Assembly: GCA_020536535.1 (NCBI GenBank)
Contig: JAHLWZ010000892.1
Span: 1 to 57,648 of the forward strand
Direction of reading: 5' to 3'
Source: Pelomyxa schiedti
Lineage: Eukaryota; Protista; Evosea
DNA: 57,648 bases
Positions 1-57,648 of the stretch are shown one piece after another (within the stretch, counting starts at the first letter, position 1; each line of letters begins with the position of its first letter). The notes beneath the pieces were generated by a model. The model was not told the origin of the DNA and ran no database searches. It saw nothing but the letters and a program-made list of their open reading frames with translations. A program made the position numbers and the translations under genes.

Positions 1-1060
1 TAAAAAGCCTGAGACCAAGCCAGGTGTGAATCCATCGGTATCAGAAATCAATCGACCAATCAAGAATCAAGAGGTAGAATCTTCTCTACCGCAAGTGAAA
101 TCAGAGAAGGTAGAAGAGAAGTCACCCGCGATTCATCAAAAGCAATCAGAAAATCCCCTATCAGAGTCAGATAAGCGCAAGATAGAGCTTATCAAGTACC
201 TCGATTTGTCTCATTTAGAAAAGAAAGACAGTCAACGAGTACGGAAATGGCTTCTGAACAATCTTGGTGTCATAAGTGACGGCGTTACTACGGGAAAACA
301 ACCTTGGTGAAGAATGATATCGATACAGGCGATGCCGAGCCAGTGGCTGGTGTAATGCATAGAAGATGACCTATGGCTCATGAGTTGATTGAACAAGAAG
401 TTCAGAAGAACCTCAAAGCCGGAATCAGCAAACCGTCAAATACACCATGGGCAGCTCATGTGGTGTTGTATTACAGAAGAAGCCTGATGGAAGTATTAGA
501 TTTCGTATTGATTACAGGAAACTGAATGAAGTCACCAAGAAAGTGGCGTTTCCAATGCCACGCATTGATGACACTTTAGAGAATCTTGGAGCATGTGATT
601 GGTACTGGAATCGATTTGAAAAGTGGATATTGGCAGGTTGGAATGACCGACGCAGCAAAAGAAAGAAGCGGTTTCCGAACCAGAAGTGGCCTTTATCAAT
701 TTAAGGTGATGCCATTTGGGCTCGTGAACGCTCCTGCAACATTTCAAAGGTTGATGAACATCGTGTGGAGCGGTGTATCACCCTTAACAGCGATGGTATA
801 TCTTGATGATATTATCGTGTTCACCAAAGGCAATTTGAAAGAACATCTAGTAGCCGTAGATAAGGTTTTTGAGTGTTTGAGATAGGCAGGTTTACAAGTA
901 GGCATTGCCAAATGCCAGTTTGCGAAGAAGAAACTTAGATATCTTGATAGACATATCATCTCTAGTACAGGAACTGACGCAGTATGAGATCTCGCTCCAC
1001 CAAAGAATGTGAGAGAAGTTCGTAGCTTCTTAGGTCTCATTGGCTATTATCGACATTTAC
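1..1060 (+). mobile_element. Degenerate Ty3/gypsy LTR-retrotransposon pol fragment (reverse transcriptase), runs off window start
   Basis: KKPDGSIRFRIDYRKLN, FPMPRIDDTL, DLKSGYWQV, FKVMPFGLVNAPATFQRLM, catalytic YLDD, VRSFLGL.GYYR; interrupted by stops (e.g. TAG 883-885) and frameshifts; no introns. Confidence 0.92.
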
Positions 1061-1571
1061 ACCATCAAGCCCATTTCCCTTAACCACGTAACACAAGAGT
1101 CCTCAAGACTTGTTGGACCATCGTGGGTGCACCCACCAACACGGTTCACGCATCTGTTTCTTTGTTTCTTCGAGGCTCCGACTCGACCAACTTGGTTCTG
1201 GTCACCGCGCGACGCCGTTGGTATCCTCGTTCCGTACGCGACTGCTGAGTGACTTGTGTTGCTTGTGGAACCCGTCGTCGTGTGGCCTGCGTCCCACCCA
1301 AGTTGGTGGGTCTTAGTTTTTTTTTCTTGATTGTTTACCCTCATCAGGCCTCTGGGCTATCAACTTCCACAAGACTCCAGCTGGTGTGTCCATTTCATAA
1401 TAGAGTTAAACGGGGCTCGTGTCTCTGACCCTTGAGTCCCTCACACAACAACCTCTGGGATTGTACAACAATAAAAAAAAAAAAACCCAAGGTGGTGAGG
1501 AAAACCACGTGTCGTTTTTCGCATTGGCAGTGGCAGTAGTAGCAGCAGGCAGCGTCATTATTGATTGGTGG

Positions 1572-2973
1572 ATGGACTGTTCTTTGGGTTCTGCTTTGGT
1601 TGTTGCCTTGCCATTGTGGGTGTGAGTGGGGGCTGGTGTGTGCATTTTTCCCCCAAGGATGAAGCGTGGTGGGCAACACTGCGAATCAGCCTTTGGGCGT
1701 ATGCCCCCCCAGCTCTAAGCTCTAAAACGCAGCAGGCAGGCTCAGCCAAACAACAACCCTGCTGGATTGTGGTGTTTGTTCCTTCATCATTTCATGCTCA
1801 TCATTCCCCAATTTCTGTAACCTCATCCCTCCTCCCAGTTCGTTTGGCTCAGAATCCACTCCACACTCACTACACACAGTGCCCGTCGGTGGGGTACGGT
1901 TTTACGCAGAAATTGAAGCTTTGACTCTGGAAAAAAAAACCGGAAAATTCGAATGCAACAACGAAACGGTGTTGTGGTTGTGGTCCTTGTGGCTCTGTGT
2001 TTGTGGAAGAACGGTGGGTGGTGTCGTGAACAAGAGCAGGCAGATTGCTCGTGGGTTTACGGAAACCACACTGACGGCAGCGCCTACACAAACGGCGAGC
2101 CAATCGACGTGTGTGCTTTGGTTGTTGTTAGAGATTGCCTGGCTCGTTGTTGTACCCTGAATGTGTATGACAAGCACCACAGAGAGGATGATGGCGATTT
2201 GTTTTTTTTTTTTTTTTTTTTTCCTGGACCCCATTGTTTTTGGCGGCTAAATCGCTGTTGCTTAGGTGTGTGGGGAAAATGCTCCTGCTGAGGAACAAAT
2301 GGTTGTTGGGGAGGACTCCACTATCATTATAGTGCCTGGGGACACGCCAAAGCACCTTCCTGCACACCCTATTTCTGAGTTGGAGAAGCGCAGCTTGGTG
2401 TTGGCAAAGAATCAATTCGAGACTCTGAATCCCCAGCCTCTCGTCATTCTCGTAAGTGGTGGAAACGTTCACCCAGACGGCACCCCTTACAACGAGGTTG
2501 TCAATCCCAAACATCCATATTATTTTATTTATATGCGTGTTCCATCTACTGAGAGTATCTTATCGATGCGTAACAGGCGTGGGAAATGAGGAATTATCTT
2601 GTCAATGATTTGGGTTTCCCAATCTCTAAAGTAGTCCTGGAGCCCTATGCAAGACATTCAGATAGGAATCTACGAAATGCAGGCCGGTTTATGTTAGTTG
2701 AGATTCCACCAAACTACCACCAAAAAACAAACCCAAAAAGAAATGACCATACAATCCCTCTAACGCCGCTTTTTCCAGACATACAACATCAGCCAAGCTA
2801 GAGTGGTTTGTGACAGCCCTCAATCCATACTGTTCATAGAAACAGTTCACAATGAGGAGATAGATGACCTCGGTTATGCTGTGGGTACAATGGAACGCAT
2901 TTCCGTTGATACCTTCACGTTCATTCCCTCAAGTGATGTTACTAAATGGGGCTCCGATGCTGCTGATCCGTGA
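1572..2973 (+). CDS. YdcF/DUF218 (ElyC/SanA-like) family protein, spliced; start uncertain
   Basis: Exons give ILVSGGNVHPDGTPYNE|AWEMRNYL...G.P...VVLEPYARHSDRNLRNAGRFML, the DUF218 SGG...EA..M...E..A..T..N pattern; stop TGA 2971-2973. Confidence 0.72.
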
Positions 2974-3104
2974 TACAATTTCCTACGGTTTTACTTCTGT
3001 TTTTGTACTTCCTTTATGTGGGAGCCAATAATAAGAGAAAGGATTCAAACAAAGGCTCTTTATGTATTCCCATAAATTACGTCACCATAGTTGAAGTTCT
3101 GGTT

Positions 3105-5031
3105 CTACATGCTAGCGCAGTTGTGGGCTGCAAAATTAGTAATAAGAGGCGTGTCAGTACTGGACAGGATTGCAAGAGAGATAGTTTTGAAGCTCTCCGG
3201 CAATGTGAGTACCTTGAGTTGTTGTAAGGAACACTCCAAATGGAAGGGTGTGAACAACCTCAATTCTCTTATTCCCAATGGAGGAACCGGTTGCAATGAC
3301 CTTTGTGTTTCCAAGTACTGTCACACCGTCGATTTCTTTGGTTGTTAGTAGGACCTGGATTTTTTCAATTACCATATTCACGAACACGTTGGCCTCCAGA
3401 TTGGTCTTCTTGAATCACAAGCCTATCAACTGTGTTCTCTGTGCTGGGGAGTGTGAGTACCAGTTTGGTTGTATTTCCTGATGTAGAAACGATTTTGCCA
3501 TTATCTCCATAGCAATTGCGGATCCAATCCCCGAATTCTTTATACCTCTGTGAACTGCTGTTAACACTTATTCTTATTAGTATTGGAACTACTTGCACAG
3601 CATTATCAGGTATCTGGCCATCTGGGTTTGGTGCAAAGTCCAGCAGCATATTGCCATTTCTTCCTACACTCTCATCATAAACCTGTATCATTGTCAGATA
3701 CACATAACCTTGCAGATACCTGTTGGAGCTCTCTCAAAGTCCTAAGGCCCACCCACTTATCATAAAACCACTTGTCTCCATTCTTTATTTCCTTATAAGA
3801 GCAGGCACAAGTGAACGGCATACCTGTAGGGTTGTGTCACATTCTGCAGGGCACCAGTCGGTACTGTCCGGGTCGCCTCCATCGGTTGTTCCTTTGAGGA
3901 AATTAGTAAATATCGAGGTGAAGCAAGTCCCACCTGTGGACCAGTTCGGGTAAGGAGCATGCCCAGATTCAGTTCCAACCCACCTTACACTCTGAGGGGA
4001 ATTTGAGGCAGTAGAGGCGGTACCTTATTGGATTCTTTGAGATTCCAAAGCCGTTAAAGGCCACTGAATTGGGCTGTGTGTCTTCAAGCAGTGCGGAGAT
4101 GGCATCAACAATATCCTGTTGGTACCCTCCATCAAACCAAACCTCTGTTAGGTCGCCGTATTCTGTCCATATTTCCTCAAGCTGTAAAGGAAATTAATCA
4201 AAAAAAAAATACATGTTTCTGCGTTAGCTTACTTGGGAAAGTGCTATGCTTTCAAATTCAGACTGGGTGACATAAACCTGATTTTCATGAAGGGATGTAT
4301 TGTAAACAACTCCTCCCCAGACATTTAGGTAACAGTTCTGTACAAGACTACAAATAGTAAGGAATGTTGATTAGGTACATTTCTGAGCCGCTAGGAATTT
4401 TATACCTATAGTAAAGGCCAGGTTTCACATTGTACTTCAGGCATGACTCCACAAACTCGCCAACAATATCACCATCATAAGAGCTGTGGGAGACACTATA
4501 TTGGTACTCATCCTGAATGCTTTCGACACGCACTTTTGTTGGCCTGTAGTTGAACTTTAGAAACTATCACAGAATCCAGAAGTAATTAATGTTAACAGAA
4601 CAAACATCAGCAAGAAGAATTCAACCAACTAAACAAACAGCAGAACTTCGCACCAAGTAGTGAACCCATAAGCATGTTTGGCAATGTACACGGCATACTG
4701 AGCACCCAGGGCAACAATTGATTCCATCCATTGGTCAGTGCTCACATTGGCAGGATTGAATGCAGTTGGTGGGGGCAGGTCCTCTGTCAACATTTGACTC
4801 TCACTGCACCCTTGGTCCCCTTGTATAGTCCCCATGTCAAAGTGAATTATGGCCTGACAAGACTCGCTGAATTCAAACAAACAACAAAGAAAAAAAGCAC
4901 ACCCCAATTTCGTATTTGGACCAATCCAATTGAGGACTTGTGGGCAGTGGTACAGACCCACCATACATTGTGAATCCCACAAGTAGGACACAAGCAACAA
5001 CGAGATGGCGGAGCACTCCTTCAACCGTCAT
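3105..5031 (-). CDS. Alpha-L-fucosidase (GH29), secreted, multi-exon
   Basis: Signal peptide (MTVEGVLRHLVVACVLLVG); PTSPQLDW, AIIHF, FNP...STDQW, AKHAYGFTTW, GDIVGEFVESC...PGLYYS, EVWFDG nucleophile motif, SVGRNGNMLLDFAPNPDG. Confidence 0.9.
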
Positions 5032-5126
5032 TAAGTTTTTGACTTTGCCCGAGTCAAAGAAAACATGTTTTGTTGATTGAAACAGTTTCAACAACTTGTT
5101 TTCGGAAGCCAGTTTCAAAGTCTCTT

Positions 5127-6620
5127 TTAGTGTTTAGTCTTTGTATTCGTTTTCTTTGACCTCTTCTTTGTCACTGTAGCCTTTGATGAGTCCTTGGTGT
5201 GGGTTTTCTTGGGTTTGCTTCTGGTGGTGACTTTCTCCTCAACCTCTTCATACTCAACCACCAAGCATGTGCACGTCGGACTTGGCACTGCACTTGTCAT
5301 CGGCCGGGGCCACTCTTCAGGTCTTTGCTCCCGCGCGGTGTGCCAAACGGCGCTGCCATCTCCAAGTCGATGAGGAACCAGGCGTTGGTCTCCGGGTTGA
5401 AGAGGACGTTGGGCCCTTACGTCCCGATGTGAAATTCCGAGCTTGTGCAGAACAGCCAGGCCCAGCAGGGTGCTCACCACCGCAACAAAGAGTTCGAGCT
5501 CGTTCATTGGCTCGCGGGTCTGCCCGGGTGGTGTGGGGGTCACTTCCAACCAGCCTTTGTACTTCGGGTTCCTGCCTTTGTTTGTTATCGGACCTTTCAC
5601 TGGCTGTACTATGAAGGGCTTCAGGTGCTTGTAAACATCAAAAAACATTGGGTAGGAAAACAAGGTATTGCTGTAAAGAAGTAAGAAAAGGAGAGGAGGT
5701 ACTGTGTGGTGCAGGGTGCGGCGATTTGTTTTTGTGTGCTGAGGGAAACAAAACAACAACCATTTTGGGTTGACCCGCTTGTTTATGTTGCGTTCTCTGG
5801 TATATCTCACTATACAATCCGGTGTTTCTTTAAAAACCATGCCTTCTTTAAAGAGTTTCTCACATGGAATCTGGAGTATTGTGGATGGTGTGCGAGTTAG
5901 CAATTAATTGTGGTTGTTGCGTATGGTCAGTTCATCAAAGTTAAGTAAGTGGGTGGCAGTCACTGCATACACACCAAATGACAATGATCTAAAGTTCGTA
6001 TCAAACGACAGACATTTACAATGAACCTAAACATGTGCAGTTTGTCCTTGGTTCCAGTTAGAAGAACAAGTATATAATAGGAATATAGAATTGTTAGCCC
6101 ACGTATGCCACACCTCTGTGGAAACGGGTCAGATGACGTATCACACTGCATTAAAGTTTTAACAAAGTCAACGAGTTCATCCAATTTCAAGGTATCAATC
6201 TCCAATCTCCGTGTTCCAGGGCCAAGGGCTCTGAATATCTTTTATCTGTAATTGCAACTTAGCCAAAAATCGGAAAACAGCATTTAACAAAGGGAAAAAC
6301 AAACAAGGTGCCGGGCAAACTCTCAGTGTTCTTGTCTACAAAAGATCCGAGTCTTTCTTGGGATCGTGCAAGTGGAAAATCGTGCAGATTTCAGGACTGG
6401 AGAACAGCTCCGAAGAAATGGCCCTTAATATGGGGAAGAGGCGGGTGCCACTTTCAGTCAAATACAAGGCCTCGGAGAATGCAGCGAAGCGAGCTCTGAT
6501 TGCCTCCAGTTCCTGCAGGGAGAATATTCGAGACAGCCACCCACACGCGATTTTTTTTTGGCAGGTGGCTGGGCCCCGCCATCGCCCCGCGGTGCTGCTG
6601 GGCGCGGTGGTCGCGGTGCC
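5127..6620 (-). pseudogene. Crinkler-like protein kinase fragment, probably pseudogene; boundaries approximate
   Basis: LLGLAVLHKLGISHRDVR followed, only in a shifted frame, by PNVLFNPETNAWFLIDLEMAA (frameshift at ~5414 in the catalytic loop); upstream FRFIVNVCRLIRTL segment. Confidence 0.6.
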
Positions 6621-6858
6621 GCCGCCCCCGTTCACCCCCACCTCCACCCCCGCGCTCAAGAGACCATTGGCCCGCCGGTGGGCAACGTGCTTGCAGCTGC
6701 TGCCGGCTGCATCGACACACCAGTTTTTGTTTTCACCACTTTCGTTTTGGTGAGGCAGAAAAACAGTACAGTTTTTGCTGGTGTTTACAGAGCAACTTAC
6801 ACTGTACGTGGCGGTTATCACCTTACAGCGTTGGTGATAACCATAATTTGTTTTTGCG

Positions 6859-8678
6859 ATGAGTGCTTGGGAGGCAGTAGTTGTTAACCTTGCCAGGTAT
6901 GGTTCAAAAACACAAAAGATGAGATGAGCTTTATTAGGTTCCTGTGTGCGAGAGACATGATGCGGCTATCAAGCACTTGTAAGGCTCTTCGCACACTTAT
7001 TGAGAATCATTGTGACTGGGTGTGGGGTGAGCTTGCTTCTCATCTTTTTGGATTATACCCCTTGGATTCCCCCAAGAAAAATCACTTGGGAACCATTGTT
7101 GCATATGCTTCCACTCCAAGACTATCTGCTGCCCGTTTTACATCTCCCACGTTGAGTCTTCTTTTCGCTTTTTGTTATCTGTTTCACTGCACATAATAAA
7201 ATCCCTAAGAGTTTTCAGAACCCCTACTACTCGTTTGGTACGAATTAATGTAATATCGAGGCACCCTTTGGATCCATCTTTGTTTCCAAGTTCTTCTTCA
7301 TGAATTGTAGCCAAATGACACTGCATTACAGCAATTGATTTTTGGAAACCTTTTGCTGATTCAATCATTGACAAGTGGTACAGCCAGGATACTGATTTTG
7401 ACAATGTACTATGTTGGTACCTGGACCCGGCCTGTGGGAGCACCATCTGTTTTGAGGTATTAACTCAGTATTTCCTTTATAATACTCGTCAGATGGAGAC
7501 AGAGGCAAGATCTTTTCATGAGTTCCTTGACCACAACCAAAGCTTACTTCACTCTCCCTCACATGTCTGGCGCTTAAGATTGTGTCCACAGTAAGTATCC
7601 TTCTCCTGTTTTCTGAATCTGAGTTGTTCAAGATACGATGTAATTACTATCCACCACGGAGAGATTAGACACTATTCCTGCAAAAACCGGGTTCCAATTT
7701 ATTGTGCAGGTGCAGGTATAAACCTCCAACGTTCCTCAAAATCCTTACTCATTCTCATAACTGCAAATACAAAGAAAAAATCAAGTGGAGAAGTGCAGTC
7801 TCTAAATTGATAACTATTGACTCCCTCATTCCATGTTCTTTCTTCCCACGAAATGTAACGATTTACCTCTGTACAGCAACCGAATTGTGTGCAAGTTGTA
7901 CGACTGTCAAACCTGCAAAACCTCATCGAAAAAAGTCTGGTATTGGCCATGGGCCATGGGCATCATTTTTCAGTCTCGTCGGTTTACCTGGAACTGGGAA
8001 GCGTTCCTTTATTGGAAAACTCTCTGAACTCTTCCCGTAAGCTATAATAATATAGAAGGACTTCAGTTCAATGGCGTCAAGGTACAATAATCTCACTTGC
8101 GCGGAATATCAAATAGAGGATGCAAACCTAGCATCTCTGTACTTTCGAGATACAAAGACTGTTTTCATATCCGGGATATGCAATACGACCAGCACAACCG
8201 ACACCGCGGATATGACTCATCTTATTTCGCGGTCTTCCGCCGTCATCTTTGTTCTAGACACCGATAATGAAGTTAAATCCATTTCCCTACTAAAAATACT
8301 CACCTCAGCCAACAGGAGTCAAGTATGCCCTTTCTGCATGAAATCTTGTGCCACCTTGCCTGTAGCCCCCAAATTCCGCTTGTTGTTGCTTTTCACAAGT
8401 TAGTAGTCCAATTCCAACTCATATTTAGCACCACATTTAACCACTCCCTGATTCGCAGGTTCGAGTTTTCTTCCCCAACAACATCAGGCCTTTCCCATAT
8501 TCACCACATTTCACAAATGATAAAAACACACAACCCCCCACCTCCAAAAAACTGGCTTGTAACTTGCACATCCGTATTTGCTCCTAATTCACTTGCGCGA
8601 ATCATTGCCTGGCTCTCCCTCTGGGCTCCCAAATTTGACTATTCCAAAGAAAGCACCACACAGTGCTCCCTATCATGA
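6859..8678 (+). CDS. F-box-like N-terminus plus divergent Ras/Arf-like GTPase domain with C-terminal CaaX
   Basis: FLCARDMMRLSSTCKALR...W..L (F-box-like); LVGLPGTGKRS P-loop; AVIFVLD; IPLVVAFHK; ends QCSLS*. Confidence 0.55.
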
Positions 8679-8916
8679 AAGAAAAAACCGAAGCCATAAA
8701 TCAACACCAATCTTGAGTGCCTCTAGCTCGTTTGGTAGTTCCTCCGGAGGGCATAGACGGTGATCATTCCTGTAATAACAATTTCGAGGCGCACAGGTCA
8801 ATACCGAGCCGTGCGTCACACCTTGGCAGCCAACCGGCCCATAATTCACATTTCAACCACCAACCCCCGAGCCGATTTTTACCCCCGCCGCTGCCCTCCT
8901 TTCTCCTCGTACTCCA

Positions 8917-11627
8917 ATGAGCAGCACCCCCTCCAAACACAAAAAGGGCGTGAGCCGCCTGGCCTCCCCGCCCCCGCAGTCCTCCTCGTCGGACGAGCCT
9001 CCTGCCCCCTCCTCCTCCCCCCGGGGCTCTAGCCCAGGCACCACCACCACCACCACAACGACCACCACCAAGCCGGCACCGCCGCGGCAGCCGGAGGGAG
9101 GAACAACAGCAGCAGCAGCGGCGACGGCGACGACGACGACGCCTGCGGGGGGTGCGTCGAGGCTCGCGCGGGGCTGCGGGTGCGTGTGCCGGACCACCGT
9201 GACCACGTTCTTCGCCCTGCTCTCCGTGGTCTCGGCCCTCCTGGTGATCGCCAACAACGTGAACACCATGGGCGGCGGCGGCGGCGGCGGCGCGGGCGCG
9301 GGGGGCTCCCCAAACGACCCCGCCCCGGGCGGCTCCTACTACTACGAGCCCCACACATACACTTACACATACTCCAGCACACCCCAGCAGCAGCCTGTAC
9401 AGCAGCAACAACAACAGCCGCCGCAGCAGCAGCAGCAACAACAACAACAAATGCAGCAGCAGCAGCAGGCGGCTCAGCTGCAGCAGTACACAATTCCGCC
9501 GCCGATTCACTATGAGAATGACGCGAGGCAGCATGGAGGGGGAGCGGGGGGGGCTTATGATTGGGGGGCGGAGGGGAGGTATGCTTCGACGGCAAAGATT
9601 GATGACATTTTGTGTGACACCGTGGCACCCCATTTGCTGAACAACCCGCTGCTGTGCACGGTAATGATTCCTGTTGTTTGCCGCCTTTGGAGTTGCTTAT
9701 GTTATTTCTCAGGTTGTGGTGCAGAACATTGGTGGATACACACTTCAGGGATTGTTCCTATCAGTTAGACATTGCTACAGCACTTTTTTTTGTTTTTTCT
9801 TTTCCTTTGCTTTGCTTTTCTTTTCTTTTGATTTGATTTGATTTGCTTTGTTTTGAAACTTAGTGCCGTTTAAGGTTAAGGAGTACTGGCCAGAAAACAA
9901 ATTGCCTGGCACGTACTACAAATCCACAACTGTGGAAATTGGGCCACTCAAACCTGGTCACAGTAAAAGGCAGCAGCTGATGGTTTTTTGCTCGTTTGGG
10001 GTCTATGATGTATCAGAATCCCGAGTTCCTCCTCAGCTTATGTTTACTGTGGAGGACTTTAACAGGCCTCCCCACGCCATGACATTGTATCCTGTAAGAT
10101 GGAGTAAGTGCTTCTTTCATCTTTATATTTCAATTTATAAATTGCTTCATCACAGCGTGGTTCCGTGGTGAGCTAACACATGCAAACGAAAACGACACAG
10201 CTGTCGTGATGTTATTACTAGGCCCACAAGGTAAATCACTAGTTTTACAATAGAAAGAGGTCATCAATTTTAGGGCAATGCAAAAGTGCATTTGGAAATA
10301 CAGTTCTGCACTTATGTGGAGATAATTCCTTCCACCAATTTTACGTTCCTCATATAATGCCAACAGGAATAGAGTAAGTTACTTGTTAAGGTTTCTTTTT
10401 TTCATGTGCCACAGTAAGCAAGGTACTACAAAGAATTTCTGTGCATTCAAGGCGGCAGCATGCAATTTGGTTTTGATAGACACACCTGGTACCAACCTAG
10501 AGGTTACAGGCTCTGTTCTACTCCAAAACCTTACGGACTTAGCCAAGTAATGGGAGTGGGTGAGGGAGAATTCACCTACACACCACTAATCCTGCATTTC
10601 AGTGGCACCCGTGGCCCAGAAAGTGCGGAAAGCAGTAGTACATGCCCTAATGCCGGGATAATGCCCGTTCCTGATCTGTACGCGATTTTTATTGGCCAAG
10701 ACAGCTTCGTAGGGGATCTGGATGCAAACCTTGAGAGTGTTCATTTCCCAAGAAGTGACATTGCCAAGTTAGTTGCTGAAAAAAGTGTGTCCATCAGCTT
10801 TAGATTTCCTTCTGATTACTTCCATCCAGATAAAAAATTGCATTATGTCATCACCAAGGTCCTTACTTAACTTAAATATGTAAAATTCCAACATTTTCCT
10901 CAGGGGGACAATATGGACCCATCACTGCGCCAAAACCCACTTGACATAAATGGAACTCAAATCCAAACTTTTATTCAAATACTTGCTGGAGTTGCCAGTA
11001 CACCTACACTGGTAGCTTTTCTTTCCTTGTTGGTCTTTCTGAATAGAAAACCCAGATTTCACATCTTGTAACCTACGGAAGTCCTGATGTGTTTCCATCC
11101 ACAGATAAACCTTTTGCCTGGCCTGTTTCATTTGAATACGATAGATCTGTATGTAATTTCTTTTTTTTTTTTGGGCAATTTACCTACTGTATCTCAGGCC
11201 TTTTATGTCCTTCGTCGCTGTCTATCAGTCTTTAAAAAAGTCAGTATCGATGTTCAAGTGTCACCCAGCACATCACCCAGTGCTCCCGGCTTTGCTGGAT
11301 GGCTTCAAAGAAACGGCAGGTGGCTCAAAACGATGTACCCCACATTCCGAATAGCCATGGAAACCAGATACACTGAACTTCGCCCAGTGTTCACACTCCT
11401 TGATACGATTTCTCTGGACAAAATGGGTGTGCCGCTTTTCCCCTTTTTCTTCTTGTACTGAATCCCTTCCAGTTGCATGGCCATTTTACATACTTGTGTT
11501 GACTTTGCTGATGAGCAATTTTCTTTGGTTGCGATGTAGCCCCTGGGTGTGGACCTCTTTCGTGCTGCTCACTGTGGTGCCTATTGGCCTGGTTTTATTG
11601 TACAATGTATACTTCAGTGTACCCTAA
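8917..11627 (+). CDS. Hypothetical membrane protein (S/T/P-rich N-terminus, TM helix, poly-Q tract, large globular region, C-terminal TM helices)
   Basis: 283-aa GC-rich first ORF with TM FFALLSVVSALLVIA, followed by same-strand exons ending in hydrophobic helices; no family recognised. Confidence 0.5.
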
Positions 11628-11863
11628 ATTGCGGGAAACAACTTTCCTTCTATTTCTATTTCTATTTCCATTTTTTGTTTTGATTGTTTAGCCTTACGGT
11701 CAACCACACAGTTGCGCCTTTTGAACAGAACGAAAAAAAAACCCTTTGGCATACACCCGGTTGGCATCACTCCCCTGCGCAACCACTTGTCAAACGAAAA
11801 CGCAAATAAGCCATAAATTGTATTTAACACCACACGGTAGGGAGGTAACGACGGCAAGAGGGA

Positions 11864-14551
11864 ATGAAGGGGGGGAAGCAGGTAGATGCAGTGCGGAAGC
11901 AACTGCAGGAGTGGAGCCAAGCAATAGTCAACTTCCGATTTTCGGCTGCCAAGCATGCCTTTCTCCTTAAGATACTTATACTGGGACTCATTTACATCCT
12001 TGGTGTGTCAGTTGTCGTTGAGGGTGTGCCCTGATTCCTGTTTAGCTTTCTCTAGCCGTCTATTTTCTGTGTTGCGATTTGAGAGTGTCATTCACGAGGT
12101 TTACCATGCGTCACTCTCCTTTTGCAACCTTACTTTCTCAGTTTGATCCTTACTTCAATTACCGCTCCACGAAATACCTTGTTTCAAACGGGTTGTATAA
12201 CTTCTTGAATTGGTTTGATGATACCACTTGGTACCCATTGGGAAGAATTGTTGGTGGAACAATTTATCCAGGTTCGTGTCACCCTGGAGTCAGATTCAAC
12301 ATACCGAATTAAGATGACCAAAATTAACTGTTGTTCCCACCAGGTCTTATGTTCACGGCAGCTTTAGTGCACAACTTTCTTCACGCATTGCATTTGCCTG
12401 TAGACATTCGCAATGTTTGTGTGTTACTTGCCCCTTGGTTCGCATCAAATACAGCCATGGTTGCCTACTTCCTTACAAAAGAAGTGTGGGATGATAAAGC
12501 AGGGTTACTTGCTGCTGTTTTTGTGGCAATTGTACCTGGTTTGTCTGATGACTGCGCCCTGTATTCATGTAATTCCAACTACAACTAGGTTATACATCAA
12601 GGTCAGTTGCTGGCTCATTTGATAACGAGGGAATTGCCATTTTTGCTCTCCTTCTCACATATCTTCTGTGGATCAAGGCTGTCAAGACAGGATCTTTGTG
12701 GTGGTCCTGTGCTTGCGCCCTTGCTTACTTCTACATGGTATTAAAATACATGTTTATTGTGTTTATAAAATTCAAATTTCTCACAGGTCAGTGCTTGGGG
12801 TGGCTATGTTTTCATCATCAATTTGATTCCACTTTATGTCTTGGTTATGCTTATTTCAGGCAGATTTTCTCTTAGACTATATGTGGCTTACAGCACTGTG
12901 TAAGAGCTTTCACCCCTAAAAACAAAAATAACCAACAAATTACAAAGGTATGTACTGGGAACCTTGCTTTCTATGCAAATCAGCTTCGTTGGGTTCCAGC
13001 CAGTGCAGTCATCTGAACACATGGCAGCTATGGGCATGTTTGGGATACTCCAACTTTATGCAGTAATCACGTGGGTACGGAGCAAGATGTCGCCTGATCA
13101 CTTCCGGTAATGATAGGCCAACATACAAAACCAACACCTTTCAGAATTTTCTTGAGAGGTCTCCTTACCTTGGCAGCTGGCCTCTTTGGCACTCTATTTG
13201 TAGTTGCTTGGATTACTGGCTGTACTTTCCTTTCATTGCGTCTTGTTTTTAATATTTGTAGATATTTCCCCATGGACTGGACGCTTTTATGCTCTACTTG
13301 ATCCCACATATGCCAAGTCACACATTCCAATTATTGCCTCAGTCTCTGAACATCAACCCACAACTTGGGCTTCTTTCTTTTTTGATATGCACATTCTTGC
13401 GTTCTTGGTCCCTGCCGGATTGTATTTCTGTTTCAAAAGACTCAATGATGCAACTATTTTCATCCTGCTTTACACACTGACATCTGTTTATTTTGCTGTA
13501 CGTTATTATTTTTATTCGAGGAATCTGATTTTCTTCAGGGTGTGATGGTCCGTCTCATTCTAGTTCTTGCACCAGTGGCCTGCATTATTGGTGCTATTGC
13601 TGCAAGTGCAACACTGACTTCATACATGCGCTATGTCAAGCCAAGCAATCGCGACTCATCAGTTTTTCCCAAAGAAATTGGATGGGGTGTGGTTGGAGCT
13701 GTAACACTTCTTCTTATCTTCTATGGGCTACACTGCACATGGGTACTACCAGCATTTTCGTTACAAAGAGTAACCTTACAATAGGTAACTGCGGAAGCTT
13801 ACTCTTCTCCTTCCATTGTGCTTGCTGCTCAGCAGCAAAATGGAAACAGAATTATTTTTGACGACTTCCGTGAGGGCTACAGGTGGTTGGCACACAACAC
13901 ACCACAACACGCTCGTGTGATGTCATGGTGGGATTATGGTTACCAGATATCTGCAATGGCTAATAGGACCGTTCTTGTTGATAATAACACTTGGAACAAC
14001 ACCCACATAGCGCAGGTTAGTTTACAGTACTGTTAGGCCAGTTCTCATTGCTATCGCAAGGTTGGTAAGGCATTCGCTTCCTCAGAGGAAAATGCATACC
14101 CAATAATGCTTTCCTTGGATGTGGACTATGTGCTTGTTATCTTTGGAGGATTAACTGGCTATGCCTCGGACGATATCAATAAATTCTTGTGGATGGTTAG
14201 AATTGCAGGTAGCTGCGACCCAAAAATAAAAGAAGCAGACTACGAAACTCTCGGGGAGTATCGTATTGACGACAAAGCATCTCCGGCAATGCTAAACAGT
14301 TTGATGTACACGCTAAGTTATTACAAGTTCGACCAGCTGCAGATCGAAGAAGGTTAGTGTTCTTGCCTGCCCATTCCCCTCAACTAAACCCTTCCTAAGC
14401 TAAACCTGCTGGGTTCGATCGTGTACGAAACGCGGAGATCGGCCGCAAGGGTATCTCACTCACCTACTTGGAAGAAGCTTTCACATCCCCACATTGGCTT
14501 GTTAGAATTTACCGTGTACTCAAACCAGGAAACCGTGCCTGGCCCTATTAA
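11864..14551 (+). CDS. STT3: Oligosaccharyltransferase catalytic subunit STT3
   Basis: [80 protein letters not shown]; the introns I checked are GT-AG. Confidence 0.98.
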
Positions 14552-14659
14552 AAAAAAAAAACAACATAAAAAATCTTTCTGTTTTGGACCAAGGAAAAGA
14601 ATAAGAGATTGGGAGATGACCCACTGTAAATGGTGGTTGTATCTTTTTTTTTGTTCTCT

Positions 14660-15926
14660 TTACTCGTCTTCTTCGGCGGTGTTGAGCCAATCAACGAAGG
14701 GCTGTGCCGCGGCACGAAGACCATCCTGGGGGAGCTGGCTGTGCCACGCGAGGATGACATCTTCCTGAACTACGTCGTTGTCATACAGCCCGGAGAGAAT
14801 GTGGTGGATAACAGGCACAAGCTGTGCGTGTTGCGTGGTGAGCTTGGTGATACCGTCAAGAAGAGCGCGTTGGGCAGCAGAGTTGGCTGAGACAAGGGGT
14901 AGAAGAGCAGGGCAGCGCTGGATAACAGTGGCACGCATGTCGGCACCAAAGAGGAGAGGAACAGCGAGGGTTATAATCTCTGCGTTAGTGGCACCCAAGG
15001 TTCGGGCTGCTTCTGCGAGGGCGGTTCCTGTGGTAGCAGCAGGTGTCCTACCTGCTACAAGACCCTCAACAGCAGACGCCACAGCTTCCTGTTTCTTCTC
15101 TTCAGAGGCAACAGTAGTTGTGATTTTCACAAGATCCATTGCCTTAGTGTTAGTTCCTATTAGTTCAGCTCTACGAGCTTCCACAGACGCCTGCGACGTA
15201 TCAGACCAGTCAAGCAGTGAGGTAGCTTCTGTAGGAAGTTCACTTGGCTGCTCAGTCACAGCAACAGTAGGTGCGGCTACATGGGCGCTCTTGCCACCTT
15301 TCTCTCTAAATCGAGTAAGATAAAATCTTTTCGAAAAAGGAGTTACGATGTTCGACTTGCGGTTTCCGTTTTTGCGCCAGATGGGGGGTTCTTTAGCATA
15401 AAGGTGCCAATTTTGTCTGGGATTATGTTAGTATTTATGAATGATTTGGACTGTCGAACCTGCAGCACTAACTTGTTGAGCATTACCGCAGGCAGCACAT
15501 CTCATGGAGATGGTGCCCCTTGAGAAAACCATGTTCGTTTCTGGAAGCTCGCACTTATTGCACAGAACGTACTTCTTGATGAAAGAGTCCAAGACTGCAT
15601 CGAGTTTGTGCTTATCGTGGTTTCCGTTCACGATGTAGCGGTCAGCGTCTTCTTTTATGGTGGTCAAAGCACCCAGTTCGAATCCGAAGTACTTAGTGAC
15701 ATAAGACGGAGGTCTGTGAAGAGCCCTGGAAATGTCGGACATGTTGACAATAACTGTCTTGATACCATTGCCTCGTCCTTCAACCTAACGTTAAAAATTA
15801 GTTTTCAGTTGCGAGGAAACAAGACACAATGGTACGTACTTTAGCAACCAAGTCTGGCATTTTGTACCGGTAGAACTCGTCGGTCACACTGCGAGGGATA
15901 TTCACCTTCCTCTCTTTGTTAGCCAT
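14660..15926 (-). CDS. EIF5: Translation initiation factor eIF5
   Basis: [59 protein letters not shown]...CAACG zinc ribbon; W2 C-terminus [15 protein letters not shown]. Confidence 0.95.
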
Positions 15927-16146
15927 TTCAACAGAGTCAGTTCCAGTGTTGTATTATCACAGGCAGATCTCGCCCCTATTTTTTCTTGCTTGCTGGTGCG
16001 GTAGCGTGTCGTTGTGTATTGGGTTTTTATTTTATTTTATCAAATTTCCTTCTTTCTTTCTGCAACTGTGATTTAGAATTTTAGGTTTGCGGAAAGGCCG
16101 TAACATCGATCAGACCGACCATCTCATCAGAAGCACCACTACACCC

Positions 16147-19100
16147 ATGAGTCTGTTTTCGATTACGTGCGTTGGGTGCATGAGGCCTTTGTGTGACTCT
16201 ATCTCGTTGTGTTGTGGCCACAACGTGTGCCGGTCGTGTGTGGCTGCGAGTGCCTCGGCGGCGCACATTATGGGAATGTCAAAACCCTCCCCTGACAGGG
16301 TACTTTTCACCTTTTATTTGCTGTGTGGTTAATTTGCCTCAGTCTCCTGAAAAAGTTACAGTTTCTGTGCAGTGCCCTTTGAACTGTACTATTACCTCAA
16401 ATGTGACATGGAGTAATGAAATTCTCTTCTTATTGTTCTTAAATACTTTTGTTTTAATGTGAGTTCTAGGTGGCTCACCCAGTGCACTGGAGGGTGAAAT
16501 TTCTGAGAACCAGACTCTCAACACTTTTGTCAATAAGCAACTGTCAGAAATGGTGCTTCCTTCTAATCTTAGAGCAAGTAAATTGCACCAATGTCAACTG
16601 AAAAAAAGGCACAATCCATTTTGTGTGCTTGTAGAATCAAGTGCAGAAAACATCCTGCTCAAGCAACAACTGAATGTACTGATTGCCATGATATGCTATT
16701 TTGCGGTGCATGCTTTCAGCAGCAACATGATGACCTTCCTAAAATGCACCAGGTATCCCAGTGTCAAACACAAGTCTGGAATACCCTTATTGTAGAGTTC
16801 CCCTCTGGATACACACAAAGAAATTCTGTTTTCTGCAGCACCATATTGTGCACAACATCCAAAGGTGGAGTCCTCATTATACTGTAAAGACTGTGAAACA
16901 GCAGTTTGCCCCACATGTAAATTCTGTATACACCAAGAGCACACATGTGTATCACTGAAAGATCTTCTTAGAGACACTGAAGAAGAGATTTCTCGTATTT
17001 TTTCCTGCCATTTGGGATTGAATTAATGGCAGTGAAGAATACATTTTCCGATTCAAATCAATCATGAAACTAGAAGCAAATGCTTTGACAACTGTGGACC
17101 TTCAAAAAATGAGAATAATTAAGGTTTTTTCTTTATAAAATTGTCACAGGCAAGTCAACAAGTTGTGCAGGCAATTGATGCTGGCACAAGAGTTTTACGT
17201 CATTCTTTGGAAGAAATGAAAACCCTAATTGAGGAGCGTATCTCATGGATAAATGCACATGGTGAAGAACTCAAGCGCACTGCAGGTTGCTTTTACATTC
17301 AAGCCACTCTAGCTCACTTCTTTTGTAAAAAAAAAAAGTGTCCAGGCTAAATTTACAACACCACTCAATTGAACAAGTTTTAAACAAGCAACAAACTGTG
17401 GCTTCTCTTGCCTCTAAAAGCCTCAAATCTAAAAATCCTACAGCAAGACGAGACACCCAAAAAAAACTAGAGACAGTGTTCTCTGTGTGTATGATACTAA
17501 CTTACCAATCAGCTGATTGAAATAAAAGGAATCACTTCTGTTAAAGAAGCACCTAGAACCTTGTGAGAAGTCCAGCAACATTTCCATCAACGCAGATGAC
17601 ACAAATGCTATTAAATATTTTATTTCTCATTTTGGCTCCATTCAGCTGAATAGCACACCGATTGTCAAAGCCTCTCCAGTTGAACCTGTATCATCGCAGT
17701 TGAGTACTGCTTCTTGTCTGGGTGGCTTTTTCTCATTTAGTTCTTACTCTATTCCCAGTTCAAATACAGGTACCTGTGACACAAATAAGCTTTCAAATGC
17801 AACAACGAGTGTGCCAGCTGTGCCATCAGCTGTTCAAACTACTCATATCCCTGACACTTCACAAGCTGTCCGTGATAAGCTCGCATGTGATACCAGCTCA
17901 AGAGATATCCCAGCTCTACACTTGTGCAAAATAACAGGTCTGACGATCAAATTCATCTGCCCCGATAATGGAAAAAAGCGAGTACATTTGCTGGTATAGG
18001 TACCCAAGGATTTTTAGATGGAAGTGCTCAAGCAGCCCAATTCAAGTTTCCTTGCAACCTAGTGATAGACTCTCAGAGAAGTTTAATAGTGGCAGACCAA
18101 AATAATCACCGTATTAGGAAGATATCGCCTGAAGGAATGGAGGCTCTTCTTTCCCAATAGCACTTACATAAATACAGGCATTGTTACTACTCTAGCCGGG
18201 TATGGAACACCTGGTTATCGAGACGGGGATTGTAATTCTGCACAATTTTCTTATCCCTATGGCGTTGCTATGGATGCGCAGGGCAACATAATCGTTGGGG
18301 ACCAGTGTAATCACAGAATAAGAAAGATCACCAAGGAAGGTTTCTTCATTTCAAGAAATAACCCTGGAGATAATTAAGCGTAGGGGTGACAACTGTATCA
18401 GGAAGTTCTACAGGCTTTGTAGATGGTAATGCAGTTTCCGCATTATTCCGTAATCCCGTTGGAATTGCACTAGGAAGATCCGGAGAGATATGGGTAGCCG
18501 ATTTTGGAAACCACAGGATACGCAAAATCAGTGCTACTGGTGATTGCCCCCGCTACATTAGTTAATGTACTCAAGTAAATACAGGCCTAGTCAGCACAGT
18601 GGTCGGAACTGGCTCCGCAGGTTACACAGATGGACTGGCTACCCAAGCGCAACTTTATCGACCTCTTGCCATCTGTGTAGATAACGATGGCAACTTGTTA
18701 GTTGGACATGCTGGCTGTATTAGGAAGATTTCTTCTGATGGTAAGAATTTTCACCTGAACCCATGACTTTGCATTGAATATTCTAGGAGTGGTAACTACT
18801 ATTGCTGGTACTTCCTCACTGGGATTTAGTGACGGAGATGGACCGGCAGCCCAATTTGGCAGTTTCATTTCCAGTATTACAGTTGATAGGCAAAATAACT
18901 TGATAGTTACTGACCGAGATAACCACGCCTTACGCTTAGTAACACCCCAAGGTACCCCTTTCCAGCTTCTACTTTGCTTTTCTTATCCATAACTACAGGG
19001 TCTGTCAAAACCATTTATGGGCGGAGGCCTGGTTCCACAAAGGATGATGAAGAATCCCAGTTCTCTCCTGGAGGTGCCGCCATCGACCCCGTAACTGGTG

Positions 19101-19162
19101 ACATGTTTGTCACAGACTCTAACCACCACACAATAAAGAGACTCCACTTTTCTTTACCATGA
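16147..19162 (+). CDS. TRIM-NHL-like protein (RING, two B-boxes, coiled coil, NHL beta-propeller)
   Basis: RING CVGC...CGHNVCRSC; B-boxes CTDCHDMLFCGACFQQQH and CAQH...YCKDCETAVCPTC...HQEH; repeats DG....AQF..P.....D..GN..V.D..NHRIRKI. Confidence 0.85.
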
Positions 19163-19280
19163 CACCGATGTATGAAGTCCTTTTAGAAAAATTTTACACC
19201 GATTTCCTTTTCCTTTCTTTTGTTGGTTCTGCCCTCTGGGTAAGAACCAAAATAAAATAGGTACAAGTAGAAGTGTTATT

Positions 19281-22200
19281 TTACATAGAGTACAGGTCGG
19301 ATTGTTTTGACAGATGAATGTACACGGGAGCAGAGAATGTAGTTCCAAAGGTGAGTTGAAGGCAATCTTCATTGAAATTCTGTAACTGTATACCAACACT
19401 TCCAAGAACTTTTTGAGCAAAAACCAAATATCTGTGTGAAAAAGAGCAATTATAATCTGGATTTAAAAATGGACAAATACCCTGGGTCTCGCAAGAGGTG
19501 AGTCCAAGAGACATTAGGTCCTTGGTAAGGAATTTGTAGTGGAGGTCTTGTGATAGAATCTGCCAGAAATGAGAGGGGAACTTAGTTATCATTTTCAAAA
19601 AAGTACCTCCAACGACTGCAGGAGAAAAAGGAACAGAACCGCATATCAACAAAATTTCACTCAGCCAATGAATTATTGGTTGTTCCTTGCGAGTATCCTG
19701 GAAAACTGCAGTTTCAACTCGCAGTGCTTCCATCAGTCTTTTCTCAATTACTTTTCAAAGGGTCATTGTTTTGTAGGACTTGCATTAATTATTTATTTTT
19801 ACTGGATGAGCGAGATACGATTAAGGGGAACAACAACGCCATTTTCATCTTTGATATCCCACTGCAACTGTTGATTGTAGAGAAGGGCTTGCTGAAATTG
19901 AATCAGTCTATGGTTTTGGCAATTCGTATTAGAGTACTATGAGAAGTCTAGAAATACCTGAATTTCGAGTCTTCAGCAAGCAAATCTACGTCAATAAACT
20001 CTTGTACGAATGCTAACTTCGCAGGAAGTGACGAAACATTTGCTTGAATCAAGACCCAGGTGAGAATGGATACAGTGTCGTCCATCCCGCTATGTGTGAT
20101 TAATGAACGTGATCAGTTGAAGTACCCATACAGGTCAATGCGTGGTGGAGATTTTGGTTGAGTTCTATTATAAAACTGGTTTATGTCGTGTGTAATAGCT
20201 GCAGATATCCCGTTAATGCATTCCAAAATACGCTGTATGGAATTGCACTTCAACAAAGCACGGGTGCGTGCTACTGCACTATGGTATGGGAGTTCTGGTG
20301 ACATTTAAATGAAACTGAAAGTTAGGAATAAATGCAGAAGGAATGCAATAACCAAAAAAAGGGGAATGCACCTGGGGAATTGGGTTGAAGTGGTACTGAA
20401 ACAGGGGTACGACGAAGAAGCGACCCCAGACGAAGGTTCTTTTGAGCAGGCAGCTTCGGAGCGGGTTTGTTGGGGGGAGCGAGGCAGGTTGAATGAGGGA
20501 GAACTAGATTTTGCAGCATTCCACAAGGATGCCTTTGCTTTGATTTTGGGCACCACTTGGGAAGTGCAACTCCACGCACGCACTTGGAAATACCCAAGGG
20601 GTCTTCGGTGCCTTCTGTTGGTTCAGTCACACACTCTACCACCAACTCAGTGGGAGCAGTCTCTGAAGTGACAATAATTGCTGGAAGTATTTGAGTGGAA
20701 GAGCGGTCCCCACTAGAATGCGGCGTAGGGAGCAGAGATTCAGCAGACGAATCAGGGGAAAGGCACGCAACCAAGTTAGCTTGTGTGGGTGGAGATTCTT
20801 GTTGTGCAGTTGGTAAAGTGTTTATTTTCCCCGAGCCAGGTGCTACATTTGCTCCTTCCTGAAAAAAAAAACTCACATCAAGTTTTTGCTGCTGAAAAAA
20901 TACCGTTAGCCACAGCTTTTTATGCACTCCAAGTTCCTGCAGTGTTTTCAGTCTCAAAGAATTCAGGTTGGCTGACAATTTTTGACTAAGACTCTTGAAC
21001 TGTTGCTGTGTGAGATAGAGCTAAGATGGAATGGAACAACAGCTCGCTGATACAGGGACCACAGCTCGTTATGTACATTTCCAATAATGATTGTTTTTGC
21101 AAAGTACAACCATTCCTGCCTTGTATGAATAGGGGGTTTTCCGTACATGCTTTCTGTGCAGGCCACAATCTGTTCTGCAGGTTTTTTTCAGAATAAGAAT
21201 GTATGTTGGTTGTCAACTACCAGCAAAAGCGTGAATATCATCAACTGCATCAGCTAGAAGGCTGGTTTCGGTTTTTCGTGGACACCCATCTATCTGATAC
21301 ATGACCTTGAATATATGATTGAAAGTAAAAATAGCGCGACCAAGTTCATGTGTCATGTCACTAGTAATTTTGTTCAGAGGAAAGCAAGAAAGGTATGAGC
21401 AACTTGAGAAGAATACAAAAGATTCGGGTATTTAGTTGTTTTTCTGAAAATTTACAGTGGAGTTGTTCAATCAATTTGGGGGGCTACAGGAGGTTAGTCC
21501 GTGGCAGAACAATCAGTATTAGAGACTATACTTTGAGTATTTCTTCGGGTGGGTAATTTGAAATAGCCCAGGTTTTTTCTTCAGGAATTGCAGGTAATAA
21601 AAATCGCCACTTGGGGGCACATGATGGTGCCGGTATATGTGCATTGATATCAAGCTTACATAACTCTTTAAGTTTCCTCTTTTTCATGTGGCTTTGTGGA
21701 CAACGTTGTTGAGTTCTTGTTTTAATTATGGGTAATTACTTGAAAGTAGGGGCATGTCCTTTTTCTAGGGTGGCATTTGAGACTTGCTGGCCGTCAAAGG
21801 AAGGCCCAGATAGTGAGTCACCATTATTGAAATGAAACGCTGTGAAATTGTTCCCAGAGATGAAAGGATGAGAATGGCGTACTTCCTTGTCCTTTGGGCT
21901 TTCCATGAGCGAATATACCCACATATGTTGTGCCATCAGGGTAGATCTGAACACCAAAACCGGATTTCTTTGGGGAAAGTGAGTAAATGGGGTAAGGAGG
22001 TAAAGTACTTCGTCGTCTTTCCAATGACCATAGTATTGTCCTTCAGTAGGAGAACATTCTACACCAAATCCAGTTCTCTTTCAACTGTGAGAAGAGGTGT
22101 GTAAACCCCAATAAATTTACCTTGTCATTCAACCGTCTACCAGCAAATAATATAGTTTCTTGTACCTGTTGTATATTCAACTCGCCCTGTGGTAGAGTTT

Positions 22201-24009
22201 AGATCGAAAAAGTTAATGCAAAATAACACACTAATCCATTTTTGGCCTTGTTGACCACTTCACTAACAAAAGATCCATTTGTTTCAGGCAGGGCACTTTG
22301 AAGCGGTGGTACTATGGACCAAATAGATATAAAATGAGGGAGGTTACATGACCAAAGAACGGGCAGAGTATTGCACACAACTAAGTGCTTCGTACAGCCC
22401 GAGTTTTGTTTGTTTTCCATCATGCAATGGTATGTCTATGTTCCATATTAGCGTACTTATTCTCTCATTTCCCTGTGCATCATTACACACATCTGCATTC
22501 CAGATACAGAAGACACCATCGGAATACGCCGCCCAAATGGATGGTGGAAAAGTCGGAATGTTGCTAATATTACATAACAGCGTAACTTGATTGTTTTTAT
22601 GAATTGGATCAATTTTCCATAAGAGTGACACAGACTGTTAACCCTCAGAATGAATGAAGGCAGTAAAAGAGATTGTACCTTTGCGTCCCAGATGTAAATA
22701 TAACCAAAGGAATCACCTATCCACGCGTGATGGTCATGGAGGCACATGCATGTGATAATTCTTTCATGCTTATCGCCAGCCGGGAGTTTAACGCTCTGAA
22801 AAGATTGTTCTTCTAGCTGCATTTAATGATAAGCAAAAGCACAAACAGAACTGAAGTGGGTACCGGAGGAAACTCTGGTACTGTGAGAATTTGTATATGT
22901 GATCCAGAGGAAAGCCAAATACAATTTGGAGACACTAAAATTGCTTTATCGATTTGGTCATGCACAGAATACTTTCCGCAAATGTTGCCCTGAAAAATTT
23001 CAGAAAAGGAAAGAATGACCTTGTAAACAACCAACGTGTCCCACACAACTAAGTCACAAGCTGAGCATCCCCAAACAAAATGATCCTTGGAAACAAGTGT
23101 TGATACAACTTGATGAGGGGGACTGTTGACTTTCCTCACGCAAGTGAAGCTCTGTTCAGGTAAGATAGAGAACACTGGAAATTGTTAAGAACCTGCGCAT
23201 CCCAAATCTTACATTCTCCACTGGTGGAAACAGACCAGACAGAGTCATTGGATGATGACTCGATAAACCTCTTTACTGCTACGAGGGATGTTATTTTTGA
23301 AGTATGGGCTAAGAAGTCAGCTCTAGCTTTTTGAGTCTACGTTGGGTTTTAAGTTTGCACACTTAGAAAAGAATAGCAATATACCTTGTCCGGGAAAATG
23401 CGCCACACAGAAATTAAACCATACTCATCTGCAAGCCAAATGTGTTCCTGAATTGCCAAAGTGCATGTTATCTGTGTGCTTAGGGTTAAACGAAACAACA
23501 AATAAATAACCTTGAAAGAAAAAAAACAAAAAAAAAAAAAAAAAAAAAAAACCCTAAAAAAAAAAAAAACAAAAAAAAAAAAAAAAAAAAAATACAAGGT
23601 ATGTCGAAGCCTTGAGTTCAGCACATAGTAACAACGCCCCGTGCACCATTTGGGAAACCACCAGCGAAGAATTGAACCTCTCGCAAGGAGGAGAAAACAC
23701 CCGAGACAGAGCGTGCGACAGCTGGGGGATGGTCACCCCAGCCATGCCTATCGCGTCCCAGAGGTTGCGGTTGAGTTGGTGCACCGGCCCCACCCCGTAC
23801 GCCGAGCGCCTGAACTGGTTCGCGATCGGGGTTCTGGTGAGCCGAGACTGCGTATTGGGCATGACGGGAGGCGGGGGCGGCGGCGGGGGGCGGCCCTTGA
23901 GTGGGGGCGAGGTGGGTGGGCTGAGGCTCGCCATTCCCCGCGGCGGGTCGCCGACGACGAGGGGATTGGTCTTTGGTGGGGACGAAGACAGAGACCTGCC
24001 TGAGGCCAT
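19281..24009 (-). CDS. VPS9-domain Rab5-family GEF with N-terminal WD-like propeller and MORN repeats (ALS2-like C-terminal half)
   Basis: ITCMCLH..HAWIGDSFGYIYIWD repeats; MORN GVQIYPDGTTYVGIFAHGKPKGQG; VPS9 GMDDTVSILTWVLIQANV...LAFVQEF; Pro-rich N-terminus. Confidence 0.75.
23514..23592. repeat. Interrupted poly(A)/poly(T) tract inside the first intron of the VPS9 gene
   Basis: Directly visible A-runs. Confidence 0.9.
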
Positions 24010-24263
24010 CCTTCGAGCACTCGAATCAACTTGCTTGTCCCTTCGGCCACAACCGGTTGATTCAGCAAGAAGAACTGATTTTCCGTGAAGTCTGAGCTGT
24101 GCAAAAACCTGAAAACCCAATGTGTGTGATCGTTTGAGAACTCGACGGCCCACGAACTAAAACAGGGAGGGATTCCTTGAGGGAGGAACAGGGTGAGGTG
24201 GGACAGAGGGAAAAAACCAGTGTGTTGAGGAGAGATAAGATAAGAATACACGGTGTATTTTTA

Positions 24264-27200
24264 CTACTGAGAGCTCGTCATTAGACGAACACCCTGGGTT
24301 GGTGGTAGATCAGTAGGGTGTGATTTGAGGTACGACTCAAATTCGGCAACGGGCGCAGCACCATTTGGACCAAGCTTGCATAAAATCTGTTTAGCAACAA
24401 CAACAACAACAACAAGGGAACACCATTGTGAGTTTTGGATTATTTGGGGGGATAACATATTTACCCCGTCGACGGCGGAATAGTCACTGAGCATGCTCAC
24501 TTTCTCAGCATCGAGCGACTCTACTCTTCCAATGTATTCATGGACACGTATTGGTTCTTGGAATCCCCTCACAGGGATGTAACCCAGGCATCGCCACACG
24601 AAGTCAGGCCCGGAGCCGTTGCGAATTGCATCTGTAACAAGTACTGTTGTGTGTAAGTCTTTGTTCAATGGCTCCAGCCTTGCTGCCAGATTCACGCTTG
24701 AACCAAGAATGGTGTAATTAAGCCGCTCTGAGCTTCCCACTTTCTTTTTGTTAGTGGAATAATGGATTGAGATTTAGATACCGTTTCCGGCATGTACTTC
24801 CCCGTAATGCATTCCTATTCGCACTTTCATTGTGATGTGATATTGGCGTTCCACGTCTGTATTGATTCTTACTAATTCTGTGAGGATTTCATCCAGAGCC
24901 TTGCAGGCTTTTGGTATAGGATCTTTAACTTTTTCAGGACAACCCCAGAAGGCCATTATGCTTAAAGAATATTAAACTACAAAATGGTGACTGAGATTAT
25001 ACCTATCCCCAATGTATTTGTCAATGACACCACTGTTGGAGGTCAGAATCTGAGAAAAACTTTCGAACATGGTTTTGAGAATCTCAATAACAATTTGAGG
25101 TCCATGTTTATCCATCAAATGTGTGAATTCAACTATATCCAGGAAGAATATGGTGGCGGTAGTTTTCCCAACTCCAACTTCAGCAAATTGTTGTTTTCTC
25201 AGCAGGTCTTTCACCACCAACCTCGGGACATACTTTGAGAATGAAGAAACTGCAACTTGCATCCTCTTTGCCTCCACTTGTAGACTTGACACATCACTGA
25301 TATGGGAGAAAGACCCCGCGTCATTTGCCATTTCGAAGTCCATATTACCCAAATGAAATAACTGCTGTTTAATGTCTACAAGTGGCCGTGACAGCCAGAA
25401 GGAGATTGCTACACTTGCAGTAAGAGCCAGAATGAGAATCAGTCCCTCTGAAACTACCACAAGTATCAAGGTGAGCTGGGTTGTGTGAATTTGTTGTTGA
25501 TTTTCAGAATCAATCTCGCCAAGGAAGTCCAGTCTTGGTGTCACTAGGAAAAGTCTGAAGGCAACACCACCCCCTGTAACCTTGATGTGCAGTAAGGTCG
25601 TGTACAATTGTTTCAAGGAAGTTACATTGACAAGAACTGAGTCTACTAGGATGTCACCTTCCATTGTCATTTGACTTGGATATCCAGAATCGATCCACTG
25701 TTGCACCATGTTTCTTACCTCAGGGTAAGGACTGGCAACCTGCATCAAGGAATTGGTAAGTTGGTTCTTCTTTGAACGTTTACTCACAGCAGGACAAGAC
25801 GTGTTTACAGTTGGAATATATGATGTATTTGTGCTGGCAACCAGATTGAAGTTTGCGCCTTCAACGAGTAATGCCCAACCATTTGGGCTGTGCTTTATGG
25901 TGAGAAGATAGTTGTTCAAACCGGAGATGGCAAAAGCTGCAACAGTGACCGGAAACTAGCCAATCAGAGTAAACAAGTGGGAGGGAAATAGTGTACATTA
26001 TTTGCCGCTCTTGGGTAAAGGGCTTCTGGAAAGGCATACGAAACAGAGATTACTTTACCCTCACCAGGTGTTAGACTCCAAAAAGGAGAAGACCACGCAG
26101 CATTATTGATAAGTATGCCTGTTGTATGTGGCCTTGACCACCATGGACGACCATTCAGTGTTGGCATGGTGAGATTGCTGGCCCAGATTTTTGTTGGCGT
26201 GAGGTCTGCAGTATAGTACCAATAAGTCATAGTTGTTGAGTTACACTAAGACTCTGTCAGAGGAACTGTGAGCAACTTCTTACATACTTGATCCCAGGTT
26301 CCATATATATTCTGTGCGTATGCCCTGCGGAATTGGTGTTGACAACCACTGGAATCCTCCCATGCGCATTGAAGGCTCAGGGTATAAGGCCAGAATTGTG
26401 AGGACATTGGAATAAACACTTCCTGTAACATAGACTCTAACAGCCGAGTTTCTTTCAACTGCAGGAGAGGAAGTCTGGCCAACTGCTTTGAAAGAAGTTC
26501 CACTGACTTTTTGGACACTTTGAGTGGGAAATCACTAGTGGGGAACATACTGTGACAGGGTCTGCCATTAGCTTTGAAAGTTTATCAGATATAGTTGTTA
26601 CAACACTTCCCCTGTATGTAGCCAGATGCATGTCAGTGGTTTCCTTTTACAAAAATCAGTGGAGACAACAAAATACCAAACGAGGCCAACTCACTCTGGC
26701 AACTCGGGAAAGTGAATGTAAACTCTGTCTCCATAAAACAGAAGTTGGAAGAAGACAAGCAACCACCACAAAGGAAACCATGGCAGTGGAAAAAACAATG
26801 AGGAGAACCCGCAATGAAACTTGCAAACCCTTTCCTACATAATAGAAATGTCAACTCCCTTTGTTTTTTCCCTACAACAAAAAAAAAAAAATAGTGGCAG
26901 GCAAGTTAATGTGGTAGGTACTCACGTTTTGGTGCGGGGGACTTTCCCCTTCCGCTCAATGACGAATTGGCAGTGCCAATCCTACTTCTGGTTGTGCTTA
27001 GAGTGTCCATTGACTCCAGTGGCACGCCGGTCTCGGGGGCAACCCGCGAACCTCTGTGCATGGCTGTTGTTGGTTTTTTTTTGTTTGTTGCAATTTTTTC
27101 ATTCGGGGTGGTTGTCTCGGGGAGGGCTTGAAATACGGGACCAGCGGAACTTCAACTCACCGATACAGGATCTGTGTGATATTTCGGGTAATGAGATACT

Positions 27201-27330
27201 CCTCTTTTTCTCAGAGGTGGAGAATTCCCTTTCTCCATTAAGCAGCCCCATCTGGTGGATGCCTTCCTCTGACAGGAACGAGTCACAAAACACATCAGGC
27301 TTCGAAGCACAGTTAGGTTGATCTTCCTCA
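24264..27330 (-). CDS. Receptor-type class III adenylate cyclase (TM - Cache-like ectodomain - TM - HAMP - cyclase); start uncertain
   Basis: TIFFLDIVEFT, VIDKYIGDSIMAFWG, RIGMHYGEVHAGNVGSSERLNYTILGSSVNLAARLEPLNK; TM then HAMP WLSRPL...L; ectodomain GRPWW...WSSPF. Confidence 0.88.
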
Positions 27331-27533
27331 TAGACCGCCTGACCTCACTCCCATAGATCATCAGACTTGTTAGTCCGATGCTTCTCTGGAAATTACCAGT
27401 CGAACTTCTCCTGGTGAAGGGGCCTGCCAAACTGCCCGAGTTGAACCATCCGCCCTTAGAGTCCCGCTCCCCCTCCAAGATCGAACTTTGTTTGTTTGAC
27501 TGATCGGTGAAAGTATGATAACAAAAAGGGACG

Positions 27534-29136
27534 ATGACAACGGAAACACGGAGGCCAAGGATTTGGCTTGACGGGTGGGTGGACGGCATCGGTTTTAGTT
27601 TGAGACCTTTCCCTCACATCAATACATATCATTGAAGTTGCTTTGACTTGACGCACTGGGGCCACGCAAACGTAATCAGGCAGGCCCGAGTCCATGTTGG
27701 TGGTGACCCCTACGTTGTAGTGGGAGTTCATGAAGACCAAGAAATTGCTCGCGTGAAGGTATTCGTTCCATTATTTCTCCGCTCGCTATCATTCTGTATT
27801 CCTCACCTTTTATGTTACAGCATACACCGCCTGTATGTACTCAGGCAGAACGGTATGCTGCTGTCAGGGCAATTAGATGGGTAGATGAAGTGGTGGAAGC
27901 TGTACCGTGAGTTTCTTCCTTTTCTTCTTCCCTTTCACTTAGATGGTCTTTTCTTTTTGGCCAAAAGCTATTCGCCATCCTTGCCATTAATGAGAAAGCA
28001 TAACGTAAGTCACAAAGTAAAAATGCAAGTCACCAACCTCACAAACGTTCAACTGTAATATCTGCTCCTCACTAGTGATTTAGATTGACTTTGTGATCCA
28101 TGGTGATGGTACTCTTTTGTCGCTTTGTCATAAGCCATTTTATTGAAGTGCAGATATTGCTGTCGACACGAATGGTAGGAATTGTTATGAAGAAATCATA
28201 TCAGCAGGCATGATGAAGTACGCACCTCAAACGAGTTTTCCATTCAAATCTTGTCTAGAATTGTTCCACGTACAGAGGGAGTGAGCACCACCGACCTCAT
28301 TCAACGCATGCTCGACTCTACTACAGGAAACCTCGGTGCCCCAAAGTTGTTTATGCTTTCTGCTCGCAGAATCACTGAATTTGGGGGCTTCACTAAGAAA
28401 CCATTAGTTGTTATCTTCATTATTTGCATCCCTTCTCACTATTCTTCTATGTCCAGCCAAGCGATGTTCTTGTTTATACCGATGGTGTGTTTGATCTTCT
28501 GCATGCCGGGCATATCGAATTCCTTAGGAGGTCAAAGGAGCTTGGCACATACCTTGTAGTTGGCATTTTTGATGATGAAGTAAGGGCTATCCACCAAACT
28601 TCTTCTGACGCTCTTGAAAGGAAGTGAAGAGGAGAACCGGTAAGTACCCCATTATGAGCCTCCACGAACGTGTAATGTCTGTTATGGCATGCAAGGTAAC
28701 TTTATTTTAACTTTTGGCACAATACTCATCCGATAGTACGTCGACGATGTGGTAATTGGAGCACCAGCAGCGATTTCCAAGGACATGATCACAGCTGTAT
28801 GCAAACATTACCTATTCCTGAATCAACCCAAAGCGGTAGATGAATTTGAGGTTTATAACACATGGTCTCCTCTACCGCGCCGCTGCCAGCAGTGCTGATC
28901 CCTATGTGGTATTTGCAAAGAACAAGAAAATAAAGTTACTAACAACCGCAGGTACCAAAGGAAATGGGACTGTACCGTGAAATTTCCTCCGAGAGTACTT
29001 TAACAACCGAAGAAATTGCCAACCGCGTCGCACGTGCACAAGCAGAGTAAGTCATCCACACTCTATACTCAATGCAAGATCTTTATACACAAACAGGTAC
29101 CAAGAACGTAATCTTCGGAAAGCTTCAAGCCATTGA
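27534..29136 (+). CDS. PCYT2: Ethanolamine-phosphate cytidylyltransferase (two CT domains)
   Basis: DGCFDLTHWGH, IRWVDEVVE, IDFVIHGDD, PRTEGVSTTDLIQRML, second domain [37 protein letters not shown]. Confidence 0.93.
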
Positions 29137-29310
29137 CACATACCCAACCATCCCATTCCCCAAAGAAATAATAAAAAATATGAACACAAGATCCACCTGC
29201 AGGGATCAGATGTCTCCGTTTTTTTCATGTTCCATCAGAAACTAAGGTGTAACTGCATTATTGGAATATTTCCAACCTCGAAGACAAAAAACAAACAAAT
29301 CAAACAAGCA

Positions 29311-30917
29311 ATGGTCGGGGAGGAGCGTGTGCGGCGAGATCTTGTGGTCATTGGCTTGGTAGTGGCCTTGCAATGTGCATTTGTGTACTGTGCACCGGCG
29401 ACTGTGGTTTCCGTGCTGCCGAACCCTGTTACTGAGCCTCGGAAATGTGGCTTGAGTTCACGTACGGCACTGCCATGCCAAACTCAATTGCTTTTCACTC
29501 GCCGCGATTTGGAGGCACTAACTTCGTGCTCGAAGCCTCAAGAGTGTGCGACCCTGATAGATTTCTCTCCGATACGGCTATAAATGATATAAACCTGTGG
29601 ATTGATAGAATCGGTACGGAGGCAAGGGCAGACTGCAGCCCAGAAAAAGAGGTTACATGATGATAACAAGCACCATTAATTAGTTTCAGGGCTATCAAGC
29701 TGCAGTTCTTGTGCTTCGTACAATGGTCGGTTACACGCCCAGTGTTAGTACACCATTGCATGACGCACAGACACTTGCAACTGCTGCTATGGATTCGTGG
29801 GGTGTAGGACATGCTGGATGCAATGATGGAATTGTACTACTTGTTTCAATAAGTGAGAGGGTTGTTTACGTTTCAACTGGTGTTTATAACTATCAACGAC
29901 AGCCACTCGGGCTTACTTGAACTAGGTGCCTCAACAAAGAAAGTACTAACAGAACTAGCAGTAGATACTGTACTAGATCTCATGATACCTCATTTGAAGA
30001 AGCAGCAGTACGATAACGCCGTTGATGTACAGTCCCTATTCCCTCTTTCCTCTCAGATAAACTTAAGGTGGGTGTGCAAGCAATTTACAAAATACTTACT
30101 GGAGAACTGAAACCAACACATCCGACTCTGAACATGTTCATTGGTGCTTTTTGGTTTATTGTTGTATCTTTGTTCATAGTTGCATTAATTTCATCGTATC
30201 TCCCACTTCTTTCTCACAGTTCACCTGTAATCGTCACAATAGGTGTACCCGCTCTTCCTCTTATACGCGATGTCGCAGTCAATTGCAGAGGATCGAGCAA
30301 GATAGAGCTGCAGCACTGTTGCAGCCGAAGACTAGCTCGGATGTGTGCTATCCAACAACTTCGTGCCCGATATGTCTAGAAGATTTCACCACTCGCACGA
30401 TTACTTTGGTGTTACCTTGTGGTCACAAATTTTGCAAGGTATATTGGCTTCACGGATTTAGCTTACATGGATTTAGACTTGTTTATCAGCTTGGGAAAAT
30501 CAGTCTTCAACGTGTCCTGTTTGTCGTGCTGATTTTTCCTCTAGTAAGTCTGCTTTTAACTCCAATGCAGGCAACTTACAAAAACAACAGGTTCACTCTC
30601 TTCCGTTGACAAAGAAGTTGTTTTCCGACTCAATTCCATCAACCGGCTTTATCCACAATATGTACCAAGAGTATGCTGCCATAACAAAACTACGGTTATT
30701 TATTTCCGCAAACAGACAATGCTTATTGCCTGGACATCAAATCCCCGAGGAACCTTCTCCACTGACACGTGAGCTCACCACTCAACCCACGTTCACTTTT
30801 AAGCTAACATTCAAAAGGGCATTTGTTAGCCGAAATCCCAGCAAGAGCACATCTTCCAGCAGATTATTTGGAGGTGGTTCAAGTGCCGGTTCTGGCGGTC
30901 ATGGCCGTTCTTGGTAA
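29311..30917 (+). CDS. Signal peptide - TPM (MOLO-1/YgcG-like) domain - TM - RING finger - Gly-rich tail
   Basis: PNP...C...SRVCDPDRFLS, WGVGHAGCNDGIVLLVSISER.VYVSTG, TM, CPICLEDF...LPCGHKFC..C...W.....CPVCR, FGGGSSAGSGGHGRSW*. Confidence 0.82.
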
Positions 30918-31217
30918 CAACCGCTGCCGGTCGAATCGTCAGGGAACTTTTTTGGCAACATTCACACATCGCTTTATTTTTCTCTTTGCTATGACTTCAG
31001 TTTCTTCGAGCAGTCGAGTTCACCAAGACCAACTTCGCTGGGAATTCTGATAAGTGAACAAATCGAGGCTAGCGAACTCAATCTGGTGTAACAGTGTTAG
31101 GAGCTTTGACCTTTTTTTCTTCGTATGAACTTTTTCCCTTGAAATGCGAAATTTCGCCCTCGGCGACGGAGCAAGGAGGAGAAAAACAAAAATAACCAAT
31201 CATCAAAGAAGCGAGAG

Positions 31218-32918
31218 ATGTGGCAAACAACCGGCGGTGACGGCGAGAAGAAAGATCTGCTGACCGTAGATCACCTCGTGTCGGTTTTGCGTCAACGGCA
31301 ACCTGTCGGTGTAGCGGGGCCGGAAGGGAACTTGCTGTTTTTCCCGTCTTCGTCAGCGTCTTCCACTCGTTCCGTGATTTCGTCAGCAACTTCACCATCT
31401 ACGTCGCCGTCACATTCACCGACTTTCGCGTCTCCAATAAGCTGGACACGTTTGGTGTCTTCGTCGTCACCTTCGCCGCCTTGTTCGTCCACGTCGCCTA
31501 CGATGCCACCGTCATCATCTTCCCCGTCGCTGAAGGGCTATTCTGATATATATGTGCCGTGCATGTCTCAGCAGTGGTCGGATGGTCCTCACTCCAAGAC
31601 ACGTGACCTAACCGGATTGTTACTGGCTCGGGAGCACAACTCGAATTCCCGTTACCCTACCTCCTCGACAACTCCCACTGGTTTCAATTTTTTTTTTCCC
31701 TTTGTTCTCAGCGATTTACCACTACTCTTAGAAGACAACAACACTTTGTTTTCTACGATTGCACAAGCGCGCACTTTAAGTGCCCAATTGAACCCTGCAC
31801 CATCACCATCCTGCCGATGTTCTCCATCTCTGCACACCGAATTTGATGACAGTTTAATAGCGTTGGGGCTCTCAACCTCAAAGATATATCGGTTCAAGAC
31901 TGAGGAGGTCTGCATTTTGGCATCCCGTTAAAACTAAAATCCTTCAAGATGTGGATAGAAATCCCGCGGTCATGGCGGTTGTCCCACTTAATGGACGAGT
32001 CAGTGATTTTTCAAGCGGGACTAGCTGCCAAGTGTTGCCGGCCAGGATCTTCACAGGGTTAGTCTTTGTCACTATTCCTTGATTTCTCACCAGTCTTACT
32101 TCAGAGGTCACTTGCTCAAAGTGCCTTCATAAAAAAGTTGTAACAATATCTGTAACCTCATTGCACCCATTCTATCACGCCCCTAGTGGCATGGAGAAGT
32201 ACCCATTTAGTATCAAATCACTATGTACTTCTTCCAGGTATCTTCTGAGAGCACAGCTTTCTTTAAATTTAAAATTTATTTAGGGATCACTTAAGAACTG
32301 CACTAGTAGCCACAGTTTCTCTCCCCAACTGCTCCAAAACACTTCAGAGCAAACCCTTTCACATCCTCTCTAGATGTTACAAAAAAGGTTTAGCCCCCCA
32401 TAGTATTTTTGTTTTTTTTTAAGAAAGTTGTCATAAAGATACACCAGGACCTGTCGCAGTAAAGCAACAGCCATCCCTGGGACCTTTGCTGGTGAACCCC
32501 GATATAAATTTCCTTTCATCAAGTAAATCACACTTCCCCGGTGTCTGGCTAACTTCCATCAGCAATAAGCGTTGTTGTAAGACTTGTCCTGATTGACATG
32601 GATGACCTGCAAACGGAGGAAATCCTGAGACCCGTTTCCGATCTCATGAAACAATATGCTGGGGGTGGTGGCTTCCTTGGCATTCAGTTCCGTAGACTTT
32701 CATCAAAACCAGTTTTGCCATCTCCACCCACTGACATAGCACCAGCATGCCCAGCTAACATCTGGGCTGCAGTTGCAAGCTTCAAGAGCCTGCAGGATGC
32801 TGTCAGTGCTCTGTCCTTCTATGACCACTATGCCAAAAACAGGACCAGGAATCCTTTCAACTGTGACCTGGATTCAATGGGCAAACTCAAGAGCGTCGTT
32901 GTAATTACCAACTTCTGA
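31218..32918 (+). CDS. Hypothetical protein, Ser-rich N-terminus, Cys-containing central domain (possible transcription factor)
   Basis: Consistent GT-AG spliced frame: KCC...EVTCSKCLHKKVV...EKYPFSIKSLCTSSRDHL...SKPFHILSR, then C-terminal domain GGGGFLGIQFRR...AVASFKSLQDAVSAL. Confidence 0.6.
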
Positions 32919-33013
32919 GTGTGAAAAATACAATAATTTCTTTTTTGTTTTGTAGAAGAAACAAGAACTGTGTTCGTTCTCTTCTTTTCTCATGGGAAAT
33001 CCTCCCCAATTCT

Positions 33014-35866
33014 TTATTCATCTTCCATGGCAGGAATATCACGAGGAGACATTGGCCGAGAATTGGTGGTGCTCTGTTGTTGTTCGACCGCCGGCAATAA
33101 CACGTCTTGTGTTGCCTGGGGTGGTTGTGGTGTGATGAGCTGTGTAGTAGAAGAAGATGATGATGATGGCGACGACGTTGTGCCAGAGGCTGTTGGTGTG
33201 GCAACGCCCTGCTGTGGTGTGAGAGTGGAAGGCGGTACAAGTGCAGGCACAATGGTCGTCGATGGTGGAGGCAGCGGAAGCGGCGGGCTGCTTGCTCGGT
33301 GTGTTGTGCTGGTTGTCGAGGTGGAGGGGGAGTTTGAAACCGCGCTCGTTAGCATGGTTGGCGGGGTCGGCGTGGATGTGGGTGTGGTTGTGGTTGTTGG
33401 CGTTGATGTGGATGCCGATGTGGGTGACATTAGTGCTTGCGTGAGTGCTGTTATTTGATTGTGTATTGGCGTTGTCGAGGGGAAGGATGGCGGTAGCCCA
33501 GCTCCTGCCAAACCTTGGTGTAGGTTGACAGCCATTGGTGGCAGGGACGGGTTGTAGCGCCATATCCTTGCTCTGAAATCTCCACTACCGGTTGCAAAAA
33601 GTCCACCAGTGTTGCTAAGTGCAATGCTAATGACTGCATACCACAAGATAAGAGTACAATAAACTGATTATGGATACTACCAGAATTTTTGTGGCCGTAG
33701 AGTACTATATCTGGACACCCTGAGCTGTCCCAGAATTGTACAGACCGGTCTTTAGAGCCACTCACAAGCCATCTTCCGTCTGGAGAAAAAGCAACAGAGA
33801 GGACATAGTCTTTGTGTGCTGTGAGGGTGGCATGACAACGTGAGCGATGTCGCACAGAGATGTGCAGGTCCCACATCTTGATGGTGCGATCAAGAGACCC
33901 AGATGCAAGAAGCTTCCCTGTACAGTATCAACTTATTTTTAGCATTGTTTTATGGAAATAATAACCATCAGGGGAAAATGCAACAGAGTAAACAGAGTCA
34001 TCATGCCCTTCAAACCTCTCCAAAAAGTAGCCTGTGCTTGCATCCCACACACGGATAATGTGATCAAGGGAACCCTAGATTCTGTCAAAAACTCCAGTAG
34101 CGTCGTTTGCTTACTGCTGCTATCATTTTGTCATCTGGACTTACTGCCACTGAGGTAACTCCATCTTTTGGTCCGACTTCGTCGTTACCCAAAGTGTGGA
34201 GGATCTAAATCGTCGTGATCACAAGGGACATCTCGAACTTGGAATACCTTGCCAGTTTCAACAGACCAAATTTTGACATGTCGATCTCCACTTCCAGAAA
34301 CAATGAATTTTCCGTCATGAGAAAAAGCCAACGCATAAATATCGTTGTCATGCCCTGCAAGTGTTGCCTTGAGTTGTTCCCTAGCAATGTCCCAGAGCTA
34401 TTACTTGTAAGTGGGACATGAATGAACACAAAAATCCACTTTGACAGTCCTGTCCTCTGCACCAGTTGCTAGAATAGAGCCATCTGGGCTGAAACATACA
34501 GCTCTGATGTACAAATCACATTCCATATTGATCTCTTCTGGTGGGGGAAAACTTCTGAAAATTTACTTAGTTCCTCATTTTCGTACACAATCTGAGATGC
34601 CTACCGTATTTTTTTCCCAGTTTCCACTTCAAAGATTTGAGCCGTTCTGTTGCATCCAGTAGCAACATATTTGCCGTCTTCACTGAATTTCACACAGCAT
34701 ACAACTGTGTTGTGACTGAGGGTGTGCAGTAATTCCACAGTTAACTTTGTGTTCACTCCTTGTGGAGAACTAGGTGGTAATTTCGTAAGTCGTTCCTTGA
34801 TAGAACAGTGCTGGTTGGAGAGCGATGCAGGCCAAGTGTTTAAATTTGTTTAAAAAGAAGGGGAAGGCACAGTGAAATCCAATCATTTGTTGTATCTTTT
34901 TTGGCTTTTGGTTTTTCTTCACCTAAAAGAAGTGAGCCTGTGAATAGAATGAAGGAATGGACCTATAATTGGAGGGGGTTCCTAACAGACATTTTTTTGT
35001 TGTTATTTAGTGATGCCAACAGAAAAGCATTTATGGAACCTGTGTGAGTCGCAAATTCGTTGCTGATGTGATTGGAGGAATTGGTGACTCGAGCTGCTTC
35101 TTTAATAGGGCCATTTCTTCTTCGTAGCTAGTGGAAAAAGTTACATTTTAGAGTAAACTGCAGCTTAAAAAGTACGATTGCTTTAATTCGTTGTGTTGTC
35201 TTTCCATTGCCCCTAATTCAGAGAGAATGTCACCAACACTTACCAACTGCTGTTGAACTAGGTGTACAAACATCAGTTCAAATTTTGAAGGCAGGAGAGC
35301 ATTACGTTTTTTCTCAATTTCATCTCGTTGCGCCTTGTACAACTGACATTCCTTTGCGAGCATTTCAACTTCCTGCTTGAATTGGTCTATAAGCTCCACG
35401 CACCTCGACGGGATTTGTGGAAAGACAGCTGCCTGGAAAGGATGAATCGAGAACAAGAACAGAGCGACGCAAATGAATAAATTTTGTGGGGGAAAAAAAA
35501 AAAAAAAGTAAGCACCACTTGAGGTTGTTGAAGTTGTTGTAACAGTTGCATCTGCAAGAATTGCTGCGTAGCCTGTGGCACGGTCGCGGCGCTCAGGCCC
35601 AGGCCCAGGCCCGTTGGCGGGGACGCCGGCGGCCCCTGCGACGTCGCGTTGCTGAGGGACGCGAGCAGCGGCAGACCAGCAGCCTGCGTGTTCGCCAACT
35701 GCTGGAGAAGTTGCAACTGTAACGCCGTCGACGAGCCTACGCCAACAAGTGAGTTCGCCGACGACGAGGACGACGAGGAAGACGACGAAGGAACAACACC
35801 GCCGCCGCGAGATCTGGACGACGATGAGGACATCGGGATCTGAGACTGCGTTCCTGAAGGAAACAT
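33014..35866 (-). CDS. TUP1: Tup1/TupA WD40 transcriptional corepressor
   Basis: Tup_N coiled coil ([15 protein letters not shown]...YEEEMALLK), [81 protein letters not shown]. Confidence 0.93.
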
Positions 35867-36240
35867 TTTCCTCCTGCTGCTGCGTGGTGTGACACACACC
35901 GACCGTATTGATGGTGATGTGGGTGGAAGAACACAAGATGGTTTTTCTTTTTTTTCTGTTTTTTTCCTCCCTTGTTGCTCTGAAAAGTACCTGTTGATGA
36001 TTTTCCGCTTTAGTAAATCCGTGAAGTATTTCCGATTTCGAACAGTGGAGCATCGGTGCATAGAGGAAATTCGGCCTCTTCCTCTTGGTGTCCAGTTGTT
36101 TTTTCTTCCCCCGTTCTTTTGGCATAGTTTCCCGGCGAAGCTGTCAAACAGTCTTTTAAGAGTAGGTGGGACAGAACATTCAATCAATTATCAAAAAGAA
36201 GGGTTGTTGAGGTGTGAGTTAGTAGCAGGTAGTGTGGAGG

Positions 36241-37901
36241 ATGTGCGACCCTGATGTTTTGAAGGAGTACTATTTGGGCTTGTTCCCTTTTGCAGATGTC
36301 TTCCAGTGGTTGAGTTACGGCGATGGTAGATTACTTTTGCTTGTTTTCGCGGGGCTGACAATTAATCTTGTGCCAAAGGTGGGTTTTTCTCTCGAAGAGA
36401 GATAGCGTGCACTCTACAAAATGGCATTTTCCGGCGTCACTTGTGTTACCCAAATGCAGAAGACTTCAGAAGGGAAATAGCGTCTCTCAATCCTTCTAGG
36501 ATAGAATTTGGTGCAGTTTGGAACCAGCCTGTATGCTCTTTCCTTTGTTTCCCCACTCCCACGTCTTATAAGATACTTCCTTTAGCCTGCATTCAAGAGT
36601 GCTTTGGAAGTGTATGTCCCAATTGAAAGAGAACTCGTTTTTGGTGATGTTTCAGTGCAAGTTGCTTTTTGTGACCGTAGTGCACAGATGTTGATATGGA
36701 TGCATACAATCAAGTTCGACCATGCTGCAAAGAAGCTGCAATATGCCACAAATGCTGGCCCCTTATGTGGGTGGCTATGCGCGTCGTGGATAGAGTCCTA
36801 AGGAACGATTTTGGATTTCACCATCTTGTGAGAACTCCCAAACAATCCCCATCCTCAAGGGTTAACTGACTGGATTTGGTCACCTAGTTATGGGTATACA
36901 GTGGAAGGCGTGGAGTTCACTGTTGGGTCTGTGATAAAAGGGCTAGACTATTGCCAAATGAGGCCAGGAAGTCTATCGTCAACTATCTTGACATATTCAA
37001 GTACATTACTCGGCACTTGGCTATTTGTTGCTGATTATTCTATAGGGCGGGTGGAACTAAGATTGACCCAAGTGCATTTCTATTTCCATCACTCTCTGCT
37101 GTCTATGATGAAATCCTTCAACCTTTCTTTGAAGAATTGTATCTAAAAGAGCAAGAGTTACTAGAATCAGAGCCTATGCAAGACGTTGCTTTGTCTATAC
37201 TTAAATATAGTTTGTGGAACCTCTTGTAATGTGTGTGCCAACGCAACACAGGATACAGCAAAATTAAGGGGAAAGTCGATCTTATTACTGAAATCAAACA
37301 GAAATGGCAAGGAACAAGTGGATCAGTTGAGAAGTGGCAAATTCTAAAAGACAGTGTCCAAAGAGCAGTAGGTAAAAGTAGGATATTCATTTTGCACTAA
37401 ATCTTTCAAGAAAATTGTGGATGGTGATCCCATAGCAGAGATTATTTTCATGTTTATATTCCCTCGATTGGACGCGAATGTCTCTACAAGTATGCAACAT
37501 TTGCTCAAAGCACCTTTTTGCATGCACCCTGGGACAGGTAGTTAACATTAGCCTTCCAGATAACTATATCACGAATCTGTAGGGCGAATCTGTGTTCCTA
37601 TTGATGTTAATACCTGCGAGCAGTTCGACCCATTCAGCGTCCCCACCGCACTGCAGTTGGTAGAGGAACTCCACGCTGTAGACAGAGCCACGGTCAACAG
37701 TCCCAATGGTGTGTTTCCCTCTATCATAACCACAACTGAAACATCCCCGCCACAGCATACCGTAGTACCAGACTTGCACCACATTTGGATACTTTTCACA
37801 GGGCATTCCTGGACCCTCTCACACAACAAAACAGCATCAGCACGAGCACGAGCACGAGCACAAGCACAAGCACAACTACAACTACGAGCAGTAGTAGCTA
37901 G
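36241..37901 (+). CDS. PRIM1: DNA primase small (catalytic) subunit
   Basis: YY..LFPF....QWLSYG, RRE, ERELVFDVDM, WVYSGRRGVHCWVCD, FPRLDANVS...[21 protein letters not shown]. Confidence 0.95.
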
Positions 37902-38103
37902 AAGAAAGCTCTGCACGTTTGTGTTTGTTTCTATTGAAAACACGCTGAAAAGTAGTTTCTTCTAGAGATCTGACCGCTTTTATCCCTTTCCTTTAAAAGT
38001 AACGAAAGAAAAAGAAGTCTCGGGCCGTCTTTCTGTTTTCGAAACCACAAAAAGAACGAAAAAACAGCCACCCAACAGTTCCACCCCAAGTACCAAGAGA
38101 AAG

Positions 38104-41100
38104 ATGAGTGGATCCGTATCCACGTGCGATGTTGCGATTGTGGGAGGAGGCGTAGTTGGCTGTGCTTTGGCTCGTGAGCTATCGCGACTCGCATCCCTGC
38201 ACATTATTGTTTTCGAAAAAACAGACATGGTTGGGTGGGTTCTTTTCAAAGGCAAAGCCAAAATCGAATGGGCATTCTGTGGGGGGGTTTTTTTGTTGAG
38301 AGTTTCTATGTTTTTACTGCAGGATTCATTGTTGACCTTTTGGACAGGTCTGGAGCTTCAAAGGCGAATTCGGGAATTCTGCATGCTGGAACTGACACCC
38401 CCTTGACTACTCTGAAAGGTAGGCTGACATCCAGAGGAAATGAGCTCATAAGAGAGGCTGCTAAGCACCTCCACTTTGGACTAAAGTACAATTTTGCTCA
38501 GTTGGATACCATTTACTGATGGTTTTAGGATGATTGGAGCACTTGTAGTGGCAAGGTTACCACCCGAAGTTGAAGAACTGCACAAAGAAATGGCTAACTC
38601 TGCAGAGAAGGGGATTCCTGTTGAATTTTGGGATCATGACAAATTGTTACTGGTACCGGGTTCCAACATAAGCACTTTCCTCTCACATCTTAAAAGGAGG
38701 AGCCTAACCTTTCCCCTGCGCTTGTAGCTGGCATGTTTACTCCACTCTGTGGGGTTCTCAATCCTTATGAACTATGTTTTGCTCTGATGCTATGTGCGAT
38801 GCAAAATGGTGCCGAGTTGAGGACAAATTCAACGGTTGTTGGCATTAATCATACTGACAATGCCAAGTGCGTTACTCTTTTTCTTGAAGATTGTCCCTTT
38901 TCTGCATTCCACCCACTGTAATTACAGTTACCCTCTCCAACTTGTCACTTCGGATGGTGAGCAGGTCATGACGCGTTTCATTCTCAATTGTGCTGGTGTG
39001 CACACTGATACCATAGCAAAGCTTGCCGGGACTGACCCTGATTTTGTTATTGTCCCACGGAAGGGTGAGGAGTATCTGTTAGACAGGAATGTTACCTATG
39101 GACCCAAGCGTGTTATTTATCCTGTACCATCAAAGGTTTCATTTCTCACTGAGAAATTTTCGAATGACAATATACTAGGTGTCCAAAGGGATTCTGTGCA
39201 TTCCAACAGGTTTCTTATATAAAAAACCCCTTTTTCTTTGATATCCTCTTCCACAGTGGATGGAACCTTGATGGTCGGCCCCACTGCCGACGTAGTTGAA
39301 GATCCAGAGGATACCTGCACCACTGCAGATGGGTGCAAAAGGGTCAGTACTTAAACAATCTGCCCAGTGAGTAGTTAAGGTATCCCAAGGTTTTTGACTT
39401 TGTGAGAACAATGTGCCCCAAAATCTCTGAGCGTGACATTATTGCTTCTTTTGCTGGAGTTCGTGCTGCCGTTAGTTGTGGAGACTTCATCATAGGACCA
39501 ACGAAAGTGAAAGGGTAGAGAGTTCCAAAAATCTTCTTTGAATCGCAATAACCACACTCAGATTTATCAATGTGGCTGGAATTCAATCACCAGGTCTCAC
39601 TTGTGCTATGTCAATAGCAGAATATGTAAAAGGTACATGAATCTGCCTACATATAAAATTCATGACCATTATATCAGGAATCCTGGTAACTGAGGGACTA
39701 CATGCAGAACCAAGACTGGACTGGCAGGAGGATATCAGTCCCATGCCAAAGTTCTACTCCCTGCCACTTGAAGAACAAGCAAGGCTCGCGGATGTTTCAA
39801 CCCCTAAAGGCGCACTATTTTCAAGTATCCTCTTTCCCCTCAAGTATCCTTCTTTTCCCAACAAAAAAAAAAAGAGGTGGTCTGTAGATGTGAGGTTGTT
39901 ACTGAAGGCGATGTACATGCCGCCATTGACCAGGGTGCCAAAACTGTTGATGGTGTCAAATTCCGAACACGTGCAGGCTGTGGCCGGTGCCAGGGCGGCT
40001 TTTGTACCTCACGTACTGGTGTTCGTCTTTTTTGCCTTGAATGACAACTAATCAGGAATCCTGGAAATTCTATCTCAACGAACTGGAATTCAAATAGAGG
40101 AGCTCACCAAATGTGGCCCTGGGTCTACATTAGTTAATGGTGAACACATTGCTGTTTTGACCGTAGACAGACCATTTCCCCTGCAGGTTTCTTGAAAGAT
40201 AGACTATAACCTTTTCCCATCTCACTTTATGACATTTTCTCTTCAGCCCCCGTTATCTGCAAGCACCGTTATCCCCACAAATGTTGATGTTGTTGTGATT
40301 GGAGCAGGCCCTGCAGGTCTTGCAGCAGCTAGTGGTGCCCGTGATGCTGGTGCCAGCCATGTATGAGTAGCATTTCTTTTTATGGAGTTTTTTGATTTTT
40401 CCCTCAGGTCTTAGTTTTTGATAGGGAAGCTTCTAGTGGTGGAATTCTCAATCAAGTTGATATAACCTAGCTTGCACCTTATTTTTCCCTTAAAATCTTT
40501 TCCTAGTGTATTCACTCTGGCTTTGGTCTTCACCACTTCAAAGAAGAGTTAACTGGGCCAGAATACGCTGAGAGATGGGTTGCTACTGCCCGTGCAAAGG
40601 GAGCTCAGGTACTCCCTACCTGCATATTTCTGTAGCTTACCGTCTTTCAGATCATTCCCTCTGCATTTGTCCTAAAGGCCCAAAACCTTGGGAAAAAGGA
40701 AAAAGTCATTAATGCTCTTGTTGGCGGTCTTGGTGTTGTGCAAGTGAGTCACAGTCCACATCCATTAAGATCTTACATCAACCAGGTCACAGCAAAATCG
40801 ATAGTGCTCGCCATGGGGGCACGAGAAAGAACGCGGCCTCAGGTTAGAATTCCTGGCACCAGACCCGCAGGTATGACAAGACAATAGATCTAACCTTGCC
40901 GTTGACACTTGTTAAGGAGTGTATCCTGCCGGTTTAGCACAAAAGCTCATGAACATATATGGAAAGGTTTAATGAAATATATTCTTGTATATATTCCTAA
41001 CCACTGGCTAAAACAAAAGCTTCCTGGCAAGAGATGTGTCATCCTGGGTTCTGGTGACATTGGGTTAATCGTGTGTTTCCTTTGTTATTCGTTAACCAAG

Positions 41101-42932
41101 TTAATAAATTTAAGATGGCACGGCGCATGAAACTTAGCGGAGCAGATGTAGTGGGAGTCTTCGAAGTTTTGCCTACTTGCAGGTTTCATTACCGAGTTTA
41201 GAGAAAACTAAAATTGTTTCAGTGGTTTGAATAGGAATGTTGTGCAATGTCTCTTTGACTACAAGATTCCTCTACACCTCTCCCATACAGTAGTAAAAAT
41301 CTATGGTGTGCTTTTTTTGGTTTGACCCTTTTTGACGAGTTTAGGGAAAAAGAGAATTGAACGTGTTACTGTGGCACCAGTTGGCCCTGGTCCCAATTTT
41401 GTCCCTGATATGAGCAAGGTACCCAATAATAAACATGTGTAAGGTCTAAATGATCACCAGGCTTGGGACATTGACTGTGACTCTCTTCTGTTTTCTGTTG
41501 GTCTTATCCCAGAGAATGAGCTCACACTGCAACTTGGAGCTTCTATTAACCCCTCTACAAGTGGTGCCATTGTGGACAGTAACCTTCAGACAACACTGCC
41601 CGGGGTTTTCTCTTGCGGCAATGGTGCTGAGTCTTCGACCTAATTCTTATTTAACTGATTTATAGTACTCCACATACACGACCTGGTGGATAACGTGTCA
41701 GAGGAAGGGAAATTGGCAGGTAGAAATGCAGCTCTTTACGCTGCGGCTACGGAGAGTAATGAAGGAACACCCACACCTGGCACCAAAACTGTATCACTGG
41801 TGGCTGGTGATAATGTTAGGTTGATAACATGCGTTATGTCGTTTCAATATCTTTAACTTCCTGCAGATATGTACTCCCTCAAACTGTAACCATTCCTGCG
41901 GATCTACCCGCAGACTCGAAACTGACAGTAAATGTTTCACTCAGGGTGAAGCAAGCACTCTCCGGACCTTGTATCCAAATTCCCGAGGTGTGAAAAATCT
42001 CTTATAAGTATTACAGTCTTATTCCACAAAGATTGCCTTCCAAGAGAGACATCAAATTGCAATCCCTTCTGAAATGGTCATACTAAAAGTACCCTTAGTC
42101 AAACTTAGTGCAGTATCTTCTACCTCAGCCATTTCTGTTGTAGCTTCAGGTTTAATACCTACCTATGGAACAATTGCACTGACGGAGAACAAGGAACTCC
42201 AATCACAAGTGAGCAGTTAGCTAATACAGTCAATCCTGTTAAAGCTCTTGATGATGCCCACAAATACTACATATGCTTGCGGTGCCCCAACGGGTGCCCT
42301 CTTGTACTAACCCCAGTAAGGACGCTTCTAATAGTATGGTAAAATGTTAATACCCATGTTTCAGAGTGCCGATGGGAATCACAAGGTGACAGGCAATAAA
42401 TGCAAGGTACTCTCCATCTCTCCAGTGTGACCCTCAAATAAATGGGGAAAAAAAAAAAAACCATTTAGCGAGGAATTGAATATGCCCTCTCGGAGTACAC
42501 GGCTCCCATGCGGACAATTTCAATGACCATACCTATTGCCAATGCAGAAATTGCCAAGCTTCCTTGCAAGTTGTCCGCCGCAATCCCTAGAGACAGTATG
42601 CTCTCTGTCCCACAATTCCCACCTTCTCTTCAGTGCACTAACGGCCACACTCCCCAGGATTGCTCGAAGCCGCGGCAGTGATACAAAACCTGCACGACAT
42701 CCAAGCCCCAGTCCACATGGGCGATGTCCTAATAGCAGACTTCCTGGGCCTACCAGGTGTATCCGTTGTAGCCACCAGGTCCCTAGCAGCTCTTGAAGGG
42801 TCACCCAACACCAGCACCGATGCAACAACAGCTTCAGCAACATCCACAACACCATCATGCACAACAACGGCGTCAATTCCTCCCAACCCATCTGCAGAGC
42901 TTCCAGCCAACAGTTCCCACTCTTCATCGTAA
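38104..42932 (+). CDS. Fusion: FAD-dependent glycerol-3-phosphate dehydrogenase-like (GlpA/LhgO) + BFD-like [2Fe-2S] + pyridine nucleotide-disulfide oxidoreductase + DUF1667 CxxC domain
   Basis: [49 protein letters not shown]; CRCE...[14 protein letters not shown]; [56 protein letters not shown]; CLRCPNGC...GNKCKRG..YA...APVHMGDV. Confidence 0.9.
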
Positions 42933-42940
42933 AACATTCC

Positions 42941-42979
42941 TATTGGCCTGACGATTCAAGTTCAGCAGAGGGTGTTGGT
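42941..42979 (-). repeat. Left copy of a ~40-bp inverted repeat (partner at 45134-45173)
   Basis: tattggcctgacgattcaagttcagcagagggtgttggt is the reverse complement of the partner with 1 mismatch and 1 indel. Confidence 0.9.
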
Positions 42980-43332
42980 TTTGAATGCCAGTTTCTCTGA
43001 AATCTGTCCGTTTTTGGTTGTTGAAACCTTTTTGGGGTTCCCTTAGAGAAGAACGAATCTGTGCCTCTACGGGCGCACAGCTCCCCACACTTCCAGGACC
43101 CGGCAGAGGATGTGACCGCAGCTGTGGCAGTCCTCTGAATGTTCGCACATGCACTGCCAAGACCTGAATTAAGGGGAAAACAATCAGTTGCCCGAACAAG
43201 AAAAAAAAATCACATCCGATGACGAGGTGGCCCGGGGTCGTGACCAAAACAAACAACACACAGACGGGGGCCGGTGGCGGAAAGCGTACAGCAGGTTGTC
43301 GTCTGCTTTTTATAAAACTCTATATTATTCGC

Positions 43333-43378
43333 GTTTTGTTTTGTTTTGTTTTGTTTTGTTTTGTTTTGTTTTGTTTTG

Positions 43379-43409
<31 letters not shown>

Positions 43410-43610
43410 GTTTTGTTTTTTGTTTTGTTTTTTGTTTTGTTTTTTGTTTTGTTTTTTGTTTTGTTTTTTGTTTTGTTTTTTGTTTTGTTTTTTGTTTTGT
43501 TTTTTGTTTTGTTTTGTTTTGTTTTGTTTTGTTTTGTTTTGTTTTGTTTCGTTTCGTTTCGTTTCGCTCCGTTTCGTGTTGTTTCGTTTTGTTTTGTTTT
43601 GTTTTGTTTG
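43333..43610. repeat. Compound microsatellite: (GTTTT)n, central 12-mer (GTTTTGTTTTTT)n, then degenerate GTTTC units
   Basis: Directly visible. Confidence 0.97.
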
Positions 43611-43806
43611 TCTTGTATCGTTCTTCCTTAGTCTTGTGTTAAACTTACTGTTGTGTTCCATTTCCTCACGGCAACATAGGGCTGATTCCCTGCGGCACTC
43701 AGTCAGTCTTCCGAACCAAGCCAGAGCTACAGGTATCTTCTCTGTTTTTCTTTTTCGAGTTCTCACACTTTATAATCAGGTCGTGTTGCAACTTGTCATC
43801 GCCACG

Positions 43807-44726
43807 GTAAATCCACCTCCCCCTCTCCCTTTGTATTATCCCCAACCATGATACGTAGGTACCCAGACCCAGGTTCCAGTGTTGCACACCACAGCCCTTT
43901 CCTGCATTTCCGGCACTTTGAACAGTGATGCTGGTAGGTGGCTTCTTTTTTTTCTTTCCCAGGCAGCCCACATATTATTCAGGTGGCGGACCTGCCGACA
44001 ATCTATCACCAAGGTGCATTCCCTCTCCCTTAACTTATCACCACTCAACAACAACAGGACAATGGACGCCACTGACAAACATAGTGCATGCCAGGCTTTA
44101 CCCGCCTTCACCTGTTTCACCTCGGCACTAACACCCCTTGCTCTTGCTCTTGCACACCAACACTCCCGCTCACTGGGCTCCTACACTCCACTCTGCCGTG
44201 TTCCCAACTTACACTCACTCCACCCAGCTGGTGCCTGGGAAGTTGGGTAGGTCCCCTTGTCTTTCCTCTTTCTTCCTCTCACGTTTTCCACAGACTAAAG
44301 CGGACCTTTGGAAACTGTTCCTCACTGACTTGGAATTCGGTTTGTACCCACCATAGCCTTCCCTGGTCCCACTCACATGCTGGCAGGCACCCGGAATGAC
44401 CAAGCTTGGAACAGCGATGATGCCAATAGATGTTACCCATTGTAGTCAGCTGTTGCCCACTCTGATATAGGCAAGTTGTCCACCAGTGGATGAGGTGGCA
44501 AGTATGGAGAGCCTGCCACTGATGAGATGACACCCTGTCACCAAGGTAAATCCCCCTTCCTTTGTATCATAACCCCACTCAACCATGATAGGTTGCGTTG
44601 GTACCCAAGGCTCCCAGCATTGCACACCACCGCGCATTTCTGTATTTCTGGCACCTTGTGATACTGGTAGGATGGCCTCTTTTCTCTTTTTCCGCGTCTC
44701 ACATACAATTTTTTTAGGTGGCGGAC
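43807..44726 (+). pseudogene. Degenerate tandem duplication of an intron-exon-intron unit (43807-43991 and 44546-44726)
   Basis: Shared gtaaatcc...ttgtat...caaccatgata intron, exon LHTTALSCISGTL vs LHTTAHFCISGTL*, shared aggtggcggac; indels break the frame. Confidence 0.6.
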
Positions 44727-45125
44727 TTTTCACCTCACATCCACACCGGCCACAGAACCCGCTGCACGCCTGGGGCACAGTTGTCAACCCACAGGGAGTG
44801 CGTGAAGCTGCGCGGTGCATGGCACCCTGGGGTCCGTGGTTACAGTAATAGATCAAGTTCTATTTATTTTCTTCTGTTCTTTTCTAAGGGAGAAAAAAGT
44901 GGTTCTCTACGGAAAAAATTATGCGAACAGGACTCACACCAACTTGGACCGACCGGGGTGTGCTAAAGTCTTCGAAACAGTACAACAACCAGTCAATGTC
45001 AAAAAAAACCTGTTACTTCTTACGCACCCACAAGCAACCGGGGTGACTCGAACATATTTTACCAACAGTAAAAAACCCGTTGCGTACTGGATCCAATACC
45101 ACGGCTATTATAATTTCATTACCAG

Positions 45126-45617
45126 TTGCCTAGACCAACACCCTCCGCTGAACTTGAATCGTCAAGGCCAATACCAGGAAAGAACTTAGTGGATATGGAT
45201 TTCGTTGTTTTTGTGGAATTCCCAAACGCCTTGTATGGCAATTCGGTCAATGACGATGAACAAGAACCAGATAGCAAGAAAAATAAAAACAGGAGGGCGA
45301 CACACCCATCACATCGAATCAAACCGCAACACAACAGCTTCACCATTGCATTTAAAACAAAACTAAAAAAAAATAAAATACCGCCGGGTGGGAGTGTCAG
45401 TGAGAGAACTTCTACGTTGTTGTTTTTTGAGCTCCGGTGCGTCGAATACCACTACGATTACCCTAAAATGGACTACTTCCTGGCCAACATCGCCAAGGAG
45501 GTGAACAGTTGTGCGTCGACGGAAAACATCGGCCAGTTGTTGATGAAGACCTTTGAGAAAGAAGAGCAGAGACAGCGCACTCACATTCGCAACACGAACG
45601 CACGAGCTCAGCAACAA

Positions 45618-45652
<35 letters not shown>

Positions 45653-47242
45653 GCAACAAGTTCAGGAGGAGCAAAAAGAGCAGTCTACATTGGCAGGTGA
45701 TGCTGATGCAGGAGGAGAAGCTGAAAAGGATACAGGAAAGGACAAGGAGCACAACGGCAGCGCCAATTCGGACACTGCTTTATTGTTAGCCTCTTTTTTT
45801 TTTTTGCCTCTCGCCCTTTGTTGTCTATTGTTAACTCACTTCACAACAGGGATCAAATTTCTACCCTAAAGCAGGAGAATGACGACCTTAAGGTTCAGTT
45901 GGCTGCTGCTCGTGCAGAGATAGAGAAGATGCGGGCAACTTGCCGTTGTTCACAATCTACTGCTGAGAATAAACCACCTGCATCAAGCACATCACCACCC
46001 AAACGCTACGACTCCTTGAAGCCCCCCGTTGTAGAAACAGTGGGGCGACCAAGTTGTCCAGTCACCTTTGTCCCCCCTCTCCCCTTGCAAATGCTACCAA
46101 TGACAATACCCACGGTGACTCTCACGCCGGCCGCATCTGATGGCAGTGGTACCACAAAAACTGTACCCCTTGACATTGCCGCAAGCTGTAACTCTTCTCC
46201 AAGTTCACAATCACGTTGTGATGGGCTACTTCCACCGGCAGTCCAACAAAGTCCACGATTCCTGTCACAAGAACCAACTACCCCAACGTCACGAAACTCC
46301 TTCAACTCCCCACGAGATGATTCCACAACACCCCCGTTGTCTCCAAGTGGTTTCAGTAGGAAAGCGCGCCAGAGTGTACGGCGTATGCTGTTACTGTCCC
46401 TGCACACTCTTTCCATTCCGCCTGATGAAACTGATCCCGGTTTGTCAACAGCAACTCGTCTCAAAGAACAAGTGGGATCGTGTCTCTCGCAAAATTCGAT
46501 AAGCCCTGCCACATTTCGCCAGATTGCTGATGTAGCCAGTCGGAACGAGGTTCCAAATCACGATTCGACAGACAACTCTAACGAGAGTAATGCCTCTGCC
46601 AACGGCAGCAGTTCCACTAATAGTGATAACACACCAACAATTACCATTAATCCACCTGTAAGCAACAGTCCAAACTCTAAACTACTAAACAGCAACTCCG
46701 GAGGGCTTAACAGTTGCCCTTTCAACTACCCTGCTGGCCTTCCGGCAATTCCCAACATCCACTCGCATTACGCACACCCGACTTTACCTGCACTCAATCT
46801 CCCCAAGACAACCATTTCTCCTCCCCCAAACAACATGTTCACAAACAACTTGAAAAATATGTATAGCAACAACATCCCGGAACCACACTCCGTGCATCCC
46901 CTTGCCCCACTTAAAACACACACCCACACAGACAAAGCAGACTACCCTTCCCTTACCAGCCACAAAGGCCCAGTAAGGCTTGAAAAGCTTTCTGTGCCTA
47001 GAGCAACACAACAATACAAAACCGCGTATCCGGCAACCACTACAAAGAATTCACATCCAGGCACATCAGCACTGCCTGGCCATTCTGATAGGACCACTGG
47101 TTCCTATCAACGAGGTGGCAAAGTGGGCATAACAGTGCGTACTCTTAATGGCAATGCATATACCCTATCTATATATATTTCCTCTCCCACAGTCATTCCA
47201 GTCCCACTAACTTTTCGACAGAACCCACGTACTGTACCATGA
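45126..47242 (+). CDS. Hypothetical low-complexity protein (poly-Q, coiled coil, long S/T/P/N-rich region); start uncertain
   Basis: Two long ORFs (247 and 474 aa) probably joined by a short intron near 45786-45850; coiled coil DQISTLKQENDDLKVQLAAARAEIEKMR. Confidence 0.55.
45134..45173 (+). repeat. Right copy of the ~40-bp inverted repeat (partner at 42941-42979)
   Basis: accaacaccctccgctgaacttgaatcgtcaaggccaata. Confidence 0.9.
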
Positions 47243-47380
47243 GGAAGACAACGGAAAAAAACTGCAGTTTTCCCAGGTGTTGTAAACAAGTGAAACAATA
47301 AAAGATTTAATTGTCTTTTATTACAAATTTGTCTTCAATTTTCTCCTTCAGTGACACAAGGCCTTGTTGGTACACCGACT

Positions 47381-48011
47381 ATGACAGATAACGAAACCCC
47401 AAGTGCGTCCATCACCACCGCATCCTAATATTAGTAGCTAATAACCAAAAAAACTGTCCCTAACACATTAGAGACAATAGTTCAACAACAACGGCAAATC
47501 CAAAAGGATGCGGTTACGGAACAACAACAGCAACAGCAAGAGGTCGCCACTACGATAGCAGGTTCACCTGAAGATCTTAGTGTCAGTGAGAGACAGGGAA
47601 GGTGCTGCTTGTGTCCGGCAGTACCAAGGTGGGTCCAAGTGGTTGTTGGTGTAGCCCTCGTGGTCATTGGGATGGTGGGAATCTTTGTGCCGTTGATGCC
47701 TGACGTGGCTCCCCTGCTGGTGGGAATCTTCTTGCTGTTCCCTCGGGATTCAAGGGTAACCAGCAACACTTTTTTTTAGCTTCACAATCACAGCTGAGAG
47801 TCTTGATTTGTAGGTTGGAATGAAGATAAGAGACTGGGTAACCAGGACGAGAAGTAAGATTGGTGGAGTGCTGCACAGAGTGATGTGCTGCTGTGGATCT
47901 GGGACACCGGAACTCCAGAGAGAAAGAACAGATCCGGCGGAAAAGGGTTTGAGCATTCCCGTAATTATGATTGGCCTGACATCGAATTTAGATGAGGAAC
48001 CGGGACCGTGA
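47381..48011 (+). CDS. Small membrane protein with hydrophobic hairpin (DUF454/YbaN- or PGPGW-like)
   Basis: Not called on this strand by the ORF track: WVQVVVGVALVVIGMVGIFVPLMPDVAPLLVGIFLLFP; two GT-AG introns join ATG 47381 to TGA 48011. Confidence 0.55.
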
Positions 48012-48264
48012 AAACTGCCATAAAGCCCCAGATGATGTTGAGACAATGAGCATGAGGGATGATAAAAATATGATTCTACTTTTCAAGTCCCTGATGGTTG
48101 TGTTTTTGTTGTTTTTGATTCAAGCAGCCAGATCGATAGGTCGACCTACCTTCGTTACCTGCCAATCAAAAGAAGTAATCACAAAATTACGTTTCCACAA
48201 AACAAAACAAAAAAAATAACACGAACAGCATACGCGTAGATCTCCTCTTTGTTGTGGTTTGGTG

Positions 48265-51200
48265 ATGGACGTAGCCATACCTCAGGGTTTCACATCTATG
48301 AGTTCGTCTTACGACGTTACGAACGGACCCCTTCTGGAGGAGTTCCGTTTCGTTCCCCCACAAAATCGGCAAAACAAACAGCACAACCCCATTTCCGCAG
48401 TGCCTCAGGCTTCATACCCTTCGATGCCTCTCCCGCAGCCCACAATGCAACCTCCGCCGCAATTGCCTGTTGTAATGCCACCCCAGAACGCCGTTGATTC
48501 GCAGCAGCTGCAACAGTTTCAGCAGTTGCAACAACTGCAGCGCCTCTTGCAACAGCAGCAGCGTCAACAGCAACAAGAGCAAGAACAACAGCAACTACCA
48601 CCACAACAGAACGTTCAACCTCTACAACTACACGAAACCCCACAACCGTCATTTATGTTCCAACCACAAATTCAATCGCAGTCACAAATGCAACAACCTT
48701 TACAAATACGCCAAGGACAGCAGCAAAATTTGCTTCTTCTTCAACAACAGCAGGCCTTGTTGCAACAGCAGCAACAATCCATCATACAGCAACAGGCTTT
48801 TTCACAGCAACAAGTAAATACACCGAACCCTTCTGCACATCAGAAAAGCCTGCTGCAACATTTACAAGCACAGCAAAGTGTGACTACCCCGTCACCCTCT
48901 CCATCCAATCCAGCTCCTGTCTCAACACCAGCCACACCCGCCCCTACTCCCATCAATCCCACTTCCGTGCCCTCTGCCCCGACTTCAAATACTGGATCTG
49001 GGGTGAAGCCTCGCAAGAAGCTGTGGGTTTGCACATACCCTCTGTGCACAAATACTAGTCCCAAGACGTACTACAATTGCTATTCTCACGTGTGGGATGC
49101 TCACGTGAGACACGAGCTAGCTGGTGCAACAGAACCTGGGACACCTGCCAATTGTGTGAGGCAAATTCTCCTGTTTTTATTCTAACATACCTTTCTGGTA
49201 AGTGCTCAGTGCTCTCGTATATAAAAAACTGGAAGACAGAGATGCTGTCAAGCATCTATGTGTTAGATATATTGCAGAAATTCCTGACCGTAAGCGTTTT
49301 GAAACCATTGCTCTATTTCACAAAAAAAAGTTGATGTTGCTGGTGGACCTACTGCCAAGAAACGCAAACACGTTCACCCACACCAAAACGTTGTGGTACC
49401 AAATTCTTTACCATGTACGGACCCCTTTAAATGTTCTCTGTTGCACTAATTATTTTCCCAGTTTTACCCAATGCAGTGCAGCCCTGCCCTGTTTCAGGTG
49501 AGTTCTATCCCCAGTACAGCCCATACGTCGACAATGTGTGTCTTTTCCACAGAGATTTCTTCTAACTTGTGTTGAAAGACCTTTTCCCTGTCACAACCGC
49601 ACTTCAACACACCTCCCGTTGACACTATGGGAAAACAAATGCAGCCTTGCAACTTTCACCCACTCAGTGCTACAATGTCCAATGGAAATACTCCTTTACC
49701 TACTCCAACTACCGTTACAACAACCACTACAACTACAACAGACTGTTCTGCAACACCAGCACAAAAGAGTCTTCCTTTGACTCCAGTAGTTACACTGCCA
49801 CTGACCATGCCTTTGAAGCAAAAAACTTCTGCAGAGCACCCAGTTGTGGAGATCCCAATAATTCCAAATGTTCATAAATCCAGTCCCTCCAGTGGGGACG
49901 GTGACAATCCCACAGATGGGAGCCCAAATGGTACTTCGTCACACAGTACCCCATCTGCCGCTCCTTCTCTTCCACAGTCCCCCAATGGGAACAATGGTGA
50001 GTAACAATTTTAAAGTGCTACCCCTTATCTACTCTAGAAGTAGAACTTTCTGTGCTCCCAAGGGACAAGTCTCCGACTATTAGAACGCAAGGTAACGTGT
50101 TCTAGTCTTTTCTCTCTTTAATATCCTTTAGATCCAAATTACCCTGTCGATGAAAATGAGTTCATGAAAATCGTGTCACTTACTGAAAGCTTGCGTAGAC
50201 TTCATGTTTGTGGTGAGGTAAGTCTCCATACAAAGATTTGATAAATCCTTATTGTGATAGATTTTTGCTGAAAATGGCTTTTTGCAAAGATCTGATGCAC
50301 GGTTTAAGCACAACATACAGCCTTTGCAAGTATATTTTTATTTACTCCTTTGGCTCGGTAAACATTTCTTGCAGGGTGCTCTTGACAAAGTTATGACAAT
50401 TGCAGGCAAGTCTTTTCAGTATAAAGACGACCCTGCTGTTAAACTAGGATTTATTGCTCAGGAGCTGAAGCAAGTGGTTCCAGAGGTAATTATTACGTAC
50501 CTTTCTTCTTCTATTGACCGTCACTAGGTAGTACGTGAAGACACTGAGGGTCTCAGTGTTGATGTGGTTGGGCTTGTTCCTTTGATTGTTGAAGCCCTTA
50601 AAGAATTGCATACATCTACCAAAGATGCACGAGTAGATCAATTTCTTGATTTACATCGAGCGGTATAATCCTGACAAACAAAAAAAAGGGAGAAAAATTA
50701 AAACCCTTCAGACAGAGGATGCACTTTCTAAAGTGAGAGAACTTGAGGCCCAGATTTCTGTAATGAAACAGAACAGCGGTAACTATATTGATAGTGGTAT
50801 CTTTTCACTCAACTTCCGGTTTTTTTTTTTAAATGTTTTATAGATCGCACTTTAATGCTGAAGTATTCAGTGCCTCGTCGAAACACGATTCACTACGATG
50901 CAACATTTGGCCCGCCTTTCCTAGTGTTTATGTTATTGGTGATCTTCACTGTTGGAGGAATAATTCTTCCTTTTGTGCTGCCCAGTCTTCCCTTTGTCTG
51001 GGCTTATTGTTGGCTGGCGGTTTTACTTATGGGTGCTAGCTTGTGGAAACAACGGAGAGAAGTTATTGACATGGTTTACCTCTTCTGTTTCAATTTTTCG
51101 TTTAATCTTAGGAAAAGGTTAAGTACAAGGAAATTAAATTGTACTGGTATCCGTCACATACCATCAATATGTTTCTGTTATCGCTAGTGGCTCTCACAGG

Positions 51201-52229
51201 TCTCACTTTATCAACAGTCATGGGTACTGTCCCAATAAAGGTACGTTCTCTTTTTTTTTTTGTTGACGACTCACTCTCACAGGTCGTTGGTATATTCTTG
51301 GCAGGACTACTTGTTTTTTGGGGCTTCTCTATTGTTGCCCACAAGAAATTTGATGTTTCTTTCCATGGTAATTTGTTCCAGTTCCTTAACCTTTTGACCC
51401 TTTTTAGCCATCTTCGTGGTTCTATTCAGTGGAATAACAGCCGCTGCTCTTGGCTACGTTTTGTTGTTCCTTATTCAACGTAAACTACTCATTTATCTAC
51501 TTTTCCTAAACCAAACACAGCATACGAATGCTTTTTCAGTGGCTATGACCACAATTTCGAGTACTATGTTCAACTAGGAGAACCTGTGGGACCTTTACCC
51601 CTTTCGGCACTGCCATGGAACTGTCCCTCTTATACTTTCCAGATAATAACTCCTTTGCCTGCCAATATTTCTATGCACAATGTATGACTTTATTTCCTAT
51701 TTCTTTCTAATTTGGCCAGAGTGGGGTTCGTGATGTACCTCCTTACCTTGCTGGCGAAGTTGGCTCTCTGTTTGATACCCAGACAAGTGATGTTTATCTT
51801 GTGTGTGCCGATGTTGTAAAATTTTTCTGTGGGGGAATTACGTTCAAAGGTATTCAAACCCCTCACCTTCCCACAACTCACATAGAAAAAGCTTGTGTGG
51901 ACCGAGATGACAGATCATCATGTGAAGCAAATGGGTGTGGGTGGTGTTCTACGAGTACCAGTGATGTAGAGCAAGGATATTGTGGGGACTGTGACGGTGA
52001 TTTCATTTCTACTTGCGAGAGTCTACCCCAAGGAGGAAGTTCAAGTAAAGGTCCGTATATTGTTGCACAAAGCCAGAACGCTCCTCACCAAACTACAGAC
52101 GGAACGACCTACAGCACTGCCGCTTGCTCCACAGCAGCTCTACAACGGCAAGCCAGCAACGACGGGAGTTCCTTCACTCCCTTACGCAGTGCTATGCTTA
52201 TCACCCTGCTTCTCCTGTGTGTTGTGTAG
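48265..52229 (+). CDS. Q-rich / C2H2-like finger / peptidase S74 (intramolecular chaperone autoprocessing) / coiled coil / 5 TM / Cys-rich ectodomain protein
   Basis: One continuous GT-AG spliced frame: CTYPLC-x13-HVWDAH; AKKRKH; LHVCGEIFAENGFLQR-SDARFKHNIQPL..ALDKV....GKSFQYK...LGFIAQELKQVVPEVV....GLSVD..GLVPLIVEALKEL; five hydrophobic helices; CEANGCGWC; hydrophobic C-terminal tail. Confidence 0.85.
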
Positions 52230-52373
52230 GTTTGTGTTTTACCCCTCGTGTGTACAGTTTTGCAGTAAATACGCTGTATTCTACGCCGTTACGAAAAGGA
52301 AAAAAAAACCCTCGTTTTCCCGTAACAACAACAAAAAGAAAAAACCAACCCGTTAAACAACGGTGACAAGCGA

Positions 52374-53015
52374 ATGGACCCAGGAAGACAGAAGCAGCTC
52401 ATGTTCATGAAAGGGGCACTCGCCATCAAGATGGAGAGGAGCACGGCGGACGTGAACATGAGCAACGTCAACCACACGAGGGAGACCATCACCGCGCCCG
52501 AAGGCAGCGGCACCGGCGGCGGCGAGCCTGGCAACGTCGCCACGGTGCGGTTCTGGAGGTGCCGCGACAGCGAGTTCGAGATCGCGGCGGTGTGCTCGCG
52601 CATCACGGTCGACGACTGCAGCGACTGCACCATCGCGGTCGGCCGCAAGGTCCTGTCGGCCGTCGTGGAGGTCAACCACTGCGAGGGCCTGCGGATGCGC
52701 TTCGACGTGCCCGTCGGCACGCTGCAGGTGGACAACAGCCCCAGCGTGTCGCTGACGTTCGCCGACGCGTCGATGTTTGGCAACCTGGTGTGGGCCAACG
52801 CCGCCAACGTCGTGGTGACGTTCGAGGGCTCGCAGCCCGACAGGCTGCAGACCGGCACCAACTTTGTGGAGCTCGAGGAGGGCGCCGACATGGGCGTGTG
52901 CCAGTTCTCGGTCAAGTACGTCGACGGCGCCTTCGTCACCGACGAGCTCGTGCGGATCCCCGGCGGGTTCCCGACTAGCCTCAAAGATGTAAGAACCAAC
53001 AACACAAGCGAATGA
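52374..53015 (+). CDS. C-CAP/cofactor C-like beta-helix protein (stand-alone CAP C-terminal-like domain)
   Basis: Intronless 213-aa ORF with ITVDDCSDCTI...VLSAVVEVNHCEGL...GTLQVDNSPSVSL beta-helix repeats; QFSVKYVDGAFVTDELVR. Confidence 0.75.
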   Translation: MDPGRQKQLMFMKGALAIKMERSTADVNMSNVNHTRETITAPEGSGTGGGEPGNVATVRFWRCRDSEFEIAAVCSRITVDDCSDCTIAVGRKVLSAVVEVNHCEGLRMRFDVPVGTLQVDNSPSVSLTFADASMFGNLVWANAANVVVTFEGSQPDRLQTGTNFVELEEGADMGVCQFSVKYVDGAFVTDELVRIPGGFPTSLKDVRTNNTSE

Positions 53016-53235
53016 GGTGGGTTGGGTTCCCGGGACTAATGGCATCCACCAAAACCCCCGCCCGTTCCCAAACTACTCAATCCCTATCTCAACTCTTCGG
53101 CCGGTTCTGCCTTTTCTTTGCCAACACAAAAACAAAAAACAACCAGATATTATTAATAAAGGGACCACCTTTTTTTGTACCGTGTCATTAACGTAACCCT
53201 CAACTTGGTCCAGTGTTCGTAAAAATAACCTGGAA

Positions 53236-55151
53236 ATGATCGACGAGAAGGCCGGGGCACACGGCGTCAGGCGTGGTGATAGTGATGGTGATTATGGCGC
53301 CGTTAAGAGAAACCACGAGGGTGGGGCCGCGGTTGTAGTTGATGCTGGTGGTGGTGATGGAGGTGTCAGTCCTTCCTCTGGTTCTCGCGAGACCGACGGC
53401 GGCGGCGCCACGCCAAAGGTTGGTCTTGTTTCTTCTGGCCCAATGGTTGCCGTTGATGTGGATGCGCCTATTCCGGCAAAACTGCCTGTGGCGTGCAACA
53501 ACAGGTTTTTTTTTTTTAATCGGGATGTGGGATACGTTTTGTTGTTTGCCCTGTGGGTTCACGTGATTGGAGTGTTTTTTTTATTTTTATTTGTTTATTT
53601 TTTTTATCGGGATTCGGAAGTATGTTGTGTGGCCCTGTGATTCCGTAATTGGGCTTTTTTTTTTATTTTATCTTTTAATTTAACAGGAGGATTACAGGGT
53701 GGTGAGGTTTTTGAGGGCTTGGATTGCAAAGCCTGGAAGAAGGCCTGAAGTGGCTCTTCATTTGTGCAGCTTTGCTTTCTTTCTGGTATTTACTGCAGAG
53801 AGCGTGGTCCTCGGCTTTAGCTCTAGTATTATTGGTGGCTTGCTTGGGTATTGGAATGTTGCAATTCTTTACATGGTTTTCAGGTTCTCCTTCAAGTGTC
53901 ATTTCTTTCCTTAACATAAAAAAAGTATAACTTCCCTTTTTTTGGCGTTACCTGTAATTACCTGGCTTGGCCCAATCAAAGGAATGATGATAGCATCAAT
54001 CACCTACGTGCTATATTGTGTAGCAAATGCATTTCCACAATGGGCTACCCTTCTCCCAGCAGGAATACTCATAGGAGCGGGGGCCTCTGTTCTGTGGGGC
54101 TCCCAGGGAATATACCTCACAGCAGCAGCTACTGCTTATTGCAAAGAGCGTAATATGCCTTCCACAGATGCCGTTCTTGGGAGGTATTTTGGTGTATTTT
54201 TTGGGTACACACTTCTCAGCTGGGTGCCAGGCAATATAATGGCTTCCCTCATTATGATGAGTGGCAAGGACTCCGATGTATCGGTTTCATCACAGTCTTC
54301 TTCTGATACATCAAGTAATAATGCGCAATACACATTGACCGTTCTTTTACTGGCTGGAGTTTGCGCAGTAGGGACCATAGCCTTACTCTTTTTGCCACGA
54401 TTCGATTATGGCACTCTTGGAAAAACCATGAAGCAACAGCTAGTTGGCGCAATCATGATGATGAAGAATAGAACTTTCTGCATCTTGATTCCTTACTTCC
54501 TTTCTCTTGGCTGCCACACCGCATTTGTGTTAGGAGAGTTCACAAATTGCTTCCTCTCGCCATCTCTTGGAGCTGATATGATTGGATTTGCCATGGCAGT
54601 GTTTGGAATGAGCTGCGGAATAAGTGCCATTGTTTCTGGGATGGTAATGGACCATTTTGGACCTTTGGTGGCCGGCACTCTCATTTGGTTTATTTCATGT
54701 TCAGGGTGCTGCATTTATTTCCTTGTAGGATTAATGGTGTGGCACTTCTAGCCTCTTTTCCTCACCTAATCACTACATCGAATTCCAGGTTCCATCCATT
54801 GGAATTTTCACTTCATTAAAATGGGTTATGTTTGCCTGCGCTGCTATTCTCGGGACATCCTTATCATCCCGCTTTGTGCAGAGAAATATCCTCACGTCCA
54901 TGCTTTTCAGATCCTGTCTGGATGACTGCCTTGTAGGCCAGCGATCGTGGGAAGCCTTTGGCTACGTGGTGATTTTTGCCATAGGACCCTTTGTCAGTCC
55001 CCTCCTGAAAACATGGATGCAGCTGGGCATCACCATTGTTGCCGCAACAAGTGTTCTCTGTGTGAGATGGATTCCATTCTTTGGGGGGGTGATCAGGACA
55101 CCATCAGAAATGAGGCAACCCTCAGCAGTGAAGCTGCTTCCTTTGTCCTGA
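53236..55151 (+). CDS. UNC-93-like MFS membrane protein
   Basis: FAFFLVFTA, LG.....ILY, LGP..MMI...YVLY..AN, GILIGAGASVLWGSQGIYLT, GRYFGVF, GN; many TM helices. Confidence 0.85.
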
Positions 55152-55267
55152 AAACAAAGGAGTTTCTATTGAGTGGTTCAATTCAACTTGTCTTGTGCAT
55201 AACGATCAAAACCTGGTCTTTTCACATAACAAAGAAAATATACAAACAAATTTTGGTGATGGGATGA

Positions 55268-56203
55268 ATGACGACGACAGCTCGTAGTAATGCTGAAATA
55301 ATTATGTTTTGCCTTTTGTCGGGAGTTACCTGCGTCATTTTTATTTTTCTTTTGCTTTGTTTGACGTCTCGTGTGGTGGCAGTAACACTAACTAAAATGG
55401 ATAACGCCCTAGTGTACGGGTTGCTGCAGGCGGCATTTGTGACTGTGTTTATGCAACACTCACTGAGATCGGACTATGGATATGTCGTCTCCCACGGCCC
55501 GGCATTGTCAGATCTTGATGTGTTTCATTCGGCTGACACGATGGATGCCACTGACGACATTTCTCCCGAGATCTCAGTCATGCAAGGAAGTGCCCAGGAA
55601 TCAGCGCCGAATTTGCCTGTGGTGACTGTGGAATCTGTTCCCAACACATCAACCGGCATCGCGATTGTAAACCCCGATCATCCATACAGAGTTGTGCTGC
55701 AAATTGACGCCCCTGGCGAGCCCCCACGCGCAAAAATCATATGGAAGGATGCTGATTCTTTGGCTGCGGCACTGGATGCCCAATACAAGATTCTGATGGA
55801 AAGTGACCTTGGGAAATTGCCAAATGAAGTACCGGCACAGACAACTTGTGACGATGGGGACCCCTTTGGTGTGGAACCTCCAACTCCAGGCCACGATGAA
55901 CACTTGAGGCAGGGTGAGTCTCCAGGTGTGACTTCCTCTTGGATAATTTGTACATAGTTAATGCTAATATATACATTCACAATAAACTTTAACAGGTGTA
56001 GCCGCCAAGATTATCATGGTAGCGTACCTGTGGCATCCTTTGATTGGGGTCCTTTGGGTTGGTTGGATTGGTGTTACTGTTCTGGTAGCCTGTCTATGGA
56101 CTTTTTGGGTATTCCATCCTACTCTGCCACTTGGGTCTTTTATCACACTCATAGGCTCAAAAGCAACCTCATTTGGCCCTCCTTTATCGCGGTATCAACA
56201 TGA
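55268..56203 (+). CDS. Hypothetical membrane protein; start uncertain
   Basis: 229-aa ORF plus downstream hydrophobic exon (LWHPLIGVLWVGWIGVTVLVACLW); no family recognised. Confidence 0.45.
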
Positions 56204-56365
56204 AGCTGGCTGCACACTTCGCCAAATACAAAAAATAAGCCTCCTGTTCTATTTAAAGTAACGGCAAAAAAAGATAAAAACTCACAGTAGCGTCGTTTGG
56301 TTTTTTTTTTCTTTCTCTTTTAGAACAAAAAAAACAAAAAACTTTTCGCCGTCAACCAAGCCACG

Positions 56366-57245
56366 ATGGTGCGCGGCGTTTGAATATTTTTTGTGTCGAC
56401 AACAAACCGAACAACGTTTTGCAACAAAACCACGACAAACCTCCGACCGCATTTTTCTTTTTTCCTTTATGTTTACGTTTGGTTTTTGTGTGTCGGCAGG
56501 CAGCCATTAAGCCTTACGTCACATGCATCAAAGAGACCATAACTGCCGCTATGTGCTTGGAAAATTTCCCATCACAACTCATCGAAAGGCACAACAAGCC
56601 TGAAGTTGAAACAAAGTGAGCAACTTCCCCACCCTTAGTTTTGTTTTATGCTGCTTTTGGCGGGGGTTGTAAATAAAGATTTGCAAGAACAGTTGCCAAA
56701 CAACAACCAACACACAAAACAAAAAAGGATGAGCAAGGAGTTGTCTCTTAATCCAATCATCATTGCTCGAACAAAGCAAGAGAAGATTTTAATTGAGGCA
56801 TCAATCAACTCTGTCAGAATCAGTGTTGCACTCAAGAAAATTGATGATCTGGATCAAATTTTGTCTAAGCGCTTCATGCGATTCTTGACACAGCGAGCAG
56901 AGAATTTCCTCGTTTTGAGGCGAAAACCTATCAAGGTACCGGCCGAAAAAAGCATCAAATTTTCCACACCAATTGAAAACCAATTAACCCACACAAACAC
57001 TAGACAATCCAACGCTAACAAACGCACCCACAATTGTCTTTTTTCACCTAACACCGTTGAAGGGTTACGATATCAGTTTCCTCGTGACCAACACCCACAC
57101 CGAGAGCATGTTCAAACACAAACTGATTGACTTTGTCGTCCAATTCATGGAGGATATTGACAAGGAGATCAGTGAGATGAAGCTGTCTGTCAACACTCGT
57201 GCCCGTCTAGCTGCCCAGGCCTACCTCAAGGAACTTGTTTCTTAA
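56366..57245 (+). CDS. ARPC4: Arp2/3 complex subunit 4 (p20)
   Basis: [74 protein letters not shown]...[21 protein letters not shown]; ATG-only first exon. Confidence 0.97.
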
Positions 57246-57648
57246 GATCGCGAGATCCATCTACAAACAAACAAACCAATCTGTGTCAAGGGAATAGGAG
57301 GAATTAAAAAAACCGCATTCAGTTCACACATACCAACCACTATCTGATCTCAATCTTGATCGGTCCAAACGTCAAACGCAACGCGATTACGCGTTTGACA
57401 TTTTTCCTGTAGATTTCCACCCTGCCGCCTCCATTTTTTTCCAAAGTGCCAGAACCCGGGACAAACAATTCTAAAACCCATCAATTCGAGGCCGCGCCGG
57501 CATCAAATGGCAACAACGGTACGAAAACAAACGCAAACTAGATTGAATAGATTGAGTTGGCAAGTGAAATAAAGTAGGATTTGTACACTCTTTTCTAGAA
57601 GTTGCAGATCCGACACAAAATGCATTGTTGGTTGTTCTTCACAAATTT

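What the first reader, a model, noticed from the sequence alone, without database searches (positions are those of the whole stretch)
48265..52229. Candidate new class of membrane-tethered, self-cleaving transcription factor (zinc finger + S74 chaperone + 5TM + ectodomain)
Seen: one spliced frame carries, in order, a long Q/P-rich N-terminus, a C2H2-like finger (C-x4-C-x13-H-x4-H, ~49030-49105), a basic NLS-like AKKRKH (49354-49371), an S/T/P linker, then LHVCGEIFAENGFLQR|SDARFK (Ser codon 50291, Lys codon 50306) with GFIAQE, a coiled coil, five TM helices, a Cys-rich domain and a hydrophobic tail. Known: the S-D-x-R-x-K Ser/Lys dyad is the peptidase S74 autocleavage site of phage tailspike chaperones and of MYRF/MrfA, where it trimerises the protein and releases an N-terminal NDT80 DNA-binding domain from a membrane anchor. 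Here I see no NDT80 domain. Inference: an independently assembled membrane-to-nucleus system releasing a trimeric zinc-finger factor, possibly gated by the ectodomain. An odd TM count puts the N-terminus in the cytosol and the Cys-rich part outside, which fits.
Basis: partly seen in the sequence, partly recalled or inferred. Interest (0 to 1): 0.9.

Follow-up and report, generated by a model that had tools for sequence, protein, structure and literature searches.

The report
Amoeba self-cleaving membrane zinc-finger factor
Anaerobic amoebae, including the human parasite Entamoeba histolytica (eight copies), share an undescribed membrane protein that joins a zinc-finger module to a phage-type self-cutting domain and five membrane helices, so it probably cuts a gene regulator loose from the membrane the way the myelin factor MYRF does, but with different parts.

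Summary
The locus is one gene of Pelomyxa schiedti (KAH3744971, mis-named 'BspA leucine-rich repeat protein'); my 19-exon model reproduces the public protein exactly. It carries a C2H2 finger with a conserved helical extension, an unconserved linker, a short stalk, a peptidase S74 Ser/Lys autocleavage site, a coil, five TM helices, a cadherin-like Ig domain and a small Cys knot; no NDT80 domain. The same architecture recurs in Mastigamoeba, gut amoebae from metagenomes and Entamoeba (8 paralogues each in E. histolytica and E. invadens; EHI_006740 is intronless, so finger and S74 are one polypeptide). Ser and Lys are kept in 34/34 members, four zinc ligands in 35/35, and the base-reading helix positions are nearly invariant. 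The finger profile matches SWI5 finger 1 (E 2e-6). I found no paper on the family, and the scan had not noted it. Best reading: a MYRF-like, self-releasing, membrane-tethered transcription factor with a different DNA-binding module. Cleavage, nuclear entry, DNA binding and ectodomain gating are inferred. The AKKRKH signal and the hydrophobic tail are not conserved, and independent origin from MrfA is unresolved.

The parts
48265..52229 (+). Whole gene, 19 exons and 18 introns (38-49 nt); public model KAH3744971.1 starts at ATG 48424, first in-frame ATG is 48265
   Evidence: (spliced model identical to P0001)
48265..49005 (+). Q/P-rich low-complexity N-terminus, not conserved (33% Q; absent in Entamoeba)
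49006..49288 (+). Finger domain, about 78 aa, split by intron 49154-49202: basic lead-in (KPRKK), C2H2 finger, two further helices and a returning strand
   Evidence: 43% mean identity to relatives
49030..49104 (+). C2H2 core C-x4-C-x13-H-x4-H (x12 in 33 of 35 members)
   Evidence: (SWI5 finger 1, E 2.4e-6; YY1, E 0.005)
49354..49371 (+). AKKRKH, NLS-like; not conserved in Entamoeba
49372..50154 (+). P/T/S-rich linker, 6% mean identity to relatives; no room for an NDT80 fold
50155..50290 (+). Conserved ~31-aa stalk before the scissile bond, ending in Arg (P1); most conserved region (57%)
50291..50536 (+). Peptidase S74 intramolecular chaperone domain; catalytic Ser codon 50291, Lys codon 50306; GFIAQE motif
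50537..50783 (+). C-terminal S74 motif (phage/bacterial type, no MYRF_ICA match) and predicted coiled-coil helix
   Evidence: coil is inferred from sequence pattern
50915..51475 (+). Five transmembrane helices; basic loops 2-3 and 4-5 cytosolic
51476..51893 (+). Lumenal/extracellular cadherin-like Ig beta-sandwich with PWNC motif and conserved Cys
   Evidence: SraP cadherin-like domain Z 9.0, rmsd 2.7, 86 aligned
51894..52007 (+). Small Cys-rich knot, PSI-like pattern (weak)
   Evidence: (PSI E 0.34)
52167..52226 (+). Hydrophobic C-terminal tail, GPI-signal-like; present in some gut-amoeba relatives, absent in Entamoeba and Mastigamoeba
   Evidence: GPI reading is inference

Best explanation
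A membrane-tethered transcription factor that frees itself. The protein is inserted by five TM helices with its N-terminal half in the cytosol and an Ig-like domain outside (predicted). The S74 domain and coil trimerise three chains, and the Ser/Lys dyad cuts the Arg|Ser bond (inferred from MYRF, MrfA and phage tailspikes). The released fragment (finger domain + linker + short stalk; 176-629 aa across the family) stays trimeric through the stalk, enters the nucleus and binds DNA with three single C2H2 fingers, each helped by a basic lead-in and a helical extension (inferred). Whether cutting is constitutive, as in MrfA, or controlled through the 5TM/ectodomain part, as partners control animal MYRF, is open.
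For: One polypeptide: intronless 2079-nt gene in E. histolytica, intronless 3111-nt gene in a gut amoeba, exact match of my model to the public protein. Ser, Asp, Lys 34/34 and Arg 32/34 at the S-D-x-R-x-K site. Only the finger domain, stalk/S74 and membrane part are conserved; the linker is not. Zinc ligands 35/35; helix positions -1 Thr 34/35, +2 Tyr/Phe 35/35, +3 Asn 35/35, +6 Ser 30/35, Lys at -2 32/35, the positions that read bases in classical fingers (established knowledge). Profile hits SWI5 finger 1 E 2.4e-6 and YY1 E 0.005; best structural rows are zinc-finger proteins (weak). Positive-inside topology. Same order as MYRF/MrfA, where dyad mutants block release (PMC3828593, PMC3742443, PMC8326128). 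All full-length hits with this finger carry S74.
Against: No experiment on any member. A single C2H2 finger can also bind RNA or protein; the classical core Phe is replaced by P/L/V/A; no Pfam zinc-finger hit; structural Z only 3.3. No conserved NLS in the linker. The stalk is shorter than MYRF's and only its last ~17 residues resemble the beta-helix pattern, so a stable released trimer is uncertain. No transcript or proteome data seen.
Confidence: 0.68

Rival explanations
1. It self-cleaves as above, but the released finger fragment is not a DNA-binding transcription factor: it binds RNA or a conserved protein partner in the cytosol or nucleus.
For: Single finger with atypical core and a unique helical extension; no conserved NLS or activation region; single C2H2 fingers often serve other roles (general knowledge).
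Against: Invariance sits on the base-reading face of the helix with a basic lead-in; closest solved sequences are DNA-binding fingers.
Confidence: 0.15
2. The main product is the membrane half: S74 assembles a trimeric 5TM receptor, adhesin or channel with a cadherin-like ectodomain, and cleavage removes an N-terminal pro-region or inhibitor.
For: The 5TM bundle (26%) and Ig domain (34%) are conserved far more than a mere tether needs; MrfA manages with one TM helix (PMC3828593).
Against: The finger domain (43%) is more conserved than the membrane half; in all characterised S74 proteins the N-terminal product is the effector.
Confidence: 0.09
3. S74 acts only as a trimerisation scaffold; the protein stays whole and works at the membrane (for example the nuclear envelope or ER), tethering nucleic acid through its fingers.
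For: Arg at P1 differs from the Pro of MYRF/MrfA (PMC3828593).
Against: Ser and Lys invariant in 34/34 proteins as low as 26-33% identical overall; P1 varies freely among prokaryotic S74 domains.
Confidence: 0.07
4. Gene-model artefact: finger and S74 parts belong to separate genes.
For: No RNA reads examined here; fused models do occur in these annotations (Yip1 fusion in the Mastigamoeba model, BspA fusion in one E. histolytica strain).
Against: Intronless orthologues and the same order in more than 30 proteins.
Confidence: 0.01

Closest known systems
MYRF / Dictyostelium MrfA / C. elegans MYRF-1 (PMC3742443, PMC3828593, PMC8326128)
   Same: N-terminal cytosolic DNA-binding candidate, flexible linker, stalk, S74 Ser/Lys autocleavage site, coil, membrane anchor, lumenal domain, in the same order.
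   Different: C2H2 finger domain instead of NDT80; five TM helices instead of one; cadherin-like ectodomain; no MYRF_ICA (PF13887) match; Arg instead of Pro before the Ser; stalk lacks the GKVGINT rung. True MrfA-type genes exist separately in this genome (five NDT80 loci).
Phage and bacterial tailspike intramolecular chaperones (Pfam PF13884, endoNF type)
   Same: S-D-x-R-x-K dyad, GFIAQE motif, compact C-terminal motif; nearest non-family sequence hits are prokaryotic tail-fibre-like proteins (E 2e-10).
   Different: Eukaryotic nuclear gene with introns; chaperone is internal and followed by a polytopic membrane anchor; payload is a zinc-finger domain, not a long beta-helix.
Single or extended C2H2 fingers (SWI5 finger 1, PDB 1ncs; GAGA factor and SUPERMAN from memory)
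   Same: C-x4-C-x12-H core; Tyr+2, Asn+3, Ser+6 shared with SWI5 finger 1; basic flank.
   Different: One finger only, core Phe missing, invariant Trp-Asp after the first His and a C-terminal helical extension with no Pfam or fold match.
Other membrane-bound transcription factors (SREBP, ATF6; screen in PMC13294678)
   Same: Latent regulator held on a membrane until proteolysis.
   Different: Those need separate proteases; the 2026 screen mentions neither Entamoeba, S74 nor C2H2.

Membership tests
Peptidase S74 intramolecular chaperone | PF13884 above gathering score | tested here: met
   60.3 bits vs cut-off 22, E 2.3e-16
Peptidase S74 intramolecular chaperone | Ser/Lys dyad in S-D-x-R-x-K | tested here: met
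   Ser 50291, Lys 50306; 34/34 family members
Peptidase S74 intramolecular chaperone | Trimerisation and autocleavage | not testable with these tools
   Only monomer prediction available; no experiment
MYRF/MrfA | NDT80/PhoG DNA-binding domain | tested here: not met
   No hit in protein or relatives; genome hits lie at other loci; linker unconserved
MYRF/MrfA | MYRF_ICA C-terminal motif (PF13887) | tested here: not met
   Hits five NDT80 loci of the genome, not this one
MYRF/MrfA | Single TM helix, type II | tested here: not met
   Five helices; N-in orientation is shared
MYRF/MrfA | Beta-helical stalk before the cleavage site | tested here: inconclusive
   Last ~17 residues in register with MrfA-type and prokaryotic stalks; upstream rung differs
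MYRF/MrfA | Common descent of the S74 domain | tested here: inconclusive
   Separate groups in the careful tree, but one joint clade is not rejected; long branch, 119 columns
Classical C2H2 zinc finger | C-x2-4-C-x12-H-x3-5-H ligands | tested here: met
   35/35; x12 in 33, x13 in 2 including this gene
Classical C2H2 zinc finger | Beta-hairpin/helix fold and homology to solved fingers | tested here: met
   SWI5 E 2.4e-6; AF2 pLDDT 87, zinc-finger chains rank first but Z only 3.3
Classical C2H2 zinc finger | Core Phe and Leu | tested here: not met
   Phe site is P/L/V/A, Leu site mostly Cys; no Pfam zf-C2H2 hit
Classical C2H2 zinc finger | Zinc binding and sequence-specific DNA binding | not testable with these tools
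   Inferred from conservation pattern only
BspA leucine-rich repeat proteins (public name) | LRR_5 repeats | tested here: not met
   Only PF13884 found; name most likely traces to a fused 1208-aa model EMS16349.1

The most novel reading that the evidence does not exclude
A one-chain receptor-transcription factor: the cadherin-like ectodomain and 5TM bundle sense an outside cue and gate S74 self-cleavage, releasing a trimeric zinc-finger factor; built independently of MYRF/MrfA from a bacterial S74 domain in the Archamoebae ancestor and expanded to eight paralogues in Entamoeba as an unrecognised environment-to-nucleus signalling family.
Probability: 0.22. Interest if true: 0.92.

Novelty: new variant of a known kind. 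Interest (0 to 1): 0.76.

Why it matters
The S74 self-release mechanism is described in eukaryotes only for the NDT80-bearing MYRF/MrfA family (papers held). This family shows the module coupled to an unrelated DNA-binding candidate and a polytopic, receptor-like anchor, which makes S74 release a portable design rather than a MYRF peculiarity. It also names eight uncharacterised candidate transcription factors in E. histolytica and eight in E. invadens, organisms with few known regulators and working genetics, so cleavage, localisation and targets are directly testable. The finger-plus-helix domain has no Pfam family.

Tried and rejected
The joined spliced model was not sent to any search tool: searches went exon by exon by reference until a tool returned the public protein P0001; the joined model was used only inside scripts. 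Exact look-up of a neighbouring gene found nothing. No finger relatives in JGI metagenome or IMG/VR contigs. Atlas search of the last exon gave only sub-0.8 hits; of the finger, unnamed and zf-C2H2 clusters at 0.91-0.92, a lead only. PDB sequence searches of the S74 exon and ectodomain were blank. A weak finger-like hit on contig C140 is not a paralogue. An apparent 650-fold cyst induction of 'EIN_253270' in PMC4053983 was rejected: that table's locus is about 915 bp against a 737-aa protein, and its EIN_252860 carries Ras-family domains, so the identifiers belong to another annotation version. Eighteen locus tags or accessions appear in no paper's main text; six E. histolytica tags are absent from the supplements of a gene-regulatory-network paper. 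My first exon model read through two in-frame introns and was corrected. The S74 tree cannot settle origin.

Full report
Source and gene model. The window is contig C892 of a 52.4-Mb, 5337-contig assembly; the encoded protein is on record as KAH3744971.1 of Pelomyxa schiedti. I built the gene from the raw sequence and then reconciled it with the public protein: 19 exons and 18 GT-AG introns of 38-49 nt give a translation identical to the 1007-aa record from ATG 48424, or 1060 aa from the first in-frame ATG at 48265.

Observation. Peptidase S74 matches two consecutive exons and the whole protein at E 2.3e-16. Nothing else in Pfam matches. NDT80 and MYRF_ICA models hit other loci of this genome but not this one; four of those loci were read and are ordinary MrfA-type genes with NDT80, a GKVGINT stalk, S74 and one TM helix. 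The public name 'leucine rich repeat protein, BspA family' is wrong and probably comes from a fused E. histolytica model.

Family. A search of 1.84 billion representatives with one TM exon returned the protein itself and two Entamoeba proteins with the complete architecture. Further searches gave more than 30 members: E. histolytica EHI_006740, 027790, 149030, 153210, 122890, 112040, 194560, 178450; eight in E. invadens; E. dispar, E. nuttalli, E. marina; Mastigamoeba balamuthi m51a1_g14821; and unnamed amoeba-like contigs from metagenomes. Every complete member has the finger domain, the dyad and the TM block; one apparent exception had the finger in the frame just upstream of its gene call. 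EHI_006740 is intronless, which settles that finger and S74 are one chain. P. schiedti has a single copy. No named member lies outside Archamoebae; the searches are word-indexed and length-limited, so this range is a lower bound.

Finger domain. About 75 residues: a basic lead-in, W-x-C-x4-C-x12-H-x-W-x2-H, then a Y-K-K helix, a second helix and a strand (pLDDT 87). The four ligands are present in 35/35; helix positions -1, +2, +3 and +6 are Thr 34/35, Tyr/Phe 35/35, Asn 35/35, Ser 30/35. In classical fingers these positions contact bases (established knowledge). The profile finds SWI5 finger 1 at E 2.4e-6 and YY1 at 0.005; fold searches rank zinc-finger proteins first but weakly (AFV1p06 Z 3.3; ZNF704 TM 0.53). 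The core Phe of classical fingers is missing and Pfam has no model. So it is a C2H2-type finger in a new extended domain; DNA binding is likely but untested.

Cleavage module. Ser, Asp and Lys are invariant in 34 members, Arg in 32, with Arg at P1. The 31 residues before the Ser are the best conserved part (57%); the last 17 are in register with MrfA-type and prokaryotic stalks. In MYRF the dyad is essential for cleavage and the stalk keeps the released fragment trimeric (PMC8326128); MrfA cleavage is constitutive (PMC3828593), whereas C. elegans MYRF cleavage is gated by its juxtamembrane region and a partner (PMC12803276). Both options remain for this family.

Membrane half. AF2 on 25 sequences gives five long helices, a beta-sandwich and a small Cys knot (pLDDT 86). 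Lys+Arg averages 4.7 and 2.2 in loops 2-3 and 4-5 against 0.5 and 0.1 in loops 1-2 and 3-4, which places the N-terminus in the cytosol and the sandwich outside. The sandwich matches cadherin-like Ig domains (SraP Z 9.0), a common fold that shows no function. The hydrophobic tail is GPI-signal-like and lineage-restricted; the Q-rich N-terminus and AKKRKH are also not conserved.

Origin. Nearest outside hits are prokaryotic S74 proteins, and the family lacks the MYRF-type insert and motif. But in trees of 119 columns a joint clade with the Pelomyxa MrfA-type domains is not rejected, and that branch is long (no animal or dictyostelid MYRF rows were available). Independent assembly and a domain swap from a shared ancestor are both possible.

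Literature. No held paper names any of 18 locus tags or accessions or combines Entamoeba with S74 or MYRF; a 2026 screen for membrane-bound regulators does not cover it; the Mastigamoeba genome paper does not mention it; no earlier scan finding. Subscription literature is not searched.

Verdict. Shown: a real, conserved, undescribed Archamoebae family with finger domain, intact S74 dyad, five TM helices and an Ig-like ectodomain. Inferred: trimerisation, self-cleavage, nuclear entry, DNA binding (0.68). Speculative: ligand gating and independent origin (0.22 together). It works like MYRF/MrfA but fails three membership tests for that family, so it is a new variant of a known kind; interest 0.76, raised by the eight-gene expansion in a genetically tractable human parasite.

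Noticed in passing
G000:C63, L015 minus strand 6226 to about 4700: A second non-NDT80 S74 gene in P. schiedti: a different C-x4-C-x12-H-x3-H finger, a basic NLS-like stretch, S/T linker, SDSRRK dyad (PF13884 E 2.9e-6) and a coil; followed by a locally repeated ~160-aa segment ending in a hydrophobic helix. Assembly gaps and duplications; unrelated to the family described here by profile. May be a second finger-S74 fusion or part of a repeat element.
   Followed up: partly
G000:C163, C663, C579, C858, C676 (L014, L017-L020): P. schiedti has about five canonical MrfA-type NDT80 + S74 genes; C858 was missed by the NDT80 model and C676 by the S74 model but both show the other markers.
   Followed up: partly
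P0047 (Mastigamoeba m51a1_g14821) and P0100 (EMS16349.1): Both public models look like fusions with neighbouring genes (Yip1 at the N-terminus; BspA repeats), the latter explaining the wrong name of the Pelomyxa protein.
   Followed up: partly
window 52374-53015 +: Intronless GC-rich (59%) gene for a stand-alone CAP_C/TBCC-like beta-helix protein, 213 aa.
   Followed up: no
window 53236-55151 +: UNC-93-like membrane protein gene (PF05978 E 5.8e-13).
   Followed up: no
window 45818-47242 +: 474-aa S/P/T-rich open frame with a short N-terminal coiled-coil-like stretch and no Pfam match, ending 1 kb upstream of the gene.
   Followed up: no
P0068 (Saprolegnia SPRG_22275): An oomycete protein joining EGF-like domains to an S74 domain that groups with prokaryotic S74 sequences.
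   Followed up: no
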